From the NCBI GenBank assembly GCA_041489155.1, contig JBGPQP010000001.1, positions 1 to 64,000 of the forward strand: a DNA stretch of 64,000 nucleotides. Reading direction: 5' to 3'. Positions within the stretch are counted from its first letter, which is position 1. The number at the start of each line of letters is the position of its first letter. A program made the position numbers and the translations under genes. Of this stretch, positions 1 through 64,000 are shown in pieces. Source of the DNA: Candidatus Aenigmatarchaeota archaeon (lineage in GTDB: Archaea > Aenigmatarchaeota > Aenigmatarchaeia > QMZP01 > QMZT01). The notes beneath the pieces were generated by a model. That model saw only the letters and a program-made list of their open reading frames with translations, did not search any database and was not told the origin of the DNA.

Positions 1-1
1 A

Positions 2-637
2 ACGAGGGACGCCTTGGGGAACTGTGGAGCTTCGTGTGGTTGCGTGTATGACCCGTTCACGTATGCGTGCGTGAAGGGGCAGTGCGGCGCCGCGTGCGCT
101 GTGAACAGCGACTGCACATGTCAGCAGGATGGATGCGTGGGAAAGGATTATTATGATTATCCATCACAGGGTGCTTGCACCAATGGCTGCACATGCGACC
201 AGGGTGCTTGCACGCCAGCCATCAGCTGTAACGATCCCAGATGCTCGCATAAAGTTTGCGATTACCAGTTACAGGCATGCAGCCTAGTGGAAGGTGCGGG
301 TACGAACGAATGCAACAGCAATGATGATTGTTATTACAGCGCATGCGATTACAACCAAAACGCGTGCGTAAAGAAGGACGGCACACAGACTGACCAATGC
401 TCAACATGGTCGGATTGCATACGCAAGGTCTGCAATTACCAGACACTGACATGCGATGTCGTGGAATCCCTAGGAACGAGCGAATGCTCGAGTTTCAGCG
501 ATTGTACTGAATATCATTACGAGTGCACGAATTGGTACATGTGCGAAGCAGTGCCTGGACCAGGAACAAATGAATGCAATCCGGCTAAGTCAACGGCTTG
601 CGGCATGGACCCAAGAGACCCGTTGCCTTTGGTGTAA
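2..637 (+). CDS. Cys-rich repeat protein, C-terminal part (5'-truncated by window); probably extracellular
   Basis: Frame open from position 2; very Cys-rich; four ~29-aa repeats C-x5/6-C-x6-GTxEC-x5-C. Confidence 0.75.
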   Translation, partial: TRDALGNCGASCGCVYDPFTYACVKGQCGAACAVNSDCTCQQDGCVGKDYYDYPSQGACTNGCTCDQGACTPAISCNDPRCSHKVCDYQLQACSLVEGAGTNECNSNDDCYYSACDYNQNACVKKDGTQTDQCSTWSDCIRKVCNYQTLTCDVVESLGTSECSSFSDCTEYHYECTNWYMCEAVPGPGTNECNPAKSTACGMDPRDPLPLV

Positions 638-720
638 TTTACTATCACAAAATCATTGTGGCGAAGATGGGCTAAAGTCATTTATAAATACGCCTCGGAA
701 TTATTTTATTACGTGATTTT

Positions 721-1149
721 ATGGCAGCCAGCGAAAAGCTCAACGAAAAATACGTGCTCTACCAGATTCTTGCACAGAACCTTGAAGTGCTGAGGCAGCA
801 GATGGAACTCGTGCAACAGCAGCTCTTTGAGCTCAAAGCAACGCTGTTCTCCATGGAAGACGTAAGGAAAATGGGCGAAAACAATGAGATATTCCTGCCC
901 ATAGGAAGCGGCTGCTTCGGGAAGGGCAATGTCACCGACCACGAGCACATACTGGTCAACGTCGGGGCAGGCATCTTCATAAACGAAAGGACTGCAGACG
1001 CGAAATCATTCTTGGAAGAGCGATTGAATGAAATTGAAAAGGCAGGCAAGGAGATAGAGGAACAGGCAGAAAAAATAGCGGCACAGATGAACGAGCTTGC
1101 CGCCGATATCCAGAAAATAGCGCTAAGCGAACAGGACAAGAAATCTTAA
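721..1149 (+). CDS. pfdA: Prefoldin alpha subunit
   Basis: Coiled coil - IFLPIGSG...ILVNVGAGIFIN hairpins - coiled coil. Confidence 0.92.
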   Translation: MAASEKLNEKYVLYQILAQNLEVLRQQMELVQQQLFELKATLFSMEDVRKMGENNEIFLPIGSGCFGKGNVTDHEHILVNVGAGIFINERTADAKSFLEERLNEIEKAGKEIEEQAEKIAAQMNELAADIQKIALSEQDKKS

Positions 1150-1175
1150 TTTATACGCCGCGCCATATTTTATAT

Positions 1176-1409
1176 ATGATATTGGCGCTTCTTTCGATAC
1201 CAGTCGTGCTGTTCAGCCTGCTTGCCGTGCGCTCAAAGGATCTGCTGGTTTCTGTAATATTCACCGGTGTCGTATCGATGTGCCTGGCTATGATATTTCT
1301 TGTGCTGCAAGCGCCTGACATCGCCATAACGGAAGCATCCATCAATGCAGGTCTTACCACGCTGATCTATGTGATAGCCATAAAGAAAACGAGGAGGCAA
1401 GAGGAATGA
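1176..1409 (+). CDS. mbhD: Mbh/Mrp-type membrane subunit (MbhD/DUF4040-like)
   Basis: 3 TM helices, LQAPDIAITEASINAGL motif. Confidence 0.8.
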   Translation: MILALLSIPVVLFSLLAVRSKDLLVSVIFTGVVSMCLAMIFLVLQAPDIAITEASINAGLTTLIYVIAIKKTRRQEE

Positions 1410-1684
1410 TAAAAAAAGCGATGCTTGGTATATGCCTCCTCATCATTTTTTTGATGGTAACAGCAGTTCTTGCTTCGTCCAGTTTCAATCCGTGGGAAGG
1501 GAAAAGGGTGTCAAGATATTACATAGAAAACAGCGTTGAAAAAACCGGTTCGTCAAGCATAGTTTCGGCGATAGTCTGGGATTTCAGGGGCTTCGACACG
1601 ATGGGAGAGGAGACCGTCCTGTTCACTGCAACAGCAGGCATTCTCACCGTCATGGCTTTGGGTTTCGCCAGGAGGAAAAAATAA
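1406..1684 (+). CDS. mbhE: Mbh-type membrane subunit (MbhE-like)
   Basis: VSAIVWDFRGFDTMGEETVLF motif of MrpB-N/MbhE. Confidence 0.82.
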   Translation: MIKKAMLGICLLIIFLMVTAVLASSSFNPWEGKRVSRYYIENSVEKTGSSSIVSAIVWDFRGFDTMGEETVLFTATAGILTVMALGFARRKK

Positions 1685-2079
1685 TGGACGTGATAGTCAG
1701 GACTGTGGTGAAGGGGATTTTTCCTTTCGTGCTGCTGCTAGGCTTTTCCATAATATTCCACGGTCATCTGACACCGGGGGGTTCATTCCCTGGCGGCGCT
1801 GTGGTGGCGTCCGGCTTCGCTCTGGTTGTTGTTGCTTTCGGTGTCGGCAAGGCGGAAAAACTGATAAGCGAGAGAACAGTCCACATAATGGAGAGCGCTG
1901 TGGCACTTATGATGGCCCTGCTCATACTTTACGAATCCTTCCTTAGGAAATACGTTGGCCTGACAGGACAGATGTTCAATATCTGGAGCTCGCCCGAGGT
2001 ATTGTCGCTTAACGTTGCCGGAGGCGTTATGGTCCTGTCTGCCTTGATATTGATAGTGTTCCTGATGGTAAACGAGTGA
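1684..2079 (+). CDS. mbhF: MnhB-domain subunit (MbhF-like)
   Basis: HGHLTPGGSFPGG motif. Confidence 0.85.
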   Translation: MDVIVRTVVKGIFPFVLLLGFSIIFHGHLTPGGSFPGGAVVASGFALVVVAFGVGKAEKLISERTVHIMESAVALMMALLILYESFLRKYVGLTGQMFNIWSSPEVLSLNVAGGVMVLSALILIVFLMVNE

Positions 2080-2083
2080 TAAC

Positions 2084-2434
2084 ATGCTAGAAACCTTTTT
2101 AACCGGGGCCCTGCTGGCGATAATAGGCATATACTGCGTGGTGGTCAAGAAAAATCTTTTAAAGAAACTGATAGGCCTTGGCATATTCACCAATTGCATT
2201 CATCTGCTGTTCATATCAATAGGCTACAGAAACGGCGGCATGGCTCCGATTGTGACTCCAGAGAACATGGGCTTTATTGCTTCGTACGCGGTCGATCCAA
2301 TACCTCAGGCTCTTGTCCTGACATCGATAGTGATTCAGCTGAGCGTCACCGCATTAGGTCTCAGCATAGCGATACTCGCCTTCCGCCATAACAAGACGCT
2401 TGACACGGATAAAATGAACAAGATCAGGGGTTAG
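2084..2434 (+). CDS. mbhG: MnhC/MrpC-like subunit (MbhG-like)
   Basis: NLLKKLIGL and VDPIPQALVLTSIVI motifs. Confidence 0.88.
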   Translation: MLETFLTGALLAIIGIYCVVVKKNLLKKLIGLGIFTNCIHLLFISIGYRNGGMAPIVTPENMGFIASYAVDPIPQALVLTSIVIQLSVTALGLSIAILAFRHNKTLDTDKMNKIRG

Positions 2435-2436
2435 AT

Positions 2437-3849
2437 ATGCTCGAATACATGATAGCAGTGCTGATAGTTTCGGCGTTCCTGATGCTTACGATAAGAAGGG
2501 ATTTCATAGCAATAGCAGCGATAATAATATCTTTCATCATGGTGGCGGTGATATTTCTTCAGGGCCAGATAACCATCGTTAGATACGGCGGCTGGATGCC
2601 GCCTTTCGGGATAGTATGGGTGGTGGACAGGCTCAACGCTTTCATCGGCCTAATAACAGCCGGCATGTGCTCTCTTGTAGCGATATATTCAATAAAATAT
2701 ATCAGGCACAGGAGGCACAGGTTTTACACGCTTCTTTGCCTGATGACCGCAGGGCTGCTTGGCGTATGTCTGACAGGAGACATATTCAACATGTACGTCT
2801 TCTTCGAAATCCTCTCGATATCTTCATATGGCCTTGTAGCGTTTTTCCTCGACGAGCATGCGATAGAGGGGGCGTTCAAATATCTTGTGATGGGCTCGCT
2901 GGGAAGCTCATTCCTTCTCCTCGGAATAGCCCTGATCTACGGCATGTCTGGAACGCTAAACATGGCTGACATCGCGCTTTTTGCTAGTGGCGGTAACCAT
3001 TCACCTTATTTGATATTCGCGGTTTTCCTTGTAATCTGCGGTTTTGGCCTCAAGGCGGCGATAGTGCCCTTCCATGCATGGAAACCAGACGCCATTGAAG
3101 GGACGCCCATATCCCTGGGCGCCCTCTTCGCGACGGCTTCGTCTGCGATAGGGGTTTATGGGATAATGAGGGTACTCTTCATTTTCGGCCTGCTGCAGTT
3201 GAATTTCGTGCTCATAGGCTTAGGCATCATAACCATGCTGACAGGAGCGCTTCTCGCCCTCGTCCAGACCAATGTCAAAAGGATGCTCGCTTACTCGAGC
3301 ATATCGCAGATGGGATACGTGATAATGGCCATAGGCCTTGGCACGACAGCGGGTCTGGTTTCAGGCCTTTACCACATACTCAACAACACGCTCATAAAAG
3401 GGTTGCTTTTCATGGCAATAGGCTGCGTGATATACATAACGGGAAAGGAGGAACTGGACGAGATGGGCATTAACAACACGCCGCTTCTCATATGCATCGG
3501 AATAGGCGTGCTTTCGATGGCAGGCATTCCGCCGTTCAACGGTTTCGTTTCGAACTGGCTTATATTCATGGCATCATGGGAGATAAGCCCGCTGCTGACC
3601 ATCATCGCAGTCGCTGCCTCTGCCATAACGCTTGCCTATGGCCTGAAAATATTCTCTGCCATATTCTTTTCCACCAGAAGGCTGGAAGGCAAGATACCTA
3701 AAACCATGCTGATTCCTGTGATCATTCTGACGTTTTTATGCGTGCTTATAGGCTTTTTCCCGCAGCTCGGACTTAACATGGTTGAGCCGGCGAGCAGCGC
3801 TTTATTAAATCAGAATCAATATATAACTGCTGTGCTTGGAGGGGGATGA
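2437..3849 (+). CDS. mbhH: Antiporter-like proton-translocating subunit (MrpD/MbhH)
   Basis: TGDIFNMYVFFEI, KAAIVPFHAWKPDA, KRMLAYSSISQMG, GIPPFNGF motifs. Confidence 0.9.
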   Translation: MLEYMIAVLIVSAFLMLTIRRDFIAIAAIIISFIMVAVIFLQGQITIVRYGGWMPPFGIVWVVDRLNAFIGLITAGMCSLVAIYSIKYIRHRRHRFYTLLCLMTAGLLGVCLTGDIFNMYVFFEILSISSYGLVAFFLDEHAIEGAFKYLVMGSLGSSFLLLGIALIYGMSGTLNMADIALFASGGNHSPYLIFAVFLVICGFGLKAAIVPFHAWKPDAIEGTPISLGALFATASSAIGVYGIMRVLFIFGLLQLNFVLIGLGIITMLTGALLALVQTNVKRMLAYSSISQMGYVIMAIGLGTTAGLVSGLYHILNNTLIKGLLFMAIGCVIYITGKEELDEMGINNTPLLICIGIGVLSMAGIPPFNGFVSNWLIFMASWEISPLLTIIAVAASAITLAYGLKIFSAIFFSTRRLEGKIPKTMLIPVIILTFLCVLIGFFPQLGLNMVEPASSALLNQNQYITAVLGGG

Positions 3850-4157
3850 TGTTCGAGTACTGGTCATTGTTCGTCCTGACTTTTGCTGGTTTCATTGGCC
3901 TCGGCCTGCTGATATATTTTCTGGGCAGCCGCAAATCCAGGCCTGAAAAAAAGAAGTACGAGACTTACACATGCGGCGAGCCTTTCCAGAAGGTCAGCAT
4001 CGGCCCCGAAAACTTCTATGATGCTATAATCAAAAATCTTGGAATATCCGGCCTGCGAAACCTGCATTCGGGCAAACTTTCAGACTACCTGTTGTGGCTC
4101 GTGGTCGGCATAACCGCAGTCATCGTGCTCATGGTTTCATGGTCTGTCATGTGGTGA
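3846..4157 (+). CDS. mbhI: MbhI-like small membrane subunit
   Basis: TM - KYETYTCGE - LHSGKLSDYLLW - TM; operon position. Confidence 0.7.
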   Translation: MMFEYWSLFVLTFAGFIGLGLLIYFLGSRKSRPEKKKYETYTCGEPFQKVSIGPENFYDAIIKNLGISGLRNLHSGKLSDYLLWLVVGITAVIVLMVSWSVMW

Positions 4158-4159
4158 AA

Positions 4160-4636
4160 ATGAAGGAAGAAATGCTTAAAATCGAGGCAAAGATGCAGGA
4201 AAAAACTAAAAAATCTCTGCTGCAAAAAGTCGCGGGCCGCTACAGGAAAAAATCGCCATGGATCCTTCATATAGGGGCCAGCGGTTGTAACGGCTGCGCC
4301 ATAGAAATCCTCGCTGCCCTCACGCCCAAGCATGATGTAGAGCGCTTTGGCATCGTTGCGAAAGGCTCGCCCAGGCATGCAGACATACTTGTCGTTGAAG
4401 GCCCTGTTAACGCGAAAATGAAGGAACGACTGCTGACGATATATCAGCAGATGCCTGACCCGAAATACGTCATCGCCTTCGGCGCGTGCCCGATTTCGAA
4501 GGGCGTGTTTTACGACAGTTACAACGTCGTCGGCCCGCTCGACAAAATCATGCCCGTTGATGTCTATGTTCCAGGCTGCCCGCCGAAGCCCGAAGCCCTT
4601 ATAGAAGCCATCATAAAAGTAATGGAGAAGATGTGA
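4160..4636 (+). CDS. mbhJ: Group 4 hydrogenase-like small Fe-S subunit (MbhJ/NuoB family)
   Basis: GCNGCAIE, SPRHADIL, FGACP, VPGCPP; start moved to ATG 4160 behind a GGTGA RBS. Confidence 0.88.
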   Translation: MKEEMLKIEAKMQEKTKKSLLQKVAGRYRKKSPWILHIGASGCNGCAIEILAALTPKHDVERFGIVAKGSPRHADILVVEGPVNAKMKERLLTIYQQMPDPKYVIAFGACPISKGVFYDSYNVVGPLDKIMPVDVYVPGCPPKPEALIEAIIKVMEKM

Positions 4637-4637
4637 C

Positions 4638-5027
4638 ATGCACGTTGAAAATTACGTAAAGAAATTCAGGCCAAAGGAAGAAGGCAAGAATCTCTGGATC
4701 ACCATGCAGACCAGCAAGCTCCGGCCAGCCCTTGAGCATCTCAGGTCGATCGGGCTTGCAAGGATATCGTCGATAACGGGCACGGACACGGGGAAAGAAA
4801 TCGATGTCATATATCATTTCATACACAAGAACAGAACCATAAACATCAGGATTTCAGTGGACAAGAAAGATTGCTCAGTCGAAAGCATAACGGACATCTA
4901 TCCAGGAGCGAACCTTTTCGAGAGAGAGCTGAGCGAGATGCTGGGCATAAAGGTGAAACATCATCCGAACCCCAAAAATCTCTTCCTGTCCAGCGAATCA
5001 CCGGCGCATCCTTTGAGAAAATCTTAG
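4638..5027 (+). CDS. mbhK: NuoC/MbhK-like subunit
   Basis: ISSITGTD, SITDIYPGANLFERELSEMLGI, HPLRK. Confidence 0.85.
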   Translation: MHVENYVKKFRPKEEGKNLWITMQTSKLRPALEHLRSIGLARISSITGTDTGKEIDVIYHFIHKNRTINIRISVDKKDCSVESITDIYPGANLFERELSEMLGIKVKHHPNPKNLFLSSESPAHPLRKS

Positions 5028-5042
5028 TTTTTCGTATATCCT

Positions 5043-5858
5043 TTACCTGAAACCTATCGCGTAATAAGCTACGACAGATGAATAATCGCCGGTCCCGTCC
5101 CCGGAATTTGTGTGGTGCACTATCTCAACGGATTTCATTCCCAGGTCTTTGGCGGCGTACATAAGAACGGCGATAGGGCCGTAACCGCACACCGATGCGT
5201 CGATTTCGTCCAGCGTCCCGAAGAAGCCTTTGGGGTCGAGTTTCTTTATCGTTTCTATGGCCTTCGCGTCTCTGGAATCAGCGATTTTCGCCGGAAGATA
5301 ATGCGAGAAGTCAGACGAAGCGATAACGCCTATGTTTTTTCCCCTTATCGTTTTCGCTATCTGTTTTCCGAGCGCCTCGCACTGGCCGAGGAACTCGCTG
5401 GAATAATCAATGTTGGATATGCTTATCGGGACAAATTTAAAATCAGCGAAGAGGCGTTTGAGGAAGGGAAGCTGGACCTCTATCGAATGTTCATGCGCAT
5501 GACCAAGCTCGTCTTCTTTCAGGACATCGCATTTCAGAAGCTCTTTTGCAAGACTCGAATCTATATCTGCATTGCCCAATGGCGTTTCCCAGGAGCCGGA
5601 AGAAACGATGGCGAATTCATGTCCTATCGCATTGTGATTGGGACCGAGTATGATGAAGCTTTTGGCCGGTTTGAGCGAGCTGATGGCGAAGGCTGCTGTT
5701 CGCCCCGAATATTCGTAACCTGCATGCGGCGAAACGACAAGGGCAAAATTGTTTCTGGGCACGCCGTCGAAGAGCTTGGAAAGCATTCGGTCAAGCGAAG
5801 CCTTGCTGAACGGATAAAACGTCCCTGAGACAACGGGCCTTCTTATCTTGTCTGCCAT
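5043..5858 (-). CDS. MEMO1 family protein (AmmeMemoRadiSam protein B)
   Basis: RRPVVSGTFYP, PHAGYEYSG, GPNH, EHSIEVQLPF, SSDFSHY, CGYGP. Confidence 0.93.
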   Translation of the reverse strand: MADKIRRPVVSGTFYPFSKASLDRMLSKLFDGVPRNNFALVVSPHAGYEYSGRTAAFAISSLKPAKSFIILGPNHNAIGHEFAIVSSGSWETPLGNADIDSSLAKELLKCDVLKEDELGHAHEHSIEVQLPFLKRLFADFKFVPISISNIDYSSEFLGQCEALGKQIAKTIRGKNIGVIASSDFSHYLPAKIADSRDAKAIETIKKLDPKGFFGTLDEIDASVCGYGPIAVLMYAAKDLGMKSVEIVHHTNSGDGTGDYSSVVAYYAIGFR

Positions 5859-5893
5859 GTTTAGTGATTGTTTTCGCCTTTAAAAAATTTATT

Positions 5894-6580
5894 ATGACCG
5901 GAAAACAAATGATAGATATGAAAAACCCAAGCGGCATAGCCGGCCTTGACGAATTGATGGAAGGCGGCTTTGAGGAAGGGAGCATAAACCTCGTGACAGG
6001 TAAAACTGGAACCGGAAAATCGATTTTTTCAGCGCAGTTCGTTTACAACGGAGCAAAAAAATACAAGGAAAAGGGCCTTTACATAACGACAGGGGACACG
6101 ATGAAAAACATCAAGAAACAGTCGTCAAAAATCGGCTGGGACATAGACGCGCTCGAAAAGGAAGGTATGCTGAAGGTAGTGGAAGTCGAGCCGTATGACA
6201 TAGAGAAACTGCTGGAAAACATATCGATAGGGAAGGAGATGGCCCAAGCAAAGAGGGTCGTCATCGATTCCGTCAGCATGTTCGAGCTTTACATGCAGGA
6301 TCCCTACAAGATAAGGAAGAACCTTTTTTCAATACTGCAGAAATTAAGGGACATGGGCAAGACGGTTGTGGTGGTCGCAGAGGTTCCGGAGGACAGCAAA
6401 AACCTTTCGAGGACGGGCGTAATAGAGTTCATGGTGGACAGCGTGATAGTTTTGCAGTTCCTTGGCATAGCTAAATACAAGCGCTCTCTTATGATAAGAA
6501 AGATGAGAATGACTGATCATTCGACTGATATACACCCATTCGTCATAGGCTCAAGCGGTATAAAGATATTGAAAATGTAA
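5894..6580 (+). CDS. KaiC/RAD55-like RecA-superfamily ATPase (single domain)
   Basis: SGIAGLDELMEGG, Walker A GKTGTGKS, Walker B RVVIDS, KMR motif; start uncertain (5894-5918). Confidence 0.88.
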   Translation: MTGKQMIDMKNPSGIAGLDELMEGGFEEGSINLVTGKTGTGKSIFSAQFVYNGAKKYKEKGLYITTGDTMKNIKKQSSKIGWDIDALEKEGMLKVVEVEPYDIEKLLENISIGKEMAQAKRVVIDSVSMFELYMQDPYKIRKNLFSILQKLRDMGKTVVVVAEVPEDSKNLSRTGVIEFMVDSVIVLQFLGIAKYKRSLMIRKMRMTDHSTDIHPFVIGSSGIKILKM

Positions 6581-6591
6581 TTACGCTCAAT

Positions 6592-7413
6592 CTAGATGTA
6601 TGAGATCTTCAGCTGTTTTTTTACGTGTTTCAGCGGCTCAAGGAAATAGAAATTAAAATCGCATGTCAGCTTGCTCCTCACTTTGTAGTTTTTATTGAAT
6701 ATCCTCAGCCTGAACTCGACAGTTTTCCCCACGTCCAGCTCGTTTACGTCTATTTTTGTCCCCAACTCCTTGGAGTAAAAGGAGGAATAAATGGTATAAA
6801 CTGCGCTGTTAAATCTGTTTTCATAGCCGAACTGCGGATATCCTTCGATGACCTCCACCCGGTCGGTTACTATGCTGTCAATATTTTGGCCTGTAGCAGA
6901 ATCGGTGCAGGTGTATGTTGCCCTTATATTACGGAATTTGGTTTTGTCCGCAGTTATGTTAAGATAAAAGTCCGGCTTCTTATCGGTCTCATTGCTTCCA
7001 GTGTGAATGAAGACGTATGTGTCGTTCTCCATGTAATCAGGGCCGAAGTACGAATGGGTAAAGTTCGTGATCTTTACTACTGTGCAATCTTCCGGACACT
7101 CGTTGGCTACGTCTTCATTCGGTTCGCATTCTCCGTTGCCGCAGCATGGCTTGATGATATCGTGTCTGCATTCGAAATTCGTCTGCAGGGAGCAGTAATC
7201 ATTTGTGCAGAGCTTTGAATCATCGCACGAGGCAGGGCATGTCTTTTCGTTTATGTCGCACACGCCGTTATTGTCGTTGTCGAAACAACAGGTATTGTTC
7301 ACCAGTTTTTCGGGCTCGACGCATGTTATGTCCGCCGGCTGGTCTCCAACGCTTATGCAACCTGAGGCTACAATTACAAGAACAATGAAGAGTATTAGAA
7401 TTAGTTTTCTCAT
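6592..7413 (-). CDS. Putative lipoprotein with Cys-rich N-terminal region
   Basis: Signal peptide ending VASGC; CCFDNDNNGVCD, CDDSKLCTNDYC, CCGNGECE...CPEDC modules. Confidence 0.7.
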   Translation of the reverse strand: MRKLILILFIVLVIVASGCISVGDQPADITCVEPEKLVNNTCCFDNDNNGVCDINEKTCPASCDDSKLCTNDYCSLQTNFECRHDIIKPCCGNGECEPNEDVANECPEDCTVVKITNFTHSYFGPDYMENDTYVFIHTGSNETDKKPDFYLNITADKTKFRNIRATYTCTDSATGQNIDSIVTDRVEVIEGYPQFGYENRFNSAVYTIYSSFYSKELGTKIDVNELDVGKTVEFRLRIFNKNYKVRSKLTCDFNFYFLEPLKHVKKQLKISYI

Positions 7414-7448
7414 AATTAAATTATCATTCTCAGCTAATAAAAAATTTC

Positions 7449-9149
7449 TTACATGCTTTCGAGTACTTCAATGCCCAGGAAGATTAGGGCATTTTTCATT
7501 ACAACAGTAAAAGCTTCGACGAGAGCGAGCCTCGCTGCCTTCATGCTTTCTTCAGCCTTCAGAACAGGAATGAACTGGTAAAATTCGTTGAATTTCGTTG
7601 AGATCTCATAGCAGAAATTCGCTACGTAATGCGGCCTGAAATCTTCGGAGGCTTTCCTGACCGTTTCAGGGAATTCTGATATCATTCTTACGAGGTCTCT
7701 CTCATGCTGTTCTTTGAGAAGGGACATGTCGAATTCCTTCGCCTTCTCGCCAGCGTTCCTCAGTATCGAGCAGGCACGCGCATAGGTATACAACAGATAA
7801 GGAGCAGCATTACCCTCGAAATCGAGCGCGCTTTTCCAGTCGAAGATTATCGTCTTGTTGGGTGAGGTCTTTATCATGTCGTATTTCAGCGAAGCGAGGG
7901 CGATAACTTTTGAGATGTGCTCGAGCCTGGCTTTCTCGATGTTCTCATGCCTTTTCGCAGTCTCTTCTCTCGCATGTTTCTCAAGTTCTGCCAGCACGTC
8001 CTCGTAAAGTACGACTATCCCTTCCCTAGATGCCATCTTACCCGTCGGCAGATTCACGAGCTCATAGCAGAGATGGTAACTCTTTCCGGCCATAGGGGAT
8101 TTCATCAGCTCGAACGTCTTGAACAGCTGCTGAAAATACATCTTCTGTTCAGACCCGACGACGTGGATTGACTTGTCCACTTTGTACTCTTTCAATTTGA
8201 TTTCAGCGAGGCCCAGGTCCTTTGCCGAATACAAAGGCGTACCGTCTGATTTCAGCAGAATGAAAATGCCAAGCCCGTATTTCTCGAGGTCCATCAGTAT
8301 CGCGCCTTCGCTTTCCTTTGCTACCCTTTTTTTCAGCAGGGTTTTTGCAATTTCCGTCCCTGTCTTCTCGACCTCGCTCTCGAAATATAGCCTGTCGAAC
8401 TTTATGCCGAAGCTCTTGTATATCTCTTCGAAATAATCAAGGCTCCATTTCCTGGTTTCCTTCCATATCTTCGACAGCTTCGGGTCGCCGGCGTATATCT
8501 TTTGGTTTATCTCGTTTACTTCCGCTTCCAGCGCTTCGTCTTCCTTTATCTTTTTGCTGGCCTCGGCGTAAACCTTGCCCAGCCACTTGCCTCTGTCCTC
8601 CTCTGGCGATTTGCCGTCATGAAGTTTGAGGAAGCCCCAAACGCACCTCGCAACATGTGGCCCTATGTCACCCTGATAATTCGCCCGAATCACCTTATAG
8701 CCGGAGAAACCCAGCGTCCTTGCCAGCGCTTCACCCAAGCAGGCCGTGCGTATGTGGCCTATGTGCACCGCTTTATGTGTGTTGAAGTGGCAGTATTCAA
8801 CCATCACGTCCCCTTTTTCCGCGCCTTTGCCGTAGTTTTCCTTCTCCTTCAAAACGCTTTCAGTGACGCTCTGGCCGATCCTGTCCCAGTTGGCGAAGAA
8901 GTTCAGGTAGCCGCCTTTCACCTCGACCTTCGCAATCAGGCCAAAAGGCTTTATTTTTGCTCCAAGTTCCTGCGCTATCGCATCAGGCGCTTTCTTCATT
9001 TTCTTGGAAAGCGTGAAGCATGGGAAGGCGAAATCGCCGAAGCCATGCGGCGGCTTTTCCAAAATGATTTCTTCTTTTTTGAAACCTGTTGTTTTGACTA
9101 TCGTATGTACGATTTCATCTCTGAAATCAGTGAAAGTATTCAAAGCCAT
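7449..9149 (-). CDS. argS: Arginyl-tRNA synthetase
   Basis: HIGH motif (VHIGHIR), KMASREG, YLLYTYAR, C-terminal LGIEVLESM. Confidence 0.97.
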   Translation of the reverse strand: MALNTFTDFRDEIVHTIVKTTGFKKEEIILEKPPHGFGDFAFPCFTLSKKMKKAPDAIAQELGAKIKPFGLIAKVEVKGGYLNFFANWDRIGQSVTESVLKEKENYGKGAEKGDVMVEYCHFNTHKAVHIGHIRTACLGEALARTLGFSGYKVIRANYQGDIGPHVARCVWGFLKLHDGKSPEEDRGKWLGKVYAEASKKIKEDEALEAEVNEINQKIYAGDPKLSKIWKETRKWSLDYFEEIYKSFGIKFDRLYFESEVEKTGTEIAKTLLKKRVAKESEGAILMDLEKYGLGIFILLKSDGTPLYSAKDLGLAEIKLKEYKVDKSIHVVGSEQKMYFQQLFKTFELMKSPMAGKSYHLCYELVNLPTGKMASREGIVVLYEDVLAELEKHAREETAKRHENIEKARLEHISKVIALASLKYDMIKTSPNKTIIFDWKSALDFEGNAAPYLLYTYARACSILRNAGEKAKEFDMSLLKEQHERDLVRMISEFPETVRKASEDFRPHYVANFCYEISTKFNEFYQFIPVLKAEESMKAARLALVEAFTVVMKNALIFLGIEVLESM

Positions 9150-9231
9150 AATAATCTATTATCTTGCCGGACGATTTAAATCTCCAGCATAGGCTGATAA
9201 AAATAAGATAAAAACAAGTTAAGAAAAAAAC

Positions 9232-9462
9232 TTAAGTCTTTATGTTTTTCATTGCATGAGCCAATGCCAAATTACATGCACAGAAATCCATTCTTGAATC
9301 TGAAGGTGGTATACCTGAACCGTTTTGAAGATTATGATAAATCTCATCCAGTTTTTTTGCGTATGGACCATCAGGTATATGATTGTGCTGGCTTTGATTC
9401 AGACCCCAATACCACGGCCATTGAGTTCGTGGACTTCCTTGTTCTGAATGTTTTTGCGTCAT
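9232..9462 (-). CDS. Small hypothetical protein
   Basis: 76-aa ORF in an AT-rich gap; no recognised motif. Confidence 0.35.
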   Translation of the reverse strand: MTQKHSEQGSPRTQWPWYWGLNQSQHNHIPDGPYAKKLDEIYHNLQNGSGIPPSDSRMDFCACNLALAHAMKNIKT

Positions 9463-9565
9463 TCCGCTATCTATAGCGCTGCAAGCTTATATAGTTTTCG
9501 TGCCATCTAAAACATGACGGGACATTTTTGTTCCATTTGGAACATATGGAAACGGTGAACAGGTA

Positions 9566-10153
9566 ATGAGCATCTCGGAGAACGTGTGGCTGTATGTGAA
9601 GGGGAAGCCATATCTGCAGGAAGCGCTGGAAAACGGCGTAGTGAATTATTCGGCGCTGGCGAGGATGGTAGGCAAGGAGATGGGAACGCGCAACTACGAT
9701 GCTATAAAGGCGGCGCTGCTCAGGATAAGCAGGAAACTTGGCAAGGACAGAAGGAACATGGAGCAGAAGGTTCTGAAGGTCTTGAGGACGAGCAGGTTGG
9801 AGATGAGGGACAAGATAGCCGTGATAATAACCCACAGGAAGCTGGACGTTCCTGTCATAGCAAACGCGAAAAGCGTGAGTGGTCACACATATATCGTAAA
9901 CAGCGAAACTGTGGAAAGGTTAAGAAGCAGGGATTTGCTCAAGATTCAGAAAAATTTGAGCATGATAACCGTGATAAGCCCCGAAAGCCTCGAGGAAACG
10001 CCTGGCGTTATCGCATATCTGCTTTCCGCGCTCGCGATCGAGAATATAAACGTAGTCGAATTCGTCTCATGCTACATGGACAGTCTTCTGGTTTTGAAGA
10101 ATTCCGACGTAATGAGAGCCTACGAGATACTCTCGGAAAAACTAAAAGAGTAG
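9566..10153 (+). CDS. ACT-domain protein with N-terminal HTH-like region
   Basis: VNYSALAR N-terminus; ETPGVIAYL...NINVVEFVSC ACT-like C-terminus. Confidence 0.8.
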   Translation: MSISENVWLYVKGKPYLQEALENGVVNYSALARMVGKEMGTRNYDAIKAALLRISRKLGKDRRNMEQKVLKVLRTSRLEMRDKIAVIITHRKLDVPVIANAKSVSGHTYIVNSETVERLRSRDLLKIQKNLSMITVISPESLEETPGVIAYLLSALAIENINVVEFVSCYMDSLLVLKNSDVMRAYEILSEKLKE

Positions 10154-10155
10154 CA

Positions 10156-10935
10156 TTAAGGACGACTGAGAATTTCGAGCATCCTTTTGTGGATGTTATT
10201 GTTCGCGGCCAGAATTCCGATCTTATTCATTTCTATAGGTTTTCCCTCAGTTGTTGTGATTTTTGCACCGGCTTCCTTGGCTATCAGCGAGGCTGCAGCG
10301 AAATCCCATGGGCTGAGCACGAATTCCCAGTAGCCGTCCGCCCTGCCGCTTGCTACTGCGCACATATCCAAGGCTGCCGAGCCGTCGCGGCGTATGCCCT
10401 GAATGCCAAACATGAGGAACTCGCCCATCTTCTGCAGCGTTCTTCTCATGATTTCGTCCCTGTCGTAATAGAAGCCTGTTATCAGGAGACAGGCGTTGAG
10501 ATCCTTGGCTTTGGAAACGCGTATCTTCTTGCCGTTAAGATAAGCCCCTTTTCCTGAGATGGCATGGAACATCTCGTCCTTCAGCGGGTCGTAAACCACG
10601 CCTATCGCCTGCTTCCCTTTCTTGACCAAGGCGATGGAAACGCAGAAGCACGGGTAGCCGTGCATGAAATTAACCGTGCCATCAAGAGGGTCGATTATCC
10701 ATAAGTTGTCACCTTCGCTTTTTGTGCCTTCCTCGGCCAGGATGCCGTGATCAGGGAAATGCTTTTTTATCAGAGAGGTTATCAGCCTTTCAGAATTTTT
10801 GTCAACGTTTGTGACGAAATCGACCTTGGTCTTAAAACCTACAATCCTCCTTGAGGTAGCCTGCTCGAGCATGAGCTTCCCTGCCTTTCTCGCCGCTTCG
10901 ACGGCGATGGCAAACTCATCACTTTGTTTCTTCAT
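10156..10935 (-). CDS. suhB: Inositol monophosphatase family protein
   Basis: WIIDPLDGTVNF, GSAALD, PWDFAAA. Confidence 0.93.
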   Translation of the reverse strand: MKKQSDEFAIAVEAARKAGKLMLEQATSRRIVGFKTKVDFVTNVDKNSERLITSLIKKHFPDHGILAEEGTKSEGDNLWIIDPLDGTVNFMHGYPCFCVSIALVKKGKQAIGVVYDPLKDEMFHAISGKGAYLNGKKIRVSKAKDLNACLLITGFYYDRDEIMRRTLQKMGEFLMFGIQGIRRDGSAALDMCAVASGRADGYWEFVLSPWDFAAASLIAKEAGAKITTTEGKPIEMNKIGILAANNNIHKRMLEILSRP

Positions 10936-11230
10936 TTATCCACTTCGTGAATTGTTTTGAGCCGCCTATTATCGGCAAGGCTATTATTTCCGGATTTTCA
11001 TACTGGTGCGCTGCCTTTACTCTTCTTACGAGTTCGCGCAGGAGGCTTTTCTTGGTTTTCACCAGAAGGAGCGTTTCCTCGGCGGTATGAATTCTGCCAG
11101 TCCACCAGAATTTCGATGTAACGTTGGGGATTATGTTGACGCAGGCGGCAAGCCTTTCTTTCAGGAGTATGCCGGCGATTGTCTGGCCTTCCTCAATGCC
11201 CTGACAGGTTACGAAAACAACAATATACAT
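10919..11230 (-). CDS. cutA: Divalent cation tolerance protein CutA
   Basis: LAACVNIIP, HQYENPEIIALPI. Confidence 0.93.
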   Translation of the reverse strand: MYIVVFVTCQGIEEGQTIAGILLKERLAACVNIIPNVTSKFWWTGRIHTAEETLLLVKTKKSLLRELVRRVKAAHQYENPEIIALPIIGGSKQFTKWINEETK

Positions 11231-11246
11231 AATCAAAACCGCCAGC

Positions 11247-11927
11247 CTACATTATCAGGGTCCCTACGAATTTTTTACCTTCAAGCGCGCTTTTTATGTT
11301 CTTAAGATTCCTTCCGTCCAGGAAGACTGTCCTTGTTTTTGTTCGTTCAAGAAGCCTTGCAGCAATCTGGTCCATTACGGTCAACGGGCCTGCCATGTGT
11401 TTTTTTACCTTCACCATGCTGTAAATTTGTTTTGGCGTTATCTTGCTGATCATCTTTGCGTTCCTGTATTTCTTCGGGTCTTTGTCATAAACTCCTTTTA
11501 CGTTGGTTCCTATAACAAGCATGTCCGCGCGGAAAAACTGCGCAGCGGCGACTGCGACGGCATCGGTCGTCTGCCCCGGAATCGTGCCGCCTAGGACGAC
11601 TATTTTTTTTGAAGAAATGCCATGCTCAAGGTCTTCCTTGTGCTCGACCACTTTCGGGTACGCGTGTTTTCCCAGGCCTGCAACGAGGACCATCGCGTTC
11701 ATTCTTGTGCCTAGTATGCCTATGCGGTCAAGGAGGGGTTCGGATGGCCCAAGCTTCCTTGTGGCACGTATGTATTCCTTTGTCATCCTGCCTCCGCCGG
11801 TGACAACGATTATTGCGTTTTTCTTCTTCATGCTTATGAGGAATTTTGAAAGCCTCCTGACGTAGTTTATGTCCGGGACGCCTTTCGGGCAAATCACAGA
11901 ACCGCCTATATCAAAAACTATGCGCAT
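11247..11927 (-). CDS. pyrH: UMP kinase (archaeal type)
   Basis: IGGSV, VTGGG, PGQTTDAVA, NVKGVYDKDP. Confidence 0.92.
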   Translation of the reverse strand: MRIVFDIGGSVICPKGVPDINYVRRLSKFLISMKKKNAIIVVTGGGRMTKEYIRATRKLGPSEPLLDRIGILGTRMNAMVLVAGLGKHAYPKVVEHKEDLEHGISSKKIVVLGGTIPGQTTDAVAVAAAQFFRADMLVIGTNVKGVYDKDPKKYRNAKMISKITPKQIYSMVKVKKHMAGPLTVMDQIAARLLERTKTRTVFLDGRNLKNIKSALEGKKFVGTLIM

Positions 11928-12001
11928 ACAAACACCCCTTTAATCTTATCTTTACTATTTATTTTTCAATTTAAAGAATTTTAGAAGAATAAAAACCGGA
12001 A

Positions 12002-12517
12002 TTAACTCTTTCTTAGCCCGCGCATTCTTTTGCCTCTCGAAGTAAGCGACCGGAAAACGCGACCCCTGTGCTGCTTTTCGGCAAGCCATCCCCTTTCGTT
12101 GTCCTTCGCTATGCTGGGATGGCTTGGATCCACAAGTATGACCTCGAACCATGCATGTTGCCCGTCCTCGCCGACGTAATACGAATTCAGGACCTCGAGG
12201 TTCGGAAATTTCCTTGCAGCCCTTTCCTCTGCAAGGATCTGGTTGGATTTGCCGGCTGAGAAGAATCGGCCCGCCTTCTTCGGTCTCCTTCCTCCTGCGG
12301 GTTTCGGCCTTTTCCTCTTGCCCTTCATGACCTTGGCCCTTGCAATGACGAAACCCTGTTTTGCCTTGTAGCCCAGGGTATGCGCCCTGTCAGGCCTTGT
12401 CGGCCTTTCGACCCTCGTTACGGTATCCTCTTTTCTCCATCCGACCAGCCTCTTTTTCCAGATTACGCCAAGATTTTTCTTGGGTTTTTTCCATGCCTGT
12501 TTCATGCCCTTTATCAT
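12002..12517 (-). CDS. rpl15e: 50S ribosomal protein L15e
   Basis: [39 protein letters not shown]. Confidence 0.96.
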
Positions 12518-12619
12518 AACATCACATAGCAAAGATTATACGGAATATATATTTAAGCATAATTGACCTAAAACATATAAAAACTTATAAATTCAAAATA
12601 AGCTTAGAGGGGTGTAAAT

Positions 12620-12889
12620 ATGCACGCAGCAGTCAAAATTTTGATAGGCTTAGTCTTGGTACTTATCGGCCTCGGACTCTTCGTTGATTCTGTATATCCG
12701 ATAATGGGAACCAAGGGAACATTCGGCATAAACTGGCTCGACAACTTCATAATAGTGCTGACAGGCGTCATACCGATATTCCTGATACTTGTTGGTCTGT
12801 TCATAGTATGGCTTGAGGCAGACGAGCTTAAAACGGCAAAGGAATTCGAAGAGCCGGAGAAGGAAGAGCCCAAGAAAAAGAAGAAGTGA
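12620..12889 (+). CDS. Small 2-TM membrane protein with charged tail
   Basis: Two hydrophobic helices, E/K-rich C-terminus, GGGGTG RBS. Confidence 0.75.
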   Translation: MHAAVKILIGLVLVLIGLGLFVDSVYPIMGTKGTFGINWLDNFIIVLTGVIPIFLILVGLFIVWLEADELKTAKEFEEPEKEEPKKKKK

Positions 12890-12890
12890 A

Positions 12891-14609
12891 TCAAACCTCT
12901 GTCCTCTGAACAACAGAATCTTTTATATCCAATTCTTTGTCTTTTTTCCTTATCCTTTCCCCTATTTTTGATCTCTGGACTATCGAATCTATAATGTTTA
13001 TAGTTTCCTTGACCTCAATCTTCTGTATTTCGGTAGCGAAACTCATTGCAATGACCGTGTATTTCAAAATGTCAGACAGTTTTTCCAGCATGTCTTCGAG
13101 CTCATCTTCCTTTCCGGAGTAAAGTTTTAACGCAACGTGAACGAGATCTTCATCTTCTTTGGCAACGGCGGTGAGCAGGTATATCGCACCGTCTTTAGAT
13201 TCCCCAGAAAACATGTATAATCTCTCGTCCTCATAAGCATGTTCTGCAACGAGGCTCATGCCTTTGTATTCCTCAATTATATGGTTTGCAATTTTCTCAA
13301 CGTTCACATCTTTCAGGGTATAACCCCTTATGGCAGAGTGAAGTTGTTTGGTGAGTTTTATGTATTCGGCTTCGTCGATCGCCTTTGGTTGTATGAACGA
13401 CTCCAAATATCTTTTGAATTTTTCCGTGTATCTGAGGCGATTGAAATCCCCCTTGTCCACGGTCTGCGGAGGATTGATTTTTGCAGGAAAATCTAATGAC
13501 GAATCAAGCGTTTCTTCGAGAACGAAAGGCTTCATCTTCTTCCTGAAGGTGCGACCTCTTGCGTCCTTGAAGCTCAGGACAGGCTCAAGCATGGTCCTGC
13601 CGACTGTCATTGGAAGGATTTTGAAAACGAAACCCCTCTCCTCGCGCGGGCCGATCCTGTCGATGTAGTTTCCTGTGAGAGGCTCTGTTTTCAGCTCGAA
13701 AGGGAACTTGACCGTTATCTCTATATCTTCTATGGGGTTTTTTGAGTTGTTTTCGATGGACAGCACGAAATACGATTCTTTTCCAATCTCGAGTTTTTCC
13801 TTCAGGCACGGTCTCACGTCAATGTTGGGTATCACGCATATGCTCGGAGGCCATATATCCCTTTCCCTCTTTTCGCCTTTCCCGTCCTTCCACGTCACCT
13901 TGCGGTAGAGCGGCTTTGAATGCTCCCATGCCACCATGGTGTAGCTGAAAGCTCTCGTTTCGCCGGGCTTCAGCGAGGTTATCGCCTCGAGCTCATTCGC
14001 CTTCTCGCCAAGAATCTTTATGTCGTTCATTGCGTCTTTGGTGTCATTCTTTATTTTCAGCACGACCTCGACCTTGTCCCCTTCCTTCGCTGCCTTTTTT
14101 TCACATTCCTGCTGGACGGTTACGTGGGGTATTATGTCCAGAAGCCTGTTGAGCTTCTTCTCTATTTCCTCGCTGTATTCGATGTCCAGCGATTTCCTGT
14201 AGTTGTTAACGGCAAGGTCATAGTTCCCCGTTTTCTCCCCTGCGTCGCCCATAAGGTTGTAGCACCACTGGACGGCATAAAGGGAATTCATCTTAAGAAA
14301 ATGCTCTATCGCCTTTGTTGCGAAATTGATCACGTTACTGAAATCGCTGAAGGCGAAAGCGTAAACAGCCGCGCTCTTGTACGCCCACCCGACGTTGAAA
14401 TCCTTGCCCAGCTTGGCGTAGCATTTGGCTTCCTCTATGCAGAAATCTATAGCTCTCTTGTCGTTTATTGTTTCCGCGAGCCTGGCGATTGCCTGATAAA
14501 TAGAAGCCGCTTCAGTGTAGTCTTCGCTCCTGAATCTTTTCTCTGCCCTCTTCAGAGACGACTCTATTTCCTTCTCTGTTTTTTTCCTTTCTTTTTCAGC
14601 TTGCTCCAT
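12891..14609 (-). CDS. TPR-like helical repeats + two Ig-like beta domains + alpha/beta C-terminal domain; putative ESCRT-associated adaptor
   Basis: N-terminal helical repeats (AGEKTGNYDLAVNNYRKSL); LKIKND..LKPGET and IENNS..IGPREE CARDB-like patterns; IIDSIVQRS/IKDSVVQRT tail repeat. Confidence 0.65.
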   Translation of the reverse strand: MEQAEKERKKTEKEIESSLKRAEKRFRSEDYTEAASIYQAIARLAETINDKRAIDFCIEEAKCYAKLGKDFNVGWAYKSAAVYAFAFSDFSNVINFATKAIEHFLKMNSLYAVQWCYNLMGDAGEKTGNYDLAVNNYRKSLDIEYSEEIEKKLNRLLDIIPHVTVQQECEKKAAKEGDKVEVVLKIKNDTKDAMNDIKILGEKANELEAITSLKPGETRAFSYTMVAWEHSKPLYRKVTWKDGKGEKRERDIWPPSICVIPNIDVRPCLKEKLEIGKESYFVLSIENNSKNPIEDIEITVKFPFELKTEPLTGNYIDRIGPREERGFVFKILPMTVGRTMLEPVLSFKDARGRTFRKKMKPFVLEETLDSSLDFPAKINPPQTVDKGDFNRLRYTEKFKRYLESFIQPKAIDEAEYIKLTKQLHSAIRGYTLKDVNVEKIANHIIEEYKGMSLVAEHAYEDERLYMFSGESKDGAIYLLTAVAKEDEDLVHVALKLYSGKEDELEDMLEKLSDILKYTVIAMSFATEIQKIEVKETINIIDSIVQRSKIGERIRKKDKELDIKDSVVQRTEV

Positions 14610-14656
14610 ACCGACATTAGATTTTTGGATGTTAAATTCAAATAGATATGCGAAGG

Positions 14657-15775
14657 CTACATGCCCGCTTTTTCCTTCCATTCGTCGTATCTCTGGATCG
14701 ACTTCTCGCTCACGCTTTTGCTGACCTTTGAAAGGGCGTGGTCAAAATCATCCTTCGCCAGCGGCCTGTAGCACATGGCGTATTTTTCAATCTGAGCCGC
14801 TGTAAGCTCCTCGAGTTTCGGGTTCTGCTGCCTTATCATGAACATTATCGCCTCGCGGCACACGTTGGCGATGTCCCTGCCGGAATACCCCGCGCTCCTT
14901 TCCGCAAGGCTGCCAAGCGTTATGCCGGATAGAACGAGGCCTTTCAGGTGGACTTCGAATATCTGCTTCCTGGCATCAGCGTCGGGCAACGGGACGTAAA
15001 TCTTGCGCTGGAACCTCGATATCATCGCGTCATCGAGGTCCCATGGCCTGTTGGTTGCTGCTATCAGTATGACTTTCTCATCCTTTTTCGTAGAGAAGCC
15101 TTCTATCTCGACCAGCAGCTGGGAGATGACGCGTCTCGTCGCTTCATGCACGCCAGAGTCCCTCGTGATCATTATCGCGTCGAACTCGTCCATGAATATT
15201 ATCGAAGGCGCATTTTTCCTTGCCTTCTCGAAAAGCGTGCCGATTATCTTCTCGGACTCGCCGTAGAATTTCGAAAGCAGCGCTGAAGTTCGCGCTTCGA
15301 AGAAATTAGCCTTGAGTGTGCTGCTCGCTGCCTTCGCTATCAGCGTTTTTCCGGTTCCGGGCGGGCCATACAGCAGAAGCGCCCTAGGCACTTCGACGAA
15401 ATCAGGCTTGCCCTTTATCATAGGAAGAACTATCGCCTCCTTCACTTCGCGCTTGACTTCCATGAGGCCGCCGATATCCTCCCATTTGACAGCCGGTTTC
15501 TCGTAAATTACCATGTTGTCTATCGCTTCCTGGGATTTCATTTTTTCCCTGTCGGCACGGAGCGTGTCGCCCATGTCATCGTACTGGCTTGCAGAAGAGA
15601 AAAATGACTCCGCATGCTCCCTAGGAGCTATGTATGCAAGCCTCCTGTATATGGATGCCGCAGTCTTGTAGTGAACAGTCGCCTGTTTCGATCTGCCTTC
15701 GGACTCGAGTTTCCTAGCGAGGTCGATTTCGCGCTGAAGCTGCTGCTTAAGAAGTGATTCTCTCAGTTCCCCCAT
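14657..15775 (-). CDS. Vps4/CdvC-like AAA+ ATPase with MIT-like N-terminal domain
   Basis: KPAVKWEDIGGL, GPPGTGKT, SKFYGESEK, IIFMDE, ATNRPWDLD, GYSGRDI, Vps4-like terminal helix; single AAA module. Confidence 0.85.
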   Translation of the reverse strand: MGELRESLLKQQLQREIDLARKLESEGRSKQATVHYKTAASIYRRLAYIAPREHAESFFSSASQYDDMGDTLRADREKMKSQEAIDNMVIYEKPAVKWEDIGGLMEVKREVKEAIVLPMIKGKPDFVEVPRALLLYGPPGTGKTLIAKAASSTLKANFFEARTSALLSKFYGESEKIIGTLFEKARKNAPSIIFMDEFDAIMITRDSGVHEATRRVISQLLVEIEGFSTKKDEKVILIAATNRPWDLDDAMISRFQRKIYVPLPDADARKQIFEVHLKGLVLSGITLGSLAERSAGYSGRDIANVCREAIMFMIRQQNPKLEELTAAQIEKYAMCYRPLAKDDFDHALSKVSKSVSEKSIQRYDEWKEKAGM

Positions 15776-15795
15776 ATCCCCACCAGAAGAAAAAA

Positions 15796-16416
15796 TTATT
15801 CTGCTTCCTCTTTTTCTTCCTTTTTCATTTCCTCGGTTATGGACTTTGCTTTCTCGCCGGCCATCCTCATGGCAGTCTCCTCGTCGACTTTTTCAAGGTC
15901 GTTTATGGCCTGCATCAGTTCGCGCGACTCGGTGTCGACGAGGAATTCCTCCCTTCCGAAGACTCTCTCCAGCTTTTCCTTGACCTTGTCTAGCCTTCCT
16001 TCCTCCAGCGCTTCCCTGACCTCCGTGTCCGTCAGGACAGCCGTGAGCTTTTCGACGTCGGTATTCATGATTTCCTTGGCTACTTCCGAAACCCTGTCGG
16101 TCTTCTCCCTCTGTCTCATGGCCTGGACGAGGAGGATCAGCTGCAGCTCGTGGATGTATCTTGACGCTTCCAGCTGCTTCGTCCGCGATTCAAGGCTCAG
16201 GGATTTTATCTTCTGGACGTTGAGCATTTTCAGCGTGTTGGGCTGGCCCTTCGCCTCAAGCATGAGCTTCTGTATCTTCTCGGCTATGCCTTTCAAATCA
16301 TCAGAAATCCTTTCGATCTCCTTCTCGATTTTTATCCTTTCCTTGAGGAGATCGTTTTCCTTTATTGAGAAAATGTCTTTGCCGAATTTGAATTTGATGA
16401 ATTTCTTAAAATCCAT
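15796..16416 (-). CDS. All-helical coiled-coil protein, putative ESCRT-III-like
   Basis: ~206 aa, long helical hairpin, acidic C-terminal half; immediately upstream of the MIT-AAA gene; AGGTGA RBS. Confidence 0.55.
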   Translation of the reverse strand: MDFKKFIKFKFGKDIFSIKENDLLKERIKIEKEIERISDDLKGIAEKIQKLMLEAKGQPNTLKMLNVQKIKSLSLESRTKQLEASRYIHELQLILLVQAMRQREKTDRVSEVAKEIMNTDVEKLTAVLTDTEVREALEEGRLDKVKEKLERVFGREEFLVDTESRELMQAINDLEKVDEETAMRMAGEKAKSITEEMKKEEKEEAE

Positions 16417-16461
16417 CGCTCTCACCTTGATATTTATTTTGACTGATTTAAATATAAACGT

Positions 16462-19400
16462 ATGAAAAGAGGTTTTCTGCTTTCACTTGATGCGATAGCG
16501 GCGATAACATTGTTGCTGACTGTTTCGCTCTTGCTTGCGGGGATTTCATTCACCTATGCTTCTCCTGAACTGCGATACCAGAGATATTATTATGCAGGGA
16601 AGGACATAGCCACGGTGCTTGAAGAAACGAAAATGCAGGCCCTGTCAGGCATCATAAATTTCAGCAAATACGGCCTTGCAGCTGAGGACATGAACAGGAC
16701 CATACTCGACGTCGTGGGTTCTTTCTGGGCCGAGGGTAACAGGAGCAAGGCTGAGAATCTGACGAAGGAAATATTCGAAGGTGTTCTGTCCAACACAGGC
16801 CTTAATTATGAAATTTCCTTCAACGATGAAACCCTATATTCGAGCCAGCCGGAATATTCGGCTTACCTTGCAAGGCTTTCGACGATCGTTTCCGGTTATG
16901 AAAAGACGAAGCCCGTGAACGGATACTTGGCGAAGGTTTACGTTACGAAGGTCGCCAAGACAAACTCGGAGTTCTTGTATTTCGGAGGCTACGAAGGCGA
17001 TGGCAACCTCACAAAAACCATACTCCTTCCATCGGACGCGAACGTGACCGGCGTCTATATGGAGCTCAATGCCGGCAACAATTTCACCCTTTTCATAAAC
17101 GGCAACGAATCGGGCCACTACATAAAAACTGCCGCGAACTTTTCGGCAGACAACTGGACCGTGTGCTCGCCTGCGGAACCTGCTCACTGTTCATATTTTT
17201 CGCCGGGCAACAACATCCTGCAGCTGAATTTCATGTCAGGCCAAAATAATTACATAGGCGGAGGCTATCTGAAAGTCACCTACAAAACCTCCGAGCTGAC
17301 GGGCAGCGAATATCTTTACGCCAACGGAACCGCAGATGAGACCCAGTACCTGCCCGGTATAAAAGGCATAATAAATCTCTATTCCTCCTTCTACGTGCCC
17401 GGCACACTCGACAACATAACCGCCCACTTGCATTACAAGAACAACCTGAGTCTCAATAACCAGGGTATTCCGGTTTACTTCATGATAGGCTCAAAACAGA
17501 TATACAGAAGCAATGAGACCGGGGAGATAACGATAGACATTCCCGAACTGAACATATCCTATGCTTTTGGCGGCAAGACAAACCTAACGCAAATCCTGAG
17601 CAATGAAACCGTCCCGATAAGGTTCGGCACCGAAACCTTCGCCTTCACCAGCGGAGAGGGAGCAAGCGACTCGGTCCTCATAACCGACCTATCAGGAAGC
17701 ATGAACGATTCCAGTTCATGCGATGTGCAGACGACCTCCTGCTTGCACCCGGACTGCAACATCGCCAGCGGCTGCCAGAACGGCAGAATAGATGTGGCAA
17801 AGGATGTCGACAAGGAATTCGTTGCTACAATTCTTAATTATACCGGCAACAGAATAGGCCTGGTTGGTTATAATACCACCACTGCCCGGTCCCACGGCCT
17901 CAGCAACAGCAGCACTTCCCTTAACTCTGAAATAAACAGCTACAGGTCTGTATCCAGCGCCACAACATGCATAGCATGCGGTATAGTCAACGCAACAAAC
18001 ATACTCGCCACTTCCAGACTTATAAAGACTGTTATTCCCTCTAAAGCTTCATGGTTTTATAATGCCAGTTTCCCGTCCAGCGAGCTGCCTGCAATTAATG
18101 GCAGCGCATGGACCTGGATTAACTATACGGATTCTGACTGGGCCTCAGGCCAGGCAATACTTGGTTTTGAAGGCTCATCATACAACCCAAACATTGACAC
18201 AAATATAGGAGATAACGGTGGAAATTATTATTTCAGGAAGCATTTCAACCTCAGCGATATGGAAGTTGTTGACTTCGCCGAACTCTATGTTTTGTCAGAC
18301 GACAATGCCGAAATATACCTGAACGGACATCTTATAAACAACGACACGGAAGAGCACAATGCGACCTACTGGAACCTGGGGAACATTACCTTCAGCGATG
18401 ATTTCGAAAGCTATTATGCTAGCGGCGCCAACAGGCTTACTTACACCGAAATAAACCGTACGCCTGGATACTGGATTGTCAACGGGACGCCAACATCGCA
18501 AAAAAATGTTTCTCTGATGGCAAATATTGCAGGTTACCCGGCGCACAGCGGAACCGACGTTCTGGTGTTCAAACGCATGCAAACATATGGGTATGCCGAG
18601 AACTACATCAACCTTACAGGAAAAACGAACATCGTGCTTTCCTACTGGTGGAGGATGGGTGATGGCGACTTTCTTGACAGCGGAGAATACGCAGATGTAT
18701 GGCTATGGGATGGCAGCTGGCATCAGGTAAAGAGGTACTCCACGAACGAGAGCTACAATGAGTATCATCATGATGAAATCGATTTGTCAGGCTATAACAT
18801 GATAAACAATTTCACGGTCAGGTTCGGCCTGAGGTCAAGCAGCGACAGCGAAAGGTTCTATGTCGACGATGTCGGTTACAGGGAGAAGATATGGGTAAAC
18901 GGCTCATATTTCGCCAGCGGAGATAACGTAGTTGCCGTTAAATTAAGGAACAATGACGGCATGGCCGCCAAGTTCGATATGGAGCTGAACGCGACGATGA
19001 AAAGGTACAAAGCGATGCTGGTGATGAGCGACGGCCTTGCAAACACATGTCTCCCCGGTGTCAGCTGCACGGGAAGCACGGCAAGCAACCAGGCGATACT
19101 CAAGGCATGCGAGGCGAGGGATAATAACAGCATAAATGTTTATGCAGTAGGTTTTGGGGCAGGAGCGGATATGAACACTTTGAGCAGGATTGCATGCTGG
19201 AACTGCACCGACAATGACTGGATTCCTGACTGCAACAGATACTACAACAGCTCGAACGCCGATGACCTCGAACAAATTTACAGCGACATAGCCAAAGACA
19301 TAGCCAATGCGAGCTATGCCGCCCAGATATTCAACTTCACCGGCAACATATCTCTTGACAACTTCCTTTATCATGATTCGTACATAGCGCTGAACTATAC

Positions 19401-20244
19401 GCCGGTTACAAAGACGCCTGAATACGGGGAGATAACCATGCGCTTCGAAGCGCCAAGGCTGAGGTCATCCACCGGGGAAACGATGATAACAGACAACATA
19501 ACGGGGACAAAGGAAGGCTGGTTCACGATTCCGGGGGATACGGAAATTTCAACGCAAGTGCTTGACGCCAAGATGACTTCATACTCTTCTTATTACTGGA
19601 CAGACCGCCTGTGGGTCAATTCATCCAACACGCCAAACAATAACTGGACAAGGGTTTACTGGCTCGCTAACTATTCTGATGAATATGAGCAACTCGGAGA
19701 CCCGTACATCATACAGATACCCGCAAACCTGCTGAAAGCAAATGGCAACAATTCCGTAAAGATAGGCACAGGTCTTTATCCTGTTCCCATGTCCAGCGGT
19801 CTCGGCGGCTCGCCTGATGACAGGGTGATCTACACTCTCGGCATCCGGGGCATCAGCCTGGCGCAGTACAGCGACGTATTCCCAAAGGCTAAAGGTTCCA
19901 GGCCAACCATTTATTACGACGCCAACGGAGACAACATACCGGATGCTTCAAGGACCGTGGAAGTCGGGCCCGATCCGAACGACATTTTCGACCCGATGAA
20001 CGACTCGATAGACAACGGCTTCATGAAGCTCATAGACACGATGAATTTCATAAACGATCTGAATCCTGGTGTAGCCGACATGAACAGCACGACGACGGGT
20101 CCAAGCGGCACAGGCGACGGGTCGAACGCGAATCCCGTTGACCTTGAAATCACGGAAGACGTGAACTTCAATTCGGACTTCATTTCACAGATACCGTCCA
20201 TGTGGGGCCCTGCAATAATGGAGGTAAAGGTATGGGGAGGATAA
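16462..20244 (+). CDS. Giant pilin-like surface protein with VWA domain and inserted jelly-roll domains (putative adhesin)
   Basis: Class III-like signal MKRG/FLLSLD; MIDAS DLSGS...T...SDG; YYFRKHF...DDNAEIYLNG module; many N-x-S/T sequons. Confidence 0.8.
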   Translation: MKRGFLLSLDAIAAITLLLTVSLLLAGISFTYASPELRYQRYYYAGKDIATVLEETKMQALSGIINFSKYGLAAEDMNRTILDVVGSFWAEGNRSKAENLTKEIFEGVLSNTGLNYEISFNDETLYSSQPEYSAYLARLSTIVSGYEKTKPVNGYLAKVYVTKVAKTNSEFLYFGGYEGDGNLTKTILLPSDANVTGVYMELNAGNNFTLFINGNESGHYIKTAANFSADNWTVCSPAEPAHCSYFSPGNNILQLNFMSGQNNYIGGGYLKVTYKTSELTGSEYLYANGTADETQYLPGIKGIINLYSSFYVPGTLDNITAHLHYKNNLSLNNQGIPVYFMIGSKQIYRSNETGEITIDIPELNISYAFGGKTNLTQILSNETVPIRFGTETFAFTSGEGASDSVLITDLSGSMNDSSSCDVQTTSCLHPDCNIASGCQNGRIDVAKDVDKEFVATILNYTGNRIGLVGYNTTTARSHGLSNSSTSLNSEINSYRSVSSATTCIACGIVNATNILATSRLIKTVIPSKASWFYNASFPSSELPAINGSAWTWINYTDSDWASGQAILGFEGSSYNPNIDTNIGDNGGNYYFRKHFNLSDMEVVDFAELYVLSDDNAEIYLNGHLINNDTEEHNATYWNLGNITFSDDFESYYASGANRLTYTEINRTPGYWIVNGTPTSQKNVSLMANIAGYPAHSGTDVLVFKRMQTYGYAENYINLTGKTNIVLSYWWRMGDGDFLDSGEYADVWLWDGSWHQVKRYSTNESYNEYHHDEIDLSGYNMINNFTVRFGLRSSSDSERFYVDDVGYREKIWVNGSYFASGDNVVAVKLRNNDGMAAKFDMELNATMKRYKAMLVMSDGLANTCLPGVSCTGSTASNQAILKACEARDNNSINVYAVGFGAGADMNTLSRIACWNCTDNDWIPDCNRYYNSSNADDLEQIYSDIAKDIANASYAAQIFNFTGNISLDNFLYHDSYIALNYTPVTKTPEYGEITMRFEAPRLRSSTGETMITDNITGTKEGWFTIPGDTEISTQVLDAKMTSYSSYYWTDRLWVNSSNTPNNNWTRVYWLANYSDEYEQLGDPYIIQIPANLLKANGNNSVKIGTGLYPVPMSSGLGGSPDDRVIYTLGIRGISLAQYSDVFPKAKGSRPTIYYDANGDNIPDASRTVEVGPDPNDIFDPMNDSIDNGFMKLIDTMNFINDLNPGVADMNSTTTGPSGTGDGSNANPVDLEITEDVNFNSDFISQIPSMWGPAIMEVKVWGG

Positions 20245-20246
20245 GT

Positions 20247-20927
20247 ATGGAAAAAATCCTGATAATTTTGTTTGCAGCGTTGATTTTTTTTGTATGGCCG
20301 GTCGTGGCACAGGAGGAAGAGGGCAAGGAGGTGTGCCTGGTCTATTTCACCAGCCAAGGATGCGGCGATGACTGCGGCCTTACCGACACGTTTATGGACA
20401 GCCTGATAAATGAATACCCGGGAAACCTGACCTCTATAAAATACCAGATCGATGCCAGCGAGGCAAACAGGAATGTCTTCGAGGCTTACAGATACACTTA
20501 CAACCTGCCTTCAAGCGTGCCTATGGTTTTGTTCGGAAAAGATGATTATCTGGTCGGGAAGGTTGATATATACGCAAACGCCGAAAACAAAATTCTCAGG
20601 TTCATGATGGCTAATGGCACCAACTGCCCGCTGGACTCCGGCTACGTTGCTCCGGGCCTGCTCGGCTCGCAGAGCCTGCCGGGAAACCCGCAGATCGCGG
20701 GCAAGATGGGCGAAAACAAGACAGGCGCCGTAGTTGAAGACGGCGGGGAGGAAAACCCTTCTGACGGCAGCGGCTTCGATGAAAACTGGCCGATAATTCC
20801 GGGAATCCAGCTGTTCAGCGAATCAGACCATGAAAGCATGTTTTCATTTTTGCTGATCATTCTGACGGGTGTGGCGGTTTCTGCCATAGTAATTTATTTA
20901 TGGATCAAGATGCAGGACACGTACTGA
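20247..20927 (+). CDS. Secreted thioredoxin-fold protein with C-terminal membrane anchor
   Basis: Signal peptide, VYFTSQGCGDDC, cis-Pro-like SVPMVLFG, C-terminal TM. Confidence 0.7.
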   Translation: MEKILIILFAALIFFVWPVVAQEEEGKEVCLVYFTSQGCGDDCGLTDTFMDSLINEYPGNLTSIKYQIDASEANRNVFEAYRYTYNLPSSVPMVLFGKDDYLVGKVDIYANAENKILRFMMANGTNCPLDSGYVAPGLLGSQSLPGNPQIAGKMGENKTGAVVEDGGEENPSDGSGFDENWPIIPGIQLFSESDHESMFSFLLIILTGVAVSAIVIYLWIKMQDTY

Positions 20928-20975
20928 CGCAGTGGAATTTTCACTTTATAAACCAAAAAACCAAATTCCGAAATT

Positions 20976-21359
20976 ATGGTCCGGGACAATAAATTTTACA
21001 TCTTTCTTTCGCTGGTCATAACAGAAACCATCATCCTGTTATGGCTGTCTTTCCTTCCATCTGTGCCAGCTGTGAGAACAGGAATATTCAGGCTCGGCGA
21101 CCCGGAACATCTGATAGCTTATGCTGTTTATGGTTTTTTGCTGAACAGGATTTTCAGCTATAACAGCAAGGCAAAGAAGCGGCAGCTTCTTTTTGCCGTA
21201 ATTCTGCCTTTCGCCATAGGTTCTTTGGTCGGAGGCGTGTGCGAAACCATACAGCTTTTCGTGCCGACTAGGGTGGCTGACATCCTTGACTGGGGCATAG
21301 ACGCTTTTGGCTCGCTCGCCGGCGCAGCAGTGATAACCAAATTTAAAACAAGGTCTTAA
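20976..21359 (+). CDS. VanZ family membrane protein
   Basis: EHLIAY...ETIQLFVPTRVADILDWGID. Confidence 0.85.
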   Translation: MVRDNKFYIFLSLVITETIILLWLSFLPSVPAVRTGIFRLGDPEHLIAYAVYGFLLNRIFSYNSKAKKRQLLFAVILPFAIGSLVGGVCETIQLFVPTRVADILDWGIDAFGSLAGAAVITKFKTRS

Positions 21360-21382
21360 CAAATAAATAAGATGGTGGTTAA

Positions 21383-21880
21383 ATGAAGGCTCCGATATGC
21401 GGCATATGCCTTAATTCGGACATCCTGTGCATGGCCTGCAAGAAAAGGCTGGACAGCGGAGAAATTACCGAGAGCGAAGTGAGGATTTCGAGGCTGATAA
21501 GCGAATTGTCTAAAAGCTTCGGGCCGCTTAACGAGATTACTGTAAAGAAGGTGATAGAAGGCGATAATGTTTCTGTTGTGATATGCAACAGGGGCGACGG
21601 AGCGAAACTGATAGGAAAGGAAGGGTCTGTCATAAAGAAGCTCTCGAGGCTCGCACAAAAAACGATAAGAGTCGTTGAGGAAACTGACGATATGAGGGAG
21701 TTCATGCAGAATCTCATATACCCTGTCCCCGTAATCGGCCTGAACATACTGTACAAACCGGAAAGGGAAGTCATGAAAATCATAATACCGAGGGGGAGAA
21801 GCCTCCCGCTGCCTGAGGAGGCCTTCGCGGAAATAATCAGTGCGATGTTCAACAAGGCTTCGATGATAACGCATGAATAG
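21383..21880 (+). CDS. Archaeal NusA-like KH-domain protein with N-terminal Zn finger
   Basis: PICGIC...LCMAC, KH loop LIGKEG, IRVVE. Confidence 0.85.
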   Translation: MKAPICGICLNSDILCMACKKRLDSGEITESEVRISRLISELSKSFGPLNEITVKKVIEGDNVSVVICNRGDGAKLIGKEGSVIKKLSRLAQKTIRVVEETDDMREFMQNLIYPVPVIGLNILYKPEREVMKIIIPRGRSLPLPEEAFAEIISAMFNKASMITHE

Positions 21881-21897
21881 CTGTTTCTGGTGTTTTC

Positions 21898-23676
21898 ATG
21901 GGTAAAAAGAGAATCGTCGTTCATGACAGGGAGCTTTGCAGGTTCGAAAACTGCGGCTACATGTGCATAAAAACATGCCCCATAAACAGATCAGGCGAGG
22001 AATGCATTTTCAGGGGCGAAGACGGATATCCGGTATTCAACGAGGACCTGTGTATAGGTTGTAGCCTTTGCGCGAAAGCCTGCGAGAAGGCGGGCTTCAA
22101 TGCGATAGACGTCGTGAACCTGCCGAAGGAGCTTGAAGAGAATCCGCTGCACAGATACGGGAAAAACCAGTTTGCTCTTTACCGCCTTCCCATCCCGAAG
22201 AAAAACATGGTCACCGGCCTAATCGGGCCGAACGGCGTGGGCAAAACGACGGTTCTCAACATTCTTTCTGGCAACATGATGCCCAACATGGGAATGTTCA
22301 GGGAAAGGGTTACGTGGCAGCAGATACTGGAAAAATTCAAGGGAACCGAGCTGCAGGATTATCTTGAAAAATTGTCAGCCAAAAAACTGAGCATCGGCTA
22401 CAAGCCGCAGCACGTGGACCTTATCCCGCAGATGTGGAAGGGCAAGGTCAGGGATGTGTTGAGTCAACATCCTGCTTACGAAAAAATAGCCGGGAGGCTT
22501 GGCATGCAGGAGATGCTCAACAAGGAAATAAAGACGCTCTCGGGAGGCGAGCTCCAGTTGCTGGCGGCAGCGGCAGTCCTTTCGAAGGAGCATGATTTTT
22601 ATTTTTTTGACGAGCCTTCGAGCTACCTCGACGTGAAGCAAAGGCTGATGGTTGCAAAGGAAATCCGAGAGTTGGCGAAAGCGCATGAAGTGATGGTAGT
22701 CGAGCATGACCTTGCAATACTTGATTATCTGAGCGACCATGTGCACATACTTTACGGTAAACCGGGCGCTTTTGGCGTGGTTTCGAACCCTTACGGCGTG
22801 AGGGTCGGAATAAACACGTATCTCGAGGGCTTCATAAAGGAGGAGAACGTACGCTTCCGCGACAAACCCGTTTTCTTCTCAAAGACCGCGAGGCCTGCCG
22901 CAAAGGACCGCTTGTTCATGGAATTCGGCGGTTTCGAAAAATCATTCGGCAATTTCAGGCTTAAGACCGAAAGGGGTGAAATGTACAAGGGAGAGGTAAT
23001 AGGGGTTCTTGGGCCGAACAGCATAGGCAAAACGACTTTCATACGCATGCTTGTAGGCGAGCTGAAACCCGATAAAGGCGAAGCAGCAAAAATGTCGCTT
23101 TCCTACAAGCCGCAAAGACTGGTCATGGAGAAGGGTGAAGGGGAAACTGAAGTGAAAGAATACATCAGCAGCAAGACCGGTGATAAGGTTGAGGACAGCG
23201 AATTCAAGAAAATTCTCTCCCTTTTCGGGATCGAAAGGAACATGGAAAAGAAGATGAAGAACCTTTCAGGCGGCGAGTTGCAAGCAGTCTTCATAGCATG
23301 CACGCTGGGGAAGGAGCATGACATTCTTCTGCTCGATGAGCCTTCGGCCTTCTTGGACGTGGAACAGAGGCTGAGGGCAGCGAAACTTATAAGATCCCAC
23401 GTGGAGAGCACGGAGAAATCCGCCTTCGTCGTTGACCACGACCTCCAGCTCATCGATTCCATCGCCGACAGGGTAATGGTTTTTGAGGGGCAACGCGGCG
23501 TCAGGGGTGAGGGCAGAACTCCGTGCACGCTGAAGGAGGGAATGAACAAGTTCCTTAAGACGCTTGACATAACCTTCCGCCGGGACCCGCAGACAGGCCG
23601 CGCCAGGGCGAACAAGCCGGACTCGCAGAAGGACCGGGAGCAGAAAGACGCAGGGCAATATTATTATTCGAACTGA
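21898..23676 (+). CDS. rli: Ribosome recycling ATPase ABCE1/RLI
   Basis: N-terminal Fe-S Cys cluster, two ABC domains (GPNGVGKT, LSGGELQ x2), TFRRDPQTGR. Confidence 0.96.
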   Translation: MGKKRIVVHDRELCRFENCGYMCIKTCPINRSGEECIFRGEDGYPVFNEDLCIGCSLCAKACEKAGFNAIDVVNLPKELEENPLHRYGKNQFALYRLPIPKKNMVTGLIGPNGVGKTTVLNILSGNMMPNMGMFRERVTWQQILEKFKGTELQDYLEKLSAKKLSIGYKPQHVDLIPQMWKGKVRDVLSQHPAYEKIAGRLGMQEMLNKEIKTLSGGELQLLAAAAVLSKEHDFYFFDEPSSYLDVKQRLMVAKEIRELAKAHEVMVVEHDLAILDYLSDHVHILYGKPGAFGVVSNPYGVRVGINTYLEGFIKEENVRFRDKPVFFSKTARPAAKDRLFMEFGGFEKSFGNFRLKTERGEMYKGEVIGVLGPNSIGKTTFIRMLVGELKPDKGEAAKMSLSYKPQRLVMEKGEGETEVKEYISSKTGDKVEDSEFKKILSLFGIERNMEKKMKNLSGGELQAVFIACTLGKEHDILLLDEPSAFLDVEQRLRAAKLIRSHVESTEKSAFVVDHDLQLIDSIADRVMVFEGQRGVRGEGRTPCTLKEGMNKFLKTLDITFRRDPQTGRARANKPDSQKDREQKDAGQYYYSN

Positions 23677-24611
23677 GTCGGCTGGCTTTCGACTTTTGCC
23701 TGGACAATTTTGTATATCGCCGCCAGCAGCAGCGCTGTTCCCAGCCATTGCCCTATGGAAAGCGTTTTGCCGTAAATCAGGAATTCGAGTATAATGGCAG
23801 TCGCCGGGAATGCAAGCTCGTATATCGTCGATTTCGACGCTGTGACGTGCTTGAGGCCATAGTAATAAATGAAAATCGCAACCCCGCCGGTCGAGAACGC
23901 GATCAGCAGCAGGGTAAGGAAATTGGCAGGTGTGAACGCGGCGACATTCTGAATCCTGCCAGTGGAAATAACTATGATGAACATGATGAGCGTCGTAACG
24001 CCGAACCTGAGATACGTCCCCACACGGAAGTTGATTTTCTGTATCGCTCTCTTGCTGAAGGTTGTGGATGAACCAAAAGCGAATGCCGCCAGCAGCGAAA
24101 GCCCGGCAGCAACGAACATTTTGTTTTCAGCGCTGAAGACCGGCTGGGAAAAGCCGAAAGTCAAAAAATAACTCCCCACGACCGCGACGGCTGCCCACAG
24201 GAAGAAATTCTTTTTTGGCTTTTCTTTCAATACTATCGCAGCAAGCGCTATCGCAAAAACAGGCTGCATTTTCTGGAGTATGATGACGGCAGAGAGCTGC
24301 ACGAAATCGACAAAAAACAACGCCGAGGTTATCGCCATCGTTCCGATTGCGCCGCCGAAGAGGCCGACCCACGCGAATGAACCCCAGTCTCTGAGGTTGA
24401 GTTTTTTCAATTCCTTCCATTCGAAAACGAGCAGTATGGCCATGTAACAGAACGCGATTGCGTGTTCAAGGAAGACGACCACAGCGACATCCAGGTGATA
24501 AAGCGACGGCCTGAGCAGGACGCCATCGATGCCCCACAGCATGGCAGCGAATGCTATCGCTATCGCTCCTATCACCGGCATTGATTTCTTGTTAAAACTG
24601 AACAAAGTCAT
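23664..24611 (-). CDS. DMT/EamA transporter, ImpX-like putative riboflavin transporter
   Basis: 10 TM EamA pattern (LWGIDG, LQKMQPVF, YYYGLK, ELAFP); directly downstream of riboflavin kinase. Confidence 0.75.
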   Translation of the reverse strand: MTLFSFNKKSMPVIGAIAIAFAAMLWGIDGVLLRPSLYHLDVAVVVFLEHAIAFCYMAILLVFEWKELKKLNLRDWGSFAWVGLFGGAIGTMAITSALFFVDFVQLSAVIILQKMQPVFAIALAAIVLKEKPKKNFFLWAAVAVVGSYFLTFGFSQPVFSAENKMFVAAGLSLLAAFAFGSSTTFSKRAIQKINFRVGTYLRFGVTTLIMFIIVISTGRIQNVAAFTPANFLTLLLIAFSTGGVAIFIYYYGLKHVTASKSTIYELAFPATAIILEFLIYGKTLSIGQWLGTALLLAAIYKIVQAKVESQPTQFE

Positions 24612-24626
24612 CGCCTCTGCTCTGTT

Positions 24627-25280
24627 TCATGCTCTTATCTCCACGTGGACGTAATCATTTTCTTTTGCTGAAAGTGCTTTTCTCAGGTTCAGGGGGGATA
24701 TTATTTCAACAATATCAGAAGGGTGATGCGATCTCACCGGGATGACTACTGCTCCCTTTAGTTTTCTGTTGATTGTGCACGGGTAGCATCGCAGCTCGCC
24801 GAATGTTCTGTTCTCTTTCCTGAAGCCGCTGATCACCGCGGGCTTTATTCTCGCCATTTCGTCTTTCGCCTTTATGTCATGGATTGTTTTAAGCTTTATG
24901 TTGAGTGTTCCCAGAAAAGGGCGGAAGCCGAGTTTTTCATGGAACTGCAGAAAATATTCTTCCTGACTCACGTAATATTGCCCCTCGCCGGATCCTGAAA
25001 CAACATTGCCGCCGAATGACAGACTCTCGATTTTAGAATGCTCGACTATGTCCTTCAGCTCCAGATATTTTTTCCTGAGAAATTTCATCCCCTCATCGGT
25101 CAGGGTTATGAACTGGCCCTTTGAAAGTGTCCTCTCTATAAGACCGAGTTTTTCCAGCTCCCTGATTTTCCTCGACATGGTCTGCTGGGAGGAATCCAGT
25201 CTTCTCGCCAGATCAGTGGTCGTGACTTTTGCTCTTCTTTTCGCAAGTTCGATCAGAACCTCGAGAATTTCGGCCTTCAT
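24627..25280 (-). CDS. ribK: CTP-dependent riboflavin kinase with N-terminal wHTH (RbkR)
   Basis: SQQTMSRKIRELE HTH; VSGSGEGQYY, PFLGTLN, EIISPLNLR. Confidence 0.92.
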   Translation of the reverse strand: MKAEILEVLIELAKRRAKVTTTDLARRLDSSQQTMSRKIRELEKLGLIERTLSKGQFITLTDEGMKFLRKKYLELKDIVEHSKIESLSFGGNVVSGSGEGQYYVSQEEYFLQFHEKLGFRPFLGTLNIKLKTIHDIKAKDEMARIKPAVISGFRKENRTFGELRCYPCTINRKLKGAVVIPVRSHHPSDIVEIISPLNLRKALSAKENDYVHVEIRA

Positions 25281-25336
25281 AGAAAATTATTTGGGGCACT
25301 TACTTAAAAAAGTTATGCTTACCAAAAATGAGTATC

Positions 25337-25834
25337 TTATTCGACCTCAATCGATCCCAAGCTGTAAATTTCCTTTATGACGGCTGTGAACTTCTCGGCC
25401 ATGGATTTGCATCTTTCTATCATCGACTGCCTTACGGTGTTGTAAAAAACATGCCAGTATATCCACCACATGAACATGACCAGCCTATTGCCTTCAAAAG
25501 TGTGCCTAACGATTGGTTCAATTTCCATTTTGAAAGTGCCCTCGTTTTTGGCTTTCGATTTGAAGCCGACCATCTTAACGCTCAACAATATCTTTGAAAA
25601 CCTGCCGCTTGTCCTCGTGTGCTGGGCGATCCTCCAGTAGTACATCTGTATCGGGTCGCCGGTCCAGTCCCACATCCACCTTGGCTCGCCGGTGCCTGTC
25701 GTCGTCACTTCCCAGACCGAACGCAGAATCGAAGTAGCTTCCCTTGTCCAAGCCAGCGGGTCAGGACCTGAGTAGTCTATCCATCTGTTCCTCCTGGGAG
25801 CGAAGCAGTCATCTTCTATAACGAATTTGCCCAT
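25337..25834 (-). CDS. Hypothetical protein, paralog of upstream gene
   Basis: KFVIEDDC...IDYSGPDP matches KLLIQEDC...INYVGPNP of 25851-26369. Confidence 0.75.
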   Translation of the reverse strand: MGKFVIEDDCFAPRRNRWIDYSGPDPLAWTREATSILRSVWEVTTTGTGEPRWMWDWTGDPIQMYYWRIAQHTRTSGRFSKILLSVKMVGFKSKAKNEGTFKMEIEPIVRHTFEGNRLVMFMWWIYWHVFYNTVRQSMIERCKSMAEKFTAVIKEIYSLGSIEVE

Positions 25835-25850
25835 TGAATACCACCAGGAA

Positions 25851-26369
25851 CTACCCACTCTCTTCCCTAAGCTGCCTCAGAAATTCGTGAATGTTCCTAG
25901 TAAATATGGTGCACATGTTCCTGCAGTCTTCGGCGTATTCCTCCCTCTTCCTGTAGTAGAAGGACCTGTGCCAGAAAACTCTGAGCATCTCGTAGAACAG
26001 CGAGCGCTGCCATATGGTATCCTGCGGGTATTCCGTCCTCATCACAGGCTTCAGCCTTATCTCTGCGTTGCCTGTTTTTTCGTCGCCATAGCCTGTGACG
26101 TCGACCCTCAGGAAAAGATATGTGTAAACATCAAGGTCCTTGTGCACATACCAGCGCACCTTGAACTTCTCCTTTTCGCCTTTGCCCCAGCTGAACTTCT
26201 CTTCCTGAACGTCGGAATCAGCTGCCCTGAAAACCGCCTTCATGAGCTCGTAAAGCTTGTAGTAAAGTTTCATCGGGTTCGGGCCTACGTAATTTATGTT
26301 TATTCTCTCGGGTCTCTCTCTGTAACAATCTTCTTGTATAAGCAATTTCGTTCTCGCAAACTGCGGCAT
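25851..26369 (-). CDS. Hypothetical protein (tandem paralog pair)
   Basis: 172-aa ORF with RBS; alpha/beta pattern and aromatic-rich C-terminal helix. Confidence 0.8.
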   Translation of the reverse strand: MPQFARTKLLIQEDCYRERPERININYVGPNPMKLYYKLYELMKAVFRAADSDVQEEKFSWGKGEKEKFKVRWYVHKDLDVYTYLFLRVDVTGYGDEKTGNAEIRLKPVMRTEYPQDTIWQRSLFYEMLRVFWHRSFYYRKREEYAEDCRNMCTIFTRNIHEFLRQLREESG

Positions 26370-26440
26370 ATTAACACCTATTTATATTTTCCACAAACAA
26401 AATTATAAATTGATATGCCCGGCCACGGACGGTGTTTTTT

Positions 26441-26638
26441 ATGATATGGTGGCTTGCCGCGAAAATAATCGGAGTGGCGATGGTTGCGGTAGGCGTTTTT
26501 CTGGTCGTCTTTTTTCCCGGCATACCAGGCCATCAAGAAGTAGGGATGAGAGGAGGGCAAAGCAAATTCGGTCTGGCTGGAATAGTGATAGGCTTGGTGC
26601 TGGCGATAGTCGGCGGTTTCATAATTTTCAGCCCGTGA
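26441..26638 (+). CDS. Small 2-TM Gly-rich membrane protein
   Basis: Two hydrophobic GxxxG-rich helices flanking FPGIPGHQ. Confidence 0.65.
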   Translation: MIWWLAAKIIGVAMVAVGVFLVVFFPGIPGHQEVGMRGGQSKFGLAGIVIGLVLAIVGGFIIFSP

Positions 26639-26681
26639 GGCACAAAGAAACTTTTATCTCTTTCTATCCCAATTAATTATT

Positions 26682-28388
26682 ATGGCAGATCTGGAGAAGC
26701 CTCTGCAGAGGATGAGCATAGAAGAGAAGAAGCAGCTGATAGAGGAGAAGAAGAAGGCAAAATATGAAAGTCTGATAGCATACTGGAAAAAAGAGCTCAA
26801 AGGCTATGACATGGCCCTTGATTATTTTCTCGACAAGGCAAGGGCTACAGCCGGGATATACGGAGATGTGTGCATAAATCCGGCGCTTATCGACCAGATA
26901 GTAAGTCTCAATCCCGTCACGCTCGAAGGCCAGGCCGAAATAATCTATAATATTTTCATTTACAGGACGGCCAAGTGGCATTACCACGTCGAAAAGGCAG
27001 ACGAATATCTCAGGGTCACGCCAACCGCTCCGCCTGCATTCGCTCCGTTGATGGCGCAGAAGGAGAGGCTGGAAGGCCATATAAAGGCCGGCCTCGCCTC
27101 AGCCGCGCAGGCCGTCGCAGACTACGAGCTTCTCAAGCATGACGAAAGGAAGTACAGGGAAATTCTCGACTATTTCGATCTGGGCAAGAAAGACGAGCAT
27201 GTGCTCCGCGCACTATTCGTCGACAGGGTCGACGCCTTTGTCGGGGAAGGCTACTCGATGGTCACCATGACGAGGCGCTGGCCTACCATCATAGGCGATT
27301 TTCTGAAGATGAAGAGCGAGTGGACGGACACCAAAATCATAAGGGAGAAGCTAAGCGTCACCAATGTTGAAGCAAACGTGCTTAAAACGAAGAACGAGCT
27401 CTTCAAGGAATGGAAAAAGCTTTTCTTCCCGGACGTGAGAGAGCGTTATGGCAGGATAAAAAACCTGCTGGACTCGAGGAAAAGGTCCGTCGACGAATAC
27501 AGGGAATGGCTCAAACCGTATCTCAACAAGCTCAAGACCATAAAGGAAGAGGCGGAAATAAAGGATGCAGCTTCCGAACTCACGGAAATAACCAAGCTTT
27601 CCTTCACCCCGCAGGGCGAGGTCAATGCGAAACTCTGGTTCTGGAAACCCATAAGGCCGGAGGAAATGGGGAAACCGCTGGTGATACAGGGGTGGGGCGA
27701 GATACCGACTTTCGACGACTGGGTGAAGGAACATCTGCCGGCGCTCGAAGCGAAGTATGAAGTCACAATGTCCGAGGAGGAGATAAGGAAGTTCCTTGAC
27801 AAGTGCATAAGAGGCCACTACCGGGGCATGAAAAGGCCCGAGTTGCACATGATATACCCTGCTCCGTCGATTGACCCGAGATTCTTATATTATTTTTTCA
27901 TCGATCTTGACTATGTCTGCCAGTACAAGAAAGGTTCCACTGGCCCGATGGTGGTTGAGGATCAGTACTGGCACTTCCACCCGTTTTTGATTTCAAAAAA
28001 TTTCCTTCTTTTCGCCCTGCTCGAGCTCGAATACAAAAAGAAAAAATTCGCAGAGGATATAGAAAGGCTGATAGGCGTGAAGAAGATAGAAGACGAATAC
28101 ATGGAAGAGGCCAAGAAGAAGTGGCCTGGGCAGGATAAACGCAAGAAGCAGAGGAAGAATTTTTCAGAAACATGGAACGAATCAAAGGTCAGGTGGATAG
28201 CAAGGAGGAGGAAGGTAAAGAAAGCGCTTAAGCCGATACTCAAATTCTTCATAAAGCCCGGCCCCTACGAGATCAACGCTGCTGAAAGGATTTCGAAAAC
28301 CTACGGCCTGTATTCGGGAGCGCAGGTAGAGGAGCTCAGGGATCTCATAAAGGAAACTAGTTATAGGATAAGTGGCCAGAGACCGTGA
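26682..28388 (+). CDS. Hypothetical 568-aa, largely helical protein
   Basis: Long ORF overlapping the start of the next gene. Confidence 0.85.
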   Translation: MADLEKPLQRMSIEEKKQLIEEKKKAKYESLIAYWKKELKGYDMALDYFLDKARATAGIYGDVCINPALIDQIVSLNPVTLEGQAEIIYNIFIYRTAKWHYHVEKADEYLRVTPTAPPAFAPLMAQKERLEGHIKAGLASAAQAVADYELLKHDERKYREILDYFDLGKKDEHVLRALFVDRVDAFVGEGYSMVTMTRRWPTIIGDFLKMKSEWTDTKIIREKLSVTNVEANVLKTKNELFKEWKKLFFPDVRERYGRIKNLLDSRKRSVDEYREWLKPYLNKLKTIKEEAEIKDAASELTEITKLSFTPQGEVNAKLWFWKPIRPEEMGKPLVIQGWGEIPTFDDWVKEHLPALEAKYEVTMSEEEIRKFLDKCIRGHYRGMKRPELHMIYPAPSIDPRFLYYFFIDLDYVCQYKKGSTGPMVVEDQYWHFHPFLISKNFLLFALLELEYKKKKFAEDIERLIGVKKIEDEYMEEAKKKWPGQDKRKKQRKNFSETWNESKVRWIARRRKVKKALKPILKFFIKPGPYEINAAERISKTYGLYSGAQVEELRDLIKETSYRISGQRP

Positions 28389-30198
28389 AACTATGATAAG
28401 GGTCGGAGTCACGACGGGTCTGTATTACATCGCAAGGGCTGAGGAGCTCGCTACGTCGCTTAAGAAAATAGGCTATGCCCTCTCGAAAGGTTCAAACTCC
28501 ATCGAAATCTCCGGCGATACGCCGCATGAAATAGACTACACACTGGGCAAGGAGATACGCGCCCTCGCTGAAAAACAGGGCATCCACCTGTGTTTCCACG
28601 GCTCGCTGACGACGCCTTTCGAAATCCCCGAGCGCACGGACTGGAGGGACGCGCAGGACCACGTGTGCAAATCCATACGCTCCGCGGTTTTTTCGGGATG
28701 CAAATACGTCCTCTTCCATGCATGCCTGCATTTCTGGCTCGAGATGATAACTTACACGTCGTCGAAGCTTGAGATAGTCATGTGCGACCATCACGGCAGG
28801 TTCATTTCAGAGGTATTCTTCGAGAACAAAAAAATGAGGGACTGGTTCGCAGTGAAGATGTGGCAATACGAAAGGCAATATCCCCAGCAGATACTGAGCG
28901 AAGAGGAATTGCAGGAAGCGAGCGGGAGGGTCGGAACGGAAATACGTATATGGGAAACCGAGGAAAACAGGAGAAGGCTTTCCGAGCGCCTGAAAAAGTA
29001 CCCGATAATAATGACGCCCTACGGGCCAGAACAGGACATAAAACCCGAGGAACGCAAACGCATAGAGAACGAGGTGGTAAGGGATGTCAGCATGGAAGGA
29101 GGCAAGATGTACTCGGAAAAGTACAGGAAGTACATGGGCGAGATGGTGAGGGAAAGGATGCAGAGGGACCCGATCGGTAACAGGAGATGGAGGGTCGACA
29201 ACTGGGGCAAGCTGACTGACGCATACGATATAATGGCGCATTTCATGTTCTACAACAGAGATCCCATCTGGATCGCGATGGCTGAAATATACAAGGACGT
29301 GCTCGCTTCCTACAAGATGGACTACAGCGACGACTGGTGGGTCGACAGGGCATGGAGGCGCGCACAGGATCTGAACGACAGGGATTTCAAACAGTTCTGG
29401 TATGCCGCGATAGGGGCGAAGTTCCTTGAGGGCCACATGAGGGATGCGATGGATTTCCTGAACAGAAGGTTGATAGACGAAATTAAAAGTTCCCCGTTCC
29501 CTCCTGAGGACATCAAAAAACTGATTGACATAACCAAAAACCTGAAGATAACGATAGAGATGCCCGACGCGAGGGAGCCTAGATACGCCGGCCTGTACAT
29601 TCTCTGGCATCCGAAACAGATTTACACGGCAATAAAGACCATAAGGAAGACGATCGGGACCGACAGGCTTTTCATGACCGTCGACTGGGAGCACATCGCA
29701 GGGCACGGCGTCGATCCTTTGATTGAGAAGGACTACCTGAAGAAGCTTGCTCCGGACTTTGGCAAATTCGTGCTTTCGGTCCATTCCAACGCGCCAAATC
29801 CGCTGCACGCGCATTATCCGATAGAGCTTGGCGACATGGAAATTTACAGGCTCAACTGGTTCTTGCGCGAAACGGGTTTCGGCAAGCAGAATTTCGACGT
29901 TTACCTCTGGTTCGAGCGCGGAGGCGGCGACGACCCTTTCAAGCAGTCGGTCGATACGCTGAAACTCTGCGCGAAATTCCTGGAGAAAGACGTCCCTCCA
30001 GACCATCTGCCCGAGGAATATTTCGGCATAAAGATGACGGGCATGGATTACTGGAGGCAGGAACAGATAATGAGGGACCACAGGTTCGAGCCGCTGAAAG
30101 ACCTCATGGAAGTGCCTGAAGAAGAATGGGGCCTGCTGTCGAGCTCGGCGACAAAGAAAGGCAAGGCAAAGGAATTCAAGAAAGCCGAAATGAGGTAG
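28372..30198 (+). CDS. Xylose isomerase/AP-endonuclease-2-like TIM-barrel metalloprotein with large insertion
   Basis: IEISG, FHGS, LFHA, ITIEMP, TVDWEH, SVHSN, HAHYP, WFERG at strand ends. Confidence 0.7.
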   Translation: MARDRETMIRVGVTTGLYYIARAEELATSLKKIGYALSKGSNSIEISGDTPHEIDYTLGKEIRALAEKQGIHLCFHGSLTTPFEIPERTDWRDAQDHVCKSIRSAVFSGCKYVLFHACLHFWLEMITYTSSKLEIVMCDHHGRFISEVFFENKKMRDWFAVKMWQYERQYPQQILSEEELQEASGRVGTEIRIWETEENRRRLSERLKKYPIIMTPYGPEQDIKPEERKRIENEVVRDVSMEGGKMYSEKYRKYMGEMVRERMQRDPIGNRRWRVDNWGKLTDAYDIMAHFMFYNRDPIWIAMAEIYKDVLASYKMDYSDDWWVDRAWRRAQDLNDRDFKQFWYAAIGAKFLEGHMRDAMDFLNRRLIDEIKSSPFPPEDIKKLIDITKNLKITIEMPDAREPRYAGLYILWHPKQIYTAIKTIRKTIGTDRLFMTVDWEHIAGHGVDPLIEKDYLKKLAPDFGKFVLSVHSNAPNPLHAHYPIELGDMEIYRLNWFLRETGFGKQNFDVYLWFERGGGDDPFKQSVDTLKLCAKFLEKDVPPDHLPEEYFGIKMTGMDYWRQEQIMRDHRFEPLKDLMEVPEEEWGLLSSSATKKGKAKEFKKAEMR

Positions 30199-30283
30199 AG
30201 GCGCTGCTAATTTTGAAAATTAGACACAAAACCAATGGAAGTAAATAAAAAGATGGAAAAAACGAAAATCGAGGTTCTCGGCT

Positions 30284-31081
30284 TTATTCGGCCGCGCACT
30301 CGACCCATGTGCTGTTGAAGAAGGGTTCGACAAAGCTCTTTATCGCATGCTGAGACTGCGCCCAGAATGCAATATCTTGCGTCTGGTGGACCTTGGTGTC
30401 GTCGGTAAGGGCGAAGACCACATGCTTGTCGTCGATGGTGTATATCCTGTTCAGCGGTTTCTTTACGTGCTTCATCTCGGCGATTTCCGAGAAAGCCTTT
30501 ACCGGAACAGTCTCGCTCATGGGTGCAAGTATCCTGAGTTTGATGCCTCTCTTGGTGATTCTCTTGAGCGAATTGTAGTGGCTAGAATACAGCTCGTTGA
30601 GGCCGCTTTCCGTGGTTATTATCCTTATCTCCTTCGTTGCCTTCTTGAAAAGCGAGCCAAGGTGCTGGTTTATGGAATGCCTTCCCTTGAGAGTCCCTGT
30701 CATTTCGAACGGCTGGACCAGATTCATTCCCTGTTTGTATATCGCCTCAAGCTCGTTTATGACCGGAGAAGTTTTCATGGTCTCGATTCTCTCAACCATT
30801 TCGTCATGCTTTATCTTGAGATTCTCCTTTGTCCTCTCCAGAGCGTCTCTCGGGGCAAGAGCGACGTATTTTATCGGTTTTGACGGCTGCACGACAACGA
30901 AGCCCTTTTCGGCTAAGGATTCTAGAATGTCGTAGGACCTCGATCTCGGCACGTTCGCTATCTGTGAAAGCTCTCCTGCACTCGCTACTCCTCTTGCTAG
31001 CAAAGCCACGAAGATTTTCCTCTCATACAGGTTCAAACCAATGCTCTTCAGCGCATCCAGGGTTTTTATTGTTGCTACCAT
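30284..31081 (-). CDS. TrmB family transcriptional regulator
   Basis: IGLNLYERKIF, VPRSRSYDILESLAEKGF. Confidence 0.92.
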   Translation of the reverse strand: MVATIKTLDALKSIGLNLYERKIFVALLARGVASAGELSQIANVPRSRSYDILESLAEKGFVVVQPSKPIKYVALAPRDALERTKENLKIKHDEMVERIETMKTSPVINELEAIYKQGMNLVQPFEMTGTLKGRHSINQHLGSLFKKATKEIRIITTESGLNELYSSHYNSLKRITKRGIKLRILAPMSETVPVKAFSEIAEMKHVKKPLNRIYTIDDKHVVFALTDDTKVHQTQDIAFWAQSQHAIKSFVEPFFNSTWVECAAE

Positions 31082-31228
31082 TTTTTTCACCTAACTGATA
31101 GTTAATTATGCCTTTTTGTTTATATAAACATTTTCTTATACTTTTAATTGAGGCGAAAGCTTTATATATGTTTATTACTTCTCAGTGAATATATTTAAAA
31201 GGCATTTGTTCCATAAATTTCGCTATAT

Positions 31229-32947
31229 TCAGGTTTTCCTGCCCCTCTGCTGGCGGTAAAGGCCTTCTATGCGCTTCGCGTCATCCGCGTCCTCGGCCGC
31301 CTTCTCGACCCTTATCCTCAGAAGCCGCGGGAAGCGCAAGGCAAAGCCCGAAGAATACGTGGGCGACTTCTGTATCTCTTCGTAGGCGACTTCTACGACG
31401 ATTTTCGGCCTTACCTTGATCTCGTTCCCCTTCTCGGAAATTATGTAAGGCTTCAGCTGTTTTGTGATCTCATCGAAGGTTATGTCGCCTTCATCCGTCT
31501 TCTTCTCCTTTATGCCGGTCCCCATCATGCCGCATTCGGCGAAGCCGTCGCCTTTTCTGCATGAAAGTATGAATGTCCCGAACCAGCTCGTTCTCTTGCC
31601 GGTCCCCCACTCCGCGCCGGTTATCACAAGGTCGAGCGTCTCCATTATCGGCTTTACCTTGAGCCAGTAGCCGACCCTGCGACCCGGTTGGTAGGATGCG
31701 TCGAGGTTCTTGACCATAACGCCTTCCTGCTTCGCTTTCAGCGCGCGCTCATAGAACTTTTCAGCTTCTTTCAGGTCCTTAGTCGCGAGTTTCTCGGCAA
31801 GCTGGAACTTGCCGGGTATTGACTTTATCACGCCTTCCAGGAGTTTCCTGCGTTTTTCCAGCGGCTCGTCAAAAAGATCTCTGCCATCAAGATAAACGAT
31901 ATCAAAAAGATTCACTTGTACCGGGATTTCTTTGGCCATCTGCTCTATATGGTATTTCCTTTTTATCCGCTGTGAAAGTATCTGGAAAGGCAGTGGGTCG
32001 CCGCTCCTCGGGTTCGTGCCGAGCATCTCGCCCTCGATTATGCACTCTCTCGCTTTGATGCCCTTTCTGGCGAGATCGAGCAGATCGGGGAACTGCTTTG
32101 TCACGTTTTCCAGTCTTCGCGTATAAAACCAGAATTGGTCGCCTTTCTTATGCATGCAAACACGTGCGCCGTCGTATTTGAATTCGACAAGCGGGCGTTC
32201 AAAGGTCTCAAGCGCTTCCCTGAGGTCCTTCGCTTTTTCAGCGAGCAGGACCTGGTAAGGCTTTCCAATCTCGACAGTCACATTCTCCAGGCCGCGAAGG
32301 CCGCGTTCCTTGGCGATTTGAGCGATTTCAGCGTAATCTGGCCGCAGAAACCATGCCCATTCGATGGCGCTGATAATTTTCTTCTTCTCCTCCGGGTCTT
32401 TCACATCGAAGAAAGCAGAAGCGATCGAATCGCGCAGCACGCCTTCCGCAACGCCGACCCTGAGCTGTTCAAGGACAGTTCGCACGATATACTTCGCTTC
32501 CTTCGGTTTCGCAAATGATATAAGCTCCTTGACAAGCGATATTTTCGATTCCTGCGATCCCTTGCCCCCAATGGACGCGAGCTTCCGCAGGTTCTCGAAA
32601 ACTTTGCCGACTTCAAGTTCCCTTGCCACGAGGCTTCTCTGTTTTTTCGATGCCATCAGCTTCTCGACTGCAAAGCCTAAATCTCCCGTCCTGTTGAATT
32701 CGCTGACCACGTCTTTTTCGGCAAAGCCCGTCGCCGATGTTATCACCTTTATCATCACCTTGTCGGCGACACCCATCTCTTTTTCAGAGTAACTTGGAAA
32801 AACCTTTCCCTGGATAAGCAGCGTTATCTTGTCAAGCGAATCCGAATCTGCGGCTTTCAGGAAAGTGGCGATGCCCTCGATTTTTTTCAGGCGCGACGAC
32901 GTCTGTTCGAGATAATCGTAAAGCTCAACGAGCTTGGAATATTTCAT
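31229..32947 (-). CDS. lig: ATP-dependent DNA ligase
   Basis: EFKYDGAR, IIEGE, EGVMVK, WLKVK, ALRFPR. Confidence 0.97.
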   Translation of the reverse strand: MKYSKLVELYDYLEQTSSRLKKIEGIATFLKAADSDSLDKITLLIQGKVFPSYSEKEMGVADKVMIKVITSATGFAEKDVVSEFNRTGDLGFAVEKLMASKKQRSLVARELEVGKVFENLRKLASIGGKGSQESKISLVKELISFAKPKEAKYIVRTVLEQLRVGVAEGVLRDSIASAFFDVKDPEEKKKIISAIEWAWFLRPDYAEIAQIAKERGLRGLENVTVEIGKPYQVLLAEKAKDLREALETFERPLVEFKYDGARVCMHKKGDQFWFYTRRLENVTKQFPDLLDLARKGIKARECIIEGEMLGTNPRSGDPLPFQILSQRIKRKYHIEQMAKEIPVQVNLFDIVYLDGRDLFDEPLEKRRKLLEGVIKSIPGKFQLAEKLATKDLKEAEKFYERALKAKQEGVMVKNLDASYQPGRRVGYWLKVKPIMETLDLVITGAEWGTGKRTSWFGTFILSCRKGDGFAECGMMGTGIKEKKTDEGDITFDEITKQLKPYIISEKGNEIKVRPKIVVEVAYEEIQKSPTYSSGFALRFPRLLRIRVEKAAEDADDAKRIEGLYRQQRGRKT

Positions 32948-33057
32948 GATAAAATATTGTCTTCCCGATTTTAATTAAAACATCGCTATTTCTTGGGTCA
33001 GTATCTATTTAAAAAAATTGTCACGAACAGTTATTATTAACTTTCAGAGGTGATGAA

Positions 33058-33318
33058 GTGTCAAAAAGCACTAGCTATTTGAGGATAAATGCCCAGTCTA
33101 TACCCAAATTCCAGTTGCCTTGGCATAATTATGGGAACGATATGTTTAAGCCAGAATACTCGGAAAAAAAACTTTTGGAACTTTTAAAAGAAGCCAATCC
33201 CGATGTTAATATTAAAAAATTGAAATTAGGTTCAGATAATAAAGGAACTTTTGTGGAAGTGGTTTATAAAGGACAAACGATACAGGTCCCGGAAAATTTA
33301 AAGAAATGTTTCGAATGA
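33058..33318 (+). CDS. Small hypothetical protein (AT-rich)
   Basis: GAGGTGA RBS; 86-aa ORF; no motif recognised. Confidence 0.5.
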   Translation: MSKSTSYLRINAQSIPKFQLPWHNYGNDMFKPEYSEKKLLELLKEANPDVNIKKLKLGSDNKGTFVEVVYKGQTIQVPENLKKCFE

Positions 33319-33358
33319 AATAAAACTCCAATTTAATTAAACTCCTCATATTATTTAT

Positions 33359-34552
33359 ATGAGGGGGCAGTTTTATTCTATCATAGCGATATTTGTCACC
33401 ATACCTATCGTCTTCTTCATATCGCTCTACGTCGCCTCGCAAGGAGGCGAGAGCGGCGTCTACGAGAAAATAGTCTCCGACCAGATACATCAGGTGGAGA
33501 GGAGCGTGGAAAACGACTTCGGCAAAGCAATCGTTACTTCGGGGAAGAGGGCGATGATAGCTGGGGACGATTACGTCGTGATGAACGGCCAGCCCATGAG
33601 CAATGCTGTGAGCGGCATGAAAGAGCTTATGGAGAACGGGACGATCTACGGCAATGAAAGCATGCTCATGGTAAACAACACTATATCAAACTGGATCGCG
33701 AAAATTATCGCGGTTGCCGTGAACTTCGACGTCAACATAAGCTATTCTGGCCTACAGATTTCGGGCAATAACTCATTCAACCTGAAAGCGTCGGCAAACA
33801 TAAACGTGTCCGTTGCCGACGACCTCGGAATCGCGAGGGTGGACAGACTAAACCAGTATTACGAAGCCCTTGTTCCAATCGAGGGGGCGGAAGATCCTGT
33901 ATTCTCTCTCAAGACGAACGGCGTAATAACGAGGTCGATAAAGATATCGCCTTACCCCTACAGGGCGAAAAGGCTCGTCACTGGCGGCTTGAATTCGACC
34001 GGCAATTGCACCGGCAATGTCACTTTCAACAAGACGGACTGCACTTCCAAGATACTTGTTGCGGAAAACATTTCTGGCATCAGTTTCGGCTGCTTTTCCG
34101 GCTTCATTATAGAGGAATCGGCCAACCTTACCGCCAGTTCAGACTGTTTTGTGACCGGCAATTCCACTGCGTTCGAAAGCATGACGCAGGCCATTGCCAA
34201 CACAGGATATGCAAGAATTTATCTCGATGGCAGCACGAAATCGGCGTGGCATCTTCCGATACGGGAAGAAATAGACAACAAATATTATTTCACGGGGAAT
34301 GGACCGGATTTCCTAAAAAGGCTCGAAGGCGATTTGAACGCGACAACAGATGGCATTGAGACAATAGTGAATCTCCCGGAACTGGAAAGTTATGGAATTC
34401 CGATAGACGACAACGTCATCTCCGTGGATTATATATATTTCGGGAACCAAGACTATATTGGGTATCCCGTTAGGGGTTTGCAGGGCTGGCTCAGGCTAAA
34501 CAGGACTTTTGCTGACAGGTACGGCCTGACAGAATTGTGCGAAGGATGTTGA
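33359..34552 (+). CDS. Class III signal peptide protein (minor pilin-like)
   Basis: MRG/QFYSIIAIF then hydrophobic helix; many sequons; upstream of pilus ATPase. Confidence 0.75.
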   Translation: MRGQFYSIIAIFVTIPIVFFISLYVASQGGESGVYEKIVSDQIHQVERSVENDFGKAIVTSGKRAMIAGDDYVVMNGQPMSNAVSGMKELMENGTIYGNESMLMVNNTISNWIAKIIAVAVNFDVNISYSGLQISGNNSFNLKASANINVSVADDLGIARVDRLNQYYEALVPIEGAEDPVFSLKTNGVITRSIKISPYPYRAKRLVTGGLNSTGNCTGNVTFNKTDCTSKILVAENISGISFGCFSGFIIEESANLTASSDCFVTGNSTAFESMTQAIANTGYARIYLDGSTKSAWHLPIREEIDNKYYFTGNGPDFLKRLEGDLNATTDGIETIVNLPELESYGIPIDDNVISVDYIYFGNQDYIGYPVRGLQGWLRLNRTFADRYGLTELCEGC

Positions 34553-34554
34553 TT

Positions 34555-35334
34555 ATGGACGAGGAATATGTAGAGCTGGAAGGAGCGAAGGATGATGAAA
34601 AAAAGAAGCCTGCAAAAAGAATGAAACAGCAACCCCAAGCCGAAAAATCAGATGCTGTTAAAGAAGCATTCGAACCACCCAAGCCAGCCAAACCGGTCAA
34701 AGCGGAAACGGCCAAAACCATGAAGAAACTGCCCGAGGAGCAAAAAGAGGAGGGTCCGGAAAAACCAACAGAAGTGGAAGAAACCAAAAAACCGAAGCCC
34801 AAGAGCAAACCAGCAAAACCCAGAGAAGTAAAGGCTGAAAAAATAATGGATCATGTCGAAACCGATGTTGATAAGCTTTACGAGCTAGTCAGGGATAAAG
34901 GCATACTGAAGGTGAAGGAAGCATCCAAAATACTGGGCATCGACATGGATCAAGTCGAGGAATGGAGCAGAATCCTCGAGGAACACAAGCTGGTCAGGCT
35001 CCGCTATCCACCGGTAGGCGAGCCGGTTCTGATACTCAAAAGATTCACCACCGATTCAGAAAAATTACAGAAGCTGAAAGGCGGCAAGAAGCTCAAACCG
35101 AGAAGAAGGGTCTTCATAATAAACATAATTATTCTTGTCTTTTTCCTTGCAGTCATTGCCATATTCAGTGTCAGAATTCCCACAATAAGGATAACTTATA
35201 TCCAAGCTTATTTAGCCGTTGGAGCAATAATTATCATAGGAGCCGTGTTTGTTTTCAGGGTTGTGAGAGGTAGAAAAAATGCAGGCAAAAAAGATGCAAA
35301 ATCCGAAGAAAAGTCAGGAGAAAAAGCCGACTGA
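34555..35334 (+). CDS. Membrane protein: K/E/P-rich disordered region, wHTH-like domain, 2 TM
   Basis: ETDVDKLYELV...VEEWSRILEEHKLVRLRYP; two TM helices. Confidence 0.7.
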   Translation: MDEEYVELEGAKDDEKKKPAKRMKQQPQAEKSDAVKEAFEPPKPAKPVKAETAKTMKKLPEEQKEEGPEKPTEVEETKKPKPKSKPAKPREVKAEKIMDHVETDVDKLYELVRDKGILKVKEASKILGIDMDQVEEWSRILEEHKLVRLRYPPVGEPVLILKRFTTDSEKLQKLKGGKKLKPRRRVFIINIIILVFFLAVIAIFSVRIPTIRITYIQAYLAVGAIIIIGAVFVFRVVRGRKNAGKKDAKSEEKSGEKAD

Positions 35335-36832
35335 TAGCAAAGAAAAAGGTATGGATGTTCTGGAGAATTATAATATAGAATACCAGAATGTCATCGCCAT
35401 AGTAAGGATTTATCACGACCAGAACGAATACGTGCCTATTTATGAAATAAAATATCCGAAAATAGAGGAGGCCACCTGGGCGATACTTGACTCAATAAGG
35501 GAAAAGATAGTCACCGAGCTTGCCTTCAGAACTGACGACATACTGAGCCCGGAAGAAACCGGTGACGTAAGAAAAAAATTCGTGCAGAAGGCAACCAACC
35601 TCGTTGAATCTGAATTGCCCAATCTGGCAAAAAACGACGTCGACATACTTGTAGGAATTCTATCGCAGGAATCGCTCGGGCTGGGACCAATCGAGTTCAT
35701 GCTTAAAGACAACAGCCTTGAAGAAATAGTGATAAACAACGCAAAAGAACCGATATGGGTTTACCACAGGACCTATGGCTGGCTGAAAACGAATGTCAAA
35801 CTCAACGACGAGACAAAAATCTACAACTACGCCGCGCAGATAGGCAGGAAAGTTGGGACTCAGATAACCAACCTGAACCCGCTCATGGACGCTTATCTGA
35901 CGACGGGCGACAGGGCAAACGCCACGCTTTTCCCGATTTCATCAAAGGGCAACACGCTGACCATAAGGAAATTCGCTAGGAGGCCATGGACCATAACTGA
36001 TTTCATAGAAACCAAGACCATTTCACCTGAAGTCGCCGCTTTCCTCTGGCTTGCGATACAGTTCGAAATGAACATCGTCTGCACGGGCGGAACGGCTTCC
36101 GGCAAAACGTCTTTCCTCAACGTCCTGTGCATGTTCATACCTCCGACGCAGAGGATAATATCGATAGAGGACACTAGGGAAATCCAGCTCCCGCCGTTCC
36201 TTCACTGGCTGCCGCTCACGACAAGGCCGCCCAACATAGAGGGCAGGGGAGAGGTCACGATGCTGCAACTCATGATAAACGCACTTCGCATGAGGCCGGA
36301 CAGGATGATAGTCGGGGAGATACGACGCTCGAAAGAGGCCGAGGTCCTCTTTGAAGCGATAAACACGGGCCACTCGGTGTATTCAACGCTCCACGCGAAC
36401 ACCGCGGAAGAAACTCTGAAGAGGCTTATTAACCCGCCCATCAACATCCCCTTGTCTTTGCTGACCTCGCTCCAGCTCATAGCGGTGATGCACAGGGACA
36501 GGAGAAAGAATATAAGAAGGGTTCTGGAGGTCACCGAACTCATACCATCCGGCGGGATCGACGAGATGAAAATCGAACTGAACAACGTTTTCAGGTGGGT
36601 GCCATCGAAGGACCAGATGATAGAATGGGGCAAATCCAACAGGGTGTGGAACGACATAAAATTGTTCTCGGGCATGGAGGACAACGAAATAAAGAAGAAT
36701 CTCGAGGAAAAAAAGAGCGTACTTCTCTGGATGGTGAAAAACAAGATAAACACGATAGACAAAGTAGGAAGGATAATATCGGACTACTATAAAGATCCTG
36801 AAAGCGTGCTAAAAATGGTAAGAAAGGCGTAG
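35279..36832 (+). CDS. Type IV pilus/secretion ATPase (TadA/VirB11 family)
   Basis: TIRKF, GGTASGKTS, SIEDTREI, LRMRPDRMIVGEIR, TGH...TLHA. Confidence 0.94.
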   Translation: MQAKKMQNPKKSQEKKPTDSKEKGMDVLENYNIEYQNVIAIVRIYHDQNEYVPIYEIKYPKIEEATWAILDSIREKIVTELAFRTDDILSPEETGDVRKKFVQKATNLVESELPNLAKNDVDILVGILSQESLGLGPIEFMLKDNSLEEIVINNAKEPIWVYHRTYGWLKTNVKLNDETKIYNYAAQIGRKVGTQITNLNPLMDAYLTTGDRANATLFPISSKGNTLTIRKFARRPWTITDFIETKTISPEVAAFLWLAIQFEMNIVCTGGTASGKTSFLNVLCMFIPPTQRIISIEDTREIQLPPFLHWLPLTTRPPNIEGRGEVTMLQLMINALRMRPDRMIVGEIRRSKEAEVLFEAINTGHSVYSTLHANTAEETLKRLINPPINIPLSLLTSLQLIAVMHRDRRKNIRRVLEVTELIPSGGIDEMKIELNNVFRWVPSKDQMIEWGKSNRVWNDIKLFSGMEDNEIKKNLEEKKSVLLWMVKNKINTIDKVGRIISDYYKDPESVLKMVRKA

Positions 36833-36837
36833 CGGAT

Positions 36838-37419
36838 TTATCTTTGCATCTGCGTTTTCTCGAACTTCGGAACGAACACCCTGTACTTGTCCTTGTCTTC
36901 CATTTCTTCCAGTATCCTCTTTATTATCATCTTTTCCGGGTCCGGCAGCATGCTGACCCGCTTTTTCAGGTCATCGAAGCTTTCAAAGGACTTCTCCTTT
37001 CTCGCGGAAAGGATTTCCCAGAGATGTTTCTTGCCTATGCCCGGCAGAAGCTCAAGCTGGTGCAGTCTTGTAGTAATCGGTCCGGCCTTGTTGAAGAACT
37101 CAAGGAACTTCTGCTGGTTCACCTTCACTATGCCTTCTACGATGTCCGTGACCTCATCCTTGGCTGCAGTTGTCAGGTCCTTGAAGTCTATTCTTCTTTT
37201 TATGAATTTGACCTCATCCCTTTTGCCGTCGCCTATGTAAACCCGTGAACCGACCTTAAGGTAAACGCCGTCCCTCACTATTACCTCGAGCAGTGAGAAA
37301 TACGCCTCCCCCATTACCTGCGAAACCGGCTGGGAGATGCGCATGCCGTAATATCCGTGAGGCAGGTAGTCCAAAACTATCGCCCACTCGTCCTTTTTGA
37401 TTTCTTTATGTTGAAGCAT
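36838..37419 (-). CDS. DUF655 putative RNA-binding protein
   Basis: VLDYLPHG, RLHQLELLPGIGKK; conserved position after rpoF. Confidence 0.92.
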   Translation of the reverse strand: MLQHKEIKKDEWAIVLDYLPHGYYGMRISQPVSQVMGEAYFSLLEVIVRDGVYLKVGSRVYIGDGKRDEVKFIKRRIDFKDLTTAAKDEVTDIVEGIVKVNQQKFLEFFNKAGPITTRLHQLELLPGIGKKHLWEILSARKEKSFESFDDLKKRVSMLPDPEKMIIKRILEEMEDKDKYRVFVPKFEKTQMQR

Positions 37420-37468
37420 AACCCACCTATCTTGTTTTAATAAGATTAAAACAGGGATTTATAAAACG

Positions 37469-37795
37469 CTATTTGTTGTCCTTGACTATCTTCAGTATTT
37501 TCCTCTTGTCGTCATCGTTGAGAACTAGTCTTTCGTTCGCAAACAATACCCTCAGGTCGTTCTGGTTCTCTGGAAGGAAATTGATGATGCTTACAATGTG
37601 CCTTTCCTTGAGTTTCTCTATCGCTTTCAAGTCCTCTACCATCTTCTCGTATTTCTTCTCCGGAAGCTTGCAGAATTTTCTAAGGTGTTCCAGCGCATTC
37701 TTCTGCTCATAAACAAGTTCCCTGGTCTTTTCCTTTTCCGAGAGGATTTTCTTCGCCTCGGCCCAGCTCACGACTTTTTCATCCTTAACGTTCAT
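37469..37795 (-). CDS. rpoF: RNA polymerase subunit Rpo4 (F)
   Basis: YEQKNALEHLRKF, INFLPENQNDLRVL; rpl21e-rpoF-DUF655 synteny. Confidence 0.9.
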   Translation of the reverse strand: MNVKDEKVVSWAEAKKILSEKEKTRELVYEQKNALEHLRKFCKLPEKKYEKMVEDLKAIEKLKERHIVSIINFLPENQNDLRVLFANERLVLNDDDKRKILKIVKDNK

Positions 37796-37803
37796 GGAAT
37801 CAC

Positions 37804-38091
37804 CTATTTCTTAAGCACCAGATGCTCGGGCCTTGATATGACTTCCTTGTTTTTGTTGCCGACCCTGATGACTACTATATATGCGTCCCCTCTTCTTTCC
37901 TTGACCTTGCCAGCAAGACCCTTGAATTTGGGAAAGGGCATTCCTTTGTGTGACGAGGGGTCCGGTTTTATGACTACCATATCGTGCGGCTTGAATTCCT
38001 TTAGATATGGGGTTACCTTGAACTTGTGCCTCAATTCTCTCTTAAGCTTCCTTCTTGTCGATCTCCTAAAGCCTTTTGTTGCTCTTACCAT
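37804..38091 (-). CDS. rpl21e: 50S ribosomal protein L21e (in frame with upstream pus10)
   Basis: MVRATKGFRRSTR, HKGMPFPKFKG, RPEHL. Confidence 0.93.
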   Translation of the reverse strand: MVRATKGFRRSTRRKLKRELRHKFKVTPYLKEFKPHDMVVIKPDPSSHKGMPFPKFKGLAGKVKERRGDAYIVVIRVGNKNKEVISRPEHLVLKK

Positions 38092-39249
38092 ATTATTCAG
38101 TCCTTGAAGACCTATCAGGTCGAACTCCTTTATTTTCGCGCTGTTTTTCAATACCTGCGAGACCGACGGCGTGGTTCTGCCAGCATCGCCGGTTATCAGT
38201 TCATGCAGGTATAAGCCGGACTCGACAGATATTTCAATTTGGTATCTTTTAGTATTAATCCTTTTCCATTTTATGCTTTTAACCTTTTTATGCTTTGTTT
38301 TGTCCGGTTTGCGACCCAAAACCCTGCTCGGCGTCCTCTGTTTTATTGTGCCGACCAGTTTTTTAAGTTCGCCTATTTCTGATACGGGATTTTCGAAATC
38401 AACTATTGCCCGGAAGATTTTGTAAGGTTTTTCTGACTTGATTCTGGCTATTTCATCCCTACCGGAAAGGCGGAGACCTGTAACCTTCACCTTCCTGTTC
38501 GCATTTATTGTTTTGGCGATTTCTTTCAGGTTCAGCCTCCTTCTGGCAGGCTGTTTTATTTCTATCACGAATGGTCTCCAGACGAGGCATCTTGCTTCCT
38601 TGTCCTCTCTTCCCAAGGCATGGAGCAGGTGTGTTTCGCCTTGCGTGGCTTTCATCATGGGTTTTGCTATTATATCCTCCACCGAATCCCTGTACCGATG
38701 CGAACTTGTCTGTGGGAGACCGCGACTGAATTTCTTGTATTTGCCGTACACAAAAACCGGGTTGTATGAAACCTCGAACGCCATTTTCTGGACGTCAAAT
38801 ATTATAAGAACGTCAGGTTTTTCGTGGTCAATTTTTGCCCCTGTTTTCTTTTTTATAATCTCAGAAAGCTGCCAGGATATTTCAGCTTTTATTGGCTCGG
38901 AATACTTTGCCCCGGTCTTCTCCCAGAGAGACTCTTCGTTCATGACTAGCGAGTCGCTCATCCTGACACCAACCATGAAAGTACGTAAATCCATCTTATT
39001 CAGGCCTTTTAATTTTTTATTCACCAAACCGCCAAGACCGGCGAGAAAATTTTCGCAGAGCATGCATTTTTCTGCTCTGTTTTGGGGGAATGACATCCCC
39101 TCCCTTTCAAGCATTCTGCGGACAAGGCGGCCTTTGTCATTATTGTTCTTTCCAATGACCGCTTTCGAGAACTGACGACCGAGGCAGTTGTCGCAAACAT
39201 ATCCCAAGCTGAGAAGTTTTATCGCAGCCTCTTTTATCGTCTTTTTCAT
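38092..39249 (-). CDS. pus10: tRNA pseudouridine synthase Pus10, divergent; no stop codon before rpl21e
   Basis: CDNCLGRQF, YGKYKKFSRGLPQT, GRED, RPFVIEI, QRTPSRV, GRTTPSVS. Confidence 0.88.
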
Positions 39250-39272
39250 ATTACCATTATGGCCGGCTGGTT

Positions 39273-40028
39273 TTAAACAGTTTTCAGGCGGAAAACGCGG
39301 ACGGCATTTTCCTTCGCCTTGGCTAGGACCTCTTCCTGCGTCGTCTTTTTTAGTTCAGCTATCTTCTCCGCGGAAAGCTTTATGTTCCATGGATAGTTTC
39401 TCGTGTCCTGTTCCTTGTTTGGCGAGAGGAAGGGTGAATCGGTTTCAAGAAGAAGCTTGTCAAACGGGAGATCTTTTGCGATCTTTCTTATGTTTTTGGA
39501 GAAAAGCACCATTGTCGATATGGAAATGTAAAAGCCATTTTCTACGATTTTCTTGGCCAGCTCCCTTGTCCCGGAGAAACAGTGGAACACCGCATCAAGA
39601 TTAGCAGCTCTGACCATTTCAAAACATTCCTCTTCCGCGTCCCATGAATGTATCACTATTGGTTTTTTCAGCTTCTGGGCAAGCTCGATGAAACTGGAAA
39701 ATACTTCTTTCTGCGTTCTTTGCTTGTCAGCATTCTTCTCCCAGTGGTGGTCGAGCCCTACTTCGCCGACACCAACGATTTTCTCCCTGTTGGATTTAAT
39801 GAGGTCCATTATCCTTTCCGGCCCGTCGCCTCCCTCTGTGGGGTGGTACCCAAGTGTTGAAAAAAGAAAACCGGGATCTTTTCCGGTGAGATCCAGTGCT
39901 TTCAACCCTTCGTCGTACCTTGCTGACGCGACTATTACGGCCGAAAGCTCTTGCCTGCATCTCGATATTATCGAAGCCATGTCTTTGTCGTAATCACCGA
40001 AACAAAGATGCGCGTGTATGTCTATCAT
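39273..40028 (-). CDS. tatD: TatD family hydrolase
   Basis: IDIHAH, GYHP, GEVGLD, IHSW, FHCF, LETDSPF. Confidence 0.94.
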   Translation of the reverse strand: MIDIHAHLCFGDYDKDMASIISRCRQELSAVIVASARYDEGLKALDLTGKDPGFLFSTLGYHPTEGGDGPERIMDLIKSNREKIVGVGEVGLDHHWEKNADKQRTQKEVFSSFIELAQKLKKPIVIHSWDAEEECFEMVRAANLDAVFHCFSGTRELAKKIVENGFYISISTMVLFSKNIRKIAKDLPFDKLLLETDSPFLSPNKEQDTRNYPWNIKLSAEKIAELKKTTQEEVLAKAKENAVRVFRLKTV

Positions 40029-40029
40029 G

Positions 40030-40863
40030 TCATGCCTCGGAAAAGAAATACCTAAGCGCTTCCTGTATATCCTTGACTTCGATGACGTCTATTCCCACCT
40101 CTTCCGATATGTTGACTTTTTGGGGGACTTTCTCGTTGGTGCATATCTGGGCAGGACCTATCTGCTCGCAATATTTTCTTGTCTCGTACGTGATTTCCTG
40201 CGACTGCATAAGGGGGACAAGAAGCAGGCGCGCTCCGGCGTCTTTCGCTGCCTTTGCCTTTTCAAGCACCTGGCCGACCGGTCCTATCGTGCCGTCGTGG
40301 TTGATGGCGCCGGTTATGAAAACACGCTGGTCTATGTTCTTTTTCCATATTGCAGCGATGGTAGCGATGGTCAAAGCCGTCCCTGCTGACGGGCCTTCGA
40401 CCGAGGTGGCGTTTGTGGTAATCGTATATATCATGTCATAATTGGACATGTTCACGCCTGTTATGTTCGAAGCAACCTTGCTCGAGGTGCGGATAGAGTT
40501 CTGGGTATCGGTCCAGAAAAGCAGCTTGTCTATGTTCGCGAGGACCCTGCCGTCGCCTGGAACTATCTGGACTGTGATAACAGTCGTCAGGCCGTTGCCT
40601 TCCTCGTCCACCGCTGGTATTACTATGGATGTGTACGAAACGTTCGCAAAAGAGCCCTGGACAGGGTTGTAGGGGACGTAGTTGACGATATTGATTGGCC
40701 TTGTTTCATTGCGATATATGATGACCGTTTCGTTCATGTTGCCCATGTAATAACCAATCAGAAACACAAGCGTAACAGAAATCAGGGCGGCCAAAAACCT
40801 GATTGTTTTTTTCTTTCCGGTCGGTTTGCTGTGAACCGTTCTTCTGTAGGCGTACATTGGCAC
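40030..40863 (-). CDS. Membrane-anchored S16 (Lon protease domain) serine protease
   Basis: N-terminal TM; VEGPSAG Ser, TGAINHDGTIGPVG, EKAKAA Lys; no ATPase domain. Confidence 0.88.
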   Translation of the reverse strand: MPMYAYRRTVHSKPTGKKKTIRFLAALISVTLVFLIGYYMGNMNETVIIYRNETRPINIVNYVPYNPVQGSFANVSYTSIVIPAVDEEGNGLTTVITVQIVPGDGRVLANIDKLLFWTDTQNSIRTSSKVASNITGVNMSNYDMIYTITTNATSVEGPSAGTALTIATIAAIWKKNIDQRVFITGAINHDGTIGPVGQVLEKAKAAKDAGARLLLVPLMQSQEITYETRKYCEQIGPAQICTNEKVPQKVNISEEVGIDVIEVKDIQEALRYFFSEA

Positions 40864-40912
40864 AACCCCGATGCTAGCATGATTTCTATCTTTTTCATTC
40901 GCTGTTAAACAA

Positions 40913-40920
40913 TTTAAATA
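40913..40920 (+). promoter_or_regulatory. TATA box of the SRP RNA gene
   Basis: TTTAAATA ending 21 nt before the GC-rich RNA start. Confidence 0.6.
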
Positions 40921-40940
40921 TTGACTGTTGGATTATTAAT

Positions 40941-41255
40941 GCAGGGGGCCTCCAACTGCGGGGCTAGGCCTACCGCACCTTCGGGTGGCAAACGGTCTTC
41001 ATGGCCGGTTGTAGTTTACGGGTGGCTTTGCGAGGACTGCAAGCCCAGTCCTGCCAACTGAGAAGCCTTGTCCTGCAGGATCATCTTCATAGTGAACCGG
41101 GTCAGGGTCGGAAAGTTTCGCACGTTCCGCGTGCGTGCCCCGAAAGACAGCAGCCCTAAACCGTGTTGGTGGTGCTTGCAGGGTTACAGGGTGGAGAAGG
41201 CGGACCGGATAACTTCCAGCTTTTCGTAAAAGTCTAACGTTAACACGCCTCCTGC
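40941..41255 (+). ncRNA. ffs: Signal recognition particle RNA with insertion in helix 8
   Basis: GAACCGGGTCAGGGTC...GACAGCAGCCCTAA SRP54-binding helix; helix-5 motifs GAAGCCTTGTCC and GGGTTACAGGGTGGAG; terminal stem 40941-40949/41247-41255. Confidence 0.85.
41114..41145 (+). other. Candidate BHB-type intron (32 nt) in SRP RNA
   Basis: TCGG/CCGA 4-bp helix with AAA and AAG bulges; removal gives GTC-GGAA-GAC. Confidence 0.7.
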
Positions 41256-41323
41256 TCTTTGTTATATTTCCGTAAACAAGCAGCAATTCTCGGATTTTTT
41301 ATAGGCGATGACAATATTTTAAT

Positions 41324-42202
41324 ATGCCTTCCTTTTACAGAAAATTGTCCCTCGTTCTTTTCGGGGGTCTGGTTGAGAAGAACATCGCTTCGTTCAAGCC
41401 GCTGGAGCTGCATATAAGAAATGCCAACATGAAAATCCTTCTGAAAACATGGATAAGCATGCTGTTTATGTCGACGTTCATTTCTTTCTTCGTTTCATTC
41501 ATTCTGATTTACGTGCTCCTGAGCTACATCGTCCAAGTGGAATTCTACATATACATATTCTGCATTATATTTTTCCCGGTCTTCGTTGCATCACTGGTTT
41601 TCATATTTTTTTACCTGTATCCGGTCGAAAAGGAGAGGTCAAGGCAACGTTCAATAGAAAATAACATGCCCTTTGCCATCACGCATATGGCGGCTATTGC
41701 CTCATCTGGAATACCAACCGAATTCATGTTTGAGTTATTGACTGGCTTCAAGGAGTACGGGGAGATATCACAGGATTCGAAGCTCATAATGAGGAACATA
41801 AAAACATTCGGCATGAGTTCGATCGATGCCTTGAAGGACATCGCCGATAGAACGCCTTCCCAGAGCTTCAGGGAGCTTCTGCTGGGCATAGTCTCAACTA
41901 CAGAGTCAGGAGGGGACATGGTGGAATACCTGCATGAGATGTCCGAGAGGGCCTTGTTTGACTACAGGATAAAAAGAGAGAGGTATATGAAAACGCTTTC
42001 CACATATGCAGACATATACACCGCGCTTCTTGTAGCCGCGCCTCTGATGATGCTCTCAATGCTTGCGACCATGAGCATAATAGGGGGAAGCGTGATGGGG
42101 CTTACGATAGATGAGATGATAATGCTGATTACATGGGTCATGCTGCCGTTCCTCAATGTAGCTTTCATTGTATTCATTCATATCACATATCCCGGTGTGT
42201 AA
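41324..42202 (+). CDS. Type IV pilus platform protein (TadC/T2SSF family)
   Basis: MPFAITHMAAIASSG, TPSQSFRELL; TM pattern. Confidence 0.9.
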   Translation: MPSFYRKLSLVLFGGLVEKNIASFKPLELHIRNANMKILLKTWISMLFMSTFISFFVSFILIYVLLSYIVQVEFYIYIFCIIFFPVFVASLVFIFFYLYPVEKERSRQRSIENNMPFAITHMAAIASSGIPTEFMFELLTGFKEYGEISQDSKLIMRNIKTFGMSSIDALKDIADRTPSQSFRELLLGIVSTTESGGDMVEYLHEMSERALFDYRIKRERYMKTLSTYADIYTALLVAAPLMMLSMLATMSIIGGSVMGLTIDEMIMLITWVMLPFLNVAFIVFIHITYPGV

Positions 42203-42203
42203 A

Positions 42204-43061
42204 ATGGAAATGAGCAAAAACGTTATGAACGAGGTGTTTTTTGTAGCGATAGGCATCTTGATACTGATGCTCAATTTCTTTGTAATAATCAATATATTCC
42301 CTTTCATATCACCGCTTTTCAACGTCCTCGGCGCCATGGTGGCTATAGTGCCGCCGTTCCTTATTTTCTATGGAAGATACAGGGTAAGCAAAGAGATAGA
42401 GGAACAATTCATAATATTCATAACCGATCTGACAGGGGCGATAGATTCCGGTATGACCCTGCCCATCGCCTTGAAGCATGTTTCAAAGAAAGACTACAGA
42501 TCGCTGACGCCTTACGTAAAGGAGATAGAAGGCAAGGTCGAGTGGGGCATTCCTTTCGAAAAGGCACTGAACATATTCTCGCATAAAGTGAAGTCAACGC
42601 CCATTAGAAGATCTGTCAGCACGATAATAGAAACGTACAAGGTGGGCGGCAAGATATCAGATACGTTAAAGGCAATAGGTCAGTCGCTTATCGAAATAAA
42701 CAAGATAAGGCAGGAACGTTCCACTTCTGTCCAATCGCAACTTGTTACGTCATACATGATATTCTTCGTTTTCATATTCATCCTTCTTATTCTGAAGAGC
42801 TTCCTGATCCCGTCACTGGGCAGCATGCAGATGTCACCAAGCTTGATGGAGGAACAGGAAGAGACGCAAACTATGCCAACAGAAATCTACAACCAAACTT
42901 TCGTGAATTTTATACTTGTTCAGGGCTTTTTCGCCGGCCTTGCCACGGGGAAGATGGCAGAGGGCTCGGTGGTCGCCGGCATTAAGCACAGCATCGTTTT
43001 GATAGTGATAGGTTATACGGTTTTCTCTGTTCTCGGGCAGTTCCAGCTATCAATGTTTTAA
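42204..43061 (+). CDS. Type IV pilus platform protein (TadB/TadC family)
   Basis: SGMTLPIAL, WGIPFEKAL, VQGFFAGLATGKMAEGS..AGIKH. Confidence 0.9.
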   Translation: MEMSKNVMNEVFFVAIGILILMLNFFVIINIFPFISPLFNVLGAMVAIVPPFLIFYGRYRVSKEIEEQFIIFITDLTGAIDSGMTLPIALKHVSKKDYRSLTPYVKEIEGKVEWGIPFEKALNIFSHKVKSTPIRRSVSTIIETYKVGGKISDTLKAIGQSLIEINKIRQERSTSVQSQLVTSYMIFFVFIFILLILKSFLIPSLGSMQMSPSLMEEQEETQTMPTEIYNQTFVNFILVQGFFAGLATGKMAEGSVVAGIKHSIVLIVIGYTVFSVLGQFQLSMF

Positions 43062-43105
43062 ATATTCATCTGTAGGAATAAGTAATATTACTCAAGTGTG
43101 ATGTT

Positions 43106-43312
43106 ATGGGAAGAATAAAAACGACCCCGATAAAAACGCTCGGCGACCAGCTCATAAGAGAGCACACCGACAAGTTTAGCGTTGACTTTGAAAAGAACAA
43201 GGTTGTGCTGGGAGATTTAAAAGAGATAAAATCGAAGAAGGTGAGGAACATACTTGCTGGTTACATAACCAAGGAAATGCAAAAGCTGAAGAAGAGCGAC
43301 GTGAGTGTATGA
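43106..43312 (+). CDS. rps17e: 30S ribosomal protein S17e
   Basis: MGRIKT, FEKNK, SKKVRNILAGYIT. Confidence 0.96.
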   Translation: MGRIKTTPIKTLGDQLIREHTDKFSVDFEKNKVVLGDLKEIKSKKVRNILAGYITKEMQKLKKSDVSV

Positions 43313-44403
43313 AGCTTGAAGACGTGATAGAAAACGCATTCATGGTAAAGCCGGAAGAAGCGTTGTCGCAAGTGGCCTCAAGAATGGCAAACGAAAAGAA
43401 ATATGAGGCTTTCGTTTTTGACAAAGAACTGAAGGGCATCGTAACCCTTGACGACATAGTCAAAAAAAGAGTCAGCGAGCCGCAGAAGATGAAGATTTCA
43501 TATCTCATGAAGCCCGTGACCGTTTTTTCAGTAGAAGCGCCCGTCGAAGACATAATGAATTACATGTTGGTTAGTGAGCACAGGTCTTTGCCCATCGAGA
43601 AAGACGGTAAGATATACGCGATAACAAAACCTAAGTTGCTCAAATTCGTAAAAGACGAAATTTTTGCCGGTAAAAAAGCAATAGATGTAATGCAGAAAAC
43701 ATACTGCGCAAGCACCAACGACACGATATCTACTGTTGCAACAGTAATGCGTGACACGGGCGTTAACAGGATACCCGTTGTAGACGAAGAGGGCAGATTC
43801 GCAGGCCTTGTCGACAGCCTCAGCCTGGCAGGCATGCTTGTAGGCAGGGAGAGATCGCAGTTCGGCGAGAGGGATGGAGAAAAGGTGAAACTCGGCAACG
43901 TGGGTGTCAGCACGTTCCTAAGGACTGATATACTGAAGGTCTCGCCTGAAACCGACCTCAAACAAATCGTCAAGAAAATATCCAACGAGGATTCATGTAC
44001 CGCTATAGTAGAGGAAAACGGAAAGCTCATGGGCATGATAACAATAAAGGATATTTTCAAGCTGATAGGCAAATCGCTCGAAACCGTGTACATAAGAGTT
44101 AGCGGTCTCCATGACGAAGACGAATTCGTAAGAAATAAGATAGACGAGATGATAGAGAAGACCATAAACAAATTGCTGAAAACAGTCAAGGTGACTTACG
44201 TGGCACTCCATGTCGATACCCACAAAAAGAAGGTGAGGAGAGACGAAAGAATGAAATATTCGGTGCATGGCAGGCTTGTCACAGACAAGGGTAACTTCTA
44301 CGCGAGCGATTACGAATGGGAGCCGACGAAGGCAGTTAAGGTTTTTCTTGACAGAATAGAAACCGAAGTTCACAGACAGATAGAAAAGACAAGAGGCTAT
44401 TAG
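43309..44403 (+). CDS. Four CBS domains + C-terminal HPF/RaiA-like domain
   Basis: CBS repeats (GIVTLDDI, RIPVVD, GMITIKDI); C-terminal beta-alpha-beta-beta-beta-alpha pattern. Confidence 0.8.
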   Translation: MKLEDVIENAFMVKPEEALSQVASRMANEKKYEAFVFDKELKGIVTLDDIVKKRVSEPQKMKISYLMKPVTVFSVEAPVEDIMNYMLVSEHRSLPIEKDGKIYAITKPKLLKFVKDEIFAGKKAIDVMQKTYCASTNDTISTVATVMRDTGVNRIPVVDEEGRFAGLVDSLSLAGMLVGRERSQFGERDGEKVKLGNVGVSTFLRTDILKVSPETDLKQIVKKISNEDSCTAIVEENGKLMGMITIKDIFKLIGKSLETVYIRVSGLHDEDEFVRNKIDEMIEKTINKLLKTVKVTYVALHVDTHKKKVRRDERMKYSVHGRLVTDKGNFYASDYEWEPTKAVKVFLDRIETEVHRQIEKTRGY

Positions 44404-45869
44404 AAAATATTTTTACCTTCAAAAAATTCATCAATCTTCTGCGGTAAATCCTTTATCTTGATTCTTATCTGCTTCATTGAGTCCCTTTCACGAAGGGTTA
44501 CATCGTGTTTATCGACCGATTCGTAGTCGATGGTTATGGCCAGCGGAATGCCAAGCTGATCATATATTACGTAACGCTTTCCTATCGACTGCTTTTCATC
44601 GTATCTAACCTCATATTTGGTTTTTAGCGTCTCGTATACTTCCCTCGCTTTCACGTCAAGCCCGTCCTTCCTGACTAGCGGAAGTACTACGACGTCGAGC
44701 GGTGCAAGGCTGCGCGAAAACTGCAGGACAGGTTTCCCGTCCCTTTCTGAAAGCGAGTTTTCAAGGATGGAATAAAATATGCGATCGAGTCCCATTGAAA
44801 GTTCAAAAACGTGGGGGATGAATTTCTCCTCATCTTCAACGACCGAAAGATCTGTTCCGGAAACTTTTGAATGCGATGCCATGTCGTAGTCAGTCCTGTA
44901 GTTACATGCCACTAGCTCTAGCCATCCCACGCTGGTTTTTACCTCGAAGTCCCATGTCTCCTTCGAATAAAACGCCCTCGCATTTTCCTCAAGCTCACGG
45001 AAGCGCATGTCCTTCGGATCAAAGCCGCACTTCTCGAAAAACTGCTGGGTTACGGCAAGATAATAACCGATGAGTCTGCCGGACACTGTTTTCTTCTCAA
45101 CGGCTTTTTCAAGCGTGATGGATTGCGTTTCCTTTCCCATGAGCTTAAGCCTGAGCTCTAAGTTTTTGTATTTTTCAAATTCCGGGACATCATCTATCTT
45201 CTTGGGGTTGAAGAAAACTTCGGTCTCCAGCTGCGTGAATTCCCTCGAGCGAATCAGGCCCTGTCTGGGTGAAATTTCGTTCCTGAAGGATCTCCCGGCC
45301 TGTGAAATGCCTAGCGGCAGAGAAACCCTTGCAGTCTTGTATATCTTCTGGAAATCGGTAAATATGTTTTGGCATGTTTCAGGCCTCAGGTAGGCGTTCT
45401 TCTCGGCGGTGAGGGGACCAATAGAAACGCCGATCATCATGTTGAACTTCTGCACTTTTTCCAGTCTGCCTTTACACTCCGGGCATTTTACAGCGTGCTT
45501 TTCTATAAGTCCGTTGAACTCAGAGGGTTCCATTGCCTCCGGTATTGTTTTTCCGGCAACTTCCTCGATAAGCTTGTCTGCCCTGAATACCTTCCTGCAT
45601 TTGGAACACTGCACCAGAGGATCAACGAAGTTCTTCAAGTGACCTGACGCCTCGAAATTTTTTCTGGGGAGAATAAGACACCCGTCAATTTCCAGAGAGT
45701 CAGTTCTGCGGACGATTTCCCTTCTCCAGAGGTCAATGATTTTCCTGCGCATTACTGTCCCAAGGTGGCCGAAATCCAGAAAACCGGCCAGTGCCGAGTG
45801 TATTTCAGCGGTGGGAAAAAACAAACCGCGTTGATCGGCGAGCTCCTGTATACGGGCGAACTTATCCAT
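44400..45869 (-). CDS. glyS: Glycyl-tRNA synthetase (class IIa)
   Basis: ASGHLKNFVDP, YLRPETCQ, FRNEISPRQGLIRSREF, SIGKRY. Confidence 0.96.
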   Translation of the reverse strand: MDKFARIQELADQRGLFFPTAEIHSALAGFLDFGHLGTVMRRKIIDLWRREIVRRTDSLEIDGCLILPRKNFEASGHLKNFVDPLVQCSKCRKVFRADKLIEEVAGKTIPEAMEPSEFNGLIEKHAVKCPECKGRLEKVQKFNMMIGVSIGPLTAEKNAYLRPETCQNIFTDFQKIYKTARVSLPLGISQAGRSFRNEISPRQGLIRSREFTQLETEVFFNPKKIDDVPEFEKYKNLELRLKLMGKETQSITLEKAVEKKTVSGRLIGYYLAVTQQFFEKCGFDPKDMRFRELEENARAFYSKETWDFEVKTSVGWLELVACNYRTDYDMASHSKVSGTDLSVVEDEEKFIPHVFELSMGLDRIFYSILENSLSERDGKPVLQFSRSLAPLDVVVLPLVRKDGLDVKAREVYETLKTKYEVRYDEKQSIGKRYVIYDQLGIPLAITIDYESVDKHDVTLRERDSMKQIRIKIKDLPQKIDEFFEGKNIF

Positions 45870-45913
45870 GAAAATCACATATAAATTTATTATGATTGTT
45901 TAAATAAGATAGT

Positions 45914-46576
45914 ATGCCAAGGAAGAGCTCTTTGAAAGTCGATTTTCACGTCCACTCCGATGTTTCGAGAGACAGTGATATGACGCCTAGAACCATAATA
46001 AGTTCCGCAAGGAAAAACGGGCTCGATGCGATAGCCGTCACCGATCATGATACAATAAAAGGCGCGCTAGAGGTTCAGAAAATCTCAGATGGTTTGGTAG
46101 TTTTCGTTGGAGCAGAAATCAAAACCAAAAGCGGCGAGGTCATAGGTCTCAACCTTAAAAAAGACATCGAAGCAGGGCTTTCCCTTGAGGCGACATGCAA
46201 AAGGATAAAGGAACAGGGGGGGTTCCTGATCGTCCCTCATCCTTTCGATAGATTCAGGAACGGCATCGGCAAGGCTATAGAAAAAATTGTAAATTACATA
46301 GACGCGGTCGAAGTTTTCAACGCAAGGGTATTGGTAGACCGCTTCAACGAAGAGGCGATGGACTTCGCAAAAAAACACTCCCTCCCGGTTGTCGCAGGCT
46401 CTGATTCTCATTTTGTCAATGAAATCGGCTCTGCCTTCACTCTGGTTAAGGCTAACAAAAGCAGGGATGGCATACTAAGAGCGATAAAAAACGGTTATGC
46501 GGAAATAGGCGGCAAGAAAACAGGCGTACTGCCCCACTGGAAAACCTTTGTCACGAAAATGGGCAAAAAACTTTAG
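45914..46576 (+). CDS. PHP-domain metallophosphoesterase
   Basis: DFHVHS, AVTDHD, PHPF, EVFNAR, GSDSH. Confidence 0.92.
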   Translation: MPRKSSLKVDFHVHSDVSRDSDMTPRTIISSARKNGLDAIAVTDHDTIKGALEVQKISDGLVVFVGAEIKTKSGEVIGLNLKKDIEAGLSLEATCKRIKEQGGFLIVPHPFDRFRNGIGKAIEKIVNYIDAVEVFNARVLVDRFNEEAMDFAKKHSLPVVAGSDSHFVNEIGSAFTLVKANKSRDGILRAIKNGYAEIGGKKTGVLPHWKTFVTKMGKKL

Positions 46577-46582
46577 CTTTGC

Positions 46583-47614
46583 TTACGGTATGTTACTTAT
46601 ATTTTTGGTTATGTTTTCAAGGCCTGCCTCTAGTTCCTTTTTCAAATCGTCCAGTGTTTTGTACTTCTTTAGTTCTTCTGTCAGGTTGTCCACCGGTTTT
46701 TTCAGGTCTTCAGGCATTTCCCTCATGACGTTTTCCCTGTATTCACCAATCATGTTTGCAATTTGATCATTGGCTTCTCCAACAATCGGTATTATGAGGA
46801 CCGCGAACGATATAATGACAATCGGCAGCAGCAGATACTCCAGCACTATCATGTTGCTTATCTTGTGAACCTCTATGTCCATTTTCTTGAAAAGAAGCAG
46901 TATAAAAAGCGGTATTAACACCAGAAGCGTCATGCTGAGCGGGAAACCGTATTGCACGAAGGATATAGCATAAGAAAACGCTCCTACAAGGCAGATAGTC
47001 GCGAACAGTTTTTTGTTGCTTTTTATGATGCTACCTGTAAATTTGAATTTGTATATAAGATAACTGGCAGTGTAAACAATCGAAAAAACGAATACTAGCC
47101 AGAAGGGGAATTTGGCTATATCAGACGTCAGCGCGAACCAGCCGCATGAAAATTTCAGAAATTCGATAGCCGTCATGTTGACAGCGGTTTTTTTCAGACC
47201 TCTTTTAAATCTGGTGTATGGGGATGAATGGAGAAAGTTGAGGAACAGCATTCCGGCAACCATCAAAAAAAACCATTGACTAACAAGCAAGGAAACCGAC
47301 AAACCGGTGATTACGAAAATGAGGGCAAGTATTTTCGCTGCTCTTTCGCTCAGCATCCCTCCTGCCACGAGCTTCCATTTGATCTTTTCAGCATCTTTCT
47401 TGTCCTCATGATAATCAACCAAGTCGTTGTAGACATAGACATAAGAGTAGGCTAATAGAAAGCCTGCAAGCGAAATGATAGCGACAAAAAGATCAGGTAT
47501 CCCCATTACGAACCAGTAAAGCAAAATACCCAAAGAGAACTGGACGATGTTTTTGGGTATGCTTATAGTTATGCTGTTGAAAATTATTTTTTTAGCGCGA
47601 CTCATTATCTGCAC
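46583..47614 (-). CDS. UbiA prenyltransferase family protein
   Basis: [10 protein letters not shown] motif; multiple TM; helical C-terminal extension. Confidence 0.8.
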
Positions 47615-47617
47615 CCA

Positions 47618-48367
47618 TCATTTCTCTTTAACCTTTCTAGCCTTTATTATTATTGTCGAGGCAAACGTTACTTTTCTGGCAAATGCAGAATCAACGCTGT
47701 TCCATAGCTTTTCCTTCCATTTCTTGCGCGAGCCGTCCGCCAGTATAGGGCTGCCTGCGAATTTCTCGACTGAAAACCCATTGAGAGCGAGCAGATCTGA
47801 AAGCGAGCGTTTTGTGAAGGCGTGTATGTGTCCCACGCCTTCTTTCACGAAGGGGTTGCCCGTGTAAGTCCGCAGGGAGGATTCGATCCATGTGGGCATG
47901 TAGCCAAGGAAAAGGAAGCCACGGTTGTACCAAGAAGCTATGTTCGGGACAGTGATAATTATATAACCGTTGGGCTTCAGCACGTTGCTTATGTTTTCAA
48001 GCAGCTTCTCTGTGTCGTACATGTGCTCCAGCACGTCGCCGCAGAAAGCGGCATCGAACGTGTTTTGGGGGAAGGGGAATTTGCCCCTGTCAAGATTTAC
48101 CACCTTCGCTTCTATATGCTTCTTCCTTGCATCTCTTACTGCGTTTTTGCTTATGTCCAGGCCGCAAACCTTCGCGTTTGTTTTCTTGGTTATAAGACTG
48201 GAAATGAAGCCGTCACCGCAACCGATATCGATTATCCTTCCGCTGTCGTGCTTTTCGAACATATCCAGAACTTTCTGTATCTTCCTTTCCTGTATTCTGT
48301 AGTACCTCTCGGCCTCTTTTACGAATATGTTAGAATAGAAATACCTGTTGTATTCGTTCGTGTCCAT
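47618..48367 (-). CDS. Class I SAM-dependent methyltransferase
   Basis: IDIGCGDG, DVLEH, ITVPN. Confidence 0.9.
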   Translation of the reverse strand: MDTNEYNRYFYSNIFVKEAERYYRIQERKIQKVLDMFEKHDSGRIIDIGCGDGFISSLITKKTNAKVCGLDISKNAVRDARKKHIEAKVVNLDRGKFPFPQNTFDAAFCGDVLEHMYDTEKLLENISNVLKPNGYIIITVPNIASWYNRGFLFLGYMPTWIESSLRTYTGNPFVKEGVGHIHAFTKRSLSDLLALNGFSVEKFAGSPILADGSRKKWKEKLWNSVDSAFARKVTFASTIIIKARKVKEK

Positions 48368-48418
48368 GTAAAGATTTGTGGTCTAACAATTATAAAAAAG
48401 GAATCTCATTATTAATTT

Positions 48419-49924
48419 ATGGACTTGCAGAAAATTCTTGAGAGTCTGAGTCCCGTTGAAAGAAAGGTGCTGCCTTTTCTAAAGGATGGGCTTGAGTTGA
48501 GAGAAATCTCGAAAGTATCGAAAACCGAAGGAACAGAAGTTATGCGGGCTCTCCAGTGGCTTGAAAATAAGGGGGCCGTCAGGGTTAAAGCCTCGCCAAA
48601 GGAAATCATTGATCTGGGGGATAACGGCAAAATTTATGCTGACATCGGCCTTCCTGAAAAAAGATTCCTTGAAGTTCTTGCAGGCAAGATGGAGCTGGAC
48701 GCGATAAAGAAGGCGACCGGCCTCGACGACAATGAAATAAGGATCTGCCTTGGCCTGCTTAAAGCAAGGTATGCGATTTCCATAGACGGGAATGAAGTAA
48801 AACCGACAAGCGAAAGGGACCGCGTTCTGCAGCATGGTTTCCCGGAAGAAGCCTTGCTGAAAAAACTCCCGAAGGGTTTTGATGATCTCAGCGAGGATGA
48901 AAAATCAATGGTCAGCAGACTTATCAAAAGAAAGGACATCGTGAAAAAGGACATCGCCAAATTCAGGTATGTGGAACTAACAGAACTCGGCAAGAAGCTG
49001 GCAAAAGAAAGGGTGATGAAGGCTGATCTTATCGAAAATCTTACGCCACAAATGCTGAGGGAGAGGAAATGGGTCGGTAAGGGGTTCAGAAGGTACGACA
49101 TAAAAACCAGCGTACCTAGGCTTTACGCCGGCAACAGGCAGCCTTACAGCGAATTTTTGCAGGGTGTACGAGAGAAACTGGTTTCGCTGGGCTTCAGGGA
49201 GATGGATGGCCCCATAATCGAGCTTGAATTTTTCAACTTCGATTCGCTTTTTCAGCCGCAGAATCACCCGGCAAGGGACTGGAGCGCGACTTACAGGATA
49301 AAAGAACCCAGATATGGCATTCTCCCGGAAAGGGGGCTTGTGCTCGCCGTCAAAAAGGCGCATGAAGGCGGTATTGACGGTTCAACAGGATGGAAATATA
49401 AATGGGATGAAAAGATTGCCTCACAACTGATGCCGAGGGCGCATGACACTGCAATTTCGCCGAGATTCCTTGCCAAAGGCGTGGAAATACCCGGGAAATA
49501 CTTCAGCCTAGTACGCTGCTTCAGGCCGGACGTTATTGATGCCAAACACGGCGTTGAATTCAACCAGCTGGGAGGCTTCGTAATAGACGAGGATCTTTCA
49601 TTCCGGCATCTCTTGGGTCTGCTCAAAAATTTTGTTTTCGAAATCACGGGCATAGAGGATGTAAAATTCCTCCCTGACTATTTCCCGTTCACCGAGCCTT
49701 CGGTTCAGGTGTCAGCGAAACATCCGGAATTCGGCTGGATCGAGCTTGCAGGCGCAGGAGTATTCAGGCCTGAACTCACTAAACCGCTTGGTGTCAACGA
49801 ACCTGTAATAGCATGGGGTTTCGGCCTTGACAGGCTTGCAATGATGAGGCTGGGAGTAGGAGACATACGCAATCTCTTCTCCAATGATATGGAATTCCTT
49901 AGAAAAGCAAGGAAGGTGCTCTGA
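48419..49924 (+). CDS. pheS: Phenylalanyl-tRNA synthetase alpha subunit
   Basis: FNFDSLFQPQNHPARD, YFPFTEPS, GAGVFRPE, WGFGLDRL. Confidence 0.97.
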   Translation: MDLQKILESLSPVERKVLPFLKDGLELREISKVSKTEGTEVMRALQWLENKGAVRVKASPKEIIDLGDNGKIYADIGLPEKRFLEVLAGKMELDAIKKATGLDDNEIRICLGLLKARYAISIDGNEVKPTSERDRVLQHGFPEEALLKKLPKGFDDLSEDEKSMVSRLIKRKDIVKKDIAKFRYVELTELGKKLAKERVMKADLIENLTPQMLRERKWVGKGFRRYDIKTSVPRLYAGNRQPYSEFLQGVREKLVSLGFREMDGPIIELEFFNFDSLFQPQNHPARDWSATYRIKEPRYGILPERGLVLAVKKAHEGGIDGSTGWKYKWDEKIASQLMPRAHDTAISPRFLAKGVEIPGKYFSLVRCFRPDVIDAKHGVEFNQLGGFVIDEDLSFRHLLGLLKNFVFEITGIEDVKFLPDYFPFTEPSVQVSAKHPEFGWIELAGAGVFRPELTKPLGVNEPVIAWGFGLDRLAMMRLGVGDIRNLFSNDMEFLRKARKVL

Positions 49925-51594
49925 TGCCGACAATTGAAATTTCGCTTGAAGATCTCAGCAAAATGTCAGGTAAAAAATTCACAGAGAAATCACTAGGCAA
50001 AGCACTGGAATATGTAAAGGGCGAGATAGAATCAGCCGATGGCGACAGGATAAAAATAGAAATGGCAGATACCAATAGGCCGGACCTGTGGTCAACAGAA
50101 GGCGTAGCGAGAGAACTGCGGGCAAGATTTACGAAAGACAGGGGTCTTCCTAAATTCGCAACCAAGAAATCCGGTTTGATGGTAATAGTCAATAAAAACC
50201 TAGCAGACATAAGGCCAAAAACCGTGTGCGCTGTCGTAAGGGGGCTGAAAATCACCGAAGAATGCCTCTTACAGATGATACAACTGCAGGAGAAGATCTG
50301 CGAAAATTTCGGACGCGGACGGAGGGAGGTTGCGCTTGGGGTGTATGACTACCATAAGCTTTCACCGCCCATATATTACCGTGCTTACGGTCCGCATGAA
50401 ATAAAATTCGTGCCCCTTGATTTCGACAGGGAATTATATCTAAATGAAATACTCGAACAGCATCCAAAAGGCAAGGAATATGGCCAATTGCTGAAAGACA
50501 ATAAAAAATATCCTATTTTCATTGACGCCAAGGGTAACGTGCTTTCGATGCCACCGGTGATAAATTCAAATTATAGCGGCAAGGTAACGCAAGAGACAAG
50601 GGACGTATTCATTGAATGCTCGGGTTTCGATATGAAATTCCTGATGCCTTCGCTTAACATAATGGTGGCTGCTCTTGCAGAACATGGCGGGAGGATTGAA
50701 ACGGTTGACGTGATGTTCCCGAACGGAAAAATCGAGACTCCGGATCTCAAGCCGAAAAAAATAAATGTCAGCCTTAACCGCCTGAAAAAACTTTCAGGCC
50801 TCAATCTGAAAAAAAACCAGATCAAGAACATGCTTCAGAAATCAAGATACGACGTGAAAATCAAGAGGGATAATATGCTGGTATATTATCCTGCATACAG
50901 GCAGGATGTGATGCATGAAGTCGATGTGATAGAAGATGTGATAATATCGTACGGCTACAACAAGATCGAGCCTATGATGCCAAAAATAGCCAGCACAGGC
51001 AGGCTGACGGAAATAAACGAATTTTCCAGGAAAATAGCTGAAATGATGGTCGGCCTTGGAAGCCAAGAAACAATGTCGTACATACTGACGAACAGGGACA
51101 ACCTGGTCAATAGAATGAACCTGGAAGATATGAGAACGATAGAGGTTGAAAACCCAATATCCAAAAACTGGAGCGTCTTCAGGACATGGTTAACACCATC
51201 ACTGATCGAATTCCTCTCAAACAACACCAACAGAGAATATCCGCAAAACATTTTCGAAATCGGCGAAGTGGTTATATACGATGAAAAAACGGAAACAAAG
51301 TCATCAAATCCGACAAGACTCGCGTGGGCTTATGCTGGTTCTGGTGCGAATTTCACAAAAGCGAAGCAACATCTCGATTTTCTATTCAGAAATCTCGGGC
51401 TGGAATACAAAATAGAAGAAACAGAACATGCCTCATTCATACTTGGTAGATCCGGAAGAATATCGGTATCGGGAAAAAATGTCGCCTACATCGGAGAACT
51501 CCATCCAAAGGTTCTTGAAAATTTCGGCATCGAACAGCCTGTTTGCGCCTTCGAAATAAACCTGAGCGATATGCTTGGCATTTTGAAAAAATAG
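49924..51594 (+). CDS. pheT: Phenylalanyl-tRNA synthetase beta subunit
   Basis: MPTIEI, NRPDLWSTEG, LSMPPVINS, DVIEDVIISYGY. Confidence 0.97.
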   Translation: MPTIEISLEDLSKMSGKKFTEKSLGKALEYVKGEIESADGDRIKIEMADTNRPDLWSTEGVARELRARFTKDRGLPKFATKKSGLMVIVNKNLADIRPKTVCAVVRGLKITEECLLQMIQLQEKICENFGRGRREVALGVYDYHKLSPPIYYRAYGPHEIKFVPLDFDRELYLNEILEQHPKGKEYGQLLKDNKKYPIFIDAKGNVLSMPPVINSNYSGKVTQETRDVFIECSGFDMKFLMPSLNIMVAALAEHGGRIETVDVMFPNGKIETPDLKPKKINVSLNRLKKLSGLNLKKNQIKNMLQKSRYDVKIKRDNMLVYYPAYRQDVMHEVDVIEDVIISYGYNKIEPMMPKIASTGRLTEINEFSRKIAEMMVGLGSQETMSYILTNRDNLVNRMNLEDMRTIEVENPISKNWSVFRTWLTPSLIEFLSNNTNREYPQNIFEIGEVVIYDEKTETKSSNPTRLAWAYAGSGANFTKAKQHLDFLFRNLGLEYKIEETEHASFILGRSGRISVSGKNVAYIGELHPKVLENFGIEQPVCAFEINLSDMLGILKK

Positions 51595-51597
51595 CTT

Positions 51598-52362
51598 TTA
51601 TCTGGAAGAAAGCCAGTTGAACAGGCGGAAGCTGAATGGTATTCTAGGTTCATAAACCTCGCCGATCAAAGCTGCCGCCAACGCACGTATGTGCTGGGCG
51701 GCAGGCGATTTCGGGTTGTAAGTCATGACTGGTTCTTTTAGGGCGATGGCTTTCCTCACCTCCCTGTCTTCCGGTATTTTTCCTATCGCCGGAAGGTTCA
51801 GCATCTTCTCTATCTGTTCTATTGGAAGTTCGTGTGTTTCTCCTTTTATCCTGTTGACAACCACTCCGAGATTGTGGGTGGAGTATCTTTTTGCTATAAG
51901 GCTTAATTTAAGGGCGTCCGTCACGGCCGGAAGCTCCGGGTTGGTTACTGTTATCAGCTCGTCTGCAGCCTCTATCGCTGCGAGGGAATCCTTGCCGAGT
52001 CCGGCTGGCGAATCTATCAGTATGAAATCATTTCCATCAAGCAATTTGTACAGCACATCGATATAATGGTGTGATTTTATGTTCCTCTGCCGTCTTAATG
52101 AAATGTCCGCCGGAATTATTTTGAAGCCTGCTTTGTGCGTATATATAACATCCTTTATTCTTGCCCTGCCTTCGAAAACATCGTGAAGTGTTTTGGGATA
52201 AAGATGCATCCCGAGGTGAAGAGCGAGATTGGAGGTTGTGAGGTTGGCATCAACAGCCAGGACGGATTTCCCGTATTGCGCCAAGGCAGCCGAAAGATTG
52301 GAAACAAGCGTTGTCTTGCCAACGCCGCCCTTGCCAGAAGATATGGCTATTATTCTAGTCAT
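51598..52362 (-). CDS. minD: Archaeal MinD-like ATPase
   Basis: SGKGGVGKTT, DSPAG, VTNPE, VVVNR. Confidence 0.9.
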   Translation of the reverse strand: MTRIIAISSGKGGVGKTTLVSNLSAALAQYGKSVLAVDANLTTSNLALHLGMHLYPKTLHDVFEGRARIKDVIYTHKAGFKIIPADISLRRQRNIKSHHYIDVLYKLLDGNDFILIDSPAGLGKDSLAAIEAADELITVTNPELPAVTDALKLSLIAKRYSTHNLGVVVNRIKGETHELPIEQIEKMLNLPAIGKIPEDREVRKAIALKEPVMTYNPKSPAAQHIRALAAALIGEVYEPRIPFSFRLFNWLSSR

Positions 52363-52455
52363 GTTTATAGATTTATCTTCGAAAAGTTATAAATCCATAT
52401 TGTTTCGATTATGCGGCGGCCTGAATTGCAAATTCAAGTCGTGATAAATTAATTA

Positions 52456-52569
52456 CGGACCTGGGGGGATTCGAACCCCCGACCTTTAGCTTAGGAGGCT
52501 ACCGCTCTATTGTCGACCGAAGCAGACTATGTCTGCTTACTACGAAGTTTCCAACTGAGCTACAGGTCC
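52456..52569 (-). tRNA. tRNA-Arg(CCU) with 40-nt D-loop intron (52510-52549)
   Basis: Acceptor GGACCTG/CAGGTCC, D stem GCTC/GAGC, anticodon loop CTCCTAA, T arm GGGGG-TTCGAAT-CCCCC; 74 nt after splicing, no encoded CCA. Confidence 0.92.
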
Positions 52570-52591
52570 ATGGCTGCCATGATGCTTTATT

Positions 52592-54427
52592 CTATAGTTT
52601 GAACAGGTTTTTAAAGAAATTCAGTACTCCGTTTATAGCCGCCGAGAACCAGTTGTCTTCCTTCTTTGAGACCAAGCTGCCGGTTGGGGTTTTTATTTGC
52701 TTTTCTTTGGGATTTTCATTTTTATTGTTTGTAGCATTTTCCTTTTCCAAGGTCTCGTTTGCCTGTTCACTGTCCTGGCCGCCGGTTTTTTGCTGCATTT
52801 CTTCTGACGGTTCTTTCACGAGTATGTCCCGTGTGATATCATGCTCCTTTCCGTCATAGATTATTTTGATACGCAGCTTATACCTGCCGGGCTCGGTATC
52901 ATTTGAAATTCTGTTATTTAGGGTAACTGTGGTTGAGTTTCTTGTAGTAACTTCAACTTTATTGGCGTTCCACGTGTTGAGCCATTTCTTTCCGTCAAAA
53001 CCGAGTGATAGCGGCTTATTGCCATCATAAATGTACGAGTATACCGTGAAGTTCTTCTCCTGCGGTGTCTTCAGCAGCAGTTTTATTGCAAGTTCGGCGT
53101 TTTTGGCTATTTCATCTGGACACGAAATTATTTCGAAATCCTTGGACACTTCATTAGGTTTTTCCGAATTATTGATTTTTTGACAAGGCGGGCAGGCGGA
53201 AGAGGAACAGGGTTTCGAGGTTTCAATCGTCTTTATTTTGCAGAAAGAACCGGAACTTCCTTCTATGTTTATTTGTTTTTCGTTGCTACCGTTAAGGCCT
53301 TCAATTTTTATAAAATACGTTCCATTCGGCAATACACCATCACAATTTGGACTTATCTGCAAAGGCACGGAAATCGTGTAATTCGAGAATTTGGTATATA
53401 TGTTGAAAGTTGTCTTGCCGGCCTTCCTGCCTTCGGTATCTTCAATCCGCATTTCAACCGCGTTCTTCGTCGTATCGCCCTTGTAAATATTTATCATGAC
53501 CTCTATTTCGTCGCCAAACCTCGCCTTCCCGTCAGAACCAAGTCCAGCATCAATGATGGAGATGCTGGAATCGGAAACCGGCGTGTCGCCTTCAACGACA
53601 ATGATTTTTTCTGCACGATTGTTCGAAACATTGGTGTCATTGCATTTGGCATCGGTTATTATTGCATTTATTTTATATCCTTCTGTTCCTGCCAAGGCGG
53701 GCGGAGTCCATGATTTTACAGTGGCCGTGTTGTTGGTTTTTGTTTTCGGCTTCAGAATATTGTCAAAAAAATCTTCTATCCAGTATTCAACCTCAGCTGC
53801 GTTTTCTGTTCCATTTAAATTTTTCACAACCAGTCTGAAACTGTTGCCCTTGCCCACCGCAAAAATTTCTTCGCTTTCTATGCTTATTGACATGTCGCAC
53901 TCACCATCTGTGGCGTTTGTCTGGTTAGCTGTTTGGTTCGTCTCGCTTACGCAAATATTTGGCAAACCGGGAGTAGAAATATTCTGTCTGACTAGTGTTT
54001 TTCCGCAAAGCCCATAAGAAATGTTTTTGGCAGCATTGAAATATTCGATTCGGCTTGTCTCGTTAGAACCATTAAGAATAGATATGTTGTCAGAGCTGTC
54101 TGCAAGCCTCATCCTGCTGTTTTCAAAAATCTTTATGTTGGTTGGTTTCCACATGCCTGAGAAAACGCTGGCGTTTTTGGTGATTATTATGAATTCCCCT
54201 TGCAGGATTGTGCCATTGAGACGTGTTAACGTAGACTCGCCTGTGTCTACACTGATATTTTCTATCACCTCATCTTGATCGCTGGCAAGTTCTATCCACT
54301 CTGAGCATTGGGAACAAGTATCGTTGGGAGCAGGCATAAATTCATTAACAAACAGGGCTTCAGCATCTGAAGGGTATATGAGCAAGATAATAACTAGGCA
54401 AAATACAATGCAGCATCTCAAGTCCAT
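52592..54427 (-). CDS. Secreted lamin-tail-like domain / Ig-like surface protein
   Basis: Signal peptide; VNEFMPAP...EWIEL...STPGLPN; many sequons. Confidence 0.75.
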   Translation of the reverse strand: MDLRCCIVFCLVIILLIYPSDAEALFVNEFMPAPNDTCSQCSEWIELASDQDEVIENISVDTGESTLTRLNGTILQGEFIIITKNASVFSGMWKPTNIKIFENSRMRLADSSDNISILNGSNETSRIEYFNAAKNISYGLCGKTLVRQNISTPGLPNICVSETNQTANQTNATDGECDMSISIESEEIFAVGKGNSFRLVVKNLNGTENAAEVEYWIEDFFDNILKPKTKTNNTATVKSWTPPALAGTEGYKINAIITDAKCNDTNVSNNRAEKIIVVEGDTPVSDSSISIIDAGLGSDGKARFGDEIEVMINIYKGDTTKNAVEMRIEDTEGRKAGKTTFNIYTKFSNYTISVPLQISPNCDGVLPNGTYFIKIEGLNGSNEKQINIEGSSGSFCKIKTIETSKPCSSSACPPCQKINNSEKPNEVSKDFEIISCPDEIAKNAELAIKLLLKTPQEKNFTVYSYIYDGNKPLSLGFDGKKWLNTWNANKVEVTTRNSTTVTLNNRISNDTEPGRYKLRIKIIYDGKEHDITRDILVKEPSEEMQQKTGGQDSEQANETLEKENATNNKNENPKEKQIKTPTGSLVSKKEDNWFSAAINGVLNFFKNLFKL

Positions 54428-54490
54428 GAAACTAAAATGAAATATATATTAAAATATCTATGTTTAAACATTTGTTTAAACATCGCCGGC

Positions 54491-55027
54491 TCAGAGTTCC
54501 CGGCAGTCGTAGCAAATCCATCTGCCATTGACGTTTCTAAGATCTTCTGTGAATTCCCCGCATTTCTCGCATATGCCTGAGATGGCCTGATCCGGCCTTG
54601 CGACGGCCTCTGCTTTCGCCTTCAATCTCTCCGAAAGAATTTCGATAAGCTCAGGGGACACTATCAGGACCTCTTTAGTCGAAACTATTCCCTTGAGCTC
54701 GTTGTTATAAACTACGGGGAATCTTTTGTAGCCAGTTTTCAGCATTTTCTTGGCGACTTTCATCAGGCTCTCTTCCGGAGAAACTGTCATGAAAGGTCTT
54801 TTAAGGCTCTTCCAGAAATCTCCTGCCCTGACTCTTCTCAGATCCTTGTCTTTTGCGACGAGAGTCACTATGTCATTCGTTGTTACTAGACCGTTCGGTT
54901 TCTGTCTGTCCACTATAACAACGCAGCCTATTTTGTTGTTTGTAAGAATCTTCGCTATCGTCGACATGTTCATTTTTGGATCCACTGTGACAACGTGCTT
55001 CTTCATTACGTCTTTTACTCTTATCAT
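54491..55027 (-). CDS. CBS-pair protein with C-terminal Zn ribbon
   Basis: Two CBS domains; GICEKCG...ICYDC. Confidence 0.9.
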   Translation of the reverse strand: MIRVKDVMKKHVVTVDPKMNMSTIAKILTNNKIGCVVIVDRQKPNGLVTTNDIVTLVAKDKDLRRVRAGDFWKSLKRPFMTVSPEESLMKVAKKMLKTGYKRFPVVYNNELKGIVSTKEVLIVSPELIEILSERLKAKAEAVARPDQAISGICEKCGEFTEDLRNVNGRWICYDCREL

Positions 55028-55099
55028 TTTATCCCCAGATTATTATTGTACCAGATGTTTTTAAACCTTCTTCGCTGCAGCTACCAATATCGGTTTTCG

Positions 55100-57832
55100 T
55101 TATTTCATTTTTTCTTTTATTTTCGCCTGCGCGGCAGCGAGTCTCGCTATCGGAACCCTGAAAGGCGAGCAGCTTACATAATCCATGCCGACCTTGTGGC
55201 AGAATTCTATGGATTTCGGGTCTCCTCCGTGTTCTCCGCATATTCCGATTTCCAAGTTTTTTCTGGTTTTCCTCCCGCGCTCAATTCCGATTTTTATCAG
55301 CTCGCCTATGCCTTCCTGGTCGATGGACTGGAAAGGATCTTCGGGCAGTATGCCATTTTTTATATACTCCGGAAGGAAGCTGCCTATGTCGTCTCTTGAG
55401 AAACCGAAACCCATCTGGGTCAGATCGTTGGTTCCGAAGGAGAAGAATTCAGACACCTCTGCAAGCCTGTTCGCGAGTATTGATGCCCTGGGTATCTCTA
55501 TCATGGTTCCGAACATGTGCCTTATGTTTTTCAGCTTGTATTTAGCAAGCACTTCCTGATAGACTGTTTTTAATATTTCATACTGGTTTTTCAATTCCTT
55601 GACATCCGAAACAACTGGTATCATTATTTCAGGCCAGGGCTTTTTGCCTTCTTTTATAAGCTCGGCAGCTGCCTCAAATATCGCACGTATCTGGGCTTCT
55701 GATATCTCTTTGTACGTTATTCCGAGGCGGACGCCACGATGGCCCATCATCGGGTTTGATTCGTGAAGATTCTCTGCTCTCTGTTCCAATTCATCAAGAG
55801 AGATGTTCAAGTCATTTGCGAGCTGCCGTAATTTTTCACTGTCTTTTGGAACGAATTCATGCAGAGGCGGGTCCAACAAACGTATGACCACCGGGAACCC
55901 ATGCATCGTCTCAAGAGTTCCCTTGATGTCCTTTTTCATGTAGGGAAAAAGCTCCTGCAACGCTCTCCTCCTTTCATCTTCTGTTTTTGATACTATCATT
56001 TTGCGCAGGATGAACAAAGGCTGTTCAGAGCCTTTTCCGTAAAACATGTGTTCTGTCCTGAAAAGGCCGATGCCCTCTGCCCCGAATAGCCTTGCCTTCG
56101 CTGCGTCTTCCGGCGTGTCGGCATTTGTTCGGACTCCCAGCTTCCTTACAGAATCGCAAAGCCTGAGGAATTCCTTAAGTTTCTTGTTCTCCTCCATCGC
56201 ATCTATCATGGGAAGCTGTCCTTCGTATACAACGCCTTTTGTACCGTTAACCGTGATCCAGTCTCCTTCCTTTACAAGCTTCCCTTCTGCGTGGATTTCT
56301 CTTTTTTCCATGTCGATATGAAGCGCGCCAGCCCCTACTATGCAGGATTTGCCCCACCCTCTTGCAACGAGCGCGGCATGCGAAGTCATGCCGCCGCGGG
56401 CTGTAAGGATGGCATGCGCAGCCCTCATGCCCTCAACGTCCTCCGGATTTGTCTCCTCCCTTACGAGAATAACTTTCTTGCCCTGTCTGGTCCATTCTAC
56501 AGCGTCCTTTGCGCTGAACACCACTTGGCCAGAAGCGCCTCCTGGCCCTGCAGGAAGGCCCTTGGCAATTGGTTTTTTGGCGGCCTCTGCCTTCGGGTCG
56601 ATCACCGGGTGAAGCAATTCGTCAAGCTGGCTGGGCGTGACGCGCATTATCGCCTCTTCCCTGCTTATCAATCTTTCCCTGAACATATCGAGTGCCATTG
56701 CGATTGCAGCGGGGCCATTCCTTTTGCCGACCCTGCACTGCAGCATGTAGAACTTGTCTTTCTCTATCGTGAACTCAATGTCCTGCATGTCTCTGTAATG
56801 CCTTTCCAGGCGCTTTTGATATTCAAAAAGCTCCTTGTAAAGTTTAGGCATTGCTTTTTCAAGCGTGACCAGCGACTTGTTTTGCTCTGATTTAGAATAT
56901 TCGTTTACCGGAGCAGGCGTTCTTATGCCGGCGACAACGTCCTCGCCTTGGGCGTTTATCAGGTACTCGCCATAGAATCGGTTATCTCCGTTACCAGGGT
57001 TTCTGGTAAAGCCCACGCCAGTCGCCGAATCACTTCCCATGTTTCCGAAAACCATGGTCTGGACATTAACTGCAGTCCCCCAGTCGTCCGGTATGTTCTC
57101 TATGCGGCGATAAGCGACTGCGCGTTTCCCGTTCCATGAGGCGAACACCGCTCCTACCCCTCCCCACAACTGCTGGTTGTGATCGTCGGGGAAGTCCTTT
57201 TTCAGCACTTCTTTCACCTTTTCCTTGAAAAGGCTGCAAAGTTTTTTGAGATCGTCCGCTGTAAGATCTGTGTCGCTTTTGTATCCCTTCTGCTTTTTCA
57301 TGTCGTCCATTATCCTGTCGAGCTGCTTGCGTATTCCGGCCTCGTCGTTCTTGGGTTCAATTCCTGCTGCCTTCTCCATGACGACATCTGAATACATCAT
57401 TATCAGCCTTCTGTAGGCGTCATACACGAAGCGCTCATTGCCGCTGTGTTTCACAAGACCGGGAATGGTTTTATCAGTGAGACCGATGTTAAGCACGGTT
57501 TCCATCATGCCTGGCATCGAGCGCCTTGCGCCGGAACGGACAGAAACAAGAAGCGGGTTGTCAGGATCACCGAATTTTTTGTGCGTGAGGGACTCTATCC
57601 TTCTCATCGCCTTTTCAACATTTTCCTTGAGTCCAGTAGGGTATTTTTTGTTTTTATTATAATAGTACATGCAAACCTCAGTTGTAATGGTGAAACCGGG
57701 AGGCACCGGGAGGCGAAGATCTTTATGCCCCGCCATTTCCGCAAGGTTCGCTCCCTTGCCACCGAGGAGCTCTTTCATTTTTTCATTACCATCCGCCTTT
57801 CCCCCGCCGAAAAAGTAAACCATCTTCTTCAT
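55100..57832 (-). CDS. ppdK: Pyruvate, phosphate dikinase
   Basis: LLGGKGANL, LVSVRSGA, GGMTSHAA, GIGLFRTEHMF, SFGTNDLTQ, GICGEHGG. Confidence 0.97.
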   Translation of the reverse strand: MKKMVYFFGGGKADGNEKMKELLGGKGANLAEMAGHKDLRLPVPPGFTITTEVCMYYYNKNKKYPTGLKENVEKAMRRIESLTHKKFGDPDNPLLVSVRSGARRSMPGMMETVLNIGLTDKTIPGLVKHSGNERFVYDAYRRLIMMYSDVVMEKAAGIEPKNDEAGIRKQLDRIMDDMKKQKGYKSDTDLTADDLKKLCSLFKEKVKEVLKKDFPDDHNQQLWGGVGAVFASWNGKRAVAYRRIENIPDDWGTAVNVQTMVFGNMGSDSATGVGFTRNPGNGDNRFYGEYLINAQGEDVVAGIRTPAPVNEYSKSEQNKSLVTLEKAMPKLYKELFEYQKRLERHYRDMQDIEFTIEKDKFYMLQCRVGKRNGPAAIAMALDMFRERLISREEAIMRVTPSQLDELLHPVIDPKAEAAKKPIAKGLPAGPGGASGQVVFSAKDAVEWTRQGKKVILVREETNPEDVEGMRAAHAILTARGGMTSHAALVARGWGKSCIVGAGALHIDMEKREIHAEGKLVKEGDWITVNGTKGVVYEGQLPMIDAMEENKKLKEFLRLCDSVRKLGVRTNADTPEDAAKARLFGAEGIGLFRTEHMFYGKGSEQPLFILRKMIVSKTEDERRRALQELFPYMKKDIKGTLETMHGFPVVIRLLDPPLHEFVPKDSEKLRQLANDLNISLDELEQRAENLHESNPMMGHRGVRLGITYKEISEAQIRAIFEAAAELIKEGKKPWPEIMIPVVSDVKELKNQYEILKTVYQEVLAKYKLKNIRHMFGTMIEIPRASILANRLAEVSEFFSFGTNDLTQMGFGFSRDDIGSFLPEYIKNGILPEDPFQSIDQEGIGELIKIGIERGRKTRKNLEIGICGEHGGDPKSIEFCHKVGMDYVSCSPFRVPIARLAAAQAKIKEKMK

Positions 57833-57944
57833 ATTATCATCCCGCCTTTATCCTTTTTCAATAGTTGTTAAGCATTCCTATAAGGATTAAATCTGTGTCT
57901 TTTTATTTTAAAATATATATTAAAGCCGGTCCAAACTTATATAT

Positions 57945-58424
57945 ATGGGCATGAAAGGGGTGTCACCAGTAATAGCCAGCGTGCTGCTAATCGGCATAAC
58001 CGTCGCGATCGGCGTCATGCTGTCGTCATGGTTGACGCACTGGGTCTCCACAAGAACGCAACAGGCGAGCAGCGCGTGCGTGACGAGCACGAATTACAGG
58101 ATCGATACAGCGATCTTCTCTTCAGTGACCGATAACGCCACAATAATAATAACCAATCTTGGAAGCGTTGAGCTTTACGGCTTCAGCGTGCAGGTGATGA
58201 ACAAAACGGATGTTTCGGTTTTCAATTCAAGCGACTCCAGATTCAGGATAAGCCCGAACATAACACAGACTAGTCCCCTGAAAGAGCAGAGGTCTGCCAT
58301 AATCATACTGGATATGAATGGAGATTATGAATCGAATCTCGGAAGCACAGCGGACTTGATAAAGGTCCTCAACAGCGCATGCCCGACGTCTTCGGCCGAG
58401 ACTTCGAGCATAATAAAGGAGTGA
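57945..58424 (+). CDS. Archaeal type IV pilin
   Basis: Class III signal KG/VSPVIASVLLI. Confidence 0.88.
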   Translation: MGMKGVSPVIASVLLIGITVAIGVMLSSWLTHWVSTRTQQASSACVTSTNYRIDTAIFSSVTDNATIIITNLGSVELYGFSVQVMNKTDVSVFNSSDSRFRISPNITQTSPLKEQRSAIIILDMNGDYESNLGSTADLIKVLNSACPTSSAETSSIIKE

Positions 58425-58429
58425 TGAAG

Positions 58430-58891
58430 ATGAGAAAAGGAATATCCCCGCTGATATCAGTTATAATGTTGATAGCTTTTACGATGATAGTCGCCGGTAT
58501 TCTGGCAGGATGGGCAACGCAGTTCGTTACGCAGAGCCGTTCAGAACTGCAATTCTGTTCCAAGGCACAAGTTTTGATACAAAGGGCATACTATAACAAC
58601 GATTCCAAGACCCTCAGCCTTGCGTTGTTCAATACAGGTGATGTCCCTCTGCACGGGTTTTCGGTCAGGATAACTTACAACAATGAATCCTTAATGTCGA
58701 CGAAGTTTGAAACCCTGAACATATCATTCCAGGAAATAAAAACAATAAACCTGCCTGCAGATGACCTGCTCAATCAACTCGCTGTCGATGACACGATAAA
58801 GCAGGTAGTGGTGCAGTCGATGGAATGCAGGGGCGCGCAGGACCTAGTTGGCAGGTATGATATACAGGGCCTTGGCTTCAAGGCATACTAA
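58430..58891 (+). CDS. Archaeal type IV pilin
   Basis: Class III signal RKG/ISPLISVIMLI; start 58424 or 58430. Confidence 0.88.
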   Translation: MRKGISPLISVIMLIAFTMIVAGILAGWATQFVTQSRSELQFCSKAQVLIQRAYYNNDSKTLSLALFNTGDVPLHGFSVRITYNNESLMSTKFETLNISFQEIKTINLPADDLLNQLAVDDTIKQVVVQSMECRGAQDLVGRYDIQGLGFKAY

Positions 58892-58938
58892 ACCATAGGA
58901 GCAAGCTGTTTTTATTTATTTTAAGCGTAATTCTTTCT

Positions 58939-59349
58939 ATGAAGTTCAAGTTTGTTAGCGATCTGACTTCGGACGTTGTTTTCGAGGCGTACGGGAAGGA
59001 TCTGAAGGAAGTTTTTGAAAACGCAGCCATCGCTCTATTCAGCGTGATATGCGATATCAAGAAAGTGAACCCTCTCATGAGAAAGGATGCCGAAGTCCAA
59101 GGCAAAGATGCCAAAGATCTTATGTTCAACTGGCTCCAGACCCTGATAAGCATGGTCGACATCGAGTGTGCCTTTTTCTCAAAATTCGAAATAAAAAAAA
59201 TATCCGAAAAACATTTGAAGGCACAGGTCTATGGTGAGGATGCCGAACCGAAAAAGGGCCTTACTGTCGTGAAGGCCGTGACCTATTACAAGTTCAACTT
59301 GGAAGAAACAAAAAGCGGGTACAAGGTAACAGTGGCGCTGGATATATAG
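58939..59349 (+). CDS. Archease
   Basis: TSDVVFEAYG, VKAVTYY, C-terminal LDI. Confidence 0.92.
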   Translation: MKFKFVSDLTSDVVFEAYGKDLKEVFENAAIALFSVICDIKKVNPLMRKDAEVQGKDAKDLMFNWLQTLISMVDIECAFFSKFEIKKISEKHLKAQVYGEDAEPKKGLTVVKAVTYYKFNLEETKSGYKVTVALDI

Positions 59350-59354
59350 CTTGT

Positions 59355-60761
59355 TTATCCTTTGCATACGCCAACAGGCACCGCTCTTGCAACTTTGAGC
59401 GAGATGCCGATGCCGTGCACGCTTTCTATCACGTCGTCGACGTTTTTGTAGGCATCAGGCGCTTCCTCAGCTAAGACCATGGGATGGGTTGACTGCGCAA
59501 TTATGCCCTTCCTAGCAAGGTCTTCCTTGACCTTGCCGCCCCAGAACCTCTTTATGGCATCATTCCTCGACATCGCTCTTCCTGCACCGTGCACGGTCGA
59601 GCCGAACGCCTTTTCCATCGATTTCTCGGTTCCCTTGAGCAGATAGCTTGAAGTGCCCATGGTACCGGCAATAAGCACCGGATCGCCGGGAAAGCTCCTT
59701 GTCGAGCCTTTACGGTGCACATAAACCTTGCGCTTCTTTTCCTCGATCTTGTGCTCCTCAACTTTCACGACGTTATGACAGAGGCCGTAAACCGTATGCA
59801 TATCCATCGCCTCCCAATTCTTATGAAAAACTTTTTCAAACGTCTCGCGAATCCACTGGGTCATCACCAAACGGTTTGTAAAGGAATAATTCACGGCGCA
59901 TTTCATGGCTGAAAAATAATCCAGGCCTTCCGGCGATTTCGCAGGCGCGCAGGCGAGCTGCCTGTCAGGAAGCCATATCTTGTATTTGTCGACCGCTTCC
60001 TCCTGAATTTTTAGGTAATCTGTCGCCACTTGGTGACCAAGACCGCGCGAACCGCAGTGAAGCATTATCAGTACCTGATCCTGATTTCTAATGCCCCATT
60101 TTTTTGCAGTTTCTGCGTCGTAAATATCAGTGACCCTCTGCACTTCAAGGAAATGGTTTCCTGCACCCAGCGTACCGAGCTGCTGAAGGCCACGCTGCCT
60201 TGCAAGAGGCGAAACCTTTTTCGGGTCCCCGCCGTTCATGCATCCCTTCTCTTCCATGTGTTCCTTGTCATCGGCGATGCCATAACCGTTCTCTATTGCC
60301 CAGTTCACGCCGCGCGTCAGGACCTGATCAAGCTGGTCGCTCGTCAGCTTAAGCGTGCCCTTCGCCCCGACGCCACAGGGTATCTTTTTGAAAAGCGATG
60401 ATATGAGCTCGTTTAGCTTTGGTTTCAGTTCGCTGTAAGTCAGATTGGTCCTTATCGAATTGACGCCGCAGTTGATGTCAAAGCCACATAGGCCGGACGA
60501 TATTATGCCGTCCTCGAAATCAAAAGCGCTCACCGCTCCCATCGGCAGGCCGTATCCCCAGTGCATGTCCGGCAGGCCGATAACAGGCTCTATCACGCCG
60601 GGCAGGCAGGCGACATTCGTAAGCTGTTCTACAGCCGCGTTTTCAAGACCATCAATCACCTTTTTGTTGCCTATGATCTTCGCCTTGACGTTCATCCTTG
60701 GTCTAACGTTTTTTTCCAGTTCCCATTCGTAAGGCGAAATCTGCTTCAGTTTTTCTTTCAT
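59355..60761 (-). CDS. rtcB: RNA-splicing ligase RtcB
   Basis: PDMHWGYG, DINCG, GNHFLE, HRKG, HGAGR, EEAPDAYK. Confidence 0.96.
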   Translation of the reverse strand: MKEKLKQISPYEWELEKNVRPRMNVKAKIIGNKKVIDGLENAAVEQLTNVACLPGVIEPVIGLPDMHWGYGLPMGAVSAFDFEDGIISSGLCGFDINCGVNSIRTNLTYSELKPKLNELISSLFKKIPCGVGAKGTLKLTSDQLDQVLTRGVNWAIENGYGIADDKEHMEEKGCMNGGDPKKVSPLARQRGLQQLGTLGAGNHFLEVQRVTDIYDAETAKKWGIRNQDQVLIMLHCGSRGLGHQVATDYLKIQEEAVDKYKIWLPDRQLACAPAKSPEGLDYFSAMKCAVNYSFTNRLVMTQWIRETFEKVFHKNWEAMDMHTVYGLCHNVVKVEEHKIEEKKRKVYVHRKGSTRSFPGDPVLIAGTMGTSSYLLKGTEKSMEKAFGSTVHGAGRAMSRNDAIKRFWGGKVKEDLARKGIIAQSTHPMVLAEEAPDAYKNVDDVIESVHGIGISLKVARAVPVGVCKG

Positions 60762-60860
60762 CTCTATCCCTCCAAGAACTATCTGTCTATGTTATTAATA
60801 TTTAAAAATTTTTCTTATATAGGAATAACCAATATATTATAATTGTTGGCAGGTGAGATG

Positions 60861-61115
60861 ATGTCGAGGAAACAGTTCTACAAAAGGGGTTGGCACCACA
60901 CGAAGACCAGGGGGAAGGAGACCAATGTAACATGCGGTTTTTGCGGAAGAATGGTTCCTAAATACAAAACCTTCGCAGTCTTCAGGGGCTTCTCAATATC
61001 AGACCCTTCGCTCAGGAAAGAGCTCGGAGGGAGAAATTTTTCGCTCTCCTCCACAAAAATTTACGCATGCCCCTCGTGTGCCAGACATAGAAGAATAATA
61101 AAAAAGAAAAGATAG
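60861..61115 (+). CDS. rps26e: 30S ribosomal protein S26e
   Basis: RG...VTCGFCGRMVPKYK...YACPSCARH; basic; AGGTGA RBS. Confidence 0.75.
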   Translation: MSRKQFYKRGWHHTKTRGKETNVTCGFCGRMVPKYKTFAVFRGFSISDPSLRKELGGRNFSLSSTKIYACPSCARHRRIIKKKR

Positions 61116-61127
61116 TGGTGTTTTGTA

Positions 61128-62813
61128 ATGGGTTTCAGGGGGAAGTTGAGGGAAAAAATAGTCAACATAAGAAAATTCAGCAAAATAGAGTATCCGCATT
61201 TGGAAATAAGGGAGCCAAAAAATTTCATCATATTCCCTTCTTTCAAGAAGCCTTCTGAGATAGACATAAAATATCCTCTCCTCGAGCCATTTGTTTATGC
61301 ACACATAAGATGGGAGCCACGCAAAAGGGGCCTTGTTTACGAGGTGGTAGAACCCTGTCTTTCCAATAACGAAAAAGAGATTCTGGAAACAATAAAGAAG
61401 GATCTACTCGAGATAATAGACGTGGAGCTTTCCGCAGTAAAGGAAGGCGGAAAGGTTCTGAAATATGTACAAGAAAAAATTGAGAAAATACTCGAAGAAG
61501 AGAACATGGTTTTGCCCAAGGAAACGTATGTCAAGATGATGTATTACATCTACAGGGATTTTGTCGGGTTCAACGAGATTGAAGGCCTTCTCCATGACCC
61601 TTACATTGAAGACATAGGCTGCCCTGGGCTGGATATACCTGTTTTTGTGGTGCACAGGAAGTTCGGTTCTGTAGAAACTAACATCGTTTTCACAGACAGC
61701 GGTTACTTTAACAATTTCGTTATCAAACTTGCGGAGCGCAGCGGCAGATATATTTCATATGCAAAACCCCTGCTGGACGGCTCCCTGCCAGATGGTTCAA
61801 GGGTGCAGGCAACACTCGCGAAGGATGTCACTACCAAAGGACCGACGTTCTCGATAAGAAAATTCAGGGTCGAGCCGTTTTCGCCGATAGACGTGATAAA
61901 CTTCAATACCGCCTCATCTGAAATAATGGCATACCTGTGGCTGATGGTGGAATCGAGGACTTCTACGCTGATATGCGGTGGCGTTTCGACTGGAAAGACT
62001 ACATTTCTGAACGTAATGGGCATGTTCATACCTCCGGAGGACAAGATTGTCTCGATAGAAGACACCCGCGAACTGAACCTACAGCATGAAAACTGGATAC
62101 CAAGCGTTTCCAGGGTGGGCTTCGGCGTGCCTGAAATAGGCGGCAAAAGATACGGCGAAGTAACGCTTTTCGAGTTGCTCAAGGAATCCTTCAGGCAGAA
62201 TCCGGATTATGTTATCGTGGGCGAGGTGAGGGGAAAGGAAGCTTACGTGATGTTCCAGGGGATGGCAAGCGGGCACCCATCGATGGGGACCATACACGCG
62301 GGATCTGTCGAAGACGTCATAAAGCGCCTGGAAATGCCGCCAATCGAGCTTTCTCCTAGCCTCATAGAGACATTGGACATCGTGGTGGTCATGACACATG
62401 CAAAGGAAAGGGGCAAGTCCGCGAGAAGGGTAAAGGAAATCGATGAAATAGAATCCATAGACCCTAAAACAGGGACTGCCCATAACATAAAGATTTTTTC
62501 CTGGAACCCGTCCTCAGATACCTACTCCACAAATCTTGACGAATCCTATCTGACGAAAAAGATGGCCTTCGAGAAGGGCATAACCTATGAGGAAATGATG
62601 AAGGAAATGAGGAAACGCGAGAAAATACTTGAATGGATGAGAAAATTCGGGGTGACGAATTTCGACGATGTGGCAAAAATGATCAATCTCTATTGCAAGG
62701 AGCCTTCCATAGTGATGGAATGGGTTGAAAAAGGAGTCCCGCCCTACAAGACAAAGGCCAAGGAAGCGAGTAAAATACTACAATCCTTCAGCGGCCTGAG
62801 GGTAATCGAGTGA
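61128..62813 (+). CDS. Second type IV pilus/secretion ATPase
   Basis: DPYIEDI, LPDGSRV, GGVSTGKTT, SIEDTREL, RQNPDYVIVGEVRG. Confidence 0.94.
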   Translation: MGFRGKLREKIVNIRKFSKIEYPHLEIREPKNFIIFPSFKKPSEIDIKYPLLEPFVYAHIRWEPRKRGLVYEVVEPCLSNNEKEILETIKKDLLEIIDVELSAVKEGGKVLKYVQEKIEKILEEENMVLPKETYVKMMYYIYRDFVGFNEIEGLLHDPYIEDIGCPGLDIPVFVVHRKFGSVETNIVFTDSGYFNNFVIKLAERSGRYISYAKPLLDGSLPDGSRVQATLAKDVTTKGPTFSIRKFRVEPFSPIDVINFNTASSEIMAYLWLMVESRTSTLICGGVSTGKTTFLNVMGMFIPPEDKIVSIEDTRELNLQHENWIPSVSRVGFGVPEIGGKRYGEVTLFELLKESFRQNPDYVIVGEVRGKEAYVMFQGMASGHPSMGTIHAGSVEDVIKRLEMPPIELSPSLIETLDIVVVMTHAKERGKSARRVKEIDEIESIDPKTGTAHNIKIFSWNPSSDTYSTNLDESYLTKKMAFEKGITYEEMMKEMRKREKILEWMRKFGVTNFDDVAKMINLYCKEPSIVMEWVEKGVPPYKTKAKEASKILQSFSGLRVIE

Positions 62814-62868
62814 AGTTTAAACATAGACTTTTATAACTATTCCTCAATCTTTATTCAGGGGTTTTAAT

Positions 62869-63900
62869 ATGTTTTCCGTGAAAGAGATGGTGAAGGAGAT
62901 TTCAAAGGCATCAGGCCTTAGTGAAGATGACGTGAAACATAAAATAGAGGACAAACAGCTTGAGCTTTCGGGGCTTGTTTCACCGGAGGGGGCGGCCTAC
63001 ATCGTAGGCAAGGAGCTGGGAGCGAATCTCCTGGGAGAAACGGTTAACAGAAGGCTCAAAATCAAAAATGTCACCCCTGGCCTGAGATCCGCGGACATAA
63101 CCGGAAGAATCATAAGAATTTCGAACAGGAGAGATTTCGAAAAAGACGGGAAGACAAAGGGTGTCGTGAATCTCGACATAGGTGACGAGACAGGGACGAT
63201 AAAGTTCTCTTTGTGGGACAATGAAATAGAATTGCTTAGCAGGCTTGGTGTGGGAGAAGGCGATGCCATCGACATAAGGAACGGGTATGTGAAAGAAACG
63301 AACACTGGCAATGTTGAAATACGCCTTGGAAGAAAGGGCAGATTTAGCAAATCAGAACTTAAAATAGCTGAATTGGACGAGATTAAAAAGAGTTTCGAAG
63401 CCGTGAAGGCGAAGAAAATAAGCGAACTGAGGGAAGCCGAATACGATGAAATCAGGGCCTCACTGGTTCAGATTTTCAGGCGCCATCCGTTCTTCGAGGT
63501 ATGCCCCAAATGCGAATCACGCATCGAGAATGTTGATGGGGTCTGGAAATGCAAGGAGCACGATAGTGTTGAACCAAAATACAATCTGGTGCTCTCGGGC
63601 GTGCTTGACGATGGTTCGGGTAACATACGCGTTGTTTTCTTCCGCGAACTTGCCGAAAAGGTTTTCGGCATGGATGCGAATACGCTTCAAAAAATGGCAA
63701 AAGGTAAAGGCGGCGATGAGGAAATATACGAAAAACTTCAATTGGGGAAGGAGCTCGTAATAAGAGGCAGGGTTAAGAAAAACCAGGTTACAGAGAAGCT
63801 GGAACTTGTTGCCAGCGACGTGGAAGAAGTAGATCCGAAAAGAGAATCTGAAAAACTTGTCAAGGAAATAGAGGGATTAAAGATTAAAAATCTAAGATGA
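62869..63900 (+). CDS. rpa: Replication protein A large subunit-like OB-fold protein
   Basis: GDETGTIKFSLW, CPKC...CKEH Zn motif, LDDGSGNIRVVFF. Confidence 0.88.
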   Translation: MFSVKEMVKEISKASGLSEDDVKHKIEDKQLELSGLVSPEGAAYIVGKELGANLLGETVNRRLKIKNVTPGLRSADITGRIIRISNRRDFEKDGKTKGVVNLDIGDETGTIKFSLWDNEIELLSRLGVGEGDAIDIRNGYVKETNTGNVEIRLGRKGRFSKSELKIAELDEIKKSFEAVKAKKISELREAEYDEIRASLVQIFRRHPFFEVCPKCESRIENVDGVWKCKEHDSVEPKYNLVLSGVLDDGSGNIRVVFFRELAEKVFGMDANTLQKMAKGKGGDEEIYEKLQLGKELVIRGRVKKNQVTEKLELVASDVEEVDPKRESEKLVKEIEGLKIKNLR

Positions 63901-63929
63901 AATATAAATTCCCTGAGTGAGGTGTTGGT

Positions 63930-64000
63930 ATGACAAAGGATGATATTGAGAGTCTGCCAGGTGTGGGCGAAAAAACTCTTGAAAAATTCATAGAAGCTGG
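63930..64000 (+). CDS. radA: RadA, N-terminal fragment (3'-truncated by window)
   Basis: MTKDDIESLPGVGEKTLEKFIEA HhH; GAGGTG RBS; follows rpa. Confidence 0.7.
   Translation, partial: MTKDDIESLPGVGEKTLEKFIEA

Follow-up and report, generated by a model that had tools for sequence, protein, structure and literature searches.

Does a compact gene cluster in a DPANN archaeon encode a membrane-remodeling system of the ESCRT type, and does that system end with the genes of the cluster? Homolog names point to an Aenigmarchaeota (DPANN) host from a genome-reduced lineage (about 1 Mb), and the window refers to the whole stretch of 64,000 nucleotides that was analyzed. Vps4/CdvC is known to take ESCRT-III filaments apart via its MIT domain, and an Ig sandwich plus a platform is the architecture of adaptin and COP appendages. 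A reading of this DNA from sequence only had proposed three closely spaced, co-oriented genes at 12891..16416, and ORF calls and homolog comparison place three genes there, all on the minus strand and conserved in relatives. The first ORF (P0001, 15796..16416) encodes a 206-aa helical protein; its ATG at 16416 is preceded by a Shine-Dalgarno-like AGGTGAG. The second (P0002, 14657..15775) encodes an ATPase of 372 aa. The third (12891..14681) would encode 596 aa in its longest form; this start was dropped because the homologs favor the ATG at 14609, giving an adaptor-like protein of 572 aa (12891..14609) and intergenic gaps of 20 nt and then 47 nt. Among 61 loci retrieved by searching with the helical protein, a same-strand ATPase gene lies downstream in 36 (within 200 nt in 23) and the third gene is present in 15, so the arrangement recurs beyond chance. 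A look for an RNA holder at the locus listed none, which weighs in neither direction. We consider it fairly likely that these genes are the core of a non-division ESCRT-III/Vps4 membrane-remodeling system inherited within one Aenigmarchaeota lineage.

To place the helical protein, we made a profile solely from 91 Aenigmarchaeota sequences and searched 7,992 genome ORFs plus plasmid reference proteins. The best non-self matches, both over the full length, are T. peptonophilus WP_062390968 (20.0 bits) and WP_062390966 (17.2 bits); in a shuffle control, none of the 1,000 shuffles per Thermococcus protein (2,000 in total) matched the real scores (maximum 9.8). With intermediates in the profile the two proteins score 131 and 93 bits, and a profile-profile comparison with the family gives a probability of 98%. 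Table S1 of Makarova et al. 2024 (PMC10936438) enters both under the name "Snf7 family protein". These profile comparisons argue that the helical protein is homologous to tabulated archaeal Snf7-family proteins (arCOG09747/09749). No Pfam Snf7 or PspA_IM30 match was obtained for it or across the genome, and Pfam, NCBIfam and PDB sequence searches with it gave nothing useful. Because the two Thermococcus proteins likewise have no Pfam Snf7 match, this result weakens the case for Pfam Snf7 but not that for the superfamily. The label ESCRT-III is thus taken over from the annotation in PMC10936438, whose Table S3 holds no HHpred row for arCOG09747/09749. A wide profile (A9) missed the T. peptonophilus arCOG07402 protein, which has a weak Pfam Snf7 match, so no transitive chain leads from the helical family to Pfam Snf7. 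Narrow and wide family profiles found no ESCRT-III match among PDB sequences, and a metagenome scan with a distant ESCRT-III profile returned one short locus without the downstream gene.

The AlphaFold model of P0001 is all-helical, as had been read from the sequence, with a short N-terminal helix (residues 3-11), a long hairpin (20-55/60-104), short helices to residue 152 and two C-terminal helices (162-174 and 179-195). This agrees with the size (200-250 aa) and the H0, H1-H2/3 hairpin, H4, H5 order of the canonical ESCRT-III layout described in PMC7619361, the middle region of the model being of low confidence (pLDDT<50 at residues 107-130 and 146-159). The N-terminal half is basic (+8) and the C-terminal half acidic (-13), a split found in 91/91 family members; the two tail helices are conserved and amphipathic-looking, and the N-terminal helix is moderately amphipathic (moment 0.31). 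Foldseek gave no match at E<=0.001, and structural matches to Snf7, CHMP and Vipp1 reach Z 7-8, equal to unrelated hairpins; for Snf7 5fd9 (Z 7.9, rmsd 1.5, 87 residues) unrelated coiled coils tie. The model therefore does not tell an ESCRT-III fold apart from generic hairpins. In the Atlas, a Snf7-bearing cluster stands at rank 24 (16% of members), a lead of low recognition value, and a MIM2 core regular expression matched 0/91 family members. Of the ESCRT-III-like identity first proposed, the homology to tabulated Snf7-family proteins and the synteny with the ATPase gene in relatives stand, whereas the fold does not add to it.

P0002 has one AAA module with intact Walker A/B, pore loop and arginine finger, and a Vps4_C domain at residues 318-371 (14663..14824, minus strand) scores 28.8 bits, above the Pfam cut-off of 21.3; Vps4_C is matched in 33/33 ATPase homologs at E<=0.05. 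In a tree of 14 of 33 full-length Aenigmarchaeota ATPases, hand-picked to span the set, together with references other than CdvC, Asgard or eukaryotic Vps4, katanin, PAN and Meth_adaptin sequences (one reference fragment <190 residues was dropped), P0002 shares a clade with published Main-clade archaeal Vps4s with 100/100 support, apart from Cdc48 D1/D2 and FtsH, and its own clade is sister to the Main-clade Vps4s. A long-branched Halo_adaptin row falls outside this clade. Among the 60 PDB matches listed, katanin p60 is the top single-domain match. That P0002 is a Cdc48 fragment was considered and rejected, since the top PDB scores are two-domain sums, a complete Cdc48 is encoded on contig C10 and the tree separates them. 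The position of the gene downstream of the ESCRT-III-like gene (36/61 loci) corresponds to criterion ii of PMC10936438, an ESCRT component encoded nearby. By its motifs, domain match and tree placement, P0002 is assigned to the Vps4 family, in line with the single-module, Vps4-like ATPase of the sequence-only reading. The three-helix MIT N-terminus of that reading (about residues 1-70; 15566..15775, minus strand) fared less well: over its whole length it can be aligned with the N-termini of Main-clade Vps4s, but profile matches are weak (2v6y, E=0.073; CdvC 4lcb, E=0.76; TPR proteins score above both) and Pfam MIT is matched in none of 29 ATPase-family members. The MIT domain is weakly indicated and is treated as putative.

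The helical protein could instead be a derived substrate of, or adaptor for, a Vps4-like unfoldase acting on a protein complex, with neither filaments nor membranes involved. The lack of a Snf7/PspA profile match or a discriminating fold match, the MIM motif not found and the weak MIT would all fit this; the full-length homology to proteins of published ESCRT loci, the ESCRT-III-like length, helix order and charge polarity, and the linkage described below to SPFH, a membrane scaffold family, do not, and we see only a slim chance for it.

The model of the third protein shows helical repeats, two beta-sandwiches and an alpha/beta domain, the architecture that had been read from the sequence. Its TPR/SNAP-like repeat domain (residues 1-160; 14130..14609, all parts being on the minus strand) matches LGN TPR (Z 18.6) and alpha-SNAP (Z 18.5) in a tie; generic TPRs score equally, and an alpha-SNAP identity was dropped. 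A first Ig-like sandwich follows (residues 163-260; 13830..14123), and the sandwiches give a tandem Ig match to transglutaminase barrels. The second sandwich plus an alpha/beta platform (residues 261-517; 13059..13829) matches the beta2-adaptin appendage 1e42 in Foldseek (E=3.5e-9) and superposes in VIA on the alpha-adaptin, beta2-adaptin and COP appendages (Z 12.7-14.1, 188-213 residues) at an rmsd of 13-15 A, the sub-domain angle differing in the model. The predicted structure thus bears out the suspected adaptin/COP kinship and indicates a full appendage-like region (Ig plus platform). Unlike in AP-2 and COPI, the protein has no HEAT trunk, and no adaptin/COP match was found by sequence. 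The nearest Atlas clusters are Asgard/Bathyarchaeia proteins (0.86-0.88), a lead toward the Asgard TPR/Ig/appendage ESCRT-associated proteins, and neither the C-terminal half nor the SPFH protein had a relative in plasmid searches. The C-terminal tail (12894..13034), at pLDDT<50, is strongly conserved in the homolog alignment and carries IxDS(V/I)VQR twice.

To see how far the system extends, we compared families f1 to f5. The ESCRT-III-like gene occurs in 49 and the Vps4 gene in 45 of their 72 genomes, and a search of 228 further genomes in the phylum recovered neither. Within f4 the two genes tend to be kept or missed as a pair (both in 13 of 35 genomes, a single one in 3, neither in 19), which supports a joint core. 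The adaptor gene is next after Vps4 in 18 of the 19 f1 genomes possessing it. In f2 and f3 it lies just before an SPFH gene in all 13 genomes possessing it and adjoins neither core gene; there it leads a second operon with SPFH and a coiled-coil/Zn/winged-helix (wH)-like protein, small helical proteins also being encoded with it. The system therefore exceeds three genes, and the three-gene operon proposed as the module, though it exists, is one layout of a larger dispersed system; core and accessory genes are scattered in f2/f3 and genus g6. Pfam Band_7 exceeds its cut-off in 2 of 3 f2/f3 SPFH members tested. In the present assembly 0/10 queries from the SPFH region matched; because queries for the neighboring ribosomal proteins also fail, this is best explained by an assembly gap, and a loss of SPFH was dropped. 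A coiled-coil/wH-like candidate is present in 32/36 f1-f3 genomes, here at G000:C4:55384-56313. Its winged helix was assigned by eye, with no Pfam or PDB support, and BLAST gave no significant match to T. peptonophilus arCOG09748. Adaptor, SPFH and wH-like genes occur together in f1-f3 only, so this pattern may represent a single inheritance event.

The same distribution bears on whether the ESCRT-III/Vps4 pair acts alone, the TPR-adaptin belonging to a separate SPFH/wH-like module that came to lie behind Vps4 in f1 by rearrangement only. Core genes occur in 15-16 of 36 f4/f5 genomes, in which no adaptor, SPFH or wH-like gene was detected; the adaptor of f2/f3 is apart from the core, as said; and an f2 genome in which no adaptor or core gene was detected carries SPFH and wH-like genes. 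Against such a separation, the Methanosalsum ESCRT-III/Vps4 locus is surrounded by the same parts (adaptin appendage, SPFH, coiled-coil plus wH), a distant wH-like relative in another family lies directly upstream of genes for a 204-aa helical protein and a divergent MIT-like AAA protein, and the TPR domain alone remains directly after Vps4 in four relatives. A pair acting alone thus appears quite unlikely to us.

For the remodeling system that we favor, polymerization, the interactions and the cellular role are inferred as follows. By analogy with ESCRT-III biology, the 206-aa protein would use its N-terminal helix and basic hairpin to attach to the membrane from the cytoplasmic side, and would polymerize. 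The hexameric ATPase would engage the acidic C-terminal helices of this protein with its own N-terminal helical bundle and unfold subunits, so that the polymer turns over and a membrane neck is constricted or cut. The third protein would serve as a recruitment hub: its TPR domain may contact the core, as the TPR-only forms adjoining Vps4 suggest, and its Ig/appendage end may take cargo or a scaffold, the candidates being the observed linkage partners (SPFH, small helical and coiled-coil/Zn/wH-like proteins). The most likely output would be sorted outward budding (vesicle shedding) or membrane repair.

Such budding or repair, and not cell division, is the probable function. Four FtsZ-family genes are present in the genome, and a search for CdvA found no match anywhere in it (89.65% complete; the Sulfolobus control was positive), which extends the earlier statement that no cdvA is nearby; a role in division is therefore unlikely. 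DPANN divide with FtsZ according to PMC7617429. The system might still aid FtsZ-based division, for example in the final abscission of very small cells: the core is single copy and strongly conserved (54-97% identity among the 120 proteins listed), and here an FtsZ gene is found two genes away from the wH-like gene. The pair, however, was not found in 19/35 f4 genomes (both genes in 13/35, one only in 3/35), nor in the 228 others of the phylum, and we regard a division aid as very unlikely. A Cdv division system was dropped. As in the Cdv of TACK archaea (CdvA/CdvB/CdvC), a Vps4-like gene follows an ESCRT-III-like gene, and the CdvC HMM spans residues 14-369 of P0002 at 233.6 bits; but this is far under the cut-off of 650, and CdvA, a wH extension and MIM2 are missing here while FtsZ is present.

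The patchiness in f4 and the plasmid location of related Main-type loci could also suggest an accessory defense or conflict module performing membrane scission against viruses or competitors, to which might be added that the wH-like partner has a middle domain resembling a restriction endonuclease by eye. The core genes, however, are single copy and sit among housekeeping genes without mobile elements in the loci read, the ATPase had no relative in two viral-contig scans, and the system is near-universal in f1-f3. We find a defense module extremely improbable.

The system assigned here combines a Main-type core with Meth_adaptin-type accessories. That non-Cdv archaeal ESCRT loci had been predicted computationally was rightly suspected, as adaptin-appendage loci are described in PMC10936438. 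In the accessible part of this survey, the "Main" clade comprises Thermococcales, Methanococcales, some Halobacteria and Altiarchaeales, and Meth_adaptin occurs in Methanosalsum, Methanolobus and relatives. The Main clade is alike in its Vps4s (sister to the ATPase), the arCOG09747/09749 proteins and FtsZ alongside; but the T. peptonophilus locus has three ESCRT-III genes and one was found here, and instead of the Ser/Thr kinase, phosphatase, arCOG08177 and arCOG09748, not seen in the neighborhoods here, there are the TPR-Ig-appendage protein and SPFH. Meth_adaptin is alike in its part list, namely ESCRT-III, Vps4, a full adaptin appendage (Ig plus TBP/platform), SPFH (linked here in relatives) and a coiled-coil protein with C-terminal wH (putative here), a likeness at the level of described parts. 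It differs in its two arCOG15284 proteins (Zn-ribbon; TM-GOLD), where one soluble TPR-led appendage protein with the IxDSxVQR tail is found here, in ProX, not seen here, and in an ESCRT-III listed as arCOG00454. The combination bridges two clades kept separate in the survey and bears on the question of whether adaptin appendages were tied to ESCRT early in archaeal history.

The accessible text of a 2025 review (PMC7619361) gives ESCRT-III in all major archaeal lineages but DPANN, and no Aenigmarchaeota locus appears in the accessible part of the survey from 2024. Because Altiarchaeales ESCRT-III is already tabulated there, beside one Woesearchaeota case, the present locus is not the first case DPANN-wide. 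It shows a genome-reduced lineage retaining a conserved single-copy core and a multi-gene accessory set. Our literature search found no experimental study of non-division archaeal ESCRT systems, for which this set, with just one each of ESCRT-III, ATPase and soluble adaptor, would make a small in vitro system.

Across the lineage, genes for pilin-like adhesins are arranged head-to-head with the ESCRT-III gene, and a coat-adaptor-guided ESCRT (ESCRT-III, Vps4, TPR-adaptin, SPFH scaffold, wH-like linker) might remodel the membrane at a host-attachment apparatus, a tentative reading that we think unlikely. If true, this pairing of a Main-type core and adaptin-type accessories would represent a present-day survivor of the sorting ESCRT that has been proposed for the last archaeal common ancestor, put to use in symbiont-host contact or vesicle traffic. 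A vWA/pilin homolog lies upstream on the opposite strand at 37 of the 61 related loci, and a second pilin-like family is head-to-head with the ESCRT-III-like gene at about 9 further loci. The gene here (16462..20244, plus strand), placed by its ORF and homolog positions, is divergently oriented, encodes a pilin-like/vWA surface protein of 1260 aa and is neighboring context, a candidate partner at most.

Three co-oriented genes were found on the minus strand where the sequence-only reading had placed them, and its observation is real and in outline was read correctly. The first encodes a 206-aa helical protein (15796-16416), the second a 372-aa ATPase (14657-15775) and the third an adaptor-like protein (12891-14681 as the longest ORF), for which an alignment of 23 sequences favours an ATG start at 14609, giving 572 aa. 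Shine-Dalgarno-like sequences precede the first two genes, and nearly all homologues bearing names are from Aenigmarchaeota. The genome, in which the window is contig C1, measures 1.13 Mb and is 89.65% complete. Convergent with the adaptor gene, 12620-12889 (+) encodes an 89-aa two-helix membrane protein, kept at the same place in 14 related loci and assigned to no family in a Pfam search.

The ATPase has a single AAA module and a Vps4_C domain above the Pfam cut-off, which is also matched in 33 of 33 homologues. The CdvC profile aligns with residues 14-369 at 233.6 bits, its cut-off of 650 lying far above. In the alignment, the ATPase is without the two-residue insert before the arginine finger that VAT/Cdc48 carry, an absence typical of the Vps4/katanin group. 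Its N-terminal domain aligns with the N-termini of Vps4s of the published Main ESCRT clade; the match to the archaeal AAA N-domain structure 2v6y, which we take to be the Sulfolobus Vps4 MIT domain, is weak (E=0.073), with TPR proteins ranking higher. In a 39-row AAA tree (without CdvC, Asgard or eukaryotic Vps4, katanin, PAN or Meth_adaptin sequences), 14 Aenigmarchaeota ATPases form one clade (99/92), and its sister group consists of five single-module ATPases from plasmids, among which two are published as Vps4s of the Main clade; jointly they are supported at 100/100, separate from Cdc48 D1/D2 and FtsH. The domain match and the phylogeny bear out the earlier call of a Vps4-like ATPase. The CdvC-profile search of the own genome returned only this ATPase, one Cdc48 (contig C10) and a weak replication-factor-like match; the proteasome-activating nucleotidase was absent from these matches in the 89.65% complete genome, which may reflect an assembly gap.

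For the helical protein, no useful match was obtained in Pfam, NCBIfam or PDB sequence searches. All 91 family members have a basic N-terminal half and a more acidic C-terminal half (+8/-13 in the protein itself), a trait of ESCRT-III, and the MIM2 core was found in none of the 91. In the AlphaFold model (91 sequences in the alignment, mean pLDDT 72), the helix at 3-11 is short and is followed by a hairpin at 20-55/60-104, short helices up to 152 at low confidence and two helices at 162-174 and 179-195; this length and helix order match ESCRT-III as described in PMC7619361. Fold searches placed Snf7, CHMP, Vipp1, PspA and Asgard ESCRT-IIIB at Z 7-8, level with unrelated hairpins, and are therefore non-discriminating here. 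There were 26 matches among 1.84 billion representatives, and these include distant homologues aligned over their full length (E 1.6e-9 to 8e-4). A profile of the 91 Aenigmarchaeota sequences only was searched against 7,992 six-frame genome ORFs and reference proteins, the published ESCRT loci being taken from plasmids. Two T. peptonophilus proteins, WP_062390968 (20.0 bits) and WP_062390966 (17.2 bits), were its top non-self matches, across their length, and the next scored 8.1 bits. Neither score was reached in 500 global or 500 windowed shuffles of each protein, and adding intermediates raised them to 131 and 93 bits. Table S1 of PMC10936438 lists them as arCOG09747 and arCOG09749, both 'Snf7 family protein'; Table S3 has no row for either arCOG. 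Pfam Snf7 matches neither of the two proteins, and a wider profile of the helical protein reached no ESCRT-III in PDB. For the ESCRT-III-like designation, sequence homology to published Snf7-family proteins is more informative than the fold searches. The tied fold searches leave room for a non-filament substrate, which, set beside the Snf7-family homology, we consider quite improbable.

The structure model of the adaptor-like protein (23 sequences in the alignment, pLDDT 80) has eight helices (residues 1-160), two beta-sandwiches (163-260 and 263-367) and an alpha/beta domain (386-525). TPRs, LGN and alpha-SNAP match the helical part equally well (Z about 18.5). Over residues 261-517, the model aligns with the appendages of alpha-adaptin, beta2-adaptin and COP in their entirety (Foldseek E 3.5e-9; about 190-210 residues at Z 12.7-14.1, with a high rmsd that probably reflects a differing angle between sub-domains), and the model thus agrees with the adaptin-appendage-like architecture suggested earlier. 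The nearly invariant tail outside the model (12894-13034, minus strand) contains IxDS(V/I)VQR twice and is predicted to be unstructured as a monomer; our guess would be an oligomerisation or beta-repeat motif.

Five profiles were run against one set of 300 genomes from the phylum, of which 72 belong to the own family (f1) and the families labelled 'same order' (f2-f5). The ESCRT-III-like gene, always single-copy, occurs in 49 of the 72 (f1 21/22, f2 2/3, f3 11/11, f4 14/35, f5 1/1), the ATPase at E<=1e-85 in 45 (19/22, 2/3, 8/11, 15/35 and 1/1) and the adaptor in 32 (19/22, 2/3, 11/11, 0/35 and 0/1). Profile searches found neither of the two core genes in any of the remaining 228 genomes, where the adaptor profile gave a single weak, Ig-only match. 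In f4 the core genes tend to occur together: 13 genomes have both, 3 only one and 19 neither, these being non-independent kin with incomplete genomes. The ATPase lies downstream of the helical gene in 36 of 61 fetched loci (32 of 50 where the downstream DNA suffices). The adaptor is present in 15 of the 61, in four of them (L006, L007, L008 and L010) shortened cleanly in place to a TPR-only protein of 167-182 aa with an intact reading frame, directly after the ATPase except in L007, which has one gene between. The adaptor-less f4/f5 core would fit a core that functions without the adaptor, and the shortened forms, which stay near the ATPase, would speak against it; we regard such independence as unlikely.

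In genomes whose adaptor gene does not follow the ATPase, it is the first gene of a separate operon, consisting of the adaptor, an SPFH/Band-7 protein, one or two helical proteins (166-172 aa) and a wH-like protein of 330-350 aa. The last combines a coiled coil with a Cys/His Zn domain and a C-terminal region that by eye resembles a winged helix; Pfam and PDB searches gave no support for the winged helix. Judged from gene coordinates, the adaptor comes after the ATPase in 18 of the 19 adaptor-bearing f1 genomes, and before SPFH in 13 of 13 from f2/f3, of which one carries an inserted gene and two lie at assembly breaks. SPFH occurs in 34 and the wH-like gene in 32 of 36 f1-f3 genomes, and profile searches found neither in 36 f4/f5 genomes. 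The own genome carries the wH-like gene (contig C4, 55384-56313); SPFH was not found in it at 89.65% completeness. Since 0 of 10 SPFH-region queries from same-genus relatives, ribosomal-protein neighbours included, match the own assembly, the region is missing from the assembly. A different ESCRT-like operon lies in another family, f23 (locus L114, 5700-10126, on C4 of genome G078), with a gene that by eye is SPFH-like/coiled-coil, a distant wH-like relative (E 1.6e-10) and a helical protein of 204 aa; its AAA ATPase has a helical N-terminus and, on a long branch, falls outside the Vps4 clade in the tree.

Altiarchaeales are often grouped with DPANN. As the sequence-only reading noted, related non-Cdv archaeal ESCRT loci have been predicted computationally, and they are catalogued in PMC10936438. 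The present system is a new variant of these, kept across the Aenigmarchaeota lineage, with a Main-type core (an ATPase sister to Main-type Vps4s and a helical protein homologous to arCOG09747/arCOG09749) and adaptin/SPFH-type accessories, which resemble, with wH judged by eye, the adaptin appendage, SPFH and coiled-coil+wH set of the Meth_adaptin locus (PMC10936438). As far as covered, the main text of that paper names neither DPANN nor Aenigmarchaeota. The component rows that Table S1 assigns to the 'DPANN group' are three, each Vps4; Table S2 has no Aenigmarchaeota row, one Woesearchaeota PspA/Snf7-family gene adjoining Vps4, and several entries for Altiarchaeales in which Vps4 and arCOG09749 both occur. 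PMC7619361 states that ESCRT-III is absent from DPANN. We found no description of this system in the literature covered, which excluded most subscription papers.

In the bacterium Ca. Chlorohelix allophototropha, plasmid NZ_CP128401 (locus L071, 1-4655) was also seen to have a Main-type ESCRT locus; the record stems from a non-axenic enrichment. Two of its genes are ESCRT-III-like (scoring 63 and 13 bits with A3, a profile related to the helical protein), one encodes a full-length Vps4-type ATPase that joins the Vps4s of the Main clade (98/94), and another a Ser/Thr kinase. According to PMC10936438 and PMC7619361, bacteria are without Vps4/ESCRT systems, and no report of the plasmid locus was found in the same literature, most subscription papers lying outside its scope. 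Planctomycetota and Lentisphaerota Atlas clusters are also similar to the helical protein.

The own genome (89.65% complete) has four FtsZ-family genes and gave no CdvA or PspA match, in keeping with the earlier remark that no cdvA lies nearby. For complex ESCRT systems coexisting with FtsZ, vesicle formation and protein sorting have been proposed (PMC10936438), and PMC7619361 makes the same proposal for cells having both systems. For these reasons we favour a non-division membrane-remodelling machine with an adaptor hub, whose interactions and cellular role we infer. That the system helps in division seems very unlikely given the four FtsZ-family genes and the absence of a CdvA match, and a role in defence more unlikely still. 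Head-to-head with the ESCRT-III-like gene, 16462-20244 (+) encodes a 1260-aa pilin-like/vWA surface protein; in 37 of 61 loci a homologue is found upstream on the opposite strand, and about 9 more have another pilin-like family in this place. A tie between the ESCRT system and these flanking adhesin genes is doubtful, as conserved gene order alone could account for the linkage.

Follow-up and report, generated by a model that had tools for sequence, protein, structure and literature searches.

A probable tRNA-type intron in the helix-8 loop of the SRP RNA gene of an Aenigmatarchaeota archaeon

The SRP RNA locus

The window, the 64-kb stretch of DNA analysed here, belongs to a genome of the Aenigmatarchaeota (DPANN) that comprises 1.13 Mb in 39 contigs and is 89.65% complete. 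Located on its forward strand is the gene for the signal recognition particle (SRP) RNA, to which the Archaea_SRP model aligns end to end (Infernal with Rfam RF01857 under an E-value threshold; 80.3 bits, E = 3.4e-18; Table 1). The gene is collinear with the model, whose positions 1–317 follow in order, and it is not permuted. Preceding it is an archaeal TATA-box-like element, and a T-rich run follows its 3′ end; the putative roles of TTTAAATA and of this run are read from their positions. The exons of the gene are fully conserved.

The score of 80.3 bits lies below the RF01857 gathering score of 96.5, and at Rfam gathering thresholds the 64-kb window yields no RNA family match. This shortfall coincides with two features of the alignment. 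One is a 33-nt insertion against one model position, placed exactly at the helix-8 apical loop, between CAGG and AGCA; the other is a set of 40 model positions left unmatched, by which helix 6 appears to be missing. In the sample of 41 relatives, 31 genomes pass the gathering threshold and 10 fall below it. Encoded on contig C19 is an SRP54 M domain (116 bits); SRP19 (Pfam PF01922) was found in none of the 41 genomes. No tRNA was found in the window by ARAGORN at default settings.

An earlier interpretation made from the letters of the window, referred to here as the sequence-only reading, had placed a tRNA-type intron in the helix-8 tetraloop and had named, among the observations that would speak against it, an uninterrupted SRP RNA gene elsewhere and reads contradicting the assembly. 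Neither was encountered. Positions 40942–41254 are the sole SRP RNA match in the genome (89.65% complete), and four DNA sources support the insert. Run X1, possibly the source run, covers it, and run X3, from another sample and another study, spans it with two overlapping contigs that show no difference; it also occurs in a contig of run X4 (98% identical) and in the metagenome contig L132 (99% identical). An assembly error as the origin of the insert is ruled out by these four sources.

Table 1 Features of the SRP RNA locus and the ligase gene in the window.
Feature	Position	Strand	Basis or remark
Archaeal TATA-box-like element TTTAAATA	40913–40920	+	Read in sequence; about 25 nt upstream of the RNA start
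SRP RNA gene (precursor, 313 nt)	40942–41254	+	Rfam RF01857, model positions 1–317
Exon 1 (predicted), ending ...GGGUCGGAA	40942–41113	+	BHB rule and intronless relatives G002–G004
CAGG, 5′ side of the SRP54-binding symmetric loop, helix 8	41103–41106	+	Rfam alignment; kept in relatives
Central 4-bp BHB helix, 5′ strand UCGG, exonic	41108–41111	+	Pairs with 41140–41143
5′ bulge AAA	41112–41114	+	Geometry; predicted cut after 41113
Probable BHB-type intron, 32 nt	41114–41145	+	Exact block missing in intronless relatives
Intron inner arm (h′)	41115–41139	+	G41115–C41139, 3 × 3 loop, 6-bp hairpin
Central 4-bp BHB helix, 3′ strand CCGA, intronic	41140–41143	+	Pairs with 41108–41111
3′ bulge AAG	41144–41146	+	Geometry; predicted cut after 41145
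Exon 2 (predicted), starting GACAGCAGCC...	41146–41254	+	BHB rule and intronless relatives G002–G004
AGCA, 3′ side of the SRP54-binding symmetric loop, helix 8	41149–41152	+	Rfam alignment; kept in relatives
rtcB, RNA-splicing ligase gene, uninterrupted	59358–60626	−	Pfam RtcB, positions 1–426 of 426, E = 1.4e-155

Anatomy of the insert

At the base of the insert is a bulge-helix-bulge (BHB) arrangement, all strings of which (TCGG at 41108–41111, CCGA at 41140–41143, the bulges AAA and AAG, and CGCACG/CGTGCG) are present where the sequence-only reading had placed them. The central helix consists of four Watson–Crick pairs out of four. The bulges lie on opposite strands, each 3′ of its own central-helix strand; judged by comparison with the canonical tRNA 37/38 intron, the reference for BHB handedness, this placement corresponds to that of a true bulge-helix-bulge.

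The archaeal splicing endonuclease cuts after the second nucleotide of each bulge. Removal of the intervening block by this rule leaves GTC-GGAA-GAC, as had been claimed and as is confirmed in the sequence, and the predicted spliced junction (41113/41146) reads GGGUCGGAA joined to GACAGCAG. The boundary of exon 1 may slide by up to 2 nt leftward with the product unchanged.

Enclosed by the central helix is the inner arm, in which a pyrimidine-rich 3 × 3 internal loop separates the pair G41115–C41139 from a 6-bp hairpin (CGCACG at 41119–41124 with CGTGCG at 41130–41135). No further copy of the intron or of its hairpin was found elsewhere in the genome. On the outer side, a G–A mismatch is followed by one G–C pair and then by the non-canonical SRP54-binding loop, in agreement with the earlier description of the exon-side helix as imperfect. 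By the strict hBHBh′ definition (h and h′ of at least 2 bp each), the motif falls outside the class, with a mismatch on the outer side and a single pair before the 3 × 3 loop on the inner side; it is a relaxed BHB (HBh′-like). Relaxed BHB motifs reportedly need an (αβ)2 or ε2 enzyme, according to the part of PMC5829648 drawn on here.

The ensemble centroid of the local fold is the BHB, in a form in which G41107 pairs with C41148 and the 3′ bulge thereby grows to 4 nt; in the minimum-free-energy structure it is the GUC/GAC stem of the mature form that pairs. Fold stability is about that of shuffled sequences (z = −0.26; 74 of 200 shuffles fold equally well). On an ad hoc BHB score the motif reaches 12, in the middle of the range of the tRNA introns called by ARAGORN in the same genome (−0.5 to 20). 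A 4-bp helix in a single register is, taken alone, weak evidence, and folding energy by itself is insufficient for the BHB case; it is the comparative data that bear the weight.

Presence and absence among close relatives

Relatives had been proposed as a place to look for presence and absence of the intron, and within the window's genus the difference is exactly 32 nt. A 32-nt insert stands at the corresponding site in one congener (G001), whereas three others (G002, G003 and G004) have genes of 281 nt (313 minus 32) with a helix-8 tip that reads GGGTCAGGGTCGGAAGACAGCAG. The predicted spliced product, GTC-GGAA-GAC, is thus found as the genomic sequence in three of the four other genomes of the genus. 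Five relatives in all (G002–G005 and G022) have a tip identical to this product and lack the 32-nt block.

Homologous inserts of 31–34 nt occupy the same site in G001 and in five members (G009, G012, G013, G017 and G021) of three other genera of the same family; the insert has accordingly been retained over at least four genera. Congeners of these carriers (G014, G018 and G022) are without it. All seven family carriers, the window included, have a central helix of four pairs out of four, the bulges AAA and AAG, and the first inner pair. Only three pairs of cuts reproduce the sequence of G002, G003 and G004, owing to the ambiguity of an AA; the cuts proposed at the outset, after 41113 and 41145, are among the three and are the pair that lies in BHB register.

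Within the genus, intronless genes score 100.9–108 bits with Infernal, against 80.3 and 99.0 for those with the intron; a gene with two inserts (G009) scores 159.5 bits, against 161.5 and 153.8 in its intronless congeners. Judged by such natural intronless relatives, these values suggest that the gain in score without the intron is modest only.

Both states also occur in sequencing data. The insert is carried by all four DNA sources at least 98% identical to the window, and at 80–87% identity both states are found; G022 (86.8% identical) is intronless as DNA, and run X4 also contains an intronless DNA contig (89% identical). The only RNA run with any signal, X19, yielded one contig of 206 nt, which lies wholly within the gene, is about 95% identical to it (10 differences) and skips 32 nt (41112–41143, with a 2-nt slide), giving the predicted product. 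Its variant signature was matched in none of 25 scanned DNA loci and none of 11 species representatives. As a sign of splicing this contig is only suggestive, because intronless alleles occur as DNA in relatives; the RNA library may, moreover, hold DNA.

Inserts across the order and phylum

SRP RNA was matched in 83 of 91 genomes of the order. Aligned here were 61 genes, namely the 41 of the relatives sample and 20 more from the order (12 picked for their length and 8 of ordinary length), of which 25 contain a total of 30 inserts of at least 15 nt; 17 nt that terminate the G071 match on its 3′ side were regarded as an end effect and left out. The inserts fall at four sites: the helix-8 tip (13 genes), directly after AGCAGCCNUAA (9 genes), the Alu domain (6 genes) and the 5′ strand of helix 5 (2 genes). 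Five genes (G009, G031, G033, G035 and G060) have two inserts apiece. For many of the inserts, the top-ranked BHB candidate and the alignment gap are exactly equal in length, and the resulting exon junction is the sequence of an intronless relative, as in G009 (GGGTTTTTAG^TATAATGAAC).

An offset control, with a search window of ±3 nt from the alignment boundary, gave a central helix of four pairs out of four at the true length in 21 of the 30 inserts and in 0–15 at the 24 other offsets, the value of 15 belonging to the +9 offset, which is the geometry of the outer exon–exon helix. With one representative per insert family, the figures are 11 of 19 at the true length and 0–9 at other offsets. 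These counts are descriptive, as related inserts are not independent.

In the phylum sample, 142 of 151 genomes have an SRP RNA match, and 21 matches are at least 300 nt long (counted by eye). Helix-8-tip inserts are present in other orders as well (G104, G173, G205 and G193). The 17 tip carriers examined, which belong to at least six families and several orders, have inserts of 18–86 nt with unrelated interiors, and every one of them has a pair of cuts, in BHB register, that re-creates a 3-bp stem, a GRRA loop and AGCAGC; the central helix has four pairs out of four in 13 and three in the remaining 4. The restored exon stems covary (GTC/GAC, GAC/GTC, TGC/GCA, TCA/TGA, CAC/GTG, CCA/TGG, CCC/GGG and ATC/GAT). 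The window intron is one instance of a pattern of SRP RNA introns that extends through the Aenigmatarchaeota lineage.

Covariation within the tip insert was assessed in an alignment (A1) of 16 distinct tip sequences, obtained in part by pattern scans of genome and metagenome collections; a locus that misfits the cut rule (L122, ending GAGCAG...CCCGAGT) was kept out. The BHB-plus-hairpin structure is paired in 97.8% of cells over the 16 carriers, with at most 55% in slid controls. Changes on both sides occur at five pairs, all of them within the intron hairpin, and the covariation score of 0.192 compares with 0.093 ± 0.013 for shuffles, none of 500 of which reaches it. The central helix is paired in all 16 carriers, its exon strand having been preset by the 20-base query in 10 of them, and as it is invariant the covariation support lies in the hairpin.

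Other explanations of the insert

The strongest competing explanation, which we consider unlikely, is that the insert is an expansion of helix 8 that is never removed, the SRP working with a longer, branched tip. Such a tip might be tolerated: with helix 6 apparently missing and SRP19 found in none of the 41 genomes, these species may lack one of the known partners of the helix-8 loop, and in some genera of the order UGAC or UGGC replaces the GNRA loop of helix 8, so that its sequence is under no absolute constraint. The one RNA contig, besides, comes from a relative with about 95% identity and not from the organism of the window. A retained expansion, however, needs no 4-bp helix with two 3-nt bulges in the register that restores the tip, yet all 17 carriers have this arrangement, around inserts that differ widely in length and interior. 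The apical loops of the intron hairpin vary between carriers and are not GNRA, and a retained insert therefore gives no substitute tetraloop, whereas all 39 of the ten-nucleotide helix-8 tips parsed have a loop of 4 nt. The precise absence of the insert in near congeners and the intronless RNA contig at 95% identity also argue against retention.

Less probable still is a disrupted or decaying gene, hit for example by a mobile element that left a target-site duplication, with the functional copy in the unassembled part of the genome. Its incompleteness (89.65%) would leave room for such a copy, the Rfam score is under the gathering threshold, and GAAAG stands at both ends of the insert (41111–41115 and 41142–41146), where it can be read as a 5-nt duplication. 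The two copies of GAAAG are, however, 31 nt apart, one nucleotide short of the 32-nt difference among relatives, and excising one of them would give a 5-nt loop, GGAAA, that is seen in no relative; a target-site duplication was rejected on this count. Decay is also at odds with exactly one SRP RNA match in each of the 41 genomes, all 7 carriers included, with an insert kept with covariation over at least four genera, with the want of a further copy of the insert in the genome and with the conservation of the exons.

Rejected as the most improbable of the three is cleavage at another BHB (CGGG 41098–41101 with CCCG 41139–41142, cuts after 41103 and 41144, 41 nt removed), which has a central helix of four pairs out of four and in several carriers an ad hoc score equal to or above that of the window motif, but which would remove the conserved CAGG of the SRP54-binding loop and leave a product that matches none of the relatives; removal of 32 nt is the only one that fits the relatives without the intron and the two intronless contigs.

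Splicing enzymes

The genome encodes both enzymes that removal of a BHB intron would involve. Its splicing endonuclease, EndA (396 aa, contig C7, 38508–39695), is composed of a Pfam tRNA_int_endo_N domain and two tRNA_int_endo stretches. Residues 12–396 align with chain residues 14–387 of PDB 4fz2 (E = 6e-110), the ε2-type splicing endonuclease of Candidatus Micrarchaeum acidiphilum ARMAN-2, for which the part of PMC3488258 drawn on here gives a catalytic triad of Y236/H251/K282 and a specificity-loop K161. Aligned with these are Y241/H255/K286 (residue numbers counted from the printed alignment) and K161 of the Aenigmatarchaeota protein, which by this alignment is of the ε2 type, the kind with broad specificity. 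The same full-length EndA is present in 40 of the 41 relatives; it was not found in the 83%-complete genome of G005.

The ligase gene, rtcB, lies within the window and forms an open frame of 478 aa with no stops. With its intron option, ARAGORN predicts 30 tRNA genes, 19 of them with introns, some of these calls being certainly imprecise; owing to this number of introns, the tRNA-splicing machinery appears to be in heavy use.

Proposed splicing and its implications

We put the probability at about 85% that 41114–41145 is an archaeal BHB (tRNA-type) intron in the SRP RNA gene, spliced by EndA and RtcB to GUC-GGAA-GAC. The original proposal of such an intron in the helix-8 tetraloop is thus supported by the indel among relatives, by the BHB register and by covariation.

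In the precursor, exon nucleotides U41108–G41111, which comprise the end of the helix-8 stem and the two G of the future GGAA loop, would pair with the CCGA at the 3′ end of the intron. This pairing would expose the AAA and AAG bulges on opposite strands, each 3′ of a helix strand. The inner side would be shut by the G–C pair and the covarying hairpin, and the outer side would enter the non-Watson–Crick SRP54-binding loop. The ε2-type endonuclease would then make its cuts 3′ of A41113 and A41145, and RtcB would ligate the exons into GUC-GGAA-GAC; the ligase would probably also circularise the 32-nt intron.

Of the two forms of the window RNA, it is the spliced one alone that would present the 4-nt helix-8 loop found in every uninterrupted SRP RNA of the order. 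We infer that the RNA is cut and ligated and that SRP function depends on both steps; since the sole SRP RNA gene detected is interrupted, the cell most likely needs its tRNA-splicing enzymes for a working SRP. If the RNA is spliced, an essential and universally conserved non-coding RNA joins the substrates of EndA and RtcB.

A wider proposal, to which we give somewhat less than even odds, is that SRP RNA is a regular and obligatory substrate of the tRNA-splicing machinery throughout the Aenigmatarchaeota. It is based on the presence of at least four insertion sites, of up to two introns per gene and of the 21 phylum matches of at least 300 nt among 142. Were it true, the helix-8 tip would have been colonised repeatedly, in at least six families, because the stem end and the GG of GGAA already provide one strand of a BHB. 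Splicing would then be a gate in maturation, in which SRP54 binds the precursor and the receptor-docking loop is missing until EndA and RtcB have acted, and protein targeting would be coupled to the tRNA-splicing machinery in these genome-reduced archaea.

A practical consequence concerns annotation. The inserts drop SRP RNA genes under the Rfam threshold, as in the window, with 10 of the 41 relatives scoring below it; annotation pipelines will therefore call the SRP RNA gene missing in these lineages.

Comparison with known systems

Besides tRNA genes, BHB introns are known from rRNA genes and from the cbf5 pre-mRNA. The window intron resembles these in its 4-bp central helix, its two opposite 3-nt bulges and the predicted cuts after the second bulge nucleotide, as well as in the EndA and RtcB encoded by the genome, its shortness (32 nt) with a hairpin of its own, and its presence or absence between relatives. 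It differs from them in its host, the SRP RNA, and in its site, the apical loop of helix 8; in that the exon strand of the central helix combines the end of the helix-8 stem with the two leading bases of the loop; and in that the SRP54-binding loop stands in for the outer helix, which gives a relaxed motif. Background on archaeal tRNA introns was taken from portions of PMC3239211, PMC5829648 and PMC3488258.

The predicted endonuclease is like the ARMAN-2 ε2 enzyme (4fz2) in being a single chain that aligns over its full length with the triad and Lys161 kept (compared with the part of PMC3488258 mentioned above), and differs in belonging to the phylum Aenigmatarchaeota and in that its activity and dimer are predictions from sequence.

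In the literature searched, which leaves subscription-only papers outside, a linear SRP RNA intron was nowhere found described, and the host gene and position of the intron appear undescribed; the mechanism is of a known kind. The circular RNAs associated with SRP RNA in Haloferax and Sulfolobus are not introns, as far as the sections of PMC12558985 used here describe them. The same literature agrees with the statement in the sequence-only reading that the permuted SRP RNA of Thermoproteus is the only one known to be processed through a BHB.

That RNA, circularly permuted in Thermoproteus tenax and T. uzoniensis according to the part of Plagens et al. 2015 (eLife, PMC4731332) drawn on here, offers the closest parallel. 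In both cases the maturation of SRP RNA would require a BHB together with the splicing endonuclease and, presumably, RtcB, which for the window gene is a prediction, and both lineages are rich in relaxed tRNA introns. Unlike its Thermoproteus counterpart, the window gene is collinear, and its BHB would remove an internal 32 nt with the termini left unjoined, the predicted product being linear and not circular. An ancestral SRP RNA 'with simple BHB introns' is proposed in the same excerpt (Plagens et al. 2015, PMC4731332); if the Aenigmatarchaeota genes are spliced as proposed, they would represent the linear intermediate so far lacking in the account of how the permuted Thermoproteus SRP RNA arose.

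Insert sites and loop variation in SRP RNA genes of the order

Besides the tip of helix 8, the SRP RNA genes of relatives within the order of Aenigmatarchaeota that holds the window's genome carry inserts at three more sites: one follows AGCAGCCNUAA, another lies within the Alu domain, and the third falls in helix 5, on its 5' strand. Many of these inserts contain good bulge-helix-bulge (BHB) motifs, and their excision restores the sequence of an intronless congener. Individual genes of the order hold at most two inserts. Examples with inserts at the further sites are the SRP RNA loci L007, L038, L040, L041, L056, L052 and L054 (from genomes G009, G033, G031, G035, G060, G041 and G048, respectively).

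At the helix-8 tip itself, a metagenome SRP RNA (locus L122) has the same 5' strand of the helix as the window and a different insert (GAGCAG...CCCGAGT), which does not fit the cut positions used for the window-type insert and may be an intron displaced by one or two nucleotides. The tetraloop also varies: some SRP RNAs of the order, in relatives belonging to genera g8, g15, g32 and g4, have UGAC or UGGC rather than a GNRA/GRRA loop. Among the 39 ten-nucleotide helix-8 tips tabulated, the loop is GGAA in 32, TGAC in six and TGGC in one.

Features located in the window, its genome and a metagenome
Feature	Location	Strand
Open frame, 95 aa, TTG start	window 40999-41286	-
SRP RNA segment between helix 5 and helix 8	window 41060-41095	
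tRNA-Arg(CCT) with 41-nt insertion (ARAGORN, intron option)	window 52455-52570	-
Epsilon2-type three-unit EndA gene	G000 (window's own genome), contig C7 38508-39695 = locus L042 859-2046	
SRP RNA with divergent helix-8 insert	L122 257-317	-

A possibly reduced SRP

The order's SRP RNAs measure about 273 nt, versus 317 positions in the model. Unmatched in the Rfam alignment of the window's gene are 40 model positions between helices 5 and 8, probably corresponding to helix 6. A search for SRP19 (Pfam PF01922) found it in none of 41 genomes, although it failed to detect the protein in a Sulfolobus control as well. The SRP of this lineage may be a minimal one comprising only the RNA and SRP54.

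Other calls in the window

The 95-residue frame is antisense to the SRP RNA gene, lies wholly over it and is most likely spurious. With default settings, ARAGORN reports no tRNAs across the 64-kb window. Owing to the poor BHB score of the tRNA-Arg(CCT) insertion at the boundaries called by ARAGORN, its true intron positions probably lie elsewhere.

Splicing endonuclease

Ten genomes from other families of the order (among G023–G040) additionally have a second, short EndA-like open frame (184–247 residues, 27–39% identical to the catalytic unit). Of 41 Aenigmatarchaeota relatives, 40 encode the epsilon2-type splicing endonuclease (EndA), as does the window's own genome; a 2018 paper (PMC5829648) gives this type as known only from Candidatus Micrarchaeum and its relative Mancarchaeum.
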